Virus record (IMG/VR): IMGVR_UViG_3300038466_000014
Length of the DNA stretch: 64,000 bases
DNA from: a virus
Reading direction: 5' to 3' (one strand)
Shown here: positions 1 through 64,000 of the stretch, one piece after another
Position numbering within the stretch: the stretch's first letter is position 1
Layout of the letters: each line of letters begins with the position of its first letter
Made by a program: the position numbers and the translations under genes
Notes under the pieces: generated by a model
Told to the model about the DNA's origin: nothing
Database searches by the model: none
The model's input: the letters and a program-made list of their open reading frames with translations, nothing else

Positions 1-35
1 TTTAATACTAATATTTCACTTATAATTGACAAAAT

Positions 36-479
36 ATGCCCACTGTCTTAAACATAAAAAATATAAATAATTATATAACCGATCATGGGATGCAGTATAT
101 AGATAATTTAAAACATATGAACCACTTCGATTATAAACCCGTATTGATTCACCGCATTCTGAATAGGGATGAGGTAAAGTATAGAATAAAAATACAGACC
201 CTTGATTTCTATGATGAATTATCATATAAATTATCATCTACAAACTTTTTCGTGATCAATTATAATTACGATATACCAACAGACTGTTTATTCGTATTAT
301 TAAATTATTCACACATTATAATATCCCAGGATATAAATTTGGTTAAATTCGGAATATATCTAAATAAAAAAATAATTTCTTTTGGATGTAATAAATTAAG
401 AAAATACTCGGATAGGATAATATACTTGGAAAAATACACCGTATCAAATATTTTAAAAATAATATCAGATGTTGTATAG
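36..479 (+). CDS. hypothetical protein (147 aa)
   Basis: ORF followed directly by a strong terminator hairpin; no recognisable motif. Confidence 0.55.
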   Translation: MPTVLNIKNINNYITDHGMQYIDNLKHMNHFDYKPVLIHRILNRDEVKYRIKIQTLDFYDELSYKLSSTNFFVINYNYDIPTDCLFVLLNYSHIIISQDINLVKFGIYLNKKIISFGCNKLRKYSDRIIYLEKYTVSNILKIISDVV

Positions 480-484
480 TTAGT

Positions 485-522
485 CCGGGAGGAGGGAAGG
501 TATCCCCTCCTCCCGGTTTTTT
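485..522 (+). terminator. intrinsic terminator, probably bidirectional
   Basis: 12-bp stem CCGGGAGGAGGG (485-496)/CCCTCCTCCCGG (505-516) plus T6, between convergent ORFs. Confidence 0.85.
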
Positions 523-524
523 CG

Positions 525-641
525 TTATGACCCCCGGATAACATCTATTATTCCGAAGGCCATAACGACAGCCCCAACCACAAGGCAGATGCCACCAACG
601 GCGTCCGCCACCATTCTACCATAAAACAGAAATTCTACCAT
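525..641 (-). CDS. 38-aa hydrophobic peptide, not in ORF track (MVEFLFYGRMVADAVGGICLVVGAVVMAFGIIDVIRGS)
   Basis: GGAGG RBS upstream, motif A at 660-674, one TM-like stretch, ends at the terminator. Confidence 0.65.
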   Translation of the reverse strand: MVEFLFYGRMVADAVGGICLVVGAVVMAFGIIDVIRGS

Positions 642-659
642 TTCTTCAATCCTCCTATC

Positions 660-674
660 ATTTAATATATATAA
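660..674 (-). promoter_or_regulatory. recurrent promoter-like motif A (TTATATATATTAAAT)
   Basis: identical or near-identical copies at 7 intergenic sites, each oriented toward downstream genes. Confidence 0.65.
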
Positions 675-682
675 GCAATCGT

Positions 683-1114
683 CTAAAACGGGATATCATC
701 ACCAGTGTCCGGAAACACAGGTTGCCGGGATGTCTCTGGTGTGTTCTTGTTCTGTACCGGAGGAGATTTCGCCGGTTCCTGTGGAGAGTCACCCGAATTT
801 TTAGGACCCTCGAACGTTACCGCATAAGCTATAATCTCTGTCCATAGATGTTTGTTCCCCTCTTTATCCTCATATGTCCTCTGGGTAAGTTTTCCGGAAA
901 TTCCTACGAAGGTTCCTTTCTTTAAATGATTTGAACAAAATTCGGCGGTTTTTCCGAAAGTCACAACCGGAAACCAATAGGTCTCCTTGGCTTTTCCGGT
1001 AAAGTCTGCCACCGCTACCTTCATCTTGGTTAGTTGCGTTCCATTATCAATAATCTTTGTTTCCGGATCCGCGCCAAGATAACCTGTAAAAGATACAACG
1101 TTCACGCTTACCAA
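683..1114 (-). CDS. ssb: single-stranded DNA-binding protein, bacterial type
   Basis: OB-fold pattern (G.LG.DPE, W..V..FGK.AE, G.L..R.Y.DKEG) and C-terminal DDIPF. Confidence 0.95.
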   Translation of the reverse strand: MVSVNVVSFTGYLGADPETKIIDNGTQLTKMKVAVADFTGKAKETYWFPVVTFGKTAEFCSNHLKKGTFVGISGKLTQRTYEDKEGNKHLWTEIIAYAVTFEGPKNSGDSPQEPAKSPPVQNKNTPETSRQPVFPDTGDDIPF

Positions 1115-1151
1115 ACCTTTCTTTTGTAGTTACTACCATTGGTTTAAAAAT

Positions 1152-1538
1152 TTAAATCCATTTGTTTTCAATCATTACATTGGTTTTAATTTTCGTTTTT
1201 CTAACGGAATCTAATAATTCTTTAAGAGATTGATATGGTCCGATTTCAAAGTAATGCGACTCTAATCTATTACAACAAGTAAGATAATGTAATGTCATGT
1301 TCTTTAATGTCGAATAGCTATGATATAATTTCATACCGCATATCGGACATTCTTTGTTTCTCATATGATTCCATTGATAAATTATCTTATTTTTATATGG
1401 ACTGTACATATAAAAATGATGTTTAGATTCAAATCTGTCGGTATTTGTACAAGAAATAATATATTTACTATTACCGTCAATAATATTTGAAGTGATTTCC
1501 GCATCTCCATCACAGACAGGACATCTAACAAGGTTCAT
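1152..1538 (-). CDS. zinc-ribbon protein, Lar-like, with two CPxC units
   Basis: CPVC...C...WN and CPIC...CC motifs. Confidence 0.5.
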   Translation of the reverse strand: MNLVRCPVCDGDAEITSNIIDGNSKYIISCTNTDRFESKHHFYMYSPYKNKIIYQWNHMRNKECPICGMKLYHSYSTLKNMTLHYLTCCNRLESHYFEIGPYQSLKELLDSVRKTKIKTNVMIENKWI

Positions 1539-1540
1539 TC

Positions 1541-3713
1541 TTAGCCAGTAACTGGTTTATACTTTTTCAACATCTCCAAACAATGTAAATAATTATTATC
1601 GATTTCTTGACATTTCTTTGATAGATCAGTCAGATAATTAATAATCTCTTTGTGTTTAATTCCGGCGTTATAACAAACCTCACTCCCGGTATTTCCATTA
1701 CACATATATATCTCATCGAACAGATCGTGCATAATATCGGTAAGATTCTTTTTAATCTCTTCCAAATCTTCATATATAGGAATCGCCGCGTAGGATTCCC
1801 TCGCTATATTTATCATGGCTATCTGTTCATCGTCCAGATGGTTGGGAATAGTCTGAAGGATATCCTCCGGGATAAGATGCTGATAAGGACCGCACATACC
1901 CCGACGAAGAACTTTTTTCAGTTCCACAGGATTCCAGGAAGAAGACGCAGACATAAAAACTCCTTGATGTTTGCTTAGGGGGTTTTACATTTTTCTTTAT
2001 TATAACAAAACACATAATACTTATCTAAACTTTCCATGTATATCATTTTTCCTTTGAATTGTTGTTTCATTTTGTTAAACGCAATAGGAACGCATAAAAA
2101 ATTTCCATTTTCATCACATTGGGTATATCCAGATTTGGTTTCTTCACATCTTATATTAAAAACAGATATCCCCGTTTTATAAATATTGAAAACCATTCAT
2201 ATTCCACAGAATAATAAAAATTTAAATCATATTAAATCTCAATATGTTAGCCCATTCGCATCCATAAGAGATCGGGTATGAACTCTTTATTTTTCAGACG
2301 TTTCATTTTAGAAAAGATATGTTTGTTCTTCCTAATCACAGACTTGTAATTTTGTGTCACCCACTCAAACACTTCTCTATTATGTAATCCACTACTAATT
2401 TCCTCCTCGTTGTTTTCACGTAAGAGCGATATCCTTTTCGCTATAAAAATTACAAATCCTTTCTCGTAATTAAATCTTTTGTTTATCGATTCCATTTCTT
2501 CAAACATCTCATCATATGCTTCGATATTACATGTAATAATCATATGTATAGTATCATCATCAAAAAACAGCACTGGGTTGAAAAGCTGAATAACACTTAT
2601 AGCATAGACTTTAGCCCATTTCACAATTGAATAGCGGGAGGGGTTCAGAATCATCCGTGTCGACCAAACGGGAAGAAATGCCCCCGCGTATTAACATAAT
2701 AGTTTTTTTCGTCAGACGCCACGACTGTCCTCCACATCTACGATTTTAACTAAATCCATATTTGTGTTATCTATCAAATAAGGTGTTTCGTCGCATAAAT
2801 AATTCGGAATATCAACTCCATTTTTCTTATCGGTGTTTCGGATAAAATGTCTAAGTAACGATTGAATATCATATGCGCACTGAACATCTTTTGGAGCCTC
2901 GTGAATACCGGTAGATCTCTGAAAAAACCGCATAAGATGATTCATCACTGCGGAAAGATACTCCCTAAACATATATCCGCGTTCCATATCTTTTTCCACA
3001 TTCCTTCTGATTATAAGCTCGTTATAAACCTCTGAGAACTGAAAGCAGACAATCCGGGAATAAAAGTCCAGCGCCCGCATTACGGTTTCGGCTTTATCCC
3101 GATCGAGTGTAAGAACGATTTTTTCGTTGGGTCTTTTCATATATATTCCTTTCCGTTACAAATTTAATTTTTTGTCCAGCCATATTTTGGAAAAGGGTAG
3201 AAGAGTATAACTTCTATTACATGTCATTCCGACAATTCTTATATATCCGCCTCTTCAAGCGCGCCAACAATACGGGATAATGTTGCGGTTGACGGCGTAA
3301 GATCTCCAAATTTCAGATATAAAGCATTATAAATTTTACCGGGATCCAATTTTCCATTACCGTTGTAAATAAACCCGGTAAGCGCTGGTTCACCAAACGT
3401 TATCATCCTGATCGCGTTCTCCGAATCGTCATATTCCATCTATAACCTCAAGAATATTCTCAAATTATTATCTTACTTTTTTCAAAAATCCCATTAATTT
3501 TTCTGTCTCCCAATACCATCCCATCTTTTCCCATATCCATCCATTGACATCATTATTATAATACACTCCTCTCACAATATCCCCCCAAATGGCCGGATCA
3601 TACGAATTATCTAAAATTATATTAATTCGAGTTCCGTCGGTCGGGGCATCCGACATCGGATAAACATCATGAACCAGATCATACTGCTGTGGTAACGCGT
3701 TTTTTCTGGGCAT
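1541..3713 (-). other. run of small hypothetical phage CDS (1541-1954, 1975-2196, 2247-2654, 2712-3140, 3239-3439, 3468-3713)
   Basis: closely packed co-oriented ORFs with RBS-like leaders; no motif recognised. Confidence 0.6.
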
Positions 3714-3727
3714 AATTCAACCCTCGA

Positions 3728-4171
3728 TTAGTATGGCTTTAATATATCAAATTCATAATTAATCTCTAATAATTTTCTATATACATATCTATTAGGAGCA
3801 TATCTCCTAAAGTAAAGATCGTCGTGCCCGTACAGAATCTTATGGATTGCAGCGGCGATGCCTGGAGATCTTGATACGCCAGCAGTACATTGCGTGAGTA
3901 AAGCATCCACTTCAGAATGTGCATATTTAGCTACAAAATCCAAAATATCTTTGGCTTGTGAGCTACTAAACATCAGTGGATTATTTCCATTATCCACATC
4001 AGTATCTTCAAAAACCATTGTCATTTTATCGACAGCATTTACCAGCGCCGGAAAATTCTCGTCCGGGGTATTATTTACCGATATGACTATAAATCCAATA
4101 CTATTGTTTGATAATTCAGAACAAACTCCATCTATGTGAGCTTTTGGAAACGGATTTATATACTTAAGCAT
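3728..4171 (-). CDS. protein-tyrosine/dual-specificity phosphatase-like protein
   Basis: P-loop QCTAGVSRS (Cx5R), F.D motif and C-terminal PN..V. Confidence 0.8.
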   Translation of the reverse strand: MLKYINPFPKAHIDGVCSELSNNSIGFIVISVNNTPDENFPALVNAVDKMTMVFEDTDVDNGNNPLMFSSSQAKDILDFVAKYAHSEVDALLTQCTAGVSRSPGIAAAIHKILYGHDDLYFRRYAPNRYVYRKLLEINYEFDILKPY

Positions 4172-4660
4172 ATTAGAACCTCTTAATAATAACTATGACC
4201 CTTCATCATAAAATCTAAATTTCTTTTTATCTCTGGTGGTGTTCTTGGATCTCTCCAAGTATCGTAAATATCCATAATCGCATCTTCCTGTTTTCTATTA
4301 AACCCTTCTTCTAAATATAACATAAACGGATCCCATCTTGTAAATATATAATATTTTCCAGACCCTTCTTCGTCTATCATTTCATATGATTCCTTGTATA
4401 TGTCCATAATAAGATCTGATAATCTTTGATAATAATGATCATATTTCGATTCAAATTTTTCTTTACCTGGAAGATAACTAAATTCCATAAGATGTTTACG
4501 CACGGCAACTAATTGCTCCGCGATCTGATATAGATTGGCCCCGGACACCTGACGGTTTTTCACACGGGTATCCTCCCAAAATAGACAATGCGTCGCATCC
4601 CACCTTAACGGAGGACAATACTCTTCCGGCGTTGTGGTTTCCACGTTATTTCATATGTTA

Positions 4661-5018
4661 TTATGGTAATTCTCTAAATCCGACTATATTCTGATACCGC
4701 GATGTATAAGGATCTCTATATCCATATACGGTAAATTCATATTTCCGGCCTACTTTAAATTTTGACTGAAAGGCGGATGAATTCCATTTACTAAATGCCA
4801 TTATCCATATTGGCAAACGGGCCTTTGTCTGTAAGTACGATCCAAAAAGAACCCGAATCGGTAACAATTCTATCCAATCCGGTAATCGTCGCATACACTT
4901 TTTCTGTTCTATAGTAATCTTTAGCGTAACTAATAATACCAAAAATCGTACCTACACAAATAAGTATCACAATAACAGTAGTCAAAACATCAGTAAAAGT
5001 TACACTATTGCGTTTCAT
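4661..5018 (-). pseudogene. frameshifted membrane-anchored phage protein
   Basis: N-terminal TM part ends ...FANMDNGI*; the C-terminal part FSKWNSSAFQSKFKVGRKYEFTVYGYR... continues in another frame at about 4793. Confidence 0.6.
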
Positions 5019-5475
5019 TTAGACCTCCAAAAAGTAAAATTACAGAGACCCTGTATGACAGTAATATTATGTGCATAGCATATATAAATATTTCACACAT
5101 AGTGAAGTTTTAAGTTACTAACTTGTTCTTCCAAATCTTCCACCATTTTTACTTTTTCATCGTGTTCTTCAGGGGTTTCGCACGAATCCAAATCTATAAC
5201 TACGGACTCAACCATCGGATCATTTGCAGCTATAAGAGAAATGGTTCCTCTTTCAACCACAATATATACTTTTGTTACTTCTCTGCGGATTCCCATACCG
5301 GGCACCTTTCTATTGGTTGTTTTCGTAAATCTCTACGTTCGTATGCTCTATCTCTATCGTAACTAACATGAATAGTTTCTCCATGATCAACCATTATATA
5401 TATCTCATAACTACCATCCGGTTTTTTGTTTATTAATATTCTGTTTAGAACAATCGAACCCGTACATGTGTTATA

Positions 5476-6132
5476 TTATATTATTTTTATAGGAACTGCC
5501 GGTGTATCTTCTTCCTCTTCCTCATCATCACCCCATATTAATTCATCCTGAATAGCATTTAATTCGTCAATGGGTTCGTCGAACGTAGGAGCACAGAGGC
5601 CCCAATTGGAATCCAGAAGGACACCATTCAAAATTAAATCTTTATAAGTATATTCAATAAAAAGACCTTTACCAATTTCAACGTCTAATTCAAAATTACG
5701 AACTTCATCCTTTTTAATAAACATACTTCTCGTGTATTCCGGATGCTCTTTTAAAAACACGGTTATTCTTTTATCAGTTAATCCCGACAAAACTAAAATA
5801 TTAGATAATTCTTTTACGATAAAATCATTGTAGGTTATAATTATAAATCTTTTGTTATCGTTGTTAACAGACTCGCATATATTCCGTACAAATCCCATTA
5901 TATGTTTAGGATGTTTGTATATTTCTGGAAAAATATGCAAAACAGTATTTTTAAGCGCTGATAATTTGAATATTGAAACCATAAATTCAACATCCTCTAA
6001 TTCGATATCTTCCGTTGGTGTGATAATCGTTATTTTAGATTCAAATAAGGCTGCGTTTGGACATAGATAAATACTGCCATCGTTAAGACGGGTTATCAAT
6101 GAATACTTATTCATGGTTTTACCTATGTTCAT
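5476..6132 (-). CDS. degenerate C-terminal half of an AAA_21/ABC-type ATPase
   Basis: LHIFPEIYKHPKH and FIIITYNDFIVKELSN resemble IEEPE.HLHP and IITTHS; no Walker A. Confidence 0.5.
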   Translation of the reverse strand: MNIGKTMNKYSLITRLNDGSIYLCPNAALFESKITIITPTEDIELEDVEFMVSIFKLSALKNTVLHIFPEIYKHPKHIMGFVRNICESVNNDNKRFIIITYNDFIVKELSNILVLSGLTDKRITVFLKEHPEYTRSMFIKKDEVRNFELDVEIGKGLFIEYTYKDLILNGVLLDSNWGLCAPTFDEPIDELNAIQDELIWGDDEEEEEDTPAVPIKII

Positions 6133-6339
6133 TTTAAAAGGGTACTCAATCCTACGCGACTAACCATATCCTTAAATATATTATATGTTTCATCCGGAAA
6201 CGTTCCAGCACATATCACCTTATTACCATCAGAAATGACCCATGGCCATTGTTTCGCCAATTTTTTTCCTAATCTTTAAATTAGTGTTATTCTTTTTATT
6301 GAACATTTCCAGAGGGCGTTCGCTTCTTGTATTTTTCAT
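6129..6339 (-). pseudogene. small gene split at an A7 run (6261-6267)
   Basis: strong RBS plus ATG at 6339; removing one A gives a continuous ORF whose TGA overlaps the next ATG (6132). Confidence 0.5.
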
Positions 6340-6381
6340 ACTCCCCTCCTTTAACAACAAAACAATGAATGATAAAATTAT

Positions 6382-6427
6382 CAGCCATTATAATATCCAT
6401 GTAATCTTAAGGATATTATAATGGCTG
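6382..6427 (-). repeat. perfect 17-bp inverted repeat (5' leader hairpin)
   Basis: CAGCCATTATAATATCC (6382-6398)/GGATATTATAATGGCTG (6411-6427), 13 nt downstream of motif A. Confidence 0.85.
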
Positions 6428-6440
6428 TTCTCATATTGAT

Positions 6441-6455
6441 ATTTAATATATATAA
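6441..6455 (-). promoter_or_regulatory. motif A
   Basis: ATTTAATATATATAA on the plus strand, intergenic. Confidence 0.65.
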
Positions 6456-6487
6456 CAAAATTTAATAATTTTTTAATAATCAATTAC

Positions 6488-6935
6488 TTACCGGGCTTTT
6501 CGATTTTCGATATTGAATGTGGATATAAACAATAAAATCTCCTCGTCCGGCATTACATCATGCGCGTCGATGTAGTGAGCATACCCTTCCGGCCACAACC
6601 AGAAACGCCCGCTATCGTCCAGTAAACTATATTCATCGTTTCCATTCATCTGTCCGCAGATTCTACAATCACTACATCCCATATGAATTAATTATGGCTA
6701 CTTCATTTTCTATCCTGTGTAGTTTCGTAAGAAACAAGAATTTGAATTCCCCTCGGTTTATCCCATCTGATTTACATCTAACCCGAAGGGTATCTTTTTC
6801 CGGATAAGGTAGTTCCTCTGTCGAATTATAACAACTTCTCCAGAAGCCGACTTTCTTTTTATTTGTAAATCCTAATAGATTTACCATTTGTTTTATTTTC
6901 ATCGTGATTGCCAAGTATAAGGTGCTTAGTACCAT
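6488..6935 (-). pseudogene. phage protein (GC..CRIC...WPEGY.HY...H) split by a frameshift near 6683
   Basis: ...INSYGM* and MGCSDCRIC... join if an AT is restored (TATG to TATATG). Confidence 0.55.
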
Positions 6936-7146
6936 TAAGTTTCTCTAAAACCCTTCGTACATTCGTTAAGCGGCGTTCAAATGGCATAAAATCACCAAGC
7001 ATAAACACTGTATCATCTTTTTTTACTTTACGGTTGTGCTTTTCAATAAGCACGATGTTCATTTGTTTATAATCTTTAAAGGGTCTATTACAATGTCTAA
7101 TAATACTTCCGTGGTCATAGTGCTGATCCGATGTAAAATACAACAT
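6859..7146 (-). pseudogene. C-terminally truncated calcineurin-like metallophosphoesterase
   Basis: SDQH, LGDF and GNHD motifs are present; the ORF ends before the later His motifs. Confidence 0.7.
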
Positions 7147-8220
7147 TATTAATATACTACCTTATTATCTTCTATTATCTTAATAATAGAATTAATCATC
7201 TCATCGGTTATAGTATTACTAATATTTGTAAGATAATTTGACAGTTCCGTTATATAAGCAGGTCTATTTCCTCTATCCATAGACTCAATCCTATCTTTTT
7301 CTAGAGGATCACATGCACCAATATGTAATAGCAACATCTTATTAATATACTTATATGTATAAAAATAAATTGCCACAAGTAATTTTAATAAATCCTTATG
7401 TGACCATTGTTCTATATGAGGAATCATACTAATATTATCAGCATCAAAACTTATACTATAATGTAATAACCACTCATTAGAAATACCACCAACCTTCTGC
7501 ATATTACGTATGTCTAAAATAATACCTACCAACATTCTTAATTTGTTCTGCATAGATGTATCTTTAGGTAGTGGTATTATACAACGATTAATAGTAGAGC
7601 CTAAACACGTTTCAAATTTGCATAACTTTGGTATATAAAAATCATCTATCTTACAAGTACTAATTGTTTTAAAAATAAGACTATTATCATCTATAAGTTT
7701 CTTTACTACTTTGAGTATTATATCAGAGTTATAATGGTATGTATCCAAGTCAATGGGTGTCATATATTTGATGTTCATTGAATACCTCCCGATGATTCCG
7801 GTCTGGAGATCTCCGGCCTTTCGGCGTGAGTTCCAGCGTTAATGATCAATTTAATCCTCCTTGTTTACAGAGCCTAACCCCGAACACCGTTCGGGGATTG
7901 CGGCTCTAATACTGTTCATATAATCGCGCCCATATAAATTTGATTTTTTATTTAAAATGGCACACACAAATTCTATTAATCTGTATTTCGCGATAGAAAT
8001 ATCTCCGGTAGTTATAATATAAGGATTACCAGCATTATCCAAATATACTTTGTCGAGAAAAATATCTAAAATTATTTCCTCTTCTTTCAATCTTTTATAT
8101 TTATCAACAATCGTATATTTTACTTTAATATTTTCCTCGGTTAACATCTCTTGTTTATATAATCCTTGAGTAATTTTAAAATCTGTATCTATTAGTTCGA
8201 CCGAATGTGGCTTTGTAATA

Positions 8221-8766
8221 TTATTCATTATCTATCCTATCTTCGTCTTCAAATGACTTTAGATATTCATAGATGTGAAATTCTTTTTCAAGACATTCCG
8301 GTAATTCTTTAGCGTTTTCCACACTATCCCATTTATAAATAAGATCCACTCCATCTTCCCATATACCAGCAAATCCCATACCCGATTCGTAATACATAGC
8401 ATAAATATTATACCCTTGGGATTGTAGTTGTACAAATGCTTCTATTGGCGGTGCCCATGCGGTGTATCCCCGTATCTCCAATGTATTATCATCTACCCTC
8501 TTCATTTCCACCCCGCTTAAATCCCATTTAGTTCCCCAATTAATTTTTCTCCATTCATCCGCATGATAAAATCCATATTTTTCTTTTAATTTATTCTCTC
8601 TTTCGGCTCCAAATGGTGGAGTGTCATCGATCTCATCGTCACACAATTCTTTAGGACAAGGTAACAGTGATTGTAATACTTGTTTTTTATCACCATTAAA
8701 AATCATATCTATAAGATCAGAATTCCCGTTGGATAGTGAAATGAAATTGTTGCAAAAATTAGGCAT
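8221..8766 (-). CDS. YubB/Api92-like ferredoxin-fold phage protein
   Basis: MPNFC.N, NWGTKWD, TAWAPP, YYESGMGFAG. Confidence 0.8.
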   Translation of the reverse strand: MPNFCNNFISLSNGNSDLIDMIFNGDKKQVLQSLLPCPKELCDDEIDDTPPFGAERENKLKEKYGFYHADEWRKINWGTKWDLSGVEMKRVDDNTLEIRGYTAWAPPIEAFVQLQSQGYNIYAMYYESGMGFAGIWEDGVDLIYKWDSVENAKELPECLEKEFHIYEYLKSFEDEDRIDNE

Positions 8767-9115
8767 TACACTCTTCCTCGTTTATGTATACATTGCACAA
8801 GCTACTATTTCTTTAACCTTATCTTGATTTCTCTTATACTCAATCCCGTCCTCATAAAACTCCATTTTCCAATCACCATCGATTGTTAAATGAATATCAC
8901 ATCTACCATATATACTGACCTCTTCGTCACAAAGAAGACATGTTAAACTTCCAAGTTGTATTTTTCCATCTTCATCAAATATCATATTCTTTTTCGCACA
9001 CTTACACCACATACAACTACAATATAAATCAAATGGACCGTCTTTATAATTATGTAATATTTTGAATTTGGTTTTTAATTTCGGCATATTTCCCTTTTAA
9101 GTTAATAAATATAAA

Positions 9116-9526
9116 TTAAGAACAGGATGAATATAAATTCTCACCGGAAAGCAATATAATCCTATTCCAAACCCCGTTATCGAGTATGTCGAATATTTCC
9201 CTTCCGCTCTCGCCCATTTTCCAATCTTCAAAATCAAGAATACAAGACATGTCAGTAAATTTAATAAGTAATCCAACATAGATATCACCATCTTGGAAAT
9301 GCCATTCCATATATAACATATGTCCTTCATCTAGATAAAAGGTTTCCGGTATATCAAGATTAACTTCATTCCCTCCCGGATAAGTATCTCTTATTTTATC
9401 AATAATATTGTTCCAATTTGCTGGATCTGTATATGGTTCATTGGGATCATACTTCTTTGCGTACATATCCCTATATTTTTCCAGTTCTAATATAAATTGT
9501 TTAAACAATGATTCTTCAATATACAT
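9116..9526 (-). CDS. hypothetical protein, paralogue of 9577-10023
   Basis: shared TYP.G...IP..F...G...MEW.FQ....YV.L.I...DMS.IL. Confidence 0.75.
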   Translation of the reverse strand: MYIEESLFKQFILELEKYRDMYAKKYDPNEPYTDPANWNNIIDKIRDTYPGGNEVNLDIPETFYLDEGHMLYMEWHFQDGDIYVGLLIKFTDMSCILDFEDWKMGESGREIFDILDNGVWNRIILLSGENLYSSCS

Positions 9527-9576
9527 TTTAAACTCCTATTGATTGGTTAGACAAAATTAATTATTTAATAATGATA

Positions 9577-10023
9577 TCATGGTTGAAACGGATAAATCAG
9601 GGGTGTATCTGAGTGCCGAATGATCTTATACCATATATCTTCATCAAGTGTCTTGATTTCTTCGGAATATTTTTCTTTCAAAATCGGATCTCTAAATTCT
9701 GGGATATCGTATGATTGTGCTTCAAATGTTTCGCATTCCAGAATTCCGGACATATCATCTAAATTTATATGCAACGACACATATACATTATCGTTTTGAA
9801 AAGTCCATTCCATCATTATCTTTCCATCCTCTTCTGGAAATACATTCGGTATTTCAAGATATCCCTTCGGATAAGTACATATCAATCTATTTATAAGTCC
9901 TCCTATTTCATCGTCATTAAATCCTTTTCCCAAAGTCATTCCAGTTTTCCACCCATCTTTTAATTCTTTAAAACTATTTATTCTTTCTATAAATTTTTCA
10001 AATTCCTCGTCTATATTTTCCAT
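9577..10023 (-). CDS. hypothetical protein, paralogue of 9116-9526
   Basis: same shared motif; tandem position. Confidence 0.75.
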   Translation of the reverse strand: MENIDEEFEKFIERINSFKELKDGWKTGMTLGKGFNDDEIGGLINRLICTYPKGYLEIPNVFPEEDGKIMMEWTFQNDNVYVSLHINLDDMSGILECETFEAQSYDIPEFRDPILKEKYSEEIKTLDEDIWYKIIRHSDTPLIYPFQP

Positions 10024-10575
10024 GAAACTTTCTTGTGTTTGAAAAATTGTTTTTCTTGTGTCATTTTGGTTGCCATCCTCTTTTCTCGTATTCTCTTACT
10101 CTCTTCAGAGTTTCTTTTAGTTTAGGAGTGGGTGTATCGTGTACGATATCGTTTTCTTCCGCAAGTAATTTCTTGAGGAAATTTATTGCATCTTCTCCTT
10201 CCAATACTGGAGTGGGTATGAACAATGGTTGTTTGTCTTCTGTATCTGTAGATATTTTGTTCAGATAATAAAATTCCAAGTTGTTTTTGTAACATAATAA
10301 ATTCTCTATCGCTTTTTCGCTCTGCGCTATGGCTGCCGATACTACTTCTGATAGTACACGTTCAAAACTATTATCCAAACAAAATGTAGCAAATAGATCC
10401 ACCTTATTCAACGATGTTCTATGTATTCTCCAACCACAATTATTGGAAAAATAGATCTGGGTCGCATCATCGTATTCACATAGTTCTTTCTGTACAATTA
10501 TATCACCATAACTATTAATTTGAATACAGTTTATGAGTGTTTCGTTTGCCGACATTTATTTTTTACCTTGCCCTT

Positions 10576-11006
10576 TCACGGTCTACACTTAACACTTTTG
10601 GCCGCTCTACAAGAACCCGCCTCGTAATGTACAGGATCTTGTAACGCGCCAACCAACTGGTCTGGAGGCGGAGGGCGTCTCGCTTCTTCTGCTTCTTTAG
10701 ACAATGATGTAGGTAATTTCCTTGGAAATCTGAATAAAGTTCTCGCGATAATATCTTTCTTCTCAGACGGACAAGCAAAAATCAACCACCAACAATCAAC
10801 CACCAACAATTATCCACTTTTTCCGCGATACAGAATTTATTATCTAAATAGAAAAACGCGATAAGATCTTCGACAATAAAATCTGTATCTACTTCATAGA
10901 CGATAGTTTCATCTATATAAGGGATGTGCCCTTCTGGAATTGCAATTCTGTACTCAAAGTCATTAACGTTGATTATCATTTTCAACATTCCTTTATTTCT
11001 GACCAA
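10576..11006 (-). pseudogene. gene interrupted by an exact 14-bp tandem duplication
   Basis: AATCAACCACCAAC twice (10780-10793, 10794-10807); removing one copy gives one 138-aa ORF (...KVDNCWWLIFACPSE...). Confidence 0.8.
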
Positions 11007-11958
11007 CCAGCAACAAGAGATAATGAAAATTCATACGAGAAAATATCATCTACATCGAAAATTTGCGTGAAAATATTTTTCCATAGAAATGATTGTGTAT
11101 CCAGTATCCAATTATTTTAATCTATTTTTATTCCTCTTACATTTTCACCGGTTTCAAGATGAAACATTATACGTTTATTAATAGGTACTGTACTATTAGG
11201 GTTGTGAAATATCCTAATTTTACTACGCGGATCAATGATGTGTCGAGCTTTTCCGGCACGACGAGATCTTAAACTTAGAAAGTCTAATCTATCAATGTCT
11301 TTTGGAACAGCATCCTCGGTATTAATACGAATATTTCGTCGAGCCAACCGTTCTTTTTGTAAACGGTCTTCATATTCTTTGCGTATGCGATCACGATCCT
11401 TCGGATCTTCTGCAACAACTAACTTACATAGTAAATCTAAATACTTCCCGGCCTCTTCGGGTTCAATGTGATATTCCTCAAAAAAATCTTTTTCCTTTAT
11501 CATGTCTTTTCATGTTTTAATGGTTCGTGACTTTCCGGAGAGCAGGAAAACCATCTAACAAACCTCAACGGGATATGACGATTCTGTCCGCTTTCGAGAC
11601 GCATCCACAAAAGATCTGATCCAAATCTAACTTCTGTTGCATCAAAAGATTCGAGATATCCATCATGCCACCGCACAGATACTTTTGTTTTATCCATTTT
11701 CCTCTACCTCGTAATAAAAATTTAAAGTTTGTTTTGTATTGTTAGATTCAAAAATAATTCCTACAACTTTACCATCTTTAATTATCTTTCTGATTGATTC
11801 GTGATTACCTTCCTCGAATCCTTTACACATTTTTGGAAATCTTGTTCTATTCTTATATTTTAAACATTCAAATGATAACGTTGTCATAGCAAGACAATAA
11901 GCCAATCTTAAAAATTTACAATTAATACACGGATCTTTTGGGGGAATTTCTGATAGTA

Positions 11959-12405
11959 TCATACAAATCCCACTGTTATTGGATTAAGTTCAAGAATGTC
12001 GCACATTTTAATAATCAAATCTGTATTATTTCTATATCGCGGATTTAATAATGTTTCAACATCTCCAACACTCAAATCAGTTCTTTCCACAATGTCCTCT
12101 TTTGTCAGATTCAATCGATCCATAGCCTTTAAATACGATGTCGCCGGTTCTTCGCGCGATTTAATCGCAATTGCAGTTATATCGTCGTCGGCCCAATTTA
12201 ATAATCTGTCAGATAATTCTTTACCTGCATACTTTTCAAAATCTGCTCTGGTGAAGATAATATGTGTCGTAGCGCCATGTCTCCATAAGGAGATATGATC
12301 TTGGTCTCTTGTATATAATTGTGTTTTGGGGAATCTTCTTGCGGAAGGGGAATCTTCCCAAGGATATTCTCCATGATTAATTTTTTCAGTCATTGCTTTC
12401 TCCAA
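11959..12405 (-). CDS. protein with a C-terminal XRE/Cro-like HTH
   Basis: LT..DIVERTDLS...V..LLN...IKMCDILELNP pattern. Confidence 0.6.
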   Translation of the reverse strand: MEKAMTEKINHGEYPWEDSPSARRFPKTQLYTRDQDHISLWRHGATTHIIFTRADFEKYAGKELSDRLLNWADDDITAIAIKSREEPATSYLKAMDRLNLTKEDIVERTDLSVGDVETLLNPRYRNNTDLIIKMCDILELNPITVGFV

Positions 12406-14262
12406 CTATTCTCGTATTTCGTTTAATCTATTTTTCATCTCTTGACACCACTCGATCATATCATCCAGTTTTTCAATACATAATTTAAAATCGTATTGAG
12501 ATGGATTGTTCTGCTCGACAATATATCTAAGCTGGGTTTCAATACTTTGTGCTCTTGGAATAATCGCAAAGCTAACTCCTTTTATAAGTGCAATAATCTG
12601 TTTTTTTGTTAAACCATGATGTGTTTCCATTGTTTTTCCATTTTATTTATTAGGTAAAATTACATTTTTCTATACCAAGAAAAACAAGACTTCATCCGTA
12701 GAGTACCTGACGAGATCTGTAATTTTCTCATTTGTCCTGTTTGATATCGTGTATACCTTTTTCCAACCAAAGCCGTGTTCTTTCCTTTACACTACATGAT
12801 TGAATAAGTCCAGCCGTTTTACTAACGATAAAATCAAACGTAAGAAACCCAAACACTACCCACCCCACTGGAAATAAAATAATTAATAGTATAGAACCTT
12901 TTATCCCACAAGCAAAAAGTCCTCCGTTAATCTCAGTATGAATATCGTGTATGAATATAAATTCGGCGAATAAAATCACCGATGTTAATAGTATACCTAT
13001 ACAGAACAAAACTCCCATTTAGTTGTCCTCCGTTTCTTTTATTTCTTTTATTCCTTTCAAATCCAAACTTTAAATATCTGTTAGGAATTGGAGGATGATA
13101 TATGGAATATATAACTCCAACAATTCCCAATAAAATTGTAAGTACACAATCACCAATAAATAAATACATAAAGGTATAAGAATGCTCTGGTCCGAACAGA
13201 TGGGTGGATATAACTATAATAATCCAAGATACGGCTAACCTAATAACACATAAAATAAAAGCATTATCGATTATAAAGTTGTATATCGTTTTTACAAATT
13301 TTAACATTTATATCTCCTTAGCCTCCCTCCCTATGACAGATAATTACTCTACTATACATCCCATTTGTCTCTTCAACCGTTTTATCGAACTCATCTTTAT
13401 TCATAAGAGTATTGAAATATAATCTATAATAATTCTTTCCATCAAACCTAACACATTTACAATCAAATTCATTTATTCTTTCATTCCAACGCGCATCAAA
13501 ATAATACGTCTTTATCAGTATCACATAATTCCCAGGTTTTGTAGGAGAACCTTCCATCCATATATCATCTCCCATTAACATATCCAATTGAATTTTTTCC
13601 TTCTCGTCTTTAATAATGTCATCGACCCGACCCAACGTTGTTTCTGCGATCGAAATCAAATTTTGCAATCCGACTTTTAATTTTCTTAACATATTACTAT
13701 TATTATCATCCATTCTTTTTGGTAATCTGCATCCTGCTGGGAAACGTCTTTCGCCAATAGGAGGAAACTCGTCGTGATCGATATTCACGTTTAGTTCACA
13801 AACGGTACGTTTATTAATATACGATCTATATATACACTTCCAACATCCTATGAGATGCAGAGTTCTTTCTTCGTTGTTCATTTCAGGACTCATCCTTTAT
13901 CTGCGAGCGAAGATATGCTACGAGTTCACAAATCTCTTTATGAGGATATTTGAATTCGTTATCGACCATATATGGACAACCAGTGCCTGTACATTCAATA
14001 AATTCATGTGTGATCTGATCACCCCTTCCACTACACGATTCACCAAGTTCATAAACTACTGTTTTAACTATTTCTCCACACATAGGACAAACATCATAAA
14101 TATTGGTCTCTTTTTTTTCGGTATCCATTATTCCTCCCTTAATGGTGTACATCCCGTGAAAAAACGGGACATTTCCTTGCTTAGAATTGTAATATCCTTA
14201 TGGTTAAGACTAAATGTAAACCCCCTCTATTTTATAACTCGCATCTATATTATAGTATTCAT

Positions 14263-14721
14263 TTACCATGAAATCTGTTGAGTGTATGTTCGATGTATAA
14301 TTTTCCATTGGGTTTATCCACGTCATCCACATTTTTTACAGTGGAAACGCTTCCGGAACAATGAGGAGTAGAACATCCAATCGATTCATAGTAATTATCG
14401 TAAAATTCATGGTTTTCAATAGCAACAACTCTGTTGTTGTCGGTTATAATATACGTCTATGGAATATCATTTATTTCCATCGGATTAATACATACTATAA
14501 TATGTCCTGCGTTGTTTCTACGCGCAGCATCTAATTTACAATTTAGATTTAAATTATATGTTTTAATATCTTTCTCATCGAATTTAAAAGAATACATTTT
14601 AAAATATCCTGCATACGGATCTGTTATTACTCCTTTTAAAATGGAGACTACCGAAACGAGAAGAGTCAGTAAAATCGCAAATACACACGAACTGAATTGT
14701 TATTATCGTGTTCTTACTCAT
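14263..14721 (-). pseudogene. membrane-anchored protein pseudogene
   Basis: ATG at 14721, early frameshift into a TM-coding frame, in-frame TAG at 14457-14459, frame then open to TAA at 14263. Confidence 0.55.
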
Positions 14722-14728
14722 TATACCC

Positions 14729-15397
14729 TCACCCCTTGTATGTATACAATAAATTAATTATTTCTAATGGTGTATCCGTAGAAAGGTTGCTGATTACCGA
14801 ATCTGGTTTGACCCCATAATCAAGTAGAATTTCTATAATTTCTATTTGTCCATTAATTACGGCGCTTATAAGCGCCTGTTCTCCGCTTAATTCCAAATCC
14901 ACTCCACACTCAATCATCTTTTTTAATAACTTCGGATATCCAAGACCGGAAGCTAATCTCAATGGATACCCGGATCTCGCGTTTATGTTTGCGCCGGATT
15001 TGATAAATAAATCAAATAATTTAAAATCCGATATATGGACAGCATAAATAATAGGATAATCATCGGATATATGTACATCCGCGCCATCTTCAAGAAGTTC
15101 TGTAATAGTTTCAGTATTCATAATTCTTCTATTTTTCAAAGTTATTGATGCTATCCGCGCATCGGTAAATTCTGCAATACTCATATCCGGATATATATTT
15201 AAATGTTCATCTCCAACACTCTTCACATCATAAATATATTCTCTTGTGAACAGCCGGAGTCCAGAAAGCACATTCAGATTATTAAATAATTTCAATTCTT
15301 TAAAAGGGATTGGATATGGTATTTTGTTTATACCAGACTTAAACCGAGGTGTGTTATCGTATTGATTTTTAGATTTCGTTAGTTTGTAAAACTTCAT
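14729..15397 (-). CDS. ankyrin-repeat protein
   Basis: repeated LL..GAD/GANIN, PL..A, AL..AV..G..EII..LL.YG. Confidence 0.85.
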   Translation of the reverse strand: MKFYKLTKSKNQYDNTPRFKSGINKIPYPIPFKELKLFNNLNVLSGLRLFTREYIYDVKSVGDEHLNIYPDMSIAEFTDARIASITLKNRRIMNTETITELLEDGADVHISDDYPIIYAVHISDFKLFDLFIKSGANINARSGYPLRLASGLGYPKLLKKMIECGVDLELSGEQALISAVINGQIEIIEILLDYGVKPDSVISNLSTDTPLEIINLLYTYKG

Positions 15398-16196
15398 TTA
15401 TTTCCTTTGGTTCTATAATTTCCGACCCGCATAATCTCTTAAGCGCAACTTCTATATATTCTTTTTTCAATTCACAACCAATAAAATTTCTATTTAATTT
15501 TTTAGCGGCTACACCTGTTGTACAACTACCGGCAAAAGGATCGAAAATATAATCTTTTGGATTAGTGCTTGCTAAAATTATACGTTCCAGAAGTTCCACT
15601 GGTTTTTGGGTTGGGTGTTTACCATAGAGTTTCTCTTCTGTTTTTGGAGATCCTATCACCCACACAGACTTCATTTGTTTATCGTTATTAATTTTTTTCA
15701 TTATATCATAGTTAAACACATGTTTAGATTTTGAATTCTTTACCGCCCATATCAATGTTTCTGTGGAATGTGTGAAATATCTACACGATAGATTTGGTGG
15801 AGGATTGGGCTTTTCCCAAGTTATATTATTCAATATTTTATACCCTAATTTCTGCATAGCATATCCAATAGAATATATGGCATGATGCGTTCCGGATACC
15901 CAGATTGTTCCATTATCTGTCAGCAACTGCTGACATAAAGTCAACCACTGTACATTAAATTCATGATTAACTTCTACACCGCCGGATTTATCCCACTCAC
16001 CTTTATCAACTTTTACCCGTTTACCGGCGTGACAAGTCGTTCCGCCATTGGAAAGAAAGTATGGCGGATCCGCAAAGATCATATCGAATTTTATATTCTT
16101 ATGATCCGATAACAGCTTTTGCATAAAATGTATACACTCGTCTTCATAGACCCATAAATTTATGTTTTCAGAAACGATATTATTATTTTCGTTCAT
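15369..16196 (-). CDS. DNA adenine/amino methyltransferase, beta class, DpnIIB-like
   Basis: IFADPPYFLSNGG, WEKPNPPPNLSCRYFTHSTE, HPTQKP, DPFAGS. Confidence 0.92.
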   Translation of the reverse strand: MNENNNIVSENINLWVYEDECIHFMQKLLSDHKNIKFDMIFADPPYFLSNGGTTCHAGKRVKVDKGEWDKSGGVEVNHEFNVQWLTLCQQLLTDNGTIWVSGTHHAIYSIGYAMQKLGYKILNNITWEKPNPPPNLSCRYFTHSTETLIWAVKNSKSKHVFNYDIMKKINNDKQMKSVWVIGSPKTEEKLYGKHPTQKPVELLERIILASTNPKDYIFDPFAGSCTTGVAAKKLNRNFIGCELKKEYIEVALKRLCGSEIIEPKEINEVLQTNEI

Positions 16197-16315
16197 TGTG
16201 AAAAAGGAACCTTTCGCTGTTGGGTTGTATTTTACTGCTGATATACTAACAAAATTATTAATCTTTAATAAAAATCAACTTGTTTTTAACAAGGTTCGTA
16301 TTTCAACTTTATCTC

Positions 16316-16995
16316 TCACTCCACTATATTTATATTTTTTGGCGATATTAGTTTTTTAAACGCTTTACATGTACCGCATTTACCACACTGAATTGTAGTA
16401 TACTCCCGCACACCTTCACACGTCCACATCATCTTAAATATTTTCTATTAAGATAGGAACTGTTATATATTCTGTTTATAATATCTTATTTAGTATCATA
16501 TTTGAATAGGTAAACAAGATCAGGCGGTTTCTGACCTCCAGTACACCCTTTATAAAAATTATAAAACCCTTCTTCAAAAAATGGACGATCCAGCCAATAA
16601 GAATATTCTCTTATGTATCCTAATAAAATCCGATCTATCTGAAGACCTGTAATAGATTGTAATAATCCGATCATCCATAACGGTTGTTGATAATACATCC
16701 AATTGCCCGTCGGGGGGTTGCTAATATAGTCCTTTCTATTTTTATCAAAGTGAATCCATTCTTTAGAAGTTTCCATGCTTAAATTATAAGACTGTTCGTA
16801 AAACCAAATATCGTTTAAATTATAATTATTTGTTAGTGTTCTGCGTATACGTTGTCTTGTATACGATTCTATAGCTGATTTATGAATGTTGTTCTTTAAA
16901 TTAAAATATTGAGTAATAAATGGTTGTTTAGATTCTATTTGTTGTAAGACAATTGCGGTCGAATCCATACCGCCAGACCACACGATTAGATCCAT
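16316..16995 (-). pseudogene. queC: QueC-like (PP-loop) protein, broken
   Basis: WSGGMDST PP-loop; in-frame TAA at 16486-16488 (TK*DI); after a further frameshift the Zn motif WTCEG...CGKCGTC is present. Confidence 0.75.
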
Positions 16996-17021
16996 TTAAA
17001 CTGCCGAAATAATAAAATTTG

Positions 17022-17036
17022 TTATATATATTAAAT
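17022..17036 (+). promoter_or_regulatory. motif A followed by a G-U-containing hairpin (17038-17064)
   Basis: exact TTATATATATTAAAT upstream of the lone plus-strand unit. Confidence 0.7.
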
Positions 17037-17107
17037 ATTAGATTATGAATTGTTTATAGTCTAAAGATTCTGTAATCCAATTACATTTTTATTCAAGGAA
17101 GTTTATC

Positions 17108-17389
17108 ATGCCCGTTGCAATCTATGTGTCCATAGCGATTTTAATGATTATGATTTTTCTCCAAAATAATCCGGAGTTTATTCTGATAATAGTTAGATGG
17201 TTAGTGAAACAACTGTTAAAAGGATTGATATTAGACGGGGCAGATATGGAAGAAGCCATATCCATAGTCAAAGAGAAAACCCCTGGTCTACCACTCGGAA
17301 AATATGAACTGGAACTTCTCTATGAGGAGGCTGAGGCGGAAGTAGACGAAGAGTATGGGGACGACGAATACACAGAACCCGAAAAATAA
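17108..17389 (+). CDS. small membrane protein with acidic tail
   Basis: hydrophobic N-terminus, RBS AAGGA. Confidence 0.65.
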   Translation: MPVAIYVSIAILMIMIFLQNNPEFILIIVRWLVKQLLKGLILDGADMEEAISIVKEKTPGLPLGKYELELLYEEAEAEVDEEYGDDEYTEPEK

Positions 17390-17402
17390 AGGAGGACGTG
17401 CT

Positions 17403-17650
17403 ATGAGTATTCTGACCGTCAAAAGGGGAGACCTTATTCTGGTTGAAACGGAAGCCGGTCTCGTGTACGGGGTAAAGTGGACGATACACTGATTTCTGAC
17501 GGGGTACTTATACTTTCGGGGGAGGCATTACGACTTCCGGGAGATACCCGTAAACCGGAAGAGGTCGTTATCCAAATGGCACAACAACACCCCAAGATCA
17601 AAGTTTTACGAAGCTTCCCGGCACAACTGACCGAAGCTGGAGAGTTGTGA
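17403..17650 (+). pseudogene. small gene frameshifted at a G4 run (17469-17472)
   Basis: AAGGAGG RBS plus ATG; the second frame GKVDDTLISD...AGEL* ends at the terminator. Confidence 0.65.
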
Positions 17651-17697
17651 AATAATAACCCGTGGATAAGTAATCATCCACGGGTTATTATTTTTTT
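17651..17697. terminator. bidirectional intrinsic terminator
   Basis: 17-bp stem AATAATAACCCGTGGAT/ATCCACGGGTTATTATT plus T-run, between convergent genes. Confidence 0.9.
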
Positions 17698-18041
17698 GAT
17701 ATTCATGGTATCGTATTACCACGCTCTTCTTTTATCCAATTCTCCCAGCGTCTACCTATCAACGGCATATCATATGCCTCATCGACATATAGCGCAAGCC
17801 ATTTAAATGGAGCACATTGACATATATGCGTCCTTATACGCGAACATCCTAAACACGTTTTAAATTCAGCCCATCTATCATCCCATAATCCTTTTGAATA
17901 TTCATAATACGACCCTGTTGGTATTTCATCCAAACACTCACAACAAATATATGGTTTTCGTGATCTTCTTATCGTTTTTGAGAACAAAGCAGGCGCTTCA
18001 TAATCAGAATCACGGCACCCGCGCGAGCAGTCCATTTTTCT

Positions 18042-18611
18042 TTATACCCCGATCATCTTATAAAACTCCTGTACTTGTCTGATCTGAAAGAGCGCGTCAC
18101 CAAACGCGGAATGTTTTTGTTCTGTTCTTTTTAAATTTTTAATCTCCGGAATTATTTCAAGCGTCCTTACATCCATGGTTTTCTGCTGACACCAGGGGGG
18201 ATTCTCCGTCGTGTTTTTATATGCGTGCTCCAATATTTTAAGATCAAACGATGGTGGTTTAGACCAAAAAATTTGTTCCAAAGACGGATTATCAAGACGA
18301 AACGCATCGTAACATCTATATGTTTTAGCCCTAAGCATATTCAACGCATAATTTAGAGTTGTATGGTTCTCAGGTTTAAGTGTTTTCTCCATAAGTTCTC
18401 TATCCTGATTTAACCACCATTTTAATGCGGATGAACTTATACTCCTAAATAACTGAACTGACCAATCAATATACGACTGATAAGCAAAATCCATCAATAT
18501 TACATTTTTAGTAAAAGGTATCATCGCTATCTCAACAATCACAGCATCATTTTCCAGTCCAAGGGTTTCTATGTCAATCATAAAATTCAAGGTTTCGTTG
18601 TCATTTGACAT
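18042..18611 (-). CDS. DEDDh 3'-5' exonuclease (Rv2179c/DUF5051-like)
   Basis: MIDIETLG, WW..Q, SFDLKIL, DVRT, H.AF.DA. Confidence 0.88.
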   Translation of the reverse strand: MSNDNETLNFMIDIETLGLENDAVIVEIAMIPFTKNVILMDFAYQSYIDWSVQLFRSISSSALKWWLNQDRELMEKTLKPENHTTLNYALNMLRAKTYRCYDAFRLDNPSLEQIFWSKPPSFDLKILEHAYKNTTENPPWCQQKTMDVRTLEIIPEIKNLKRTEQKHSAFGDALFQIRQVQEFYKMIGV

Positions 18612-19362
18612 GTCGTTGTTTCTTTCCGTTTAAAAAGTCATTGTCGTTCATTTCACAGGCGGAATCCAAATATAAATCATTTATGTCTATAAACCCTTCG
18701 CCGTTCTTACACAACGGACAATCGGATTGTTTCCACGTCTGTTTATCTAAATAAATCAGACTATTACAATAATTAAACATTTCCCAGGATTCCGTACACA
18801 CTGTAAAAATATCAAGGACATCAAAACCGTGGGAAAATATTAACTTTTTCAACCGATCCTTGGATATAAACATCTCATCCGGTTCTAAAATAACACAAAC
18901 AGGAGTTTTAAGAAACCATCCTTTAATACATTCCCTGTTTGTAATCACATTTTGTTCCGGATCATAAATAAGGGCAACGGCCTTTTCCATACCAAGATAT
19001 CCTCTTAAATAACCGCTAAATTCATATGCCAATACCACATTTCGTGAAACAACATAATCTATTTTTTTGCCGGGATATTTCATAGAAAATAATATAACAA
19101 ATCTATAAATGATCTCACTTAAATACAGTGGGTATTGTAATATCTGACCAATCCTAAATACACAATTTGTATGTTCGCCGTTCGGCAGTTGTATATGTTC
19201 GTTTATAAAAGGTTTGGATTTCTCGATAATATCCGGTAGGATTTTAAAATGAGGTTCTAATCTAAAAAAATACTTTAAATGATTAGAAGATTGATTTGGG
19301 GGTTTCAATATTCCCTCCGGATATGTCATATTGTCATATAACCTTTCCGAGTCAATATCCAC
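18601..19362 (-). CDS. divergent orotate phosphoribosyltransferase-like protein
   Basis: H..LPNG.H, LAYE, C-terminal W....CPLCK.G; PRPP loop degenerate. Confidence 0.55.
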   Translation of the reverse strand: MDIDSERLYDNMTYPEGILKPPNQSSNHLKYFFRLEPHFKILPDIIEKSKPFINEHIQLPNGEHTNCVFRIGQILQYPLYLSEIIYRFVILFSMKYPGKKIDYVVSRNVVLAYEFSGYLRGYLGMEKAVALIYDPEQNVITNRECIKGWFLKTPVCVILEPDEMFISKDRLKKLIFSHGFDVLDIFTVCTESWEMFNYCNSLIYLDKQTWKQSDCPLCKNGEGFIDINDLYLDSACEMNDNDFLNGKKQRHVK

Positions 19363-19583
19363 CGGCCACGATTTTCAATCAACCCCGCCCGCGCCCAGCG
19401 GCGCAACGTTGATATCGAAGCATTCTCAACCTGAGACAGTCGAAGTGTTTGTCCAGGCAAGATAGAAACATAGAGACCACCGTCTGTCTCGTTCATGTTT
19501 CTGGTAACTTTATACAATTTGGAACTTATTCGCATTAAAAATTTCCTTAAAAATAATTAGGGTTGATGTGGATTATATTATAA

Positions 19584-19616
19584 CGGGCAGTTTAACGACA
19601 TGCCCGCAAGGTCGTC
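19584..19616 (-). ncRNA. candidate H-type pseudoknot in a 5' leader
   Basis: ACGAC-CUUG-CGGGCA-U-GUCGU-UAAAC-UGCCCG: S1 of 5 bp, S2 of 6 bp, GC-rich in AT-rich intergenic DNA. Confidence 0.6.
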
Positions 19617-19649
19617 CCATAGTTGTTAAGCCTGATCTTCCACCTTATT

Positions 19650-19663
19650 ATTTAATATATATA
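19650..19663 (-). promoter_or_regulatory. motif A (14/15 match)
   Basis: ATTTAATATATATA on the plus strand, intergenic. Confidence 0.6.
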
Positions 19664-19686
19664 GTAATCATATACTTTTTATTATG

Positions 19687-20124
19687 TCACAATCTAATGG
19701 CTGTAATATCCGGATCTATATTGTCAATTATATCTGTCACTACATTCCAATCCCCGCCGCCCAGAGCACACCCCATCAGATACGGAATATATATATTAAA
19801 TTCCGGGTAATTTTCATTGCGGTATTCTGTGACATTTAATATGCATTTTCTTACAGCGTCATAATCTGTATACTGTTTATCGGTTCCATATCTAAACTGT
19901 CCGCACAAATTAGCGACTATTAAATCATTATTTATTTTCGAATATATTACTTCTCCCAATTGTAGTTTTCCGTTATCGAACGCGCGTATGTAATCTCTGT
20001 ACGCCAGCGGATATTTCTTACGCAGAGCCAGCGCCAACCCAGCACCCATTGCCCCGAGGCAATTTACCTGATGACAAATAATACCCTTTTCGATTCTTAA
20101 AAGATTACCTTGAATTATTTTCAT
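19687..20124 (-). CDS. macrodomain protein (ADP-ribose binding/hydrolase)
   Basis: GNLL, HQVNC.G.MGAGLA, NL.GQ, IPY.MGCALGGGDW. Confidence 0.92.
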   Translation of the reverse strand: MKIIQGNLLRIEKGIICHQVNCLGAMGAGLALALRKKYPLAYRDYIRAFDNGKLQLGEVIYSKINNDLIVANLCGQFRYGTDKQYTDYDAVRKCILNVTEYRNENYPEFNIYIPYLMGCALGGGDWNVVTDIIDNIDPDITAIRL

Positions 20125-20642
20125 TTCTTCTCCGTATTTATTAACCGTTGTCTGTATTCTTTTGCTTTGTTTATATCAGAGTCCGTGTGTACAGAACCTC
20201 CAGTGTTCATAGCTATATACCAATCTACAACTTCAAGTTCTGTTTTCAATTTAGCAACATAAAAAGACAATGAATAATCTAACGGTATATTATCCGCATA
20301 TTCATTAAAATAACATCCAAATACTTTTAATTTGTTATTAAAGAAATCGTCTATCGCAGAGAGTCTTTGTTTCCCATCGACCAAAACCATTCGTCCTTTA
20401 AAATCTCTCATCCATCCTGGATGGTTAAAGTATATGTTTAATCCAGATCGCCCACCACGAAGAATCCATTCCATATATGCTGTTTTCTGAAACTCTGACC
20501 AAACATATCCTCTTTGAAATTCCGGATTAAAATCAAGATCGTGATCTTTTATATAAATGTCTATATTTCTTTTTATTAAAGATAATGGTACATCTATATG
20601 ATATGTTAATATAGGTAGTCTTGGTATGTCATTAAATAACAT
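20121..20642 (-). CDS. stand-alone DUF262 (ParB/GmrSD N-terminal-like) protein
   Basis: PEFQRGYVW and VDGKQRL motifs, N.GG. Confidence 0.85.
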   Translation of the reverse strand: MLFNDIPRLPILTYHIDVPLSLIKRNIDIYIKDHDLDFNPEFQRGYVWSEFQKTAYMEWILRGGRSGLNIYFNHPGWMRDFKGRMVLVDGKQRLSAIDDFFNNKLKVFGCYFNEYADNIPLDYSLSFYVAKLKTELEVVDWYIAMNTGGSVHTDSDINKAKEYRQRLINTEKK

Positions 20643-22542
20643 AAGATGATTACCTTTCCAGGTTCGCGGCTTCCAAATATATATCTTTTATTTTTTGTAA
20701 TTTCGAAATATAATTCTTGAAGTTGCTTATTGTCGAAAACCGCTCATATAAAGGTAAATTAATAATCGGATGGTGTATTCTGATCGACAGAAAATTATCC
20801 ATTCCTTCAAGCCCTGAAAGATTAATGGAATAATCTTTGTATTCATTTCTAAATTTATAATTATAATCTTTCAACGGAATAAACTCTTTAATATCATACA
20901 TATCTATGGATTTTTTCATAGCGTCCATTATATGCAGAACCGTTCCGAAATCAGTATATCCATAGTTACGCCCTGGATACATACCAGAGGAGAAAATATC
21001 TTCTACGTCCACAAACACCCCGCACTTCTTTACTTTTGGATCATTAAAATCTAAAACATACATATAATTGTTAACAATAATCTCATAATAATTCATATTA
21101 TTATTAGTTAAATATCTAATATGTTCAGGATCATTATTAACACTGTCTTCTAAGATACTCGGATCTATAAGACAGATTTTCTCGAATTTCAATCCATATA
21201 CATCCTTATCTTTATGAGAATTCGTTAGAATATATTCCCTAACCTTCGGGCATGTGTTAAAAACAAATGCCCTTTCTTGGGATATAAATTCTGTTTCAGT
21301 TTTATGGCAATAATCATAATCTCTAGATAGTTTTGGAAATGTGGTTTGATGATACTCACATTTATGACACAACTCATTCATAAATCTATGTAGTTTCTCT
21401 TCTCCGAAAATTTCCATTATTTATCTCCAGTAAAAATAAAGTTTTCGATTAATGATTCTGTAAACCGAATCATATGATTAAATATTTCATTGAACGGTAT
21501 TAGCATTTTTTTATATTCGTTCCTCCCTCCATATTTTCTCCTATATTTACTTAAACCTTTTACCAAATTTATAGCTTTCAAGGTCGCTTTCTTTTCGTCT
21601 CATCTGATTCTCATGCTGACGTAACATATATTTGGCTTCTTTTTTGAAATGTCCATAATGAAATACCAATCTCTTTAATAGATTGTACTCCTCTATATTT
21701 AATTCGCGGCGATTAAATTCGCTCATCTTATATAAAAAGTATTCGATCTCGGTATGACCAATTCTCGGATAAACAAACTGATAGGATCCGTATTTCGTTT
21801 CAATCCAACATTTTTTGGTATTCCTATTGTAATAATATCCACATCTGTTAAACACAGGATCTATTTCTATCATATAATTATTTCTCAATTCTCCCTCTAT
21901 ATATTCAAACGCTTCTTCGTTAAACTCTTCTTTATATCCTTCCGGTATATCATCGTTATTTAAGAAATAAAAATGTGTATCTAATGATAAAACATATATC
22001 TTATCTCTTTTTTGCTTTTTCATACATATCCCACATTTTATTGAAAAGCGATTTTAAAATATTTGGCGCATAAAAATCATAAATATAATGTATCCATGGA
22101 CCATACGTATATAATAATTTAGAAAACAATGATTTGTTAATCTCTGCTTCTATTTTATCCACCAATATCTGCACCTCTCTCATAAATTCTGCTGATGGTA
22201 CGACGCAATCCTCTTCAGTTACCATTTTATCCAGAACGGTTGCCACATCAACATCATCCAAAGAACTGAATTTTTTATCTAAAACGACCAATGACTCCAT
22301 TAAATTAATATCACATCCACTTATATTTTTAACATAATGCCTCTTTTTTATAATGGTTCTCTGGTTATAACTATATGAGACTCCAAATCATTTAACAAGT
22401 ATCCATAATCCTCAATGAATCCAGATATCTCCGATAGAACATCAATCAAACATTCTTCTACTACAATGTTATTTTTATCCATCACCGATACCCGATACAA
22501 ATAGTCCAACACACGCATAGTATCTTCCCTTATATTCGAAAG

Positions 22543-23475
22543 CTATTCGTACTTTTTAATGAGTTGTTTCAAATCAGTTAATATGGAAACCGGTTTATCG
22601 TTTCTAAAAAGATCGTATAAAGAACCAAATTTCATTTTCAAACATTTTAATAACAATTCTTTTATTTCTTTTTCCCTCGGTCCGTATGGTAATTTTGTTT
22701 TACTATATAACTCTTCCAAATGTTTTTCTTTCGAATCAAAATATTCACATAGTTGAGCGGGAGTCCATTCTCCGTTTCGTATGGATTTTAATTGTTCGTT
22801 GTTTTTCTCAAGATCCAAATCACCAGTAGATAGGATTTGCTCACACTCACTTAACAGTCTTACCAAATTATACCCGAATTTGGTATCAAATCCATATTTA
22901 TCAATAATATCACGTCTTTTACCTATTGGATTTTTAGTAAGCATTTTTGCCTTCTGGCTATATGCATATCCTTTAAATTTATAATAAGAACCGGCATGTA
23001 AAAACATATGTCGGTTTTCACGTACCATCTTACCTATATCTGTACATTCAAGTATACATCTTTCCGGAACAAACAATGAATCTATCATATTCGGATTGTT
23101 ATCTCTTATTAGTCTAAAATATTTGATTATATTATAAATATCCATATCATATTCTTTATTATCATATTTTATATGGTGTTGTTGCCAATTTTCAAATTTT
23201 TCATAATTGTCATCAAATCCATGCAATACTCCATTCATATGCGGAAAAACAACCTCCATCTTAGGAATGCAAAATCCGTACACGTCAACGTCAGAACTAT
23301 CTCCGGAAACACCATAAGCAAAAGATCCCATGATAACCAGATATTCTGTAGCCAAACAATATTCAGGACAATTAATCACTTTTTGTTCATAAAGTTTATT
23401 CAATAATGTCATGCTTATTCCAGTTCTCATAAGGAATGAAAAATCCTTTTTTAGATATTTCAATCCATTTTTCAA
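22543..23475 (-). CDS. Pol-beta-superfamily nucleotidyltransferase (PF10127-like); true start probably downstream (MTLLNK)
   Basis: GS.AYG....SD.D, NPN.ID.LF, GYA.SQ, D.K..Y..VRL, IRNG. Confidence 0.88.
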   Translation of the reverse strand: MKNGLKYLKKDFSFLMRTGISMTLLNKLYEQKVINCPEYCLATEYLVIMGSFAYGVSGDSSDVDVYGFCIPKMEVVFPHMNGVLHGFDDNYEKFENWQQHHIKYDNKEYDMDIYNIIKYFRLIRDNNPNMIDSLFVPERCILECTDIGKMVRENRHMFLHAGSYYKFKGYAYSQKAKMLTKNPIGKRRDIIDKYGFDTKFGYNLVRLLSECEQILSTGDLDLEKNNEQLKSIRNGEWTPAQLCEYFDSKEKHLEELYSKTKLPYGPREKEIKELLLKCLKMKFGSLYDLFRNDKPVSILTDLKQLIKKYE

Positions 23476-24278
23476 TATATAATTCTTTGCACGTGATAGG
23501 CAGTTTTCTAAATCTTGATTTATTTCTTTTCAAAATCTCTTTATATTCGTTCTGCGGTTTGTAGTTTTTGTTGTCTGAATCTATAGTTACCCATAATTTA
23601 GATTTTGTCTCGATCGTTTTCTTTACATATAGTTTTCCATTTTCATCAACACCTGTAGAACAACAACTATCGCCATTATTTCTAAGAATAGATTCGTATT
23701 CTTCATATGATATAAAAATTGATTTATCAATAAAATAATGTCTTGGATACTTTTCTAACCATATACTCGTAAAACTTTTTTTATTGGTAAAATAAGAGTC
23801 ATATTCCTCCTGAATGTTTAAATCTATATCAATCGGATATGAAAACCAGTTTATAATTCCAATATACCGCATTACAAAAGATCCGTAATACTCTGAATTT
23901 ATTTTTAGTTATACACATTTTTCTTTTGTTCTAAGTATTTGGACTATGTGTATATCTTCATCGATATCAGGCCAGCATATTCTCTCATTTCCAATTATTC
24001 TATACGAAGTCAACTCTTGATCTGTCGCGTTTTCCAGCTTTTTGTATCCATCTCTTCTAAACGCCAATACAGACCCGTTTTCAAAATACACATATATCAT
24101 TGTATCATCAAACAATATCTTTATAACATCACATACCATTGTTATCGTTTCTAAATACTGGCGTTGTTCTGTATTTATTTCTATTATATTTTTCATCTCG
24201 ATACAAATCCTTATATATGCATATACATTATATATGCATAAAATGAACATAATTATACTGGTTGCATACTCGGGCATT

Positions 24279-24792
24279 TTATACGCCTTTCAAATTAATA
24301 TTTCTCGTCCTACAAAACGTCATAAGAGCCAACATACTACTATCTAACGGATCATACACATTCAAATCATTTATACCACCATTGTTCTGGTTGTACCCGC
24401 TAAAAGGATTCGAACCGCATGCGTACATCATCGATCCAACGTCTATAAAAGGAAATGGTGCCTCATTATTTCCTATAAATCCTCCACGTACCAGTTTTTC
24501 AAACATTGAAGTTTCCACGGGAAACGGACATAAACCAATCACAGTCACATCTTTTTTTTACTTAAGTAATATCTGGAAAAATCGAAAAGCATGTTCTGTA
24601 TCGTTCGTTCTCTCCCAATTTACCGAAATAGGGACAATATTTTCTTTTGCCCACGGACTTCGAATTTCGTCGGTTCCGCAAAAGAACCGTTTCTTTTCGA
24701 CTAATACATTATCTTTTAACATAAGCACATCCTATAGCAAATACGGGTCCAAATACGTTATCCGATTCCACCGCCACAGATAGTATATCCAT
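24279..24792 (-). pseudogene. exonuclease-like gene broken by two frameshifts
   Basis: MDILSVAVESDNVFGPVFAIG... / ...SPWAKENIVP... / ...CPFPVETSMF read in successive frames. Confidence 0.5.
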
Positions 24793-24866
24793 AATACCCC
24801 TTCAGTTTATTACCGTGTTCGTAATTTGGATTCGGTATATATGAAAAATTTTCCTTAATTATCCAA

Positions 24867-25358
24867 TTATTTCAAAATTGGCTTTCCAATTATAACCATA
24901 TTTTTACCTTTAATATCCAAATTAGTTGTAAACACTTTAAACCCTTCTTTTTCAGAAAGGCGGACTAAATGATTGACCCATCTACCAAATGCATCTTTTT
25001 GACAAACCATTTTATCAAACGGATACATATTAGGAAGGACACAACAAGGAACTATCATAAACGGAAGTCGCCTTCTCTTTGCTTCATAAATTATTAGATC
25101 TGTAGCCTCATCCGGATGCATTCCAACTAATAAGTCGAAATTGGTTTTTATATCCGAATTAAAAAATCTCTTTCTAAACTCTATTCCTTTTTTTCGTTGT
25201 TTACGATTACGCTTATCAAACGTAACCGATTTTATATCGTATTTAGCCAATTCAGCACTAAGATGTCCTTTACCTCCGGCTATGTCCGCAACCAACCGGA
25301 CATTCGGAAACCATTGTCGAATAAGATACGCAAATTTTCTAAATCTGGAGGCGTCCAT
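24867..25358 (-). CDS. SAM-dependent methyltransferase-like protein
   Basis: DIAGGKG motif I, VGMHPDEAT, VPCC. Confidence 0.8.
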   Translation of the reverse strand: MDASRFRKFAYLIRQWFPNVRLVADIAGGKGHLSAELAKYDIKSVTFDKRNRKQRKKGIEFRKRFFNSDIKTNFDLLVGMHPDEATDLIIYEAKRRRLPFMIVPCCVLPNMYPFDKMVCQKDAFGRWVNHLVRLSEKEGFKVFTTNLDIKGKNMVIIGKPILK

Positions 25359-26346
25359 TAAGATTGCGTGGATATATTATTACATGTCATTTGTCTGCCA
25401 GTAGGTCCTATAATCGCGCATCTGTATATATATGCTTTTACTCTCGGATCGTTTTTATTTGTAATTATCGTATTACAATAAACGCATCCAACGCAAGAGG
25501 ATTCATCGTTTTTAGCCGCCCTCCATTTTAACTCGTCTCTTTTGCGCATTTATTTCTCCGTCGGACTATGAAACGACACGCTCCGTCCAGGAATACGGTT
25601 CGGGATCTTCGTCTGGCATCGGCCACCAGACACGGACCCTCTCCCGTCTCACCAGTTTCATTCCACAATTCTTCGGATAGTTGTTATCATCGACAATAAT
25701 TCCTATACCAAACTTCTGATTGGATTTATCATCATCCATATACTCGAACAACACTTCCTTATTCGGAGCGGTTTTCGGATCATTACCTTGTCCATAAAGC
25801 GGTAGTATCTGCATGTAGTCGGATGAATGCACACATAACTCCTTGGATAATTTAGTCGTCCTTCAGGAACCCACCCTCCGGAAATAATTTTATCATACAT
25901 AACTTCAGGACATAATTCTTTTCTTTTGTCTGGTGATAAACAAATCTTTAGATCGTCAAAAAGAGAATTAAACGCCTTTCTTAAATCGGTAGTATTTATT
26001 GATGCTTTTAAATATGTAGAAAACATTCTATCGAACACTTCTACATTTCCGTTTTTATCATATGATACGTTAAGCTCGCTACTGAATAATCCTCCGAATT
26101 TATAAAACTTTGTTCCTGGCGGCGGTTGTAAATTATCTTTTAATATTTTAAAATATATCATTAAATAATGTTTACCGTCAGTTTTCATTTTAACGGTGTT
26201 AGATACTATCTTATGTCCTTTTTCCCAATCTTCTTGAGACATTGAAAGAATCCTATTTTCCACCTGTTTTCTCTGTGATTATAATATATAATACAAATTA
26301 CCATAAGAAACAGGATTCCCAATAATCCCATGAAAAACTTTCTATT

Positions 26347-26399
26347 ATGTAGATGGGTAGAACCCCCAGAGTTAATTCCGGTATTCTATCCATCTACAT
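26347..26399. repeat. 16-bp intergenic inverted repeat
   Basis: ATGTAGATGGGTAGAA/TTCTATCCATCTACAT (one G-T pair). Confidence 0.7.
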
Positions 26400-27013
26400 T
26401 GACAAGTTTTGGTTTCAGCTTCGCCTATACAATGAAAATCTATGAGTAAATTTTCTCACAGCTCGCTCGTATCAAACCCAAACACAAATTTACGAATCCT
26501 TTCGATTTCAACCCCATGGCACATCATACCATAGGTTTCCATACACTTCGGATATATCCTTTCGATAAACCGTTTGGATCTCTCCATTATAATCTTTATA
26601 ACATCATCTCCAGGATCTGCGTTGAAGAACAAAATAATTGCCCGATTGGGGTGTGGATTCGAATCGCATACCACGACATAGCGATCATCCACCACCGGGC
26701 GTGTATAACTATTGTTCTTAATCGGATCAGCTGCGGCAAATGTAAACGCATACGAGATGAGTCCGTCAGATGGGCGATAAAATGCAACGGAATTTTCTTT
26801 TATCCACGAATCAATAATCTCTTCACACTCGGGAACATCCCGTTCGCAAGAAATCGTAAAAGCCAACTCATTATCATCTTCCTCCCGGATACAATACTTT
26901 CCGAGAACACTCGCCGCAAATTCATCCAAAAACCTCCCCGGAATAATCGCACAATCGAAATCAACAACGACACAATGCTTACCCAAAAGTTCAAACATTT
27001 CATCCTCCCTTAT

Positions 27014-27505
27014 TTAGTCTACGATGGAAACAACCAACACATTTTCCCTCTTCGAGTTTTTGACTCTTGGAGTCCATATATCCACAGTGTTTTTTATATC
27101 TTTATGAGTAACATCTGATACGGTCCTTACGCCAAACCCTTCAATCCAAATTCTGCTTCCGAAGGGGAACAGTCCCAATAAATCCCGGCTAACCGCCACC
27201 TTACCAGAACCCACCTTTTCGTTAATAGCGGTTTTAGTATGGCTGCCGGATGTGTAAAACGTGATCTTAACCCTCGCGTGATGTGGTTGAATCTGATTCA
27301 GCCGTTCTGTAAGTCTGATAATCATCGCATAATTGGCGTCTATTTGGGTCTGATTATCATCTAAAGTAGTTTGAATATCATCGAGATTCTGTAAAACATC
27401 TTCCGTTCCCGATCCGATAGGATAAATTATAAAACAAATCAACCCTATAAAGGTAATCCCAAATACGCTTCCGTATAACCAATGTCTTATTTTTTTGTTT
27501 TTCAC
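27014..27505 (-). CDS. membrane-anchored 3D-domain (peptidoglycan-related) protein
   Basis: TM plus coiled coil, then T.Y, AVSRD, P.GS.IWI.G.G...V.D, VDIW. Confidence 0.8.
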   Translation of the reverse strand: MKNKKIRHWLYGSVFGITFIGLICFIIYPIGSGTEDVLQNLDDIQTTLDDNQTQIDANYAMIIRLTERLNQIQPHHARVKITFYTSGSHTKTAINEKVGSGKVAVSRDLLGLFPFGSRIWIEGFGVRTVSDVTHKDIKNTVDIWTPRVKNSKRENVLVVSIVD

Positions 27506-29694
27506 TCATTAATCCTTTCTCACGGAGAGGCAGCTTTAGTTTCAATAATCATTTTGTTGAGTTCATCCTTATACTCAACAGATAATGTTTTATCATATTT
27601 TATATATGTTTTAATCATTGATGTTGCCGATATCTTATCGGGAACAAATCCACCTATCAGGACTACTATAATAAGGACAATTATCCACGGTTTTGTTTTT
27701 TCAATCCATATTGATAGCGACAAATCGTTTGCTATGCACCATAATCCGATAACAGACATACCTAAAAAGGAAAGCGTCAGATACGCAACCATAAACGTCT
27801 CAAAGTATGTGATCACGTCGATGTTGCCGCACAAATAAAGCAAAATCACTTCTTTGATGTTTTTGTCTCCCTTTTAATATACTCTGAAAAATTACTTCTA
27901 TAACAGTATGTTTTTAGAAATCCAGCTTTTAATTTTTCGTAACACCCATCACATAAATCTATTTCATAATAATCCGGATCGTGGTCTACTCCGTTATATA
28001 CCCGGTCAAGATCTATCCTCCTTGTAATAGCGGCATTTATACATCCAGGATAATCACACCTGATAACTGTATGTTTCAACCTATTCGGTCCTTTCTCTGA
28101 AAAGTTCGTCCACGCTAATTCCTTTCCATCGTATCAATTTATATGGTTGCTCTTCATAAACAAAAACCGCCATCCTGAATTTTTTATAAAATCGTTTGGA
28201 TATAAACCACCTAAAGTAGTCACCAAAGTTTCTAATGTTATACTTTGTTCTTATATAAAGACCAATTGAATACTCATCGAAATATTCGAATCTATAATCA
28301 ACGTTTAAAAGTTTAAGTAGGGATGTATATCTGTCATATAGTTTCAAAGTCTTTCCAAACGAATAGCGTGTATAATCAAATCTAAGCTCTACTTCATAAT
28401 ATCTGAAATCATCATATTCGCTTATAAAGCTACTATTAAGATTATAAGTAGCGATGAACAAATCCATTGTTTTTATAAATTGTTGTATAACACATTTAAA
28501 ATACGATAAATCTACAACATGATATCCGTTACTGACAAATTTTATATACGACAAATTAGAATCGTAAGACTGCCAATCAATAAGAATACTCTTACAAATA
28601 CGAAGAAATCTTATATCTGGAACAATATTTCCAAACGGATCACAACATAGTTTCGTTTTTGATAAAAACTCATATTTTAAATCGTAATGTTTCATCATAT
28701 CTTCTTCGTTATCATATTCTATTTCATTTAACTCTTCATGTATATCAATAGGACCGAGGTGTTTTATTTTAAACTTTTCAATCTTATCCATTATATCAGT
28801 ATCTGAATCCCGCAACCATTCTTTAAACCACTCGGAGTATAATTCCGGAAGGGTGCATACAGACGTTCTTATCTCTTTCGTTTTCTTATCCATATTTTCA
28901 GTTAAACATCTACCATCTGTATATATCTGTACATTCGCTGTCAATTCAGTGACCGCGTTATTGGTTCCATACTTATAAAGTCCTACCGGTTGAAATGAGA
29001 TATAAAATAAGTCTTTATGACCAAATTCGAATATCTCGTTTCTATGGAGAGGTAAAAGTTCATTTTCCATTTTTTACCTTTGAATAATTTTTTCCTCTGT
29101 GGTGTGGACTGATATGTCGCTCGAATATTTACCTGTTCATACAAAATTCTTTTTCATCTCCAAATTGAATATACCTTATATCATTTGGATCTATTCTATC
29201 ATACATCCGCCATGATCCTCTCGCATATGATAGTTCGTGCTACATCATACGTTTCTCCGGCAATACTCCGATAACAAAGATTGATTTTATATCCTGAATC
29301 TGTTTTAAGGATTTCAGCCATATCAAACACTTCGTCATCGGAATCGCACCTGTCTGTCGCTGGTTGATTTTCCATATATACGACACCTTCCTCTTTAGTA
29401 TTAAATTCCATTAAGGCTTGGTCGGATGCGAGAACCAGAATCCGTGAGTATCCAATCTTCCAACTGTTTGTTTTAATTTTAAATAATCTATCAAACGCCT
29501 CTTCTGGAGTTGATACATCATCCAACTGTGGAATCGTCCATGCTTTTACAGCTCCCACTTTTATAAGATTATCTTTTATCGGTATTTCTTTCAGTACAAG
29601 AACCATGAATACTCCGAGTAATAAAAACAAATTAATGTTTTAAACCACATATAATCATACGTCCATAATGGTGAAGTATGATTAATCTGCTATT

Positions 29695-29709
29695 ATTTAA
29701 TATATATAA
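29695..29709 (-). promoter_or_regulatory. motif A at the strand-switch point, with hairpin 29652-29684 downstream
   Basis: exact match; heads the minus-strand arm. Confidence 0.7.
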
Positions 29710-29781
29710 TAAAAAATTTGTTTTGTAAAAAAATCTATGTAAAAAACATAGAAAATAACCACATTTTTTCAAAAACAAATC

Positions 29782-29796
29782 AGGACAAATTTTAAA
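29782..29796 (+). promoter_or_regulatory. recurrent motif B (AGGACAAATTTTAAA)
   Basis: identical 15-mer at 29782, 33578, 41229 and 45496, all intergenic and upstream of plus-strand genes. Confidence 0.75.
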
Positions 29797-29866
29797 AAGG
29801 GGATAGATACACCCTTAAACCAACAAAAAACATTAACTTTTTAAATGAGTATAGGAGGGGTTTATA

Positions 29867-32848
29867 ATGACCCAACTTAAGGAATGGTTGAATAAAAGAT
29901 TAAGACCTACGTATATTGATAACATCGATCTCGATACAATTGCTTCGTCTGACAGATCTGTTGTTATAGCCCCGGAGGGGTACGGTAAGAGCAGAAATAT
30001 AATCAGTGATATGAAAAAAGATAAGAGTAAATATTTCGTGTTTTCGACTCACACAAAAGTCAACGCCTTGGAAAAATCCCTTGTATGCGGTGAAAACGCC
30101 TTTCACGTAAAATCCGATTCAGAACTGTTTGTGAACATGGTTTCATATATATCTTCATCTATGGGAGAATTGCTTTCAAAAACAGATAGTTATACCCAGA
30201 ATTATTATATCGATCTGTTTATGTTCTCCTGTAAACCCAACAACCCCGAATCTCTGATAGATCTCAAAGAATGGACCGACAAAAAATATAAAGAATATAT
30301 ATACAACAACGCTACACACTTCGATAATAAAAACGGATTCTACGAATATAATTTTGCAGTGTACGGAAAACTTCTCAAACAATTATCAAAACTCAAAGAT
30401 AAAACATATTATTTGTTTGTTAAAAAAGTATTTACAAAAGAAGAACTATTGTCCGATAAGACAGAACTTATAGAGAATTTCAAGAACCTTATCATTAATG
30501 ATCCTTATATGGAAAACAAAGCGTGTTATACTAATTATACGGATAAAATCTCTTTCGGATATGACTCGTGCTATATCACTAAGAAAAACAGAGCGTGGCT
30601 CTCAGCACAAAAAACCCTAAGAGATAATACAATAAAACAATTTGTTTTAAATGCACAGTCTGGTATAGAATCACCTATCAATATTCTCGTAAGTCAAAAC
30701 AGAACAACGGATAATTATATAGCTCCGGCATTTAAAAAAGTAGATGTTAAATATAATAAATGTACACTTATTCATGACGAGATCATGGCCGATGCGTTTA
30801 TTCAGGTAACAACGTCAGACATCAATAGAGTCATCGATATAGTCAAACGTGTAAAGGAAAGCAAAGATAAAGTTATATCTTATAAAGACGAAAGATTCAT
30901 AAAAGATCTTGGATACACCAAAGAATTTAAAAGACTCATGAAATCAGATGATAATGATGTTGATATTTTAAATATCCATAATCCACAACCGTCTATTCCT
31001 ATGGTAAAAGGATTCGAGTGGAAAAACGTTTCTTTTTCCGGAGAAACAGAACTGGCTTTAAGATTCAGACCATTTTCTAAAATAATTTGTTTGACATCGG
31101 AATATCTTCAGGCTGTTAACATGAGAATGCTCGGATTCAAAGTGTATGAGTGTCAAGCGGACTACAGGTTTAAAGATGATAACCTTAATATATGTATATC
31201 ATCGTCAAATACAAAAACCAAAGTAATAACCTCCGACGAAACAGATAAATCTAATATTACCAATATGATAAATAATTGTAGACTGAATAAGTCTTTTACT
31301 TTCGGAGTATCCTCTTATGGCACCCAGATGAATATGGATAATTGCAAAGGTTTAAATATCGATTTTTCAAACTACGAAAAAATTGTATGTGTTAAGAATC
31401 CGACGCATAAAAGTTTCTATACACATAATATTAAAAATTTTGTTGCTCTCGCGCATAACAGAGGTCTAAAAATATGCAAGAGTGATATTGAAAATATAAT
31501 AAATTGTTCAGTAGTGGACCAGATAAACCAGTTGTTTGGAAGATTTTCAGGATATAGAAATGTGGATATTCCTAAATATTTTCTTATTCACGATAAGGAT
31601 TCACTCGTTATGGCAAACATTAATAATTTTAGATACTCCGGTGTAAGTAAGAACTTTGATGATATTTACGAGTATTTATCAAACCCTCCGGAAAAGAACG
31701 ATTTGGAAGAAGAAATTATCGTAGATGATCTTTTTATAAGAGAAGAAGAGATCAAAGTTATCGAAAAAACCGCTGACAAAATAGAACTGACTGTTTTACC
31801 TGAAAGTGAGACGAAAGAGATAAAAGCTCTTAGAAGTGAAATGATTAGGAACTCGTCCCGGAAAAAATACGCCCGACTTGTCAACAGGGTTTATAACGCT
31901 ACTAATGTAAATCCTCCCAGATTCACACATGATATTTCTATCCAAGCGGAAGACACTCCGGACTTTTTAAAAGACGCATTATTCGTCCTAAACAAAGGAT
32001 TAAACGAATTACATTCGTTTGACAGGAAGACAGCCAAATTTCACGATCTCGTATCGAATCTTTACTATGAACGAAACGATATGTTTAACCTTAATTTAGA
32101 AGAAGATTTCATATATTACGAATGTAAACGTACCGGAAGAATGAAACAGAGATTATCGGGTTCCGGATTCGAAAAGATATACAACAATAGTTTCTTAAGA
32201 AATGTTAAAAAGGCAAACAAGGAAAAATCCATAGAAAAAGTATTATCGGATCCTAAACTAATCGAACGTTATAAAGAAGTACAGAAGGTTAGATTCAAAA
32301 AGGACTATTTCCTTGCATGGATAGAATATTACGTCACCAGAGGGAAATGTCCAAAACGGGATATATTAATAAACGGAAATGCATATATTAAAAAGCACGG
32401 ACTGAATGTGGAGAGCATGGAAGAGTTAAGATTGTTCATGGTGAAGTTTATGCAAAATACGCTTAGAATGAAGACGAACAGTAAAATATTCAGTATTCAT
32501 CCAAAGGACAATTTAGATTATATGACCAGCAAAAGAATTTCTCCGTCATCGCCAAGAGACAGTAAAAAGTATACCTTTATATATAGAGAGTTATCAAAGG
32601 CTAAATTCCTGGAAAACGGTATGGTCAAAAAATACAACGCAATCAAAAAACAACAAAATTATCTCGATATGCTTACACGTCTAAGAAAAAATACTTTTTT
32701 CAACCTTTCCAGAAAAAACGGATACCTTGATATAGCGCATGCTGATAATAGAATTCCGTTTATATGTATGCCTATAAACTTAGAGAATAAAAATTATTCC
32801 GAGGAGGCCATAGAGCGGGCTTCCTATAAAAAGGTATATAGTCACTAA
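29867..32848 (+). CDS. 993-aa divergent SF2 helicase-like protein, possible origin-binding protein
   Basis: motif I APEGYGKS, Ia VFSTHT, II LIHDE, III CLTS, VI QLFGRFSGYR; long basic C-terminal domain. Confidence 0.6.
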   Translation: MTQLKEWLNKRLRPTYIDNIDLDTIASSDRSVVIAPEGYGKSRNIISDMKKDKSKYFVFSTHTKVNALEKSLVCGENAFHVKSDSELFVNMVSYISSSMGELLSKTDSYTQNYYIDLFMFSCKPNNPESLIDLKEWTDKKYKEYIYNNATHFDNKNGFYEYNFAVYGKLLKQLSKLKDKTYYLFVKKVFTKEELLSDKTELIENFKNLIINDPYMENKACYTNYTDKISFGYDSCYITKKNRAWLSAQKTLRDNTIKQFVLNAQSGIESPINILVSQNRTTDNYIAPAFKKVDVKYNKCTLIHDEIMADAFIQVTTSDINRVIDIVKRVKESKDKVISYKDERFIKDLGYTKEFKRLMKSDDNDVDILNIHNPQPSIPMVKGFEWKNVSFSGETELALRFRPFSKIICLTSEYLQAVNMRMLGFKVYECQADYRFKDDNLNICISSSNTKTKVITSDETDKSNITNMINNCRLNKSFTFGVSSYGTQMNMDNCKGLNIDFSNYEKIVCVKNPTHKSFYTHNIKNFVALAHNRGLKICKSDIENIINCSVVDQINQLFGRFSGYRNVDIPKYFLIHDKDSLVMANINNFRYSGVSKNFDDIYEYLSNPPEKNDLEEEIIVDDLFIREEEIKVIEKTADKIELTVLPESETKEIKALRSEMIRNSSRKKYARLVNRVYNATNVNPPRFTHDISIQAEDTPDFLKDALFVLNKGLNELHSFDRKTAKFHDLVSNLYYERNDMFNLNLEEDFIYYECKRTGRMKQRLSGSGFEKIYNNSFLRNVKKANKEKSIEKVLSDPKLIERYKEVQKVRFKKDYFLAWIEYYVTRGKCPKRDILINGNAYIKKHGLNVESMEELRLFMVKFMQNTLRMKTNSKIFSIHPKDNLDYMTSKRISPSSPRDSKKYTFIYRELSKAKFLENGMVKKYNAIKKQQNYLDMLTRLRKNTFFNLSRKNGYLDIAHADNRIPFICMPINLENKNYSEEAIERASYKKVYSH

Positions 32849-33631
32849 TAATGTAAATTAATTTTAATATAGATTCATATTTTTATTTCCCAATAAAGGA
32901 CGGGAATTTCCTTAAGAAATTCCGTCTGTCTTTCATTACCAGCATCCAGCATCCAGAAGATCTTTTAACGAAGTTTGTTTAAAAATTAGCCCTGAATGGT
33001 AAAAAAATGATGTCTGGTATTACCCAAAAAACCGGAAAATCCGGTGGTTTTTTGACCCAAAAAAGAGTCAAAATACCGGGATTTATGGAAGACAATGATT
33101 TTCATAAATGGTTAATATTGTTGAATATAATCTGATCTTAAGGGTACTATTGTAATAGTAATACATATGGAAACTCTTCCGGCAGTCAAAATTTATCAAG
33201 ACGATTTAAGTTTATAACGATCCTGAATGGTGGTTCGGAATATAATTCCTCACAACCATTCAGTACATAAAACCCAAACTTCTATTTTTTTGATGTTTAT
33301 ATCTGTTTATTCCAAAATATCCATTCAGGAAATAAAAGAATTTAAGCGCCCCGTATTTTAGAAAATAAGTATGAAATACTTTCTAATTATTTAGCAAGGG
33401 GCGCAACTACCAAAATTACTTTTTTATTTCTACTTATTTTTTTATCTTATCCATTCAGAAAGATTATTTATCTTTTCTCTTACGCGAAAAGATAACTTAC
33501 TGGATACTTATTAAATAACCATTGAAAAAAAATCTACGATATTAGTGAAAATCCGGATGAAATTCAGAAAGTAAACCAGGACAAATTTTAAATGGAGTAG
33601 TAAGCATGGTTCTTTATAACCCACTGGTAGA
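32849..33631. other. about 780-bp non-coding region with five CTGAATGG repeats, many hairpins and an AT-rich tract; candidate replication origin or structured RNA
   Basis: CTGAATGG at 32992 and 33223; CCATTCAG at 33256, 33321 and 33451; at least 8 inverted repeats. Confidence 0.55.
33578..33592 (+). promoter_or_regulatory. motif B
   Basis: exact AGGACAAATTTTAAA. Confidence 0.75.
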
Positions 33632-33803
33632 ATGTGCGAGGACGATATGGAAAATAGTGTTGTGTATTTCGAAGTGCCTATAGACGAATATGAAGAAGTT
33701 GAGCTTAGGCGGCAATTGAAAAACAGTGGATTCGATTTTTCATTTAGTATATACGAGGTGGAAACATTAACTGTAGAACCACAGGAAGAGGAGTATTTGT
33801 CAA

Positions 33804-35381
33804 ATGAACAGGTTTTATTCGAATCAAGTGTTTTATAGCATAGATGATAACGGAAATATTTTAAACGTGTCTTTTGATTTTGGTAAAATGGAAGGAGACG
33901 ACGGGAAAGAAATATGCGTACATCCGCGTCTTACCTTTTCGCTTTCCGAGGGAGATAACCGGTCACAAAAAATTAAGTTCGAGATGGGTTATCAGAATGC
34001 GATGGTGTTTGTGGACGGGTTTAACAAATTCAAAACCGATAAAGCTCCGTTTACGATCACGAGAAATAACTCACAACAATCCAAATCCGTTACAGTGTCA
34101 TTGGTTCCGTATAACGATCAAAAATATGTTAAAATCAACGGAAAAGATAGATTTAATGAGGGGTGGTGCGTGATCGAACCTCATATGTTCAGTATCCTTA
34201 TATCCATAATCAAGAACTTCTGTGATTCATATTATAATGTCTCTACAAACACCGCTTCTTTTTTTACATTCGAATTCTTAAGGGATAAGAATGCGGAACT
34301 TATGGATAAAATATCAGATCTGGAATCCGTGTTAAAGAATTTGAATTTATCGGGTGGTTATCAGAAACCATTAGTTAAAGATTTGCCGGATGCTGTTTAC
34401 GACATTCCACAAACAAGTACTACTGATAATAATCCGGGTATAACCGATACACAAAAAGATTTTAAATCTTTTATAATCAACAATTTGGATTCTGTTTCGT
34501 CTCCCATACTTGATGAGTTCAAATCTGAATTCAAACCGGTTCACAACCGCCCGGAATCGTTTTTAAGCGCGTGTCTGAAGAACGATATATCCAACATCAA
34601 GTCGTGGACTACAGCCGCCCTCAATTGTGCTGACGACGACCTGTGCGCGTTTATGTTCAACGGAATAGCGTTGTCTGAGAAAGAAAGAACAAATCTGATT
34701 GGTGATAAAGGTAGTAATATTTTCAAGATTATATTGGATTCCGCAAAGTCGTCTGTCCTGGCGTATACTATCAATAGAAATTCTAAGGAGTACGATGAAG
34801 ATAATCCGATATTTAAGTATATGAAAATTAAACCGCAAGACGTTAATCTTTATAATTATACACTTGAAATTATAGTTGTTATAGTTGCTATGAACATATT
34901 TTATAGAAGGGGTATCTCCGGAAGAGATGTATCGGTGAATATAAAAGAGGATTATAAAAAGGCTTACTATCTGCTAAAGGTGCTTACGGGACATCTCGTC
35001 AACAGCCTTGATTTTTCATTTATAAGTGTTATAGAAGAGGATATGAAAAACGTCATCAGGAATATTATCAATAGCGGTATGTTGAAAACCCTTTCGGGAG
35101 AATATGAATCGTTGACTGTTGGTAATACATTAAATTATTCTTTTGATTCTATGTATAACTTATGTATAAAATATATATCTATACTCAACCAGGAGTTGCC
35201 TCAAAAACTCGACGGGATGAAAAATTATGAACTACTTGTAAAAAAATATATTGAAACAGGCAATCCTATCGGGAATTCGGATTTTATCAACTCGCAGACT
35301 AAGACACCCGCGATAGAAGAAGACATATTTTCACACGGAAGTCCTGCGTCTGAGCTTGAAGTTGATCCAATCTTCGCCTAA
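33804..35381 (+). CDS. hypothetical protein (525 aa)
   Basis: long intact ORF in the core block. Confidence 0.8.
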   Translation: MNRFYSNQVFYSIDDNGNILNVSFDFGKMEGDDGKEICVHPRLTFSLSEGDNRSQKIKFEMGYQNAMVFVDGFNKFKTDKAPFTITRNNSQQSKSVTVSLVPYNDQKYVKINGKDRFNEGWCVIEPHMFSILISIIKNFCDSYYNVSTNTASFFTFEFLRDKNAELMDKISDLESVLKNLNLSGGYQKPLVKDLPDAVYDIPQTSTTDNNPGITDTQKDFKSFIINNLDSVSSPILDEFKSEFKPVHNRPESFLSACLKNDISNIKSWTTAALNCADDDLCAFMFNGIALSEKERTNLIGDKGSNIFKIILDSAKSSVLAYTINRNSKEYDEDNPIFKYMKIKPQDVNLYNYTLEIIVVIVAMNIFYRRGISGRDVSVNIKEDYKKAYYLLKVLTGHLVNSLDFSFISVIEEDMKNVIRNIINSGMLKTLSGEYESLTVGNTLNYSFDSMYNLCIKYISILNQELPQKLDGMKNYELLVKKYIETGNPIGNSDFINSQTKTPAIEEDIFSHGSPASELEVDPIFA

Positions 35382-36096
35382 AAACCTTTTGAAATATACA
35401 AACCAAATCCAAACAGGGAGACTTTTATTTATGGCACAACAGGGATATTACGGTTACGAAAATCCACCCGAAAATCATAACTGTTTACTATCGGTTAAAT
35501 TACAATCTACGTTTAACAGAGCACTAACTATACCGTCTTATATATGCAAAATGCCTATCAATGTGGTAGTTTATTACCACAAGAAAACTGCCGGATTACA
35601 ATTCGACGTGGATACAAGACCCTTATATATTCGTAATAAAGGGATTAAGGTAAATTTATACAGGAATATGAATAAGAGTAAATTTGTAGAAATGTTTGTA
35701 AATACAGCATCGATTAAAGAACCTGGATCTGACGTGCATTGTAAATATGAGGGATTAAAAGACATTCATACTGGTTTGGTTTATAATTTTACAAAAGAGA
35801 AACTGGACCTTAACGCCGGAAAATCAAAGTCGTCTCCAAACAATTACGTTCTTGTTTTGGGATTCAAGATTGTAAACCTTGATAATGATTATAATTTCTT
35901 TTTCGTACAGAGAAGATGCTACAGCAACGATCAGAAGAATTGCATTATCCGTACCGCCGGAATACAGATTGCATCTCCAGACGGATTCGAAGCGTTTTCA
36001 AATATGTCTACCGCTTATGATAACAATTTGTTATTATCTGAAAAATCAAAGGAAACAGAACCGGAAGAAGATACTTATACCGGAGAAGAGGATTAA
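35356..36096 (+). CDS. hypothetical protein
   Basis: long ORF; start uncertain. Confidence 0.7.
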   Translation: MKLIQSSPKNLLKYTNQIQTGRLLFMAQQGYYGYENPPENHNCLLSVKLQSTFNRALTIPSYICKMPINVVVYYHKKTAGLQFDVDTRPLYIRNKGIKVNLYRNMNKSKFVEMFVNTASIKEPGSDVHCKYEGLKDIHTGLVYNFTKEKLDLNAGKSKSSPNNYVLVLGFKIVNLDNDYNFFFVQRRCYSNDQKNCIIRTAGIQIASPDGFEAFSNMSTAYDNNLLLSEKSKETEPEEDTYTGEED

Positions 36097-36098
36097 TA

Positions 36099-36390
36099 AT
36101 GAAACTATGGCCGAGAGGACTTGGAAGAACCGAAGTGGGTATGGATTTCAAGCAATATAAAGGAGTTAAAAACGGTTCTGAATTTAATGTTTATGGGTAA
36201 GATGATTGATCCTGTAAAATGGGAATTTAAAATGGCTTTACCCATTCAAATGATAATGTTTCTTCTTACATGTATACCTGCGCTTATCAAAGATATTTTT
36301 TTAAATAGGAAATCATCGTTTGAATTTGACGTAACCCCGATTGAGGATGCGTACCAATCTATGGTTTATAGTAAACGTACAAGAATTTAA
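36099..36390 (+). pseudogene. small gene with an early frameshift (MKLWP / EDLEEPKWVW...)
   Basis: GAGGA RBS plus ATG at 36099 is out of frame with 36121-36390 by one base. Confidence 0.45.
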
Positions 36391-36414
36391 TTTTTCAATA
36401 AAAAGGATAATTTA

Positions 36415-37596
36415 ATGGCAATAACCAAATTAGCAGGATATATACATCATTATTACATTCACGATGTATTTGGATCGATGGTGAGATCTATGGCTGTGTT
36501 TCTTAAAAATGATTTATATCCACAATCCACGGAAGTTGTTATAGGTACATACGAAAAGGCCATCCAGCATTATAAGGATTTTAAAGAACAGGGAACGCAT
36601 AAGTTTACATCTTCCCCCCCATTCATATCGTTAGATCCTAATCTGGATTTTGCTCCTGATGAAATCGCCGGAAGATTTCAGTATATGTATCCTAATCTCG
36701 CTTTTAGACAAGGCGGTAACAATTTTGGTCCTGATATATATTATGACGGCAATGTTAAAATATCACCGGTATTAAATTATTATAAGGGGTCTTTCGAGAT
36801 AATAGTATGGTGTAGAACAGTTTACGAATATATAGATTACAGATTTCTGACTTTCCAATTTTGTGGAGGTACAGACAGAACGATATATCCATTTAATTGT
36901 GAGATAAATATGGTAATACCTGATTATCTTAAATATTATACGCACGACAATCCATATACTGCGGAAACTTATCCGTTGGATTGGGAAAATAACAGGGCGA
37001 AAGCCGTACTCTACAAGACATTGAATTTAAACAAATTTATATTTCCATTTACATTACGACCATATTTGAAATTTGTGAATATTGGAGATGCAAGTGAAAA
37101 ATACGGAGGCGATGATTTTTCCAGTTATAGATTATTAATTACTGTTGAATGGGAAACCCAATTTCCCATGTACTTATATATTGAAGATAATCTGTCACCT
37201 AATATCTCCAACTTTATCCTTGATATCGACATCGGTTCGTACTACGCCAATGCCGAAGGGTTGATCGCGCCAAAGGATATTGTACAGACACGGTTTGGAG
37301 ATGAAGAAGGTGAGGTGTTTAGAGAAGACTGGACGGCATCCGGAAGGGCGACATATATTATAACGGAAGAGGATATAAACAATTTAGACAATGATGTTGA
37401 TTTGGAAATAACACTTCCTGAAGTGGTAAATATAAAGAATATTAGAGTTTATCACCCAGACAGAGAGTTAAAGAAATTCTACGAATACGATGTAGATGGT
37501 GACTCAGTGATTCTTATATTGAAATATGCGCATTTAAAAGAACTAATAAAAATAAACGATCTAATTACAATTGTGTTGTATCAAAAAACGGAATAA
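36415..37596 (+). CDS. hypothetical protein (393 aa), possibly a virion component
   Basis: long ORF with good RBS; no motif identified. Confidence 0.75.
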   Translation: MAITKLAGYIHHYYIHDVFGSMVRSMAVFLKNDLYPQSTEVVIGTYEKAIQHYKDFKEQGTHKFTSSPPFISLDPNLDFAPDEIAGRFQYMYPNLAFRQGGNNFGPDIYYDGNVKISPVLNYYKGSFEIIVWCRTVYEYIDYRFLTFQFCGGTDRTIYPFNCEINMVIPDYLKYYTHDNPYTAETYPLDWENNRAKAVLYKTLNLNKFIFPFTLRPYLKFVNIGDASEKYGGDDFSSYRLLITVEWETQFPMYLYIEDNLSPNISNFILDIDIGSYYANAEGLIAPKDIVQTRFGDEEGEVFREDWTASGRATYIITEEDINNLDNDVDLEITLPEVVNIKNIRVYHPDRELKKFYEYDVDGDSVILILKYAHLKELIKINDLITIVLYQKTE

Positions 37597-37845
37597 CCAT
37601 AAATGAACATTCTATGTAAATTAGGACGACATAAATGGGTTAATACGAGGGCTAAGAATAAAGCAAAACTTGAAAAAGAAATAGAGGAGAATTATTACGA
37701 TAATTTATATTTTGATATGTATATAACCGATGTTGTTCTATGTACGAAAAAATGTGAAAGATGTGGTATTATGTTTGATGAAATAAAAGAATATACTAAA
37801 TGGTATGTGGAGACCAAAATGAAGCAAAAAAATAATCAGATTTAA

Positions 37846-37860
37846 TTATATATATTAAAT
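37846..37860 (+). promoter_or_regulatory. motif A
   Basis: exact match, followed by hairpin 37864-37891. Confidence 0.7.
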
Positions 37861-38156
37861 ATTAATCAAACCCTCTCAATTCGGGTTGATTGTAGTACAA
37901 ACAATATAATATTTTTTGGGAGTCGAGTCTGAAATGGAAATTATTTACAAATTTGGGTGGGGATTTTATGTTGTGAGCAGAAGAGGGACTTCCAAAACGA
38001 TATCCGCAGTACCGATCGCCAAACGCGCCACTGGTAGGGCGATTAGATTCTCCAGAACAGGTATCGGATTTGTATGGGGTGTTCAAACGTAATCGAATGT
38101 TCGGAAGGCCGGGAGATTGCTTCCGGCCTAACAAATTTACTAATCATGGTGTCATT
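37861..38156 (+). ncRNA. candidate structured leader or small RNA upstream of the clamp loader
   Basis: nested stems with G-U pairs at 38002-38069, terminal hairpin at 38106-38129, locally GC-rich. Confidence 0.45.
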
Positions 38157-39110
38157 TTGTTGGAAAAATATTTATGGGTTGAAAAGTATAGACCAAGAAC
38201 GTTGGATGATATGGTGCTCGATGAAGTTAATAAACATATGTTTGAGAAATTCATATCCGATAAAAGTATTCCGAATCTTCTTTTTATAGGAAAGGCTGGA
38301 AGCGGAAAAACCACAGTGGCCAGAATTCTTATTGGTAACATAGTTAAAAAGGAAGATGTTTTGATTCTAAACGGTTCTTCGAATCGTGGTATTGCCATTG
38401 TAAGAGAAACCATAGACGAGTTTTTAAGTTTACCGTCATACTCGGATTCGAAAATTAAAATTGTGTATATTGATGAGTTCGATAATATGATGCCGGACGC
38501 TCATAAGGCGTTACGGTTTAAAATCGAGGAAGCTCATGATATAGGAAGATTTATCTTTACGGCGAATTATAGGCATAGTATTCTTCCAGAATTATTTTCC
38601 CGTGTGGCAGAGTATCATTTCAAGGTCGTTGATTTTGAAACCTCTCTTAAATATGTATACTCGGTTCTCGAAAAAGAGAATGTTCAATTTGATAAAAATC
38701 ATATATCAGAATTGGTAAAAATATATTATCCGGATATTCGCAGAGTTCTTAATATGTTGCATGGATTTTGTGCCGATAACAAGATAATCGTAGGTACGGA
38801 ATATCTGTTGGAAAACGAAGATAAGGTTGTGGATAGTATAAAAAATATTTGTAAATCTTTAATGAATAAAGATTTGTCGGATATAAGAACCCACGTAGAT
38901 TACATTAATAGTATTCTTGAGACGTATGATCTTGATTACAATTCTATTTTTAAAAGATTGTATCAGCACCAGGGAATTCCACTATGGGCCAAAGTTATTA
39001 TGGGCGATTATTGTGATAAACATTTAACATCGATTGTACCACAACTGCCATTTTTATCTATGATTTCCAAAATGACCAGTGCTGGAAAACGAGTGTACAA
39101 TCTTAAATAA
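38157..39110 (+). CDS. sliding-clamp loader AAA+ subunit (T4 gp44/RFC-small-like)
   Basis: LWVEKYRP, PNLLF.G.AG.GKTT, IDEFD, FIFTANY, L.SR; likely TTG start at 38157 or 38160. Confidence 0.95.
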   Translation: MLEKYLWVEKYRPRTLDDMVLDEVNKHMFEKFISDKSIPNLLFIGKAGSGKTTVARILIGNIVKKEDVLILNGSSNRGIAIVRETIDEFLSLPSYSDSKIKIVYIDEFDNMMPDAHKALRFKIEEAHDIGRFIFTANYRHSILPELFSRVAEYHFKVVDFETSLKYVYSVLEKENVQFDKNHISELVKIYYPDIRRVLNMLHGFCADNKIIVGTEYLLENEDKVVDSIKNICKSLMNKDLSDIRTHVDYINSILETYDLDYNSIFKRLYQHQGIPLWAKVIMGDYCDKHLTSIVPQLPFLSMISKMTSAGKRVYNLK

Positions 39111-39121
39111 AACAGGACAGT

Positions 39122-40123
39122 ATGGGAGAAGAAAAATCCATACATTATGAGAAGCTCAGAAAACACTTAAAAAAGATTACAGGTCTTGGATATTACAATG
39201 CTGGGAAAACCGAGTTGATTTGTAGATGTCCTTTTCCTGGCTGTGAGGTAGATCAAAAAAAGAATTATTCATACGGGAGATTATATTTATCTACAGAATA
39301 TCCATTTTTCAACTGTTTTAGATGTAATACCAATGGTAGTATATTTAAACTTTTAGATTACCTTGATTTAGATTATAAAGAATATACATCATTAGAATCA
39401 AACGATATCAAAAAATTCGTCAAATCTGTAAACTATAAAAATGTTATTAGAGATATAAATATTAATGATGAAAAAAACAATGATAATAAATATTTAAATA
39501 AGGTAGAGTATTTGAAAACCAGACTTGGTGCTGATTACAACATCAGAACCATTCCGAATCTCGTTTTTAATATAAAAGAATTTATAACCGACAATAAGAT
39601 TATATTGAATGATAGAGAAAAAGGATTTTTAAATTATTATGAAGATAATTGTATAGGATTTATAGGTTCCCGTCATAAAGTGTTGGTTCTTAGAAGCATC
39701 AAATCAGATGAACTCATATCGTACCATAAAATCAATATAGATGATTCTGCTGGATTTAAAGATTTTTATGGTATGAGTACAGGGCCGATTCTACCGGCAG
39801 ATATCAACAAAATTGTATTATGCGAGGGAGTGTTCGATTTTTTGGTCGGATACAACCATCTATCGAAACATAATAATTTCGAAAATGTGTGTCATTGGGC
39901 CGCTGTATTTGGTTCCCAATATAGACTATCAATATTTTCTATTATGGATTTCTTATGTCTTACTTATGTTGACGTAATAATTCTGTCTGATAAGGATAAA
40001 GATATTACTTATTACGACAAGATAAAATCATTGCCGTGTGTACGAAACGTCGATGTTTTCTATAACGTACAAGGACATGATTTTGGAGAACTTCCTATAG
40101 AGATTGGAAGAGTAACACAGTAG
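39122..40123 (+). CDS. DNA primase (Zn finger plus TOPRIM)
   Basis: CRCPF..C, FNCFRC, CEGVFD, SDKD. Confidence 0.85.
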   Translation: MGEEKSIHYEKLRKHLKKITGLGYYNAGKTELICRCPFPGCEVDQKKNYSYGRLYLSTEYPFFNCFRCNTNGSIFKLLDYLDLDYKEYTSLESNDIKKFVKSVNYKNVIRDININDEKNNDNKYLNKVEYLKTRLGADYNIRTIPNLVFNIKEFITDNKIILNDREKGFLNYYEDNCIGFIGSRHKVLVLRSIKSDELISYHKINIDDSAGFKDFYGMSTGPILPADINKIVLCEGVFDFLVGYNHLSKHNNFENVCHWAAVFGSQYRLSIFSIMDFLCLTYVDVIILSDKDKDITYYDKIKSLPCVRNVDVFYNVQGHDFGELPIEIGRVTQ

Positions 40124-40570
40124 GTACACGTAAGGATTGGGTTAAACAATAAAGTACATTTACATCTTCGACGATAGGTATTGAGTCTAATGGAAGAGTT
40201 AGAAAAAGCGTTTAAAAATGATCATCCACAACTCGATCCTGAATTCAATATAGATAATTTATTAGAGTTGGAAATAAAAGCAAAGAACGAAAATAATTTT
40301 TGTGTATATGGAGATGGATGTTATTTCTCAATATATAAGATAAAACATGAAGGAACATACAAACATTTAATAATGTTTAGTATAACGGTTTCTCATAAAG
40401 CTACAAATGATAATACGTACAGAATTATAAATCTTTTGAGTGTAATTGAGCAGAAATATGTAAATAAAATATGTAGATATAAGATGGTTAGAAATATTGA
40501 TAATGGTAATTCATATGCATTAGTGCAGGTAATACTAAACGTATAAACAAATCGAGGAAAGGTACAAGTA

Positions 40571-41215
40571 ATGAGTCAAAGTCCAAACAAAGACCTTGAA
40601 TTGGTATTGTGTGTTGAGCAGGATTCATTGTTTGATTTTTTGGATACCGACGGCGGGTTTAAGTGTTATGTAGGATTGGAACTGGATGAACTACTTGATT
40701 TTATTAAAGATAATAAACTATTCCTATATAGATATATGGCGGAAAATAAACCGCAATACAAGCAGATTATTCCATACTGTACATTAAAATGTGGCGATGA
40801 TTATTATCTTCTTACCAGAAAAGACACACAATACGAAACCAGACTTCACGGTAAATCACATCTTGGAGTTGGCGGGCACATAAATCCGTTAGACAGAAAA
40901 ATATATTCTAAAACCGATTCCGAATTTATGATGTCATGTATGAGAGAATTAAATGAGGAATTGAATATAAGCATCAATATTACTAAAGAAGATTTTTCCA
41001 TGCTATGTTGCATTTTCGATAAAAAAAATGCTGTAGGGAAGGTGCATTTTGGAGTAGCGTTACTTTTAAATATACCAGAAGATAAAAAAGAATTAATCTC
41101 TGTTAAGGAAACAGATAAGATGGATGGTAAGTGGGTGTCTAAAACAGATCTAAAAGATATGTACGAGAGTATGGAATCATGGACCCAAATAATAGTCAAA
41201 AATTTCATATTTTAA
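40571..41215 (+). CDS. NUDIX-family phosphoesterase
   Basis: YKQIIPY, GVGGHINP, RELNEEL, VGKVHFG, ESWTQI. Confidence 0.85.
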   Translation: MSQSPNKDLELVLCVEQDSLFDFLDTDGGFKCYVGLELDELLDFIKDNKLFLYRYMAENKPQYKQIIPYCTLKCGDDYYLLTRKDTQYETRLHGKSHLGVGGHINPLDRKIYSKTDSEFMMSCMRELNEELNISINITKEDFSMLCCIFDKKNAVGKVHFGVALLLNIPEDKKELISVKETDKMDGKWVSKTDLKDMYESMESWTQIIVKNFIF

Positions 41216-41228
41216 GGGTAAACGAATG

Positions 41229-41243
41229 AGGACAAATTTTAAA
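41229..41243 (+). promoter_or_regulatory. motif B
   Basis: exact AGGACAAATTTTAAA. Confidence 0.75.
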
Positions 41244-41317
41244 AAGAAAGGGTGTGGTATTGGGAGAAGTGTATAGTATAAATTAATTGGTTAATAAAAC
41301 ATTGAAAGAGTGGATAA

Positions 41318-42013
41318 ATGGACGAAAAGGATTATGGTATAAAACTTGGCTCCAAACTAATTCTAAAAATGGCGGATATACTTAATTGGATTTCGCACGA
41401 CAAAACAGATAAAATTTCGTATGATCATATAGTAAAAGAATTTGGTGAAATACTTGGAGCGAGCAGGGCATTCATATTTAAACGATTTGAATCTGGCGGG
41501 ACTATATATTACAAAGTTACAGATTTGTGGACTGTATCTGATAAAGATAAATTATGTGATGTTGTTATAGCCAGATCCGATTTTCCGAACGTCATAGATA
41601 TGCTTGAGAATAAAGAGTGTATATATGAAGATGTAGGTGTATTTTCGGAAAAAGAACAGAATTTCTTACGTAGCGTCAATGTCTTATGTTTGGCCTGTGT
41701 CCCTATTATAGGGTATGATTCAAATGTATGTGGATTTTTCGGATTTAATGATTGTGTCACTAACAGGGTGTTTACCGAGATAGAGCATTCCGCTCTAAAA
41801 GCTATAGGGTCTATTATCGGAACAATTATGAGATTAGAAGAAGAAAGTAATAAACGGAGCGTTTTGATACAAGAACACATTCAGCAGTTTAGAACCCTTA
41901 GAGAGGAAATCGATAGACGTATAGCAATGACTACTGACGATGAATATACGATCAATGCCCATCAACATCTATCTATAGATCAGAACGAGTCATCTATGAG
42001 TGCTGAATTTTAA
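41318..42013 (+). CDS. stand-alone GAF-domain protein with C-terminal coiled coil
   Basis: LGASRAFIF, LACVPI, GFFGF.DC...R.FTE.E...L..IG.IIG. Confidence 0.8.
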   Translation: MDEKDYGIKLGSKLILKMADILNWISHDKTDKISYDHIVKEFGEILGASRAFIFKRFESGGTIYYKVTDLWTVSDKDKLCDVVIARSDFPNVIDMLENKECIYEDVGVFSEKEQNFLRSVNVLCLACVPIIGYDSNVCGFFGFNDCVTNRVFTEIEHSALKAIGSIIGTIMRLEEESNKRSVLIQEHIQQFRTLREEIDRRIAMTTDDEYTINAHQHLSIDQNESSMSAEF

Positions 42014-42072
42014 AGTTCTTTACACCTCACCTCAACTTCAACTTATCCCTTCTGCGATAGAAAGAACGATAA

Positions 42073-42693
42073 ATGGCACAGTACGAAGAATTAATAATCG
42101 AGATATCCAAATTTATGGGAAGCATATCGATACTTGTTGGAAATATAGACAAGATGACTAAAGAATTACCGAGCGTTAAGGATTATAACCATTTGTATGG
42201 ACTGGTTGATGATCTCGACGACGCACAAAAATCAATATTAAAGACAATTCAAGAATTCACACTCATTAATGAGAACCATTCAAAAACTTTTATATCCAAT
42301 CTGACAGAGATGTCTAAAAAAATGGATATAGTAAACGATCAGCTTAAGATTTTATCAAGTGAAAAATTTATTAATCATCTTAATGACTGTGATAGATCTT
42401 GTGATATTATAAGTCAAATTAAAACCAACACTGCCGAATTAAAGAAGTCTTTCGATTCAGTTACTACAGAATTTAATAGGCTTGGAATTCTCTGGAAAGC
42501 TGTTGGTATATCTTTAGATGATCTTCAGGAAGTTGTTATAGCATCAAAACAAATAAACAGGATTGTAAACTGGTTTTCCGGATGGAAGAAATCTATTATA
42601 TTGATTTTTACCGGAGGAGCGGTTTTAATGTCGTTTTATGACGGGTTTGAAAAATTAATCGGGTTCATTGAAAAAATAAAGTCACTTTTTTAG
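42073..42693 (+). CDS. coiled-coil protein with a C-terminal TM segment
   Basis: heptad-rich body; hydrophobic SIILIFTGGAVLMSFY. Confidence 0.65.
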   Translation: MAQYEELIIEISKFMGSISILVGNIDKMTKELPSVKDYNHLYGLVDDLDDAQKSILKTIQEFTLINENHSKTFISNLTEMSKKMDIVNDQLKILSSEKFINHLNDCDRSCDIISQIKTNTAELKKSFDSVTTEFNRLGILWKAVGISLDDLQEVVIASKQINRIVNWFSGWKKSIILIFTGGAVLMSFYDGFEKLIGFIEKIKSLF

Positions 42694-42707
42694 GAGGAGT
42701 TATAGCA

Positions 42708-43085
42708 ATGACCGTATCGTTAAATCTTAAACAAATCGAGGAGCTTGTTATAAAAACCGGATCTCTTAGTAAAGTAATGCTTACAGATTTTCCTCTCGTG
42801 GTTTCCTGGAAACTGAGCAGAATATACAAGCAATTAACAGAGGAATATAAGACTCTTTTTGAGGTTAGAAAATCAGCATATCTAAAATATGGAGAAGATG
42901 CCGGAGACGGACTTATTAAGATAAAGCCGGAATTTAATGAAGCGTTTTCTAAAGAATTCAACGACCTTAATAATAAAACCATAGAATTTGATTTTGAGAC
43001 AGTTACTCTAAAAGAATTGTCCGGGGTAAATTTGTCTCCCGCCGACATATATAATCTTGTAAATTCTGGAATTCTTGTAGAGTAA
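42708..43085 (+). CDS. hypothetical phage protein (DUF1617-like)
   Basis: P..VSWKL.R.......E...F...R.....KYGE pattern. Confidence 0.5.
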   Translation: MTVSLNLKQIEELVIKTGSLSKVMLTDFPLVVSWKLSRIYKQLTEEYKTLFEVRKSAYLKYGEDAGDGLIKIKPEFNEAFSKEFNDLNNKTIEFDFETVTLKELSGVNLSPADIYNLVNSGILVE

Positions 43086-43098
43086 CGATTTTGAAAGG

Positions 43099-43890
43099 AT
43101 GATAAATGTCTTGGAAAAGTTTGATTTGCTCATACCGGTATCCAATGCGGGAGGAGATGATTTTTATGACAGATTAAAAAATGTACAGATGACCGTAAAT
43201 GCAACCCCTGCTCAATATGTAAATTTATACATAATAGAACAGATTATAGATGAATCATATCCAACATTCTATAATAATTTAAAATTAAGAAAAGGCGTTA
43301 ATTATATATCGTGTTCATACAAAGAGTTTAATAAATCATGGTTATACAATATAGGATATAAACAGTCGAAGTCGGAATATATTATTTTGGGAGAATCTGA
43401 TTGTACCCCGAATTGTCCATTTAGATATTATAAAGATATGCTTAAATATGTAAAAACAAGATTATGGTTTTTTGGTTGGAGTAAGTTAATATATTTGGAT
43501 AAGACGGGAAAAGCTGTAGTGAAGGTCGTGGAACCTAAACGTGGATATGCTGAAGGTGGATTTGTATTCTTCACAAGAGAATATTTTGCCAGGATTGGTT
43601 ATGCCAACGAGTTTATAGAACATCTCGGTGGTATAGATAATGAACTTGCGGATCGGGCACGGTTATTCCAATCGGATGATATGTTCAAATGGACGATTTT
43701 TCATCATTGGCATCGTCCGAGTTATATGAAGGATTTTAGAAAGGGAAGCCGATCGAAAAACACATCTATTTGTAGAAATGTTAGAACTAATACTGGAGCA
43801 TACATTGACAAATTAAGATCGTTAAATGTAGGATCCAGTAAACCATTAAAGCAAACCATGTCGTGGGATAGTCTTGGTTTGCCTGTATGA
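43099..43890 (+). CDS. glycosyltransferase (GT2/GT7C-like)
   Basis: FNKSWLYNIG, ESD, G.ANE....GGIDNE, HHWH. Confidence 0.8.
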   Translation: MINVLEKFDLLIPVSNAGGDDFYDRLKNVQMTVNATPAQYVNLYIIEQIIDESYPTFYNNLKLRKGVNYISCSYKEFNKSWLYNIGYKQSKSEYIILGESDCTPNCPFRYYKDMLKYVKTRLWFFGWSKLIYLDKTGKAVVKVVEPKRGYAEGGFVFFTREYFARIGYANEFIEHLGGIDNELADRARLFQSDDMFKWTIFHHWHRPSYMKDFRKGSRSKNTSICRNVRTNTGAYIDKLRSLNVGSSKPLKQTMSWDSLGLPV

Positions 43891-43908
43891 GTAAAGGACC
43901 GTTAATAT

Positions 43909-45486
43909 ATGGTCGGAGAATATTTTCTCGATCAATGCGTAACTTTTTTAATAACCACTACCGAACTTAATCGGGTAAATAGAGAATTACTGGAATCTAT
44001 TAGAATTATATTAAATAGATATAAAAAAGAACTGGATACAGAGCATAAACAATTCTTCGGAGAAAAACATGATTTTGTTTTATATTTTGTGGAATATAAA
44101 ATATCAAATGTTTATGATTTCGAATCATTTATAAGCGGATTAAGCAACGGTAAATTTCAGCATATGGTTGAATATATAAGATCTATCAAACAATTAGATA
44201 CTCCTATAGACATCAAGATATTTTCAGATATGGTTTTTTCTAAAAAGAAAATGTCAGATATGCTGATCGGTAAAAAAAGAGTAATGAAGGAATTGGGAAA
44301 AATAGATTCTGGAAGTTATGCGGATGAGAAGGAGGCTATTAAGATATGGGAAAAAGTTGTGTTTGATGTGAGTAAACAGGTTGCGGAAGTAAAGAAAAAA
44401 GAAGCTGTAGAAGGGATAACGTATATAGATGTCGTGGAAGATAATTTTGATGCCGTAAACACAAAACTCAAATCTCTCGACGATAAACTTACGGTTTTAA
44501 ATCCCGGATTTAAATTCCTCAGAGAAGTGTTACCTTACGGCGGATTCGAGCCATGTAGATTATATTTGATAGGAGGAACCACTGGAGTTGGTAAATCAAA
44601 TTTTCTTGTTAACGTAGCAGGAAATATTATCAACTCGTCTATAAACGAATCGGAGTCTGATGAGAAAAAAGACGGACTGTTATATATAACGGGAGAGAAT
44701 CTTATTGATGAAACTCTGGAGAGATTATATTGTCAGATGAGTGGATGTCCGGTTTCCAAGTTAAGAAAAAAATATGAACAAGATGATTATGACTTCGGAA
44801 AAGATGTTAAAGAACTGTTCGTTGGTAAAGCGTATACAATCCAGATTGTATATGTAAAACCAAAGGTTACCACATTATTTGATATAGAAGCGATTGTGGA
44901 TAGGTTTTTAACTTCCGGGAAAAATTTGAAAGGATTGTTTATAGATTATCTTGATTTGTTCCGGACTGGTAATGAATTTACAGAATTAAGACACGAACTC
45001 GGAAATGTAACTATGGGGCTTAAAAATATAGCGGTCTCATATAGAATTCCAGTGATAACACCAACACAGCTTAACCGTTCCGGATATAACGCCCCTTCGG
45101 GCGGGAACAAACCGTCAAAACATATCCCAAGCTTGGCACAGACCGGAGAGTCTATGCAGAAGGCGGATAACTCAGATTTCGTATTATTTTTAAATGCAGA
45201 TTCAGAACCAGGAGACGAAAATAGAATACCTATAGTAAACTCTGAAGACAGGTTTATAAAATTTACAACCATAAAAGCGTCTGTATTGAAAAACAGAAAC
45301 GGGCGTGTAGGATTAAATGTTGGAACTACTCTTATTACTAAAGACGATATCATATCCGTTAATGGAGAACAAGAGATTCTGGTTGAGAATATATTCAATT
45401 ATCGTCTTGAAGAAAAACCAAAAAAAATTTCTGATACTGAACAAATAATGACTCAAAATAGAGAAGATAATTCTAATCGTTTTTAG
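43909..45486 (+). CDS. replicative DnaB-like helicase (gp41-like)
   Basis: GGTTGVGKS, YITGEN, IDYLD, TPTQLNR, KNRNG. Confidence 0.93.
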   Translation: MVGEYFLDQCVTFLITTTELNRVNRELLESIRIILNRYKKELDTEHKQFFGEKHDFVLYFVEYKISNVYDFESFISGLSNGKFQHMVEYIRSIKQLDTPIDIKIFSDMVFSKKKMSDMLIGKKRVMKELGKIDSGSYADEKEAIKIWEKVVFDVSKQVAEVKKKEAVEGITYIDVVEDNFDAVNTKLKSLDDKLTVLNPGFKFLREVLPYGGFEPCRLYLIGGTTGVGKSNFLVNVAGNIINSSINESESDEKKDGLLYITGENLIDETLERLYCQMSGCPVSKLRKKYEQDDYDFGKDVKELFVGKAYTIQIVYVKPKVTTLFDIEAIVDRFLTSGKNLKGLFIDYLDLFRTGNEFTELRHELGNVTMGLKNIAVSYRIPVITPTQLNRSGYNAPSGGNKPSKHIPSLAQTGESMQKADNSDFVLFLNADSEPGDENRIPIVNSEDRFIKFTTIKASVLKNRNGRVGLNVGTTLITKDDIISVNGEQEILVENIFNYRLEEKPKKISDTEQIMTQNREDNSNRF

Positions 45487-45495
45487 GTTTAGCTA

Positions 45496-45510
45496 AGGAC
45501 AAATTTTAAA
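45496..45510 (+). promoter_or_regulatory. motif B
   Basis: exact AGGACAAATTTTAAA. Confidence 0.75.
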
Positions 45511-45581
45511 ACAGGTGGTATGATGTATATCCATATATACATCGATATGTTAACATGAATTAAATGGAGGTTATTTTAGTA

Positions 45582-46235
45582 ATGGGCAAACATAGTGATG
45601 AGAAACAAGCTTATATTGCGTTCTTAGAAGCCAATCTTGCAAGTCAAATAGAAAGAACCTATACCAAATCTCCGGCCCGCGCCAAGAAAGTCGAAGGAAT
45701 GGGTTATAGGGGTCTGTCTTGCGGATTCGATGACGAACTGAACTGGACTGGCGGAACGGATAGGCAAACCGCCAAGAAGATGTCTGATATAGATGATCTT
45801 TTAGATGATATAACTTCGAATGTTGGAGTTAAAGAGGTATATAAGTCTCCGATGAATGTTCTTGAAGAGATGGATGCTGACGACGAAGAGGGCGATGGAA
45901 AAGAAGCTCTTAAGAAAAAAGCCGGTATCGATGAGGATTCAGATGACGATGAAAATACAGATGTAGAGGATGAAGACGCGGACGAGGATGATGAAAAAGA
46001 AGACGAGGACGAGGATGAACCGAAGAACAAGTCAGGTAAAAAAGATAAGAAGACTGATGATGTGTTGGATGTAGATAAAGAACTTGATGAGTCTACCTTC
46101 AGCGGACTTGACAGAACGCAAGCGGAAATAATTTCGAACATTATATACGAGATGAATAGCATCGATTCCCAATCAGATACCCTTTTAGAGGGTGATGATT
46201 ATACAGATGATGAGTATATGGACTATGACGAATAG
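45582..46235 (+). CDS. highly acidic protein
   Basis: long D/E tract; GGAGG RBS before ATG at 45582. Confidence 0.75.
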   Translation: MGKHSDEKQAYIAFLEANLASQIERTYTKSPARAKKVEGMGYRGLSCGFDDELNWTGGTDRQTAKKMSDIDDLLDDITSNVGVKEVYKSPMNVLEEMDADDEEGDGKEALKKKAGIDEDSDDDENTDVEDEDADEDDEKEDEDEDEPKNKSGKKDKKTDDVLDVDKELDESTFSGLDRTQAEIISNIIYEMNSIDSQSDTLLEGDDYTDDEYMDYDE

Positions 46236-46248
46236 AACAACCTAATCT

Positions 46249-46296
46249 AAAACGTGGGACGGGATTTGTATTTTATAATTCCCGTCCCACGTTTTT
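46249..46296 (+). terminator. intrinsic terminator
   Basis: 16-bp stem AAAACGTGGGACGGGA/TCCCGTCCCACGTTTT plus T-run. Confidence 0.85.
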
Positions 46297-46313
46297 TAAT
46301 TCGTGTGAGGGAA

Positions 46314-47578
46314 ATGGCTCGTAAAAAGAAAGTAGAAATACAAAGATTATTATTTATTGTAAAAAAGCCTGGAAAAGTTTTAGAACTTCCCAACGGCAAA
46401 GTTAGGAGAAGTCCATTTTTTATGTTGTTTGATGAAGATCATAAAGATACATTACAAACCCTTATGAAAAGACACGGAATTATAGATTTTGAAATAAAGA
46501 TTTTAAATGATGAAGAACTAAAGTTTGTTCAGGATATTATGGATTATAATCTAAAAAATAACAATTCTGTAAAATCTATAGATAAAGGTATGAAGAAAAG
46601 ATCATCCCCCGGAATAAACATAGACGCTTCTATTACAAGAGGTTAGTATAGGAAACATGGGCGAAAGAAAAATTACAATCTATCTTAAAGACCGAGAGGT
46701 TGTTTTAACGGATTCGGATGATAAACCAATTTCCGAGGAAGTTAAAGCCATAACTGAAATTATGAAACAACCCGGTATGATTTTAATACAGACCACTAAT
46801 GACGTTCTGTTTATTCGTAAAGAAGATATACGTGGAGTACATTTTGAAAAGGATATTAAGAGGCGGGGAAAGAAGAAAAAGATAGATATAGAAGAGGAAT
46901 TTGTTATAAACTCCATTATAAAAGACGATAAAGATGATGACGATTATAATGGGCCTGAATTGGACCTTAATCTTCCAATTGATCCTCCACAGTCTAACCA
47001 GGAAGAATATTTCAAACAAGGTATCGTCGAACCTTCGAGCAATGAACCCGAATCCCCGGAAGAAATAGAGTCTTTAGAGGATGCGGAATTTATAGTGGAG
47101 GATCCGGACAAAGTAGTTGCAGAGGTTGCTTCTTGGGATCAGGAATCTGATAATGATTAATATAACAATACTTCTATGTGTCTTTTTATTCACTGGATTT
47201 TTTTTGATCAAATTTTTAAATATTCACAAACGAAATTCCATATATAAATATTATGATAAACTAAAAGTAATATATGATAGTTCTTTTGATTTGGCGTTTA
47301 AGAAAATATACATTGAAAAAATATCATTATATCATAGCAGTAAAATTAAATTTGATGGTGTGGATATAGAAAAGGTAAAAAAAGAATTTATTCAATGTCT
47401 TTTTCTATTCCTCGGAGATAAGGTAATTCAAGATCTAATTGTTGTTCATGGAAGTTACGAAACATTGTGCGCTATATCTTTAAATAGGTTTGTTGCGGCG
47501 GTTTTAGTGGAGGAGTCCCAACGATTCAATGCGGAGACCGAAGTGTACAAACCAACAGTAATAAATATGGAGAATTAA
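46314..47578 (+). other. three hypothetical CDS upstream of the portal (46314-46646, 46657-47160, about 47153-47578 with N-terminal TM)
   Basis: contiguous co-oriented ORFs. Confidence 0.65.
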
Positions 47579-47581
47579 AAT

Positions 47582-49555
47582 ATGGCTGAAAAAAACGAAT
47601 CTATTTATAAAGATATGTTAGGCAAATTAAAAACAAATGTATTTAAAGTATCATCGGATAAAACAATAGATAAGATAGATATGGCAATTGAGAAGATTTC
47701 TGGTTCGATTATTGATAAAAATACCGTGAATTATGCGGAAACGATGCGGACAAAATTTTCAGATACTCTAAGCCAACATTTAAAAGACAATCCTTTATCA
47801 AAAGAATTTCTACACTCGTTTGTCAATGTGGACAGACATGTTAGATACTCAAACGCGGAGGAGATGGTTGATTGTATTCCGTATTGTAATGCGGCTCTTA
47901 AAGTGTTATCCTCCGAAATTGTTGCTCCAGATGATATAACGCGAGAAACCCTCAATATAATACAAGAAGAGAATCATTCCGATGTATCTAAAACTGAAGT
48001 AACTAATATAAAAAGGATTCTGCGTATTCTTGGTATAGAGGATCATTTAACAGATTTAATATCCGAGACAATAAAATTTGGAGATCAGTTTGTTGAAGTG
48101 TGTGATTACACATCTGAAGATATTCCTATCTCTCAAATAGCACTAAACGAATCGTATTCTTCTTTTATGAACGAAGATGTGGAATTGGAATATTCAGTTC
48201 TAAAAGAGGGTTCGTTGGATAACATTAGAAATGCAAATGACGCATTTTCAGATAGGAAGATTAATATTCGTCCGGTTGTGGTAGAATCTTCAGGAAAAGA
48301 TAAGAAAATAGATATAAACAATATACGGTTAATATTTCATGATCCGAGATACGTTATAAAAATACAATCGCAAAGATATAGAATGTGTCTTGGTTATTTA
48401 ATACTTCCCCGCTCTTCTGTGCTCGGCAGTTCAGGATTTGGAGATCCGTCCCATTCTTATTTAAAATCATTGGTCTATGGGGCCACTAATTATAAAGATA
48501 TGCTCGGAATAGACAGATTATATTCACAAGTTGTAGGTATTATAAAGAAACATCTCAATAACGATGAAATATCAGTAGATAAAAAAGAAGTTATGGATAT
48601 GATGAAGAGATGTATTAGAGAATTCGATACTGAAAAACTTAGCGAGTTTAAAGTCCGATATGTACCTTCGAGCAGGATGGAACATTTTATGATGTCCAGC
48701 CGTAGATTTTTTCCCTATGGAGAAGGACTGTTTTATAAGTCGACATTTACAGCTAAACAATATATTGCTATGCAGACGGCGAGAACTATAAAGACTATTA
48801 CGGATTCCACAGACACAAGAATTTTTTACGTGGAAAACGGAACTCCAAGAGATGTTCGAAATACCATAGAAGAACTCAAAGAGTTCAGAACGAAGAAGAA
48901 AGTAACCCTGGATTCGATGGGTTCTTTAAGCTCTATACCAGGAATGATAACTTCTTATGAGGATTTATATGTCCCTCAGATTAATGGTAAGCGATTTGTT
49001 GAATTTGATACACTGCCACCAGCCATTCAGCTTAAAGATGCGTCGGAAGAGCTTAAAGGTCTTAGAGATACAATTGTATCTTCATTGGGAGTTCCTCCAA
49101 GTTATATCAACATCGAAGAGAATTTGAGCAACAAGGCGGCCCTGTCGTTTGAATCTATTTTATTCGCAAGAACAGTAATTAACTATCAGCAGCGTATGGG
49201 AAAATATATTCGATCCCTTATCGATAAAATATATAAGATGATATATGATGAGCAGATGTCTTTGGGCACTGATATTAAATTTTATCCTCCTAAAATGCTG
49301 CAAATAGAAAGGGACGCCGAATATATCAGAAACGTAGCTGATATTATAGGTTCTCTTGAGAATATCGGTGTGGATAGAAATTACCTCAAAGAAAAATATT
49401 TACCTATAGATTTGAGACAGCATGAAGAAAAAGAGACGTTTACAAAATTAGATAAGAAACTCGAAAATCGTCCGGATAGTCTGAACACATATACTCCGGC
49501 TGGTGGTGGATTTGGCGGAGATACTTTTACGGGAGAACCTCCACAAAGTCTATAG
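47582..49555 (+). CDS. portal protein (T4 gp20-like)
   Basis: AL...S.EIV, PYGEGL, RIFYV..G, ED.YVP, DTLP, LGVPPSY; next to the prohead protease. Confidence 0.85.
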   Translation: MAEKNESIYKDMLGKLKTNVFKVSSDKTIDKIDMAIEKISGSIIDKNTVNYAETMRTKFSDTLSQHLKDNPLSKEFLHSFVNVDRHVRYSNAEEMVDCIPYCNAALKVLSSEIVAPDDITRETLNIIQEENHSDVSKTEVTNIKRILRILGIEDHLTDLISETIKFGDQFVEVCDYTSEDIPISQIALNESYSSFMNEDVELEYSVLKEGSLDNIRNANDAFSDRKINIRPVVVESSGKDKKIDINNIRLIFHDPRYVIKIQSQRYRMCLGYLILPRSSVLGSSGFGDPSHSYLKSLVYGATNYKDMLGIDRLYSQVVGIIKKHLNNDEISVDKKEVMDMMKRCIREFDTEKLSEFKVRYVPSSRMEHFMMSSRRFFPYGEGLFYKSTFTAKQYIAMQTARTIKTITDSTDTRIFYVENGTPRDVRNTIEELKEFRTKKKVTLDSMGSLSSIPGMITSYEDLYVPQINGKRFVEFDTLPPAIQLKDASEELKGLRDTIVSSLGVPPSYINIEENLSNKAALSFESILFARTVINYQQRMGKYIRSLIDKIYKMIYDEQMSLGTDIKFYPPKMLQIERDAEYIRNVADIIGSLENIGVDRNYLKEKYLPIDLRQHEEKETFTKLDKKLENRPDSLNTYTPAGGGFGGDTFTGEPPQSL

Positions 49556-49586
49556 ATTATATTATAAAGGAAAGGATAAATTCCAT

Positions 49587-50147
49587 ATGAAACAATCCAT
49601 ATACTTGAAAAAAGGAAAATTTTTAGTGGAGCAGGAACCTCCACCACAAATTGTTCCGAATATCAAACAAAAAACACAAGCTACCAATCAACTAAGTACC
49701 AATCAACCCCAAACACAATATGTTCAGCCATATCCTCCACCTCCAGAAGTACCGGCACAAACAGATATTTATTCACCACAAGCGGAATATATACCGTATG
49801 ATCCAAATGCACAACCTCCGGAGGAGATTTTAGATCCTCTTGCCGCATCAAATCATAGTATGGTTAGAAGGAAGATTGGTACTGTACAAGAGTTGAAAAA
49901 CATTTATTCGAGATTGCTTACATTGGATGACTTGGTAGATAATTATTCACACGAGACTTTTTTGGAAATCAAGAAAACACTAACGGATGCGCTGGATTTA
50001 TTTCATGTCATAGTGATAAATTATGAAAATTTAACGGATGTGGTAGATAACATTATATTGGATTATTACGACTTTTTACTAAAGATATCCGAAAGCACTA
50101 TGGATGCCGTTGACCAGATACATAGAGAATTAAATAAAAAGAAATAG
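49587..50147 (+). CDS. hypothetical P/Q-rich protein, possibly head-related
   Basis: lies between portal and protease. Confidence 0.6.
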   Translation: MKQSIYLKKGKFLVEQEPPPQIVPNIKQKTQATNQLSTNQPQTQYVQPYPPPPEVPAQTDIYSPQAEYIPYDPNAQPPEEILDPLAASNHSMVRRKIGTVQELKNIYSRLLTLDDLVDNYSHETFLEIKKTLTDALDLFHVIVINYENLTDVVDNIILDYYDFLLKISESTMDAVDQIHRELNKKK

Positions 50148-50180
50148 ATAAGTATTAGTTAAATACGAAAGGTATATGTT

Positions 50181-50936
50181 ATGTATATAATGAGTGAGTC
50201 TCCTGTATTAGGCACGCCTGTAATACAGAAAAAGACAAAGGATAAAATTAGGTGTGAAGCTGTTTTACAGACTGCTGGTGATGTGAATAGAAATAAACGG
50301 AGATATTCTAAAACACTTATAGAAGATGGTATTTCAAAGGTTCGTGATAGACTAAAAGAAGGAAGTTTTTTAGGGGAACTTGATCACCCTATATCTGACA
50401 ATCCTGTAAGGCAGATGACGGTATTATATAAAGAAGCTTCTCATAGAATTTTAGAGATGGGATGGGATGGGAATAAGCTTATAGGAGTAGTCGAATCTCT
50501 AAAAACCCCAAACGGTCAGATATTTAAAAATCTCGCGGAGGAAGGTATACCCGTAGGGTTCTCCTTCAGAGGTATCGGAGATCTAAAATCGAGAATAGAG
50601 AATGGAGTAAAGATTAACGAGGTGGTAGGACCGCTACACGTTACTTCGTGGGATGCGGTATCGGTTCCTTCCCATATGGAAGCGAAGATGATTCGGATTA
50701 CAGAAGGTGACATACAGGCGATTCAGGAATCTGCATGTATGATGAGAAATAAAACATCCAGATCGAAAATCGCACAATTACAAGAAGCATATAATCTAAT
50801 ACACGATTCTGACGGTATTGTCGAATGCGGCGGTATGATTTGTACCAATGAAGGAATATGCTACCTTCCAAACGATTTCGATAAGCTCGTTGAAAATCAT
50901 ATTATAGGATTGATAAAAAAATTTAATAAAAAATAA
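50181..50936 (+). CDS. prohead core protease (T4 gp21-like)
   Basis: N.NKR.Y, LGELDHP, SH.I, TPNG, G.S.RG.G, WD.V..PS. Confidence 0.95.
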   Translation: MYIMSESPVLGTPVIQKKTKDKIRCEAVLQTAGDVNRNKRRYSKTLIEDGISKVRDRLKEGSFLGELDHPISDNPVRQMTVLYKEASHRILEMGWDGNKLIGVVESLKTPNGQIFKNLAEEGIPVGFSFRGIGDLKSRIENGVKINEVVGPLHVTSWDAVSVPSHMEAKMIRITEGDIQAIQESACMMRNKTSRSKIAQLQEAYNLIHDSDGIVECGGMICTNEGICYLPNDFDKLVENHIIGLIKKFNKK

Positions 50937-50947
50937 GTTTTTGGTTT

Positions 50948-50988
50948 AATTCCCCCCATAGCAATACAGCCTATGGGGGGAATTTTTT
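50948..50988. terminator. bidirectional terminator between the core block and the paralogue array
   Basis: 14-bp stem AATTCCCCCCATAG/CTATGGGGGGAATT with T/A runs on both sides. Confidence 0.9.
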
Positions 50989-53900
50989 AGTTAATTGTAG
51001 TATATACATATGGCCCGATAACACACGACGAAAAGTTAGGTATTGCATCGATAACTATACACTTATTCTTTATCATCAATATTTTCGGGGGGACTAAAAC
51101 TCCACTTCTAATATTAAATAAATTACATGGATACGTATCGAATACGTTTATCCCTATAATTTTACATGCTTTGTAGGTTTTGGTCTACTAACATATTTAT
51201 TATATATTAGATCTTGACATTTGGTAATATTCTTAAACGATATATATTTTTTCTTCGATAGTAAAGTAAATATTTTCATTTTGTAAAATTGGCATTATTA
51301 TATTTACCCAACAACCAAAACCCGTACCCTTCCCCTCCATAGACTCAAATTCAAGATATTTGTAATACCAGCCCCTAAAAGACGGAGTAATAAACATATT
51401 GGATTGTATACGAAACGTGGTACTTGTATAATCAGTAAAATATTTTTAGATTCTTAATAAGACAATAAATAAATATTTGATTTTAAATCGGTGTGTGGTT
51501 ATATATTATATTTTTTATGTTGGAATTTTTCTTGAACTCTGAATATGTCTCTTTATACAATGTATGAAAATTTTTCATTTTTTAAGCCATTTCTTACTAT
51601 ATGTTATTCTTTCGTTATTAACTTCGGTATTAAAAATATCCTGTTGGATAATCACCTATTAAATATAATGCAAGGTAAATATTTGTTATTAGCAATTCGA
51701 AGGTTTTCGGTTCTATAGTATTTATTCGCGGTATATGTATAAAAATAGGAATCGTAAATATGTTATGATCAATAATAAATAATGTAGTTATGAATAGTGG
51801 TTGTGGTAATTCTATAAAGTGCTCATTTAGTGTTAAAAATCCTGTTCGTTTATCATATAAGATCCTCCTCCGATCAGTATTATCTTTAAATATTTTATAT
51901 TGTTTTTTATTTAACTTAGACTATAATTTCATTTGAGTATTCGACTTTGTAATAGAAATTTTTTAGGATATGAACAATGGATATCAAATGAGTTATTTTG
52001 CCATATAACCACATTAAATAATTTTTTATCTCTTGAATTGTCTGGATATAATTTTTTTAATATTAATATATTATATTTGAATTGAAACTGATCGCTTAAA
52101 CATCCGATTAGTAATTCATTACCATTGGTATCTATATACAAATATTTAAACTTATGATAAATAATAGTGTCTATACGAGACCCGTCGATAAATTCCAGAT
52201 ATTCTACATGACTGATAGGGGTGTGTTTTTTCATGGTATTTGTTTATTATAGTCGATAAGGAATTTCATATCAATCCTGTCAGCGATAAGAAACCAATTT
52301 TTATATATAAAATAACAAATATATACTTTCTGTTTAAATACAAAAGTGTTTTGAATTTTAGTTAGTATAACCATTCCATTTTTACATCCGAAACAAATAT
52401 CAGATAAATATCCTAAATCGTGATAACGCGATTCTATTTTATATCTTCTATGTGTAATCATAGCTTTAACATTGAATGTATCTTTAACCTCTATATACGC
52501 AGTAGTAGACAGTGGATAGTATATTTTCACGCTATCTTATGTTTCATATTCATTTGTATTTTATAGCTATACCACATAAAAAACCACGCCATAATATAAT
52601 CTCAATATAACTCTTAAAATTGCATATATGGGCCACCCGAGTTGGTTTTAACCCGCCGTTATCAAAATAAAAAAGATCGGACGGACTTCTAAATCCATCT
52701 TTATTAAAAGAGGGATTATATATAACAGTTTTAGACATAAAGTCTAACCTTGATTGAATTTTGAATTTATCGTATGCCTCAGAAGATAAAGAACTGTACT
52801 TTTTCATTCTTTTTAGATTATGGTGTAGAAAGGATTTAGGAAATTGTAATCCGGTTTTACAATGACCGCTATCTATCTTACTACAATGAAATTCCAGTAA
52901 GAAGAAATATGGACCACTGGTATATCTAATGTTAACCTTTCTAAATAAAAATATATTATTGAATATTAAATGATTTGTACATCGTAAAAATAAAACAAAT
53001 CGGAGTGTCTTATGAAATAGATCGTTGTTTGAATGAGGGTTTGAACAAATAGATGAATGTATCGTATTCTGCGGGCGATAACCCTGTATACTTATTCATA
53101 TTGTTTTATTTCCGGGATTTGATATTAAATACTCAACTGGAAAAAATCCTATGATATGAGATGTTGTTACTATAGGAAAATTTATATCATATATTACAAT
53201 TAGAAATTTTACCCATGTAGAACGGAGCGCGCATTCCTTCTTAATCCGATATGATATATATAATCCATGTTTCGATGTAAACATTCTGTCACATTTAAAT
53301 CTCCATTCATATGGAACTTTAAAATTTGTTGCCCAATTAAAATATATTTTTTGTTTAATATCAACAATCTCTTTAAAATGGTTATATTGATGGGATGATA
53401 TGATGTAGTGTATTTTTATTTATTGGTGATTGTTTATATTAGGTTTTGTTGTTCAATTATAAATTTCTGATCTACGTATATAACTATGTTTCCAGTATAG
53501 TGATACCACAACCTAATTTCTAAGTAACGTTTTAAATAATAAGGATAATCTTTTTCTTTTCTTGGTACATGCCAAGCGTAATTAAACCCTATTACTTTTT
53601 TAAGTTTGAGTATGTGGTTACTAAACGCAAATAAATCCGCAGGACAACGATATCCATGTTTGTTAAATTCCATACACGGATATTAATGTTGTAAAACTTT
53701 GGAATGGTTTATTTGCGTATAGTTTTTGTAAATTACGAAAATAATCATAATCGTCTGAAGTAAGAGGTGTATGATTCTTCATAACCTGTTCTGAAATACC
53801 ATGGAGTTAAAAAGAATCTATCATAATACCATATGGATAACGTCTTCAAATCGACTACAGTAATGCGTATCGAATTTATACTGATTAAATTTATACTGGT

Positions 53901-56900
53901 TATTTTTTTTATGGTCCATAAATCATTGTTCGATTCAAATATTATATGATCGTGCGGATAGATGATCGAGAACATTTTACGCGCAACGCAGGATACGTAA
54001 GCAAATTATATACCATTTTCATTTTTTGTGTTTTATATTAAAAACGGTGCATAATATTTATAATTTGTATGTCTCCAGACAACACTTTCTATGGAACCAG
54101 ATCCTTTAATTATTTTAAAATATTGCATCATGTAGAATGTTAATCTTTTACCTTTTTTAATCTTGATATCAAATTGTGGTTGTGTATAAAATCTATGTAA
54201 TATAATCGGGATATAATCGGAATCCAATATATAATCTATACGGTACGATCTTACTTTTATATTTTTTACTGGATGTTCATTGAAAACTTCTTTGTGTATA
54301 TCTTTAATTAAGTTTGAAGTTGTAAATAGTAACATCCACAAACTCGTTTGTATTATTAGCGAAACTAAAAACCAAATACTTCATGATTCCATCGGAGGAT
54401 AGAGTTCTTTTTTGATAACTACCCATCCTATTAAGTATAAATAGATTGTTTTTGATTATATAATAAGATGATTTTTTAAAATCTAAATAAGTATCTTTCA
54501 CTATTCCTTTGGAATAAACACAGTATGATATAAAAATGAACTATTTAAATATTTTATAATCCGGGTATGTCTAAATCTATCATGTCCCGATGAGTCGACC
54601 CCAATCGTTTTCAATTCACCTTCCTTATAATTATTAGAATAGGTTGGGATACCGAAATACTATTAATTTATAAGATCCTTTTATGGGTAATGATTGCGTA
54701 ACAATACGCATAGGTCTTGGTTTAGGCGGTTTTAAAATGGTTAAGACAGGATATGTATTTATAAATACATTATTTTTCAATACGAACGTACCAAAATATA
54801 TATTTGCTATATCTTGTAAAAATGAATGTAGTTTGAAAAGTCTGTAACTCTGGAGATAATTGTATATGTTTTTTTATTATTGTCTCATAATTTTTAGAGG
54901 GAACTCATACATTATCCCATTGGTATATAATGACGACCTATAGTTATTATATATATGACACCATTTATAGGTGTTTTGTATACTGGTTATATTACACATC
55001 GTAAAGATATTATGGTGTAATTCAAATATATCGAATACGAATCGATCGTAACCTTCTAATCCACATATAAACTTTGGTATTTCGGAATGCGCGAGAAATA
55101 CAAGATAATTCTTTAAAGGCAGGATGGTGTATTTTTTCATTTAAGTCTGTGTATAGGATAACAATGTAAAATTTTTGGGATGGGTAAACAACCAACATCT
55201 ATATAGGAATCAACTGAAATATATATAGCTTCGCCAGTCGTATACACGTTAAAAGTGTCGTATATAAACATGTTATGATTTAATTTAAAATATTTTATGT
55301 TGGTAAGTCCGCGAGCTATATGATACATATCCGAATAAACTAAAAATTTTTTATAGGAAAATTCAACCATGCCTATATAACGTTTCATATACGTACCGTA
55401 CAAGGATATAGGAATTTATTAGAAAATATAAAATATATTAAACCGTATGGTTTTCTTCCAGAGTTTGGGACATTTTGTGTTGGATCATCCAACAATCGGG
55501 CGGTGAATCTATTATGGATATATTCTTTACCGTTACTACTTCACGCTTCAATATAAATACTTTATGTATGGTTGTACGAGATCCTAAACCATATATTAAT
55601 CTATAAATATCTGCTGATTAACGAAAATTGAAGTAATCCCTTCTCGATAAAACGGTATACTTTTTCATTCCTCCTATCCTTTCTTATTGTTTAGCACTAC
55701 AAATCAGATTACATAATTTCGTTGATGTTACAACAGAGGACATATCTATTGCATATGTTATGTCTAAAGTTAAAGTATTTTTAGAAAATCTAATATCTGC
55801 TGATTTTGTTCTGAGTGAATCATAGGTTAAAGACATGGTTATAGTATTCATATTTAAATGATAATTTGTATATAGAACATGTTTTACGCATAATATATCG
55901 TTGTGTATATGAACCAGATCCGTAGACGCTGGTGGTATTAACGTTGAATAAATACTTTCGGAACCTTTTATGTGAAATAGATAACCTCGTTTATGATCAA
56001 AATACCAAGAACTTACCGGGTCTAATAGTCTCTTTTTCACTTACACACTCAGCTTTAAGAAAATAGATAATCTTGGAGGGTTCCTATTGATCTGGGTGTA
56101 GTCTATATACTTATATATATTCTTTTTGACAATATTATAACGATATGATATTTCTGAGCACGATAATCCTTTAGGGTCCATATAATGTGATACCCCATAT
56201 AACAAATATTTTCTTATTACGAAGGGTAAATGTATTTGAATCCGTACTGTATATATCCGGATAAAGATACACACCATTCTGAAAATGTCCCTGTCTGCGG
56301 AAATCCGGATATTCATTATAAACATTCATAATATATTTCTTTTTTTCGGGAACTAATATAGTACAAAGTGAATGGTTTTTCATTACGATACCTCATTGTA
56401 TTTAAATACGAACGTCGTTATTCCCAACCGGTTACTAACGAATGGATGATGAAAATTTAATTTTAGAGTGTGATAGGTTTTCCATACATAGTCCCGTTCC
56501 GCATTTATATACTTTATATTTGGACATATAATTAAACCGTGTTTTATAAAAAGTATATTTTGTAAATATGTATATTGGTTGTTAATCAGAATCATATGAT
56601 TGTGGGTATCTGTCTCCATCCATGATTGAACTACGGAAAACCATAAAAATTTATTTATTTTATCGGAAATAATCATATCTGGATTGCTGTTTTCTTCATA
56701 ATAGTATCCTCCAAACCGAAATGTTTTCATTCCTTTCCTATTATTTTAAACTCAAATTTTATTGTGTAAACATGACCCATATAAATTCTTGGTTTAAAAC
56801 ATATACTAACATCAAAATATTCTTTTGGAAATACAATGTCTTTTATATTATGTATATGAATTATAGATGGAAAAATTATTAATCCTTGTTTTATCAGAAA

Positions 56901-58717
56901 CATCTGTTTTAGATTTATGACACTCGATTTATGATATAAATGGTATCCGAGATCAGGACAAAAAGTATACATTTCGGCTATCCAATCGGATTTTTTCCTT
57001 ACTCTCTTGATATTGTCTATAGTATGAAAATCCATAGACAAAAAGTATTTTTTCATATATTTTCCTTATTTTAATGTTGTTGTATGGAGGTGTCGAATGA
57101 AAATGAAAAATATAATCCCTTTGTTCGATCAAATCCTTTTTGCTGGATACTGATATCCCTAATCGAAAGGGTTGATTTATTAATATATAACCAAATATCA
57201 GCGCTGTATGAATGCATATTTGCAAGTTTTTTGCGCTCAACAAATAATTGATGATGTAATCTATCCCAGGCGGATTTCCAGGGAACGTATGGATGTTGAT
57301 ATGGAGTATTTATTTTCATTGTGATTTCTGTATGTTACATTGTAGTCGTGTAGTGAATACCCGTCTGTTATAAAACTTTATACGTTTATGATACTTATAT
57401 CAAATTCGAGTTCTTGTCCAACCTTCGGATTATTATAATCATAGAAAATTATTCGGATATCTATTGTGGGAAAGTGTGGATCGTGACTATATTTCCGCGA
57501 GATAAAATATATTTTTGGGGATTGAATCATATTATGATTTATAATACTTATAGCTTCTATATTCTTATGGGTGCCCCGATCAAAATATACAAAACGTTCG
57601 ATATCTGAAAACAAAGACGCATACATCGCATACATCGGTTCACGATTTTTAATGAAAGTCTTTCTTATATAATCCCACGATAAATCCCAATCTAAATTAC
57701 TTCTTGTTGGCATACAGGAGTTCATTGCGTTTTCCAGAACGGATACGATAAGTGTTTAAAAATGTTTAATTTGTCGGGACGAATCAAAGGATATTTAAGC
57801 ATATCGTTTGATACGGGTGGATAAATATCGTATAAAGTGCATATAAACCCATTATTGTATAATACCGGTTTTAGTACGGTTGGATAATTTTCATAAGGAG
57901 AATCTCTGTATATTAAATAATTTCCAACGAAAGCGTATATATTTGGAAATATAACCATACCCGACTTATTACGACATAATTTGTAGAAAGCGCTGTAATA
58001 ACCATATCCCCCTTAGATCAGTAAATACTTGGGATTCGACATACATAATTTTTAATGCTATTGAACTAACCTCTTGAAAACTAAACAACGGATTAGATGT
58101 TACTGGTTCTCCGAATTTCATTAATGAACCATTGGTTTATTAATAACTTAGTCATCTCATCATATGCGTATAATTTAAATTGGTAATATGGTTTATTTAA
58201 TACAATGGACAAAACCAACAAAGGTTTGGGGTCGAGTCTTATATTATAAATGTATTGTATATTCTATATATTTTTAAACCGTTGTTGTACATGGCCCTAT
58301 GAAATTTAATTATTTTTTTACGATCGTTTTATTTTAAATTGTATTCTCTAATAGACAAATAATTTTTCATTTTATCCTTCCGGATATAGGCAATAAGATA
58401 TTCCTAAAATCCGAAATCTTACTGAATATGCTTTTAGTATATAACATGATAAAATAGTATGATAATAAATTACATCCTACTGAGTAGGGAACATACTATC
58501 GAGGAGGGGAGTTTTAGAATATGATTTCATTTTATCCTTCCTCTCTGGACGGAGAAAAGTCAAATCGAATGTCGAAATCCCTAAAGGTATAATCGGATAT
58601 TCCGTTATATCCAACATTATGTTGTATATGTCCTGGAATTATATACTGTATGTTGAACAATCTACAAATAAAATAGTTTGTACTTTTACTTTGTATATTA
58701 TAATTCGCGGTTTTCAT
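50989..58717 (-). other. tandem array of about 25 small diverged paralogous genes and pseudogenes
   Basis: shared N-terminus MKx[YHF]xx[LI]SxxxYxxF, internal DLF.[FI]..[GN].[LI] motif, frequent ATGA coupling, about 250-400 bp period. Confidence 0.8.
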
Positions 58718-58760
58718 AAATCCTCCTTTAAACTTTATAAAAATACAGTTTGAGATTATG

Positions 58761-58810
58761 AACCCCATAGATATATACCGGCGTTGCTCATGGTATATAT
58801 CTATGGGGTT
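58761..58810 (-). repeat. perfect 19-bp inverted repeat (5' leader hairpin of the array)
   Basis: AACCCCATAGATATATACC (58761-58779)/GGTATATATCTATGGGGTT (58792-58810). Confidence 0.9.
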
Positions 58811-58822
58811 ACATTTATTAAT

Positions 58823-58837
58823 ATTTAATATATATAA
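58823..58837 (-). promoter_or_regulatory. motif A heading the paralogue array
   Basis: exact match, 12 nt upstream of the hairpin. Confidence 0.7.
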
Positions 58838-58893
58838 TAAGATCGCTTACAAATACCTTCGAAATATAAAACCATAAATAATCTCCAGTTATA

Positions 58894-59670
58894 TTAACAG
58901 TTGAAATACAAACTCTTCCTGAAAAAATTCAAAGATTCTACTAATTTGGGATTTGTCAATATGACAGATCCTATACCAAATGTTTTACACCCCATATCGA
59001 ATAGTTTATGGATGTCCCCCCGGCGCACCCAGGACACTCCCGCGATTTCCGGAATATCCGGTTTTCCCTGATAATTCTCTATAAATCCCCAATTTAATTC
59101 CTGTGCTTTCTTTCCAGACCACGATCCTATATATCTACCAGGAACTGAATTCAGATGAATTCTTTTAACAGGCAGTCCCTTGATTCTTTCAACGTCGAAA
59201 TCGTACCTGACTTTTAAATAGATGGTTAAATCGGTTAGATTATCCATTTTGGAAAACAATTTCTCCAAATCAATATCATCATAATCTGTATTAGAATTAG
59301 GACATGATAGATTGATCTCCAACGCACGTATATTATAATATTTGGATAAAGTATGAATCATCGAAGACAATTCAGGAAACGATCCGGATATCGAGCAAAT
59401 ATCTATTTGTTTATAATATTTACGTTCTACATAATCCGCATATTTCTTCAACCACATACCCATTCCATCGTTATGCAAGCCATATTTGTTCCATACGGAA
59501 TCGCCGAGAGGAAGAATAGTAAATGGTAGTCCTTTATTTTTATAAAGTGTTATCGTTTTTGATACAACTGGAAAATTGTTTGGAAACTTGTAGAACTTAT
59601 GCCAGAAATATCCTTCTCCGTAAAATCCCATAGTTCCAGACTGGTAAAAGAAGTCAATCATTTTCACCAT
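58894..59670 (-). CDS. pyrD: dihydroorotate dehydrogenase-like protein
   Basis: SGTMG, SKTIT, N..GL.N.G, SISG, EINLSCPN, LK, NS, SG. Confidence 0.85.
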   Translation of the reverse strand: MVKMIDFFYQSGTMGFYGEGYFWHKFYKFPNNFPVVSKTITLYKNKGLPFTILPLGDSVWNKYGLHNDGMGMWLKKYADYVERKYYKQIDICSISGSFPELSSMIHTLSKYYNIRALEINLSCPNSNTDYDDIDLEKLFSKMDNLTDLTIYLKVRYDFDVERIKGLPVKRIHLNSVPGRYIGSWSGKKAQELNWGFIENYQGKPDIPEIAGVSWVRRGDIHKLFDMGCKTFGIGSVILTNPKLVESLNFFRKSLYFNC

Positions 59671-60755
59671 CCTTGAAAGTCAGGCAAGGATTCCATTGGA
59701 TTATCCCGGAACGAGACTACGTATAATAGTATTTTACCCATTTATAAATTACTCTTTTTTAGTAGGAATTTTAGAGAAAGTGAACTGAACCGTGAACATG
59801 ACTCTAAATTTTGTATATATCAAATCGTTGGCATACACCACAATATCCAATGGTTCTCCAAGTTTCCAGTCTGCGTTTTCCACGTAAACCCGATCTGTGA
59901 CAAATCTATGTATATCCGACATAATACATTCCGTTCCGACTGTACTCATCCAAATATCTTCGTCTATAGGGGCTGAATCTAATGATTGAATATCCTGTCT
60001 TTGATTTTCCGTTGGTTTAACTGGAACATTACGTTCGTGTTTCAATACTAAATTCACTACCGATAACATATAATTATATAGTTTATAATCCATATGCGAA
60101 TCATATAGTGCGCAGCATGGATTCTCGCAATAAAAGTCCCCGTCCCCATTGACTACACCCCCATCAACAGCAACGTTAAATCTTATATAACCGGATTCCT
60201 GAAACCCGTCCATATGCGATTATTTATAATCATAATGCCCGCTTATACACTTTCCACACGCAGGACAACCCCCCGACTTCCAACATATTATACCCCTTTT
60301 TCAAGTAGTTCTTTTACCGACGAATATTCATCGAATAATTTTAGAATGGCCTTTTTAACTATATATGTATTAATTTTTTCGGCCCCGATCGATGGGGTCT
60401 GACCATGGGTTTCGAGATACCATTTTTTATCCACATCTGAATATTTTATATACGATTGTTTAATACCACGTCACGTGCAAAAACGATTTTTAAGTATGTG
60501 GTTGAATTTATATAAATCCTGATCAATGATAATCCTAAATAGAATGAGATTTCGTATAGTACATCGTTAATGTTTGGTTTCTGATTAGCGTATGTCATGT
60601 CAAATCAGTAACAATTTTTCTAATTATACGATTTAAATCATTGATTGTAACTGCTAAATGATTTAAATATTGTTCCTCTACATATTTCTGTGATATAATT
60701 ATATCCTTTAATAAATTGTCTATTTCCGTTTCGTGCATTTACAGTTATCCCTCTG

Positions 60756-61343
60756 TTATATTATTTTTACTTTGGATTTAACCAGAGGAATATCTTCCTT
60801 ACAGGCGCGACAATCATCCGGATGGAATCGCTTAAAAGGCTCTGTCTGAATAATGGTCGCCACATCTATACGCGGCGGGTTTAAATTATCCGGATTGAAA
60901 ATTGTTACACAACCTATAAGAAATTTCGGATATCTGGGGCGATTATATTTCAGAAGTTTATCGATTTCCGAAGTTAGAATATTGGTAACCAAAATGGTCC
61001 CTATGGAGTGTATTCCATGTATATCGACGGATGGTAAGAATCCAACATGATCGAATCCATAAGCAGTCATCATTCCTAAAGAATTTGGATCGGATTCCAA
61101 CGAAGCTATTTTAAAGAGACCGCTATTCCTAATTCTGGAGTTATTTATCCATTTCTTAAATATCTTTTGACAATGATATGCTGTCTCGTGTATGACATAA
61201 GGCATAAGAATATCATCGGAAAATAACTTCTTTATATTTATATCTCTCATGCAGTGTGTCCCATCTGGATATTCGAAATGCCCGTAATATATAATCTCAT
61301 TTTTATAACATATTTCCTCCAACGAGTCTGGATAAATATACAT
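60756..61343 (-). CDS. second divergent orotate PRTase-like protein
   Basis: GHF.YPDG.H, VTNILTS at the PRPP-loop position, C-terminal P..C..CK..IPL.K. Confidence 0.6.
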   Translation of the reverse strand: MYIYPDSLEEICYKNEIIYYGHFEYPDGTHCMRDINIKKLFSDDILMPYVIHETAYHCQKIFKKWINNSRIRNSGLFKIASLESDPNSLGMMTAYGFDHVGFLPSVDIHGIHSIGTILVTNILTSEIDKLLKYNRPRYPKFLIGCVTIFNPDNLNPPRIDVATIIQTEPFKRFHPDDCRACKEDIPLVKSKVKII

Positions 61344-61363
61344 AGGAATATTCTTTCTCCTTT

Positions 61364-61612
61364 TTAAGATATACCGGATTTAAATTCTTTCCATGCCTTG
61401 GCTTTTTGATTCCATGACGAAATAGCAGAACCGGGAGTAAGTTCATCCGCACTCTGTGCCTTGCATTTCGGACATCTGATACGCCATCCGCTGGAACCAT
61501 AATCACCATCTCCGGTCTGGATAAGATTCGCCCCCATATAACCACACCAGAAACATGTATCTATATGTTTTTTCATATCTTCTTCATATTCTTTTAAAGC
61601 CGTTTTGTCCAC
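61364..61612 (-). CDS. Lar-family zinc-ribbon protein
   Basis: CFWCG...I.CPKC.A......AI..WN. Confidence 0.7.
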   Translation of the reverse strand: MDKTALKEYEEDMKKHIDTCFWCGYMGANLIQTGDGDYGSSGWRIRCPKCKAQSADELTPGSAISSWNQKAKAWKEFKSGIS

Positions 61613-62192
61613 GATAACCTTTGTCTATATTCTTTCAATTAGGGAAATAAAATCGTGCATGGTGGTATCTGGGCATAATTGTTGAAGTATAGAAAGGGAT
61701 TCTTCCGGATAAAAGCGCCCTCGGTCCAGATTATTTAGATTAGATTTTTTATACCATAGCGCCGGATATTTTTTATTCGGATCGATATCCACAAGTTCGA
61801 TATATCGATATGGATTATCGGAATCTATTAATGTCAAATTATAGCCTACTTGTTCATTGGCTCTTCGAAAAGGATCGTCGTTATTATTACAAAACTTGAA
61901 ATATTTTGATTCCTCAACTTCCACACCATCTATTAAAAACCGTTCGCGTTTGAAGACTGTCCAGAAATATTTCGGAAAATCCGGAATAATGTTTATAAAG
62001 TCCCGGAGGGAGCCAAATCCATCCATCAATATACTAAACAGTCCGTTTGAAAATTCTGGAATATAGATATGGTATTGAGTTAAAAGATAGTTCATATCAG
62101 CATATGTATAAAATTTAGTATCATCTATATAACATATATTCCAGTCTCCGGAAACAAACGCCAAATGCATATCTGAACTCAATTTATGATAC

Positions 62193-62828
62193 TTAACAAA
62201 TTCGTTCATGATTTTTTCTCTTTATATTAGGTATGAGTTTTTGATGCATCCAATGAACATCTGTACACACATGATCTTTTCTTACCCACTTTACCACATT
62301 ATCCTTAAATTCTGAATACTTAAAAGAATCCATATTTCTAATTACAAACCCCTCTGTTTTATTTGTATCTAAAGACTTATGTAAATTGTATATTAAGTTA
62401 TTATCCCATTTACCTTCATATAACATCGGAACCGTTTTTAGATCCAGTAACTGGCACCATTCTACAGTTTCTTTCCATGATAAACACACATCATTATTCC
62501 ATATATTAAATATTAATATATAGTCTTCCAAATTATCATAAAAAATTGATTTACCATAATGAAGATTTTCTCCGCATATTCTCATATCATTGGGTATTAA
62601 ATGTTTTATAAGTCCATGGATTTGTTTTACATAATGTCTCGATACATGATCTCCGCTGTCTAACGATCTTGCCCACGTTTTTATATTATCCATAGAGAAA
62701 TTTTCACCATCCATTTTTTCAGTAATAACTATATCCTTATCAAAAAAACATTTTAAATTGTGTATAACTTTATCATCATCCGATACACCTTCGGACCAGG
62801 GGAGATGAAAAGTTCTTGGGTATTTCAT
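62193..62828 (-). CDS. RNA ligase-family nucleotidyltransferase
   Basis: KYPRT.HLPWS.G...DD, TEKMDGEN, GEN, EGFVIR, KWVR. Confidence 0.9.
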   Translation of the reverse strand: MKYPRTFHLPWSEGVSDDDKVIHNLKCFFDKDIVITEKMDGENFSMDNIKTWARSLDSGDHVSRHYVKQIHGLIKHLIPNDMRICGENLHYGKSIFYDNLEDYILIFNIWNNDVCLSWKETVEWCQLLDLKTVPMLYEGKWDNNLIYNLHKSLDTNKTEGFVIRNMDSFKYSEFKDNVVKWVRKDHVCTDVHWMHQKLIPNIKRKNHERIC

Positions 62829-62904
62829 AGTGATGTTAGAAGATATTTTTGAACCCGTTTCGTATTTCCAGTAGACACGTATGCTTTCAATGACATTTCA
62901 AAAG

Positions 62905-63273
62905 TCATAAGTTCTCCTCTGGTTGTAAATTCCGGAAATGTATCGGCGATTTTGGGTCATACATAATCACCGGAATTTTCTTTTCAAGCGCTATCCTGAT
63001 TTCTTTCAGAGTTCCGGTAGATTTTTGCCATCCGGGAGCAAGTATAAAAAAATCCGCCCATTATTTTACTATTCCGACCGAAAATTCCAAGAATCTATTA
63101 TCCGGGACCATACCGTCCATAAATGCGGAGTTACCATGAAACCAAATATTATCTGCTCCGGACTGCCACGCTATTACCGCTATTTGTCGCGCAATGACAA
63201 TATTTGTAAAGATGTCATTGATGTTATTGGACCGTTATGGTCCGCAAACAGCGCGTTTTAACCGCAAATTCAT
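62905..63273 (-). pseudogene. DUF4406/nucleoside deoxyribosyltransferase-like pseudogene
   Basis: single frame with in-frame TAA at 63235-63237 (GP*RS) and 63061-63063; PGWQKSTG...E...A....IPV motif. Confidence 0.7.
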
Positions 63274-63283
63274 TCATTTTCCT

Positions 63284-63333
63284 TTTTACGATCCTCCCGA
63301 TCCGGTGATATATGGACCAGGAGGATCGTAAAA
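63284..63333. terminator. 14-bp inverted repeat downstream of the repeat-protein gene
   Basis: TTTTACGATCCTCC/GGAGGATCGTAAAA. Confidence 0.6.
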
Positions 63334-63345
63334 TATTGTTGTAGG

Positions 63346-64000
63346 TTATGCCTTCTTCACAAACCGTCCGTTTTCATCGAGCCGGTACGGAACGTCCGGC
63401 TCGATGCCGCCTTCGCCGACGTAGGCGGTGATGATCCTGTGCCGACCGGCTTCAGGATCATAACATTTGACGGATAAGGACGACCCGTCACCGCCGGTTA
63501 CGGTGGATTCGTAACCGGCGGTGACGGTTGACCAGTTTCCACCGGTTACGGTGGATTCGTCACCGGCGGTTACGGTTGATTTGTCACCGCCGGTGACGGT
63601 GGATTCGTCACCGGCGGTTACGGTTGAAAAGTTTCCGCCGGATACAATTGATCCGTATCCACCGGTTACGGCGGATTCGTCACCGGCGGTGACGGTTGAT
63701 CTGTCACCACCGGTGACGGTGGATTCGTCTCCACCGGTGACGGTTGATTTGTCACCGCCGGTGACAACCGATCTGTATCCGCCGGTGACGGTTGATCCGT
63801 GTCCACCGGTGACAGTTGATCTGTCTCCACCGGTGACGGTGGATTTGTCACCGCCGGATACAGTTGATCCGTCTCCGGCGGTGACGGTTGATTTGTCTCC
63901 ACCGGTGACGGTGGATATGTATCCGCCAATCGCCGTTCCGTTATCACCCACGGTGATAAACGCCCCGGCGATTTTCGACGGTTCTCCGCCGTTCGCGATC
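63346..64000 (-). CDS. ice-nucleation-like octapeptide-repeat protein, 5' end beyond the window
   Basis: 18 x STVT[GA]Gxx; frame open to the window edge; C-terminal YVGEGGIEPDVPYRLDENGRF. Confidence 0.75.
   Translation of the reverse strand, partial: IANGGEPSKIAGAFITVGDNGTAIGGYISTVTGGDKSTVTAGDGSTVSGGDKSTVTGGDRSTVTGGHGSTVTGGYRSVVTGGDKSTVTGGDESTVTGGDRSTVTAGDESAVTGGYGSIVSGGNFSTVTAGDESTVTGGDKSTVTAGDESTVTGGNWSTVTAGYESTVTGGDGSSLSVKCYDPEAGRHRIITAYVGEGGIEPDVPYRLDENGRFVKKA
63484..63915 (-). repeat. 24-bp coding tandem repeat, 18 units
   Basis: GGTGACGGTTGAT..GTC.CC.CC periodicity. Confidence 0.9.

What the first reader, a model, noticed from the sequence alone, without database searches (positions are those of the whole stretch)
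50989..58837. A 7.8-kb operon-like array of about 25 hyper-diverged small paralogues, roughly half of them dead
Seen: between a motif-A promoter with a 19-bp hairpin (58761-58837) and a bidirectional terminator (50948-50988), minus-strand units recur every 250-400 bp. Starts are at about 51279, 51578, 51932, 52234, 52530, 52807, 53099, 53419, 53782, 54022, 54501, 54876, 55140, 55388, 55668, 56040, 56383, 56730, 57056, 57319, 57725, 57958-58121, 58370, 58530 and 58717. Many N-termini align without gaps (MKKHTPISHVEYLEF, MKKYSSLSSEAYDKF, MNKYTGLSPAEYDTF, MKNHTPLTSDDYDYF, MKKYTILPLKNYLVF, MKKYTVLSRRDYFNF, MKIFTLLSKKKYISF), with Y12 and F15 conserved. There is a shared core (SDLFYFDNGGL, ADLFAFSNHIL, LFIKHGLIICPNI, CNLFNIRSGVLVPPKI) and often a P.KFL tail. 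Broken copies include TAG at codon 4 (51630-51932), TAA at codon 17 (55668), ATG changed to ATA (53419), and frameshifts (51279, 53099, 53782, 54876). The ORF track shows only fragments of the array. Inference: a birth-and-death gene accordion, perhaps a variable repertoire of anti-defence or host-interaction proteins. I do not recognise the family.
Basis: partly seen in the sequence, partly recalled or inferred. Interest (0 to 1): 0.85.

Follow-up and report, generated by a model that had tools for sequence, protein, structure and literature searches.

The report
Old, eroding orphan gene array in phage
A large uncultured groundwater phage carries a 7.8-kb single-promoter block of about 26 head-to-tail small genes from a family found nowhere else; the copies are ancient duplicates and about half are now broken, so it is a real but functionally unexplained example of the paralogue arrays seen in other jumbo phages.

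Summary
The observation largely holds. Window 50990-58717 (minus strand) holds about 26 units of 160-406 nt between one promoter-like 15-mer with a leader hairpin and a terminator hairpin. The strand carries 19 open frames of at least 80 codons, against 1 expected from shuffles and 2 on the other strand. A 15-residue N-terminal motif (M-K-K-x-T-x-L-S-x-x-x-Y-x-x-F) occurs 11-14 times, only on this strand of this region, and is conserved as protein (synonymous codons vary). Paralogy is statistically firm for about 15-17 units, collectively supported for several more, and unproven for about 5.

Ten units are full-length, two are short but uninterrupted, and 14 are broken (nonsense codons, ATG changed to ATA, frameshifts in both directions).

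The family is an orphan. Profile searches of 1.84 billion representatives and of 5.8 billion clusters return only this contig's own proteins. Pfam, PHROGs, PDB and fold searches give nothing.

The closest relatives have no array at this position, which is a synteny breakpoint.

The "accordion" reading is only partly supported. Even the closest pairs have saturated synonymous sites, so there are no recent births, only young lesions.

Function is unknown; I favour accessory host-interaction proteins. This scan has noted comparable arrays in other jumbo phages, and I checked one (121Q gp319-341) here.

The parts
58822..58836 (-). Motif A, promoter-like 15-mer TATATATATTAAATA at the head of the array
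   Evidence: Six exact copies in the window, where chance gives a mean of 4.7 matches even with 2 mismatches allowed. One copy here and none inside the array. Every copy is followed by a stem-loop and then a gene.
58761..58810 (-). 19-bp leader hairpin between motif A and the first unit
   Evidence: -31.8 kcal/mol, z = -7.1, 0 of 200 shuffles fold as well; sequence.
58535..58717 (-). Unit 1: 61 aa, uninterrupted but short, strong SD (AAAGGAGGA); core-like LFNIQYIIPGHI
   Evidence: No significant pairwise link.
58375..58530 (-). Unit 2: SD GGAAGGA; in-frame TAG at codon 18 (58477-58479); same frame open to the next unit's start
58122..58370 (-). Unit 3: SD GGAAGGA; shortened N-motif (MKNYLSIREY); TAA at codon 14, rest decayed
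   Evidence: Logan contig of run X1 identical over 58228-58411.
57725..58121 (-). Unit 4: frameshifted (shift within 57972-58012); core NKSGMVIFPNI in the second frame
   Evidence: X1 contig identical over 57903-58138.
57381..57725 (-). Unit 5: intact, 115 aa; ATGA overlap with the upstream frame
57074..57319 (-). Unit 6: intact, 82 aa
   Evidence: (E = 0.002 to unit 5).
56730..57056 (-). Unit 7: intact, 109 aa, SD AAGGAAAA
   Evidence: (E = 5e-5 to unit 8).
56386..56730 (-). Unit 8: intact, 115 aa, SD GGAAAGGA, ATGA overlap
56041..56383 (-). Unit 9: 70-aa ORF (56174-56383) with core FQNGVYLYPDI, followed by about 130 nt of decayed tail
55687..56040 (-). Unit 10: 118 aa, GTG start; family membership not shown individually
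55441..55668 (-). Unit 11: excellent SD (AAGGATAGGAGGA), N-motif, in-frame TAA at codon 17 (55618-55620), then 59 open codons
   Evidence: Z = 11 to unit 13.
55140..55388 (-). Unit 12: intact, 83 aa, N-motif MKRYIGMVEFSYKKF
   Evidence: One nonsynonymous variant at 55202 in X1.
54880..55140 (-). Unit 13: intact, 87 aa, N-motif, ATGA overlap
54637..54877 (-). Unit 14: ATA in place of ATG (54875-54877), N-motif IKKHIQLS, then a frameshift to the frame carrying core LKNNVFINTYP
   Evidence: X1 contig identical over 54825-55030.
54307..54614 (-). Unit 15: TTG start with SD AAGGAAGG; double stop and frameshift at about 54501-54504; core IIKNNLFILNR in the second frame
54036..54341 (-). Unit 16: uncertain. 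A 102-115-codon open frame without N-motif; a core-like relic (FIHNHNLISRLKKV) lies in a different, stop-ridden frame (54143-54235)
53748..54022 (-). Unit 17: frameshifted; weak N-terminus; core-like HDHIIFESNND in the second frame
   Evidence: No individual support.
53437..53782 (-). Unit 18: N-motif, then a single frameshift (within 53666-53682) into an 82-codon frame
   Evidence: E = 2.6e-6 to unit 21; Z = 13.
53099..53419 (-). Unit 19: ATA in place of ATG; otherwise 107 open codons with N-motif and core
52810..53099 (-). Unit 20: N-motif, then two frameshifts (core SDLFYF in a second frame, tail PKSFL in a third)
52553..52807 (-). Unit 21: intact, 85 aa
52234..52530 (-). Unit 22: intact, 99 aa, GTG start
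51932..52234 (-). Unit 23: intact, 101 aa, ATGA overlaps on both sides
51633..51932 (-). Unit 24: single TAG at codon 4 (51921-51923), where other members have Tyr, His or Phe. L7, Y12 and F15 are kept and 96 open codons follow
   Evidence: (E = 5e-4 to profile A1).
51281..51578 (-). Unit 25: N-motif, stop after 31 codons, remainder in another frame
   Evidence: (E = 5e-5).
50990..51279 (-). Unit 26: N-motif, single frameshift (within 51157-51184), core LFNIRSGVLVPPKI
50948..50988 (.). Terminator hairpin shared with the convergent head-gene block. A U-run follows it only on the plus strand

Best explanation
This is a lineage-specific (orphan) family of small, mostly basic, soluble proteins of 80-118 aa. 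It was amplified long ago into a tandem array of about 26 copies in an accessory region of a distant T4-like jumbo phage.

Shown:
- The array lies exactly where synteny with the nearest relatives breaks, just behind the prohead protease gene and convergent to it.
- It has one phage-specific promoter-like motif plus a leader hairpin at its head, none inside, and a hairpin terminator at its end.
- Many units start at ATGA overlaps with the preceding stop.
- The copies share an N-terminal peptide, a central core block and often a P-x-K-F/I-L tail.
- Synonymous sites are saturated even between the closest copies, while conserved residues persist.
- About 12 copies are uninterrupted and 14 carry one to three lesions.

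Inferred:
- The block is one polycistronic transcript, translated partly by coupling.
- The copies were kept under protein-level selection for a long time and the array is now eroding. Selection has relaxed or shifted, and there has been no recent duplication.
- The products are accessory host-interaction or counter-defence proteins made with the replication-type gene class. I put this last step at roughly 40%. It rests only on analogy: small size, tandem multiplicity, rapid divergence and accessory location.
For: - Strand-specific coding constraint: 19 open segments of at least 80 codons and 11 of at least 100 on the minus strand. Dinucleotide shuffles give 0.98 and 0.23; the plus strand has 2 and 0.
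- N-motif is specific to this strand and region.
- The motif is conserved as protein: Leu7 uses five codons, Ser8 uses TCN and AGT, Tyr12 and Phe15 use both of their codons.
- HMM iteration recruits only array segments until one false positive at E = 0.009.
- Pairwise Z scores, leave-out core test, and the two halves compared by hhalign.
- Orphan status: only self hits in 1.84e9 representatives and in 5.8e9 clusters, each a singleton on one 180-kb contig.
- Synteny from DnaB through the portal to the protease is collinear with relative L001 and stops at the protease's end. Relatives have structural genes there instead.
- One motif A copy at the head and a leader hairpin after every motif A copy; hairpin energies.
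- Saturated synonymous sites: 62 of 114 same codon, 59.0 expected.
- Lesions seen directly.
- Three lesion sites are identical in an independent assembly of run X1.
- Intact members: pI 8.6-9.7 in 10 of 12, no 19-residue hydrophobic window above 1.32.
- A comparable array exists in isolated phage 121Q.
Against: - No transcript, protein or phenotype data exist.
- Codon usage of the array ORFs is only intermediate between real genes and non-coding frames.
- About five units cannot be tied to the family individually.
- Structure models are poor: pLDDT 58 and 48.5.
- The fall of similarity with distance is not significant (p = 0.19).
- The minus-strand terminator lacks a U-run.
- X1 may be the sample the contig was assembled from, so agreement at the lesions is not fully independent.
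- The function has no direct support.
Confidence: 0.55

Rival explanations
1. The units are capsid-packaged, injected 'internal proteins' like T4 IPI/IPII/IPIII. On this reading the shared N-terminal 15 residues are a capsid targeting sequence removed by the neighbouring gp21-type prohead protease, and the variable bodies are injected counter-defence proteins.
For: - The phage has a T4-type portal and prohead protease, and the array abuts the protease gene.
- A conserved N-terminal peptide sits on otherwise very diverged small basic proteins.
- T-even internal proteins are described as highly diverse defence proteins that share only a CTS of 10-19 residues (PMC3012670, PMC9026906).
Against: - T4-type proteases cut after Glu, and processing of the T4 CTS depends on residues 8 and 10 (PMC9026906). 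Here no position of the motif has a conserved Glu; an acidic residue occurs at 10 or 11 in only about half of the units.
- Similarity is not limited to the N-terminus: a core block and a tail motif are shared too.
- The upstream third of the array lacks the motif.
- The array is on the opposite strand from the head genes.
- Its promoter motif is shared with replication and nucleotide-metabolism units such as the clamp loader.
- No other head protein in the window carries the motif.
Confidence: 0.12
2. The whole block is a non-functional relic. An ancient amplification has lost all function and is drifting towards AT-rich junk, and the remaining open frames survive only by chance or by recency.
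For: - 14 of 26 units are broken.
- GC is 0.287, against 0.338 for the first 50 kb of the window.
- The codon-usage score is only intermediate.
- No homologues exist anywhere.
- Relatives do without the array.
Against: - Eleven frames of at least 100 codons, where 0.23 are expected in DNA this AT-rich.
- Conserved residues persist although synonymous sites are saturated, which needs long purifying selection.
- ATGA start/stop overlaps and strong SD sites are kept.
- By general knowledge, headful-packaged phage genomes are expected to lose useless DNA quickly (compare the compensatory deletions in PMC9391042).
Confidence: 0.12
3. The 'dead' copies are artefacts or are decoded normally. Either assembly or sequencing errors created the frameshifts and stops, or the phage reads them through with a suppressor tRNA or programmed frameshifting.
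For: - Two breaks are single TAG codons followed by long open frames.
- Earlier notes of this scan say the phage carries many tRNA genes outside this window.
- Several broken units keep excellent SD sites.
Against: - Lesions are of every type: TAG, TAA, ATG to ATA, and shifts in both directions. No single mechanism fits.
- No stop reassignment restores the array, and the phage's long ORFs end with TAA, TGA and TAG (31, 12 and 11).
- Long genes elsewhere in the window are intact.
- An independent assembly of run X1 is identical across three lesion sites.
- There is no tRNA in the window.
Confidence: 0.06

Closest known systems
Tandem arrays of small orphan paralogues in jumbo myoviruses, e.g. 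Escherichia phage 121Q gp319-gp341 (Asteriusvirus)
   Same: A long same-strand run of abutting or overlapping ORFs of under 120 aa, of unknown function, in an accessory region of a very large myovirus. GC is somewhat below the surroundings. I checked 121Q here: 22 of 23 ORFs are linked at BLAST E < 1e-3.
   Different: No sequence relationship: hhalign probability 0.06% and no PHROG hit. The 121Q copies share 23-72% identity (median 34%) and 106 of 253 pairs are significant; here only 2 of 300 pairs are. In the 121Q record all 23 are annotated as uninterrupted genes; here about half are broken.
Polymorphic internal-protein loci of T-even phages with a capsid targeting sequence (PMC3012670; PMC9026906; Repoila et al. 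1994 as cited there)
   Same: A T4-type head module. Several small basic proteins share a short N-terminal peptide while the rest diverges strongly. Their presumed role is in the arms race with host defences.
   Different: There is no conserved Glu cleavage site. Similarity extends beyond the N-terminus. The array has about 26 tandem copies rather than a few. It lies on the strand opposite the head genes and has a promoter type shared with replication genes. Packaging is untested.
   Same: Tandem multiplication of a gene for a small protein (TifA is 85 aa) in a T4-type genome, limited by capsid capacity.
   Different: Those amplifications are recent, near-identical repeats joined at microhomologies, and they are unstable. 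Here nucleotide identity is 45-60% and synonymous sites are saturated, so the array is ancient and fixed. No target is known.
Hyperplastic regions of T4-like phages with PeSL elements (PMC4122927; PMC2839356)
   Same: A variable block of ORFan genes wedged between conserved core modules and absent from relatives, with a promoter-plus-stem-loop module at its edge.
   Different: In a PeSL the stem-loop lies upstream of a sigma-70-like early promoter, and PeSLs recur between ORFs. Here one non-sigma-70 motif is followed by the hairpin, none lies inside the array, and sigma-70-like sites are not enriched (59 found, 69 expected). HPR genes are usually unrelated to each other; these are paralogues.

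Membership tests
T4-type internal proteins with capsid targeting sequence | Conserved N-terminal propeptide of 10-19 residues | tested here: met
   A 15-residue motif in 12 units, plus 2 degraded copies, specific to this strand and region.
T4-type internal proteins with capsid targeting sequence | Propeptide ends at a prohead-protease site (cleavage C-terminal to Glu; T4 CTS residues 8 and 10 needed for processing) | tested here: not met
   No motif position has a conserved Glu. E or D occurs at 10 or 11 in about half of the units and is absent from several intact ones. Rule taken from PMC9026906.
T4-type internal proteins with capsid targeting sequence | Mature parts unrelated to each other; only the CTS is shared | tested here: not met
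   A shared core block and tail motif run across the units.
T4-type internal proteins with capsid targeting sequence | Presence in the virion and injection with the DNA | not testable with these tools
   Uncultured phage; no proteomics.
   hhalign probability 0.06%, the same as the reversed control. No PHROG match below E = 0.02 for any member.
Tandem orphan paralogue array of jumbo phages (organisational class) | Many same-strand, abutting small ORFs that are demonstrably paralogous, in an accessory region | tested here: met
   Comparator verified. About 5 of the 26 units are not individually demonstrable.
Gene accordion / segmental amplification | Near-identical tandem repeats of recent origin | tested here: not met
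   No DNA repeats beyond short N-terminal words. Nucleotide identity 45-60% and synonymous sites at the chance level.
Gene accordion / segmental amplification | Copy number varies between closely related genomes | not testable with these tools
   No close relative exists in any collection searched. X1 gives only fragments.
T4-like hyperplastic region with PeSLs | Variable block between conserved core modules, absent or different in relatives | tested here: met
   Synteny with L001 and L002 ends at the protease, and relatives have structural genes there.
T4-like hyperplastic region with PeSLs | Repeated stem-loop-then-sigma-70-promoter elements between the ORFs | tested here: not met
   One motif A copy, followed rather than preceded by the hairpin, and none internal. 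Sigma-70-like sites are not enriched.
Stop-codon recoding or programmed frameshifting | One codon type or one shift direction explains the interruptions | tested here: not met

The most novel reading that the evidence does not exclude
The broken copies are not waste. They could be a silent cassette reservoir: recombination or gene conversion between the roughly 14 interrupted and 12 expressed copies would generate new variants of a host-interaction protein. That would be a phage counterpart of the pseudogene-fed antigenic-variation systems of bacteria and trypanosomes. It would explain why so many copies with only one or two lesions are retained in a size-limited genome.
Probability: 0.05. Interest if true: 0.8.

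Novelty: new member of a known kind. Interest (0 to 1): 0.4.

Why it matters
Phage genomes are usually described as compact and nearly free of pseudogenes. Here 4% of a 180-kb phage genome is one orphan gene family in which ancient duplicates were kept long enough to saturate silent sites, and half are now decaying. That makes it a natural case for studying how multigene families are born, held and lost in viruses. It also offers about ten intact small proteins as candidates for host-takeover or counter-defence screens. Without a host, a transcript or a sister genome it remains descriptive, and similar arrays are already visible in isolated jumbo phages.

Tried and rejected
- Megablast of the array and of the head block against 50,697 phage records: no match.
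- IMG/VR scans with both flanking proteins: no relatives.
- No whole genome is held for the window, and L001's record is not held, so I could not search the rest of either genome.
- A first coding score was biased by stop codons. The corrected score is only intermediate and not decisive.
- Stop-codon reassignment was rejected. No tRNA in the window.
- DNA repeat search: only short words at the N-termini.
- Pfam, PHROGs, PDB sequence search and the ESM Atlas: nothing usable.
- Two AlphaFold runs gave pLDDT 58 and 48.5. Foldseek of the better model against BFVD and PDB gave no match below E = 0.6 and TM below 0.25. A model this weak gives meaningless matches, so these say nothing.
- Rfam: no hit in the region.
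- Sequencing runs: no RNA holder listed. X1 gave only short, low-depth fragments that match the window almost exactly. X2 and X3 gave only short pieces, mostly under 90% alike, or 18-33-base exact matches inside unrelated contigs. Most lesions are therefore not independently covered, and no strain comparison was possible.
- Profile A1 against five loci of relatives: nothing.
- Decline of similarity with distance: the trend is present but not significant.
- Homology to the 121Q array family: rejected.
- Literature search for natural diverged arrays in phages found only general statements.

Full report
CONTEXT. The window comes from a 180-kb contig of a large uncultured groundwater phage (earlier notes; runs). 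Its head and replication genes are distantly T4-like: a gp20-type portal at 47582-49555, a gp21-type prohead protease at 50181-50936, DnaB and a clamp loader. The plus-strand head block ends at a hairpin at 50948-50988. From the other side comes a minus-strand block that includes a DHODH-like gene (58894-59670) and an RNA-ligase-like gene. The finding lies between them.

IS THE ARRAY REAL? Yes.
- The region has no long ORF, but its minus strand is tiled by open segments. There are 19 of at least 80 codons and 11 of at least 100. Dinucleotide-preserving shuffles give 0.98 and 0.23, and the plus strand has 2 and 0. In open segments of at least 50 codons, the minus strand holds 2,613 aa and the plus strand 957 aa.
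- GC is 0.287, against 0.338 for the first 50 kb of the window.
Elsewhere in the six frames of 64 kb it appears only as three matches interrupted by stops. Two further units carry the motif behind a TAG or an ATA, and one carries a shortened copy.
- The motif is conserved as a peptide, not as DNA. Leu7 is written with five codons, Ser8 with TCN and AGT, and Tyr12 and Phe15 with both of their codons.
- I count 26 units of 160-406 nt. Nearly all begin with ATGA. Many overlap the preceding stop, and several have strong Shine-Dalgarno sites.

HOW MANY UNITS ARE PARALOGUES?
- An HMM built from five intact members ranks array segments as its six best non-seed hits before noise begins.
- Iteration converges on 14 segments, about 13 units, with one false positive at E = 0.009 that marks the noise floor.
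- Composition-corrected local alignment gives a mean Z of 0.94 with 11% of pairs above 3. The best pairs reach Z = 13 and 11.
- The upstream units (56383-58121) lack the N-motif. They are chained by collinear similarities (E = 5e-5, 0.002, 0.039) around a core of the type x-H/N-G-h-h-x-P-x-I. A strict form of this core occurs five times, only in the array.
- The two halves of the array align at this core with hhalign score 16.7 (P = 0.03). The reversed control scores 8.0 and 30 column-shuffled controls reach at most 9.2.
- A core HMM trained on 12 robust members places 10 untrained array segments among its 24 best other hits, where 5% is expected, but each scores only 5-7 bits.
- My reading: about 15-17 units are firmly one family, several more probably are, and units 58717, 56040, 54341 and 54022 are unproven.

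STATE OF THE COPIES.
- Ten are full-length (82-118 aa): 57725, 57319, 57056, 56730, 56040, 55388, 55140, 52807, 52530 and 52234.
- Two are uninterrupted but short: 58717 and 56383.
- Fourteen are broken. The lesions are TAG at codon 4 (51932) and codon 18 (58530), TAA at codon 17 (55668) and codon 14 (58370), ATA in place of ATG (53419, 54877), and frameshifts in both directions (51279, 51578, 53099 twice, 53782, 54022, 54614, 54877, 58121).
- No single stop reassignment repairs the array, and the phage's long ORFs end with all three stop codons.
- Short contigs that Logan assembled from run X1 are identical to the window across three lesion sites. That run may be the source sample.
- About eight of the broken units carry a single lesion and otherwise keep 59-107 open codons.

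AGE. The closest pairs share 28-53% amino-acid identity and 45-60% nucleotide identity over their local alignments. At identical residues they use the same codon 62 of 114 times, with 59.0 expected from codon usage alone. No DNA-level repeats exist beyond short words. All duplications are therefore old, and the conserved residues have been held by selection on the protein. The lesions are much younger than the duplications. This is not an accordion caught in expansion. It is an old family that is now losing members.

REGULATION.
- The exact 15-mer TATATATATTAAATA occurs six times in the window, where chance gives a mean of 4.7 matches even with two mismatches allowed. One copy is at 58822-58836 on the minus strand and none lies inside the array.
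- Each copy is followed within about 5-15 nt by a stem-loop and then a gene, among them the clamp-loader unit.
- At the array the stem-loop has 19 bp and folds at -31.8 kcal/mol.
- Sigma-70-like sites are not enriched, and earlier notes say the phage has its own RNA polymerase.
- A single transcription unit is the simplest reading, but it is inferred.

UNIQUENESS AND SYNTENY.
- Profile A1 against 1.84 billion representatives returns nine proteins, all the window's own.
- The word-index search of 5.8 billion clusters returns four, again its own, each a singleton on one contig.
- The nearest relatives by protease (62-66% identity) carry structural genes directly after the protease.
- The 335-kb relative is collinear with the window from DnaB to the protease and not beyond.
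- Small-gene runs beside the DHODH-like gene of more distant phages do not match the family.

FUNCTION. Nothing in Pfam, PHROGs, PDB, the Atlas or the fold libraries helps, and the structure models are weak. Only the core block reaches a pLDDT of about 75, as a short helix plus a beta-hairpin in both models. The intact proteins are basic and lack hydrophobic segments.

The most specific alternative is the T4 internal-protein model. It fits the T4-type head genes and the shared N-terminal peptide. It fails on the Glu cleavage rule, on similarity that extends through the body of the proteins, and on strand and promoter class.

I therefore favour soluble accessory proteins that act on the host. 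I mark this as inference.

COMPARISON. Tandem arrays of small orphan paralogues are present in isolated jumbo phages. In 121Q, gp319-gp341 form such an array, with 22 of 23 ORFs linked at E < 1e-3. Earlier notes of this scan describe others. The present family is unrelated to the 121Q family, is far more diverged (2 of 300 pairs significant, against 106 of 253), and is far more decayed. Experimental amplifications of tifA in T4 show how such arrays can start, but they are young and unstable.

I class this as a new member of a known kind. It is of moderate interest because of its age, its orphan status and its unusually high load of pseudogenes.

Noticed in passing
window 659-673(-), 6440-6454(-), 17023-17037(+), 19649-19663(-), 19788-19802(+), 29694-29708(-), 37847-37861(+), 58822-58836(-): Motif A (TATATATATTAAATA) is a recurring start-of-unit module. 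Each copy is followed within about 5-15 nt by a stem-loop (20 bp at 6440) and then a gene. It precedes replication and nucleotide-metabolism units as well as the array. It contains TTAAATA, one base off the T4 late-promoter core TATAAATA (the T4 consensus is from my own knowledge).
   Followed up: partly
window 54036-54380: A 115-codon open frame without the family's N-motif overlies a stop-ridden frame that still carries a core-like relic (FIHNHNLISRLKKV, 54143-54235). This is either chance or a new frame overprinted on a dead copy.
   Followed up: no
window 55202: The only sequence difference in the X1 contigs is T>A on the plus strand. It falls in the first position of codon 63 (Ile) of intact unit 55388, so it is nonsynonymous. 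Depth is 4.8, so it may be an error.
   Followed up: no
L001:6983-9302 compared with window 49503-50147: Between portal and protease the 335-kb relative has eight small genes (58-193 aa). The window has a single 214-aa gene there. This is a second plastic spot inside the head module.
   Followed up: no
L003 and L004:10717-11241; L005:7434-7757: Phages that carry a relative of the DHODH-like gene encode a translation initiation factor IF3-like protein (PF05198/PF00707) directly downstream. Another encodes a small RF-1-domain protein (PF00472) upstream.
   Followed up: no
L007:17737-22782 (Escherichia phage 121Q gp319-gp341): The N-termini of this unrelated array family (for example MRKLTEKEYQ, MIILTPEEYKKRF) resemble the present N-motif in pattern (T5, an aromatic, then F), although the profiles show no homology. 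This may be a common helix-capping start of small phage proteins.
   Followed up: partly
window 28584-28748(+): A 55-aa open segment antisense to the gene at 28081-29070 is drawn into the family HMM at E = 0.009 and then self-reinforces. It is a worked example of the false-positive level for these AT-rich profiles.
   Followed up: yes
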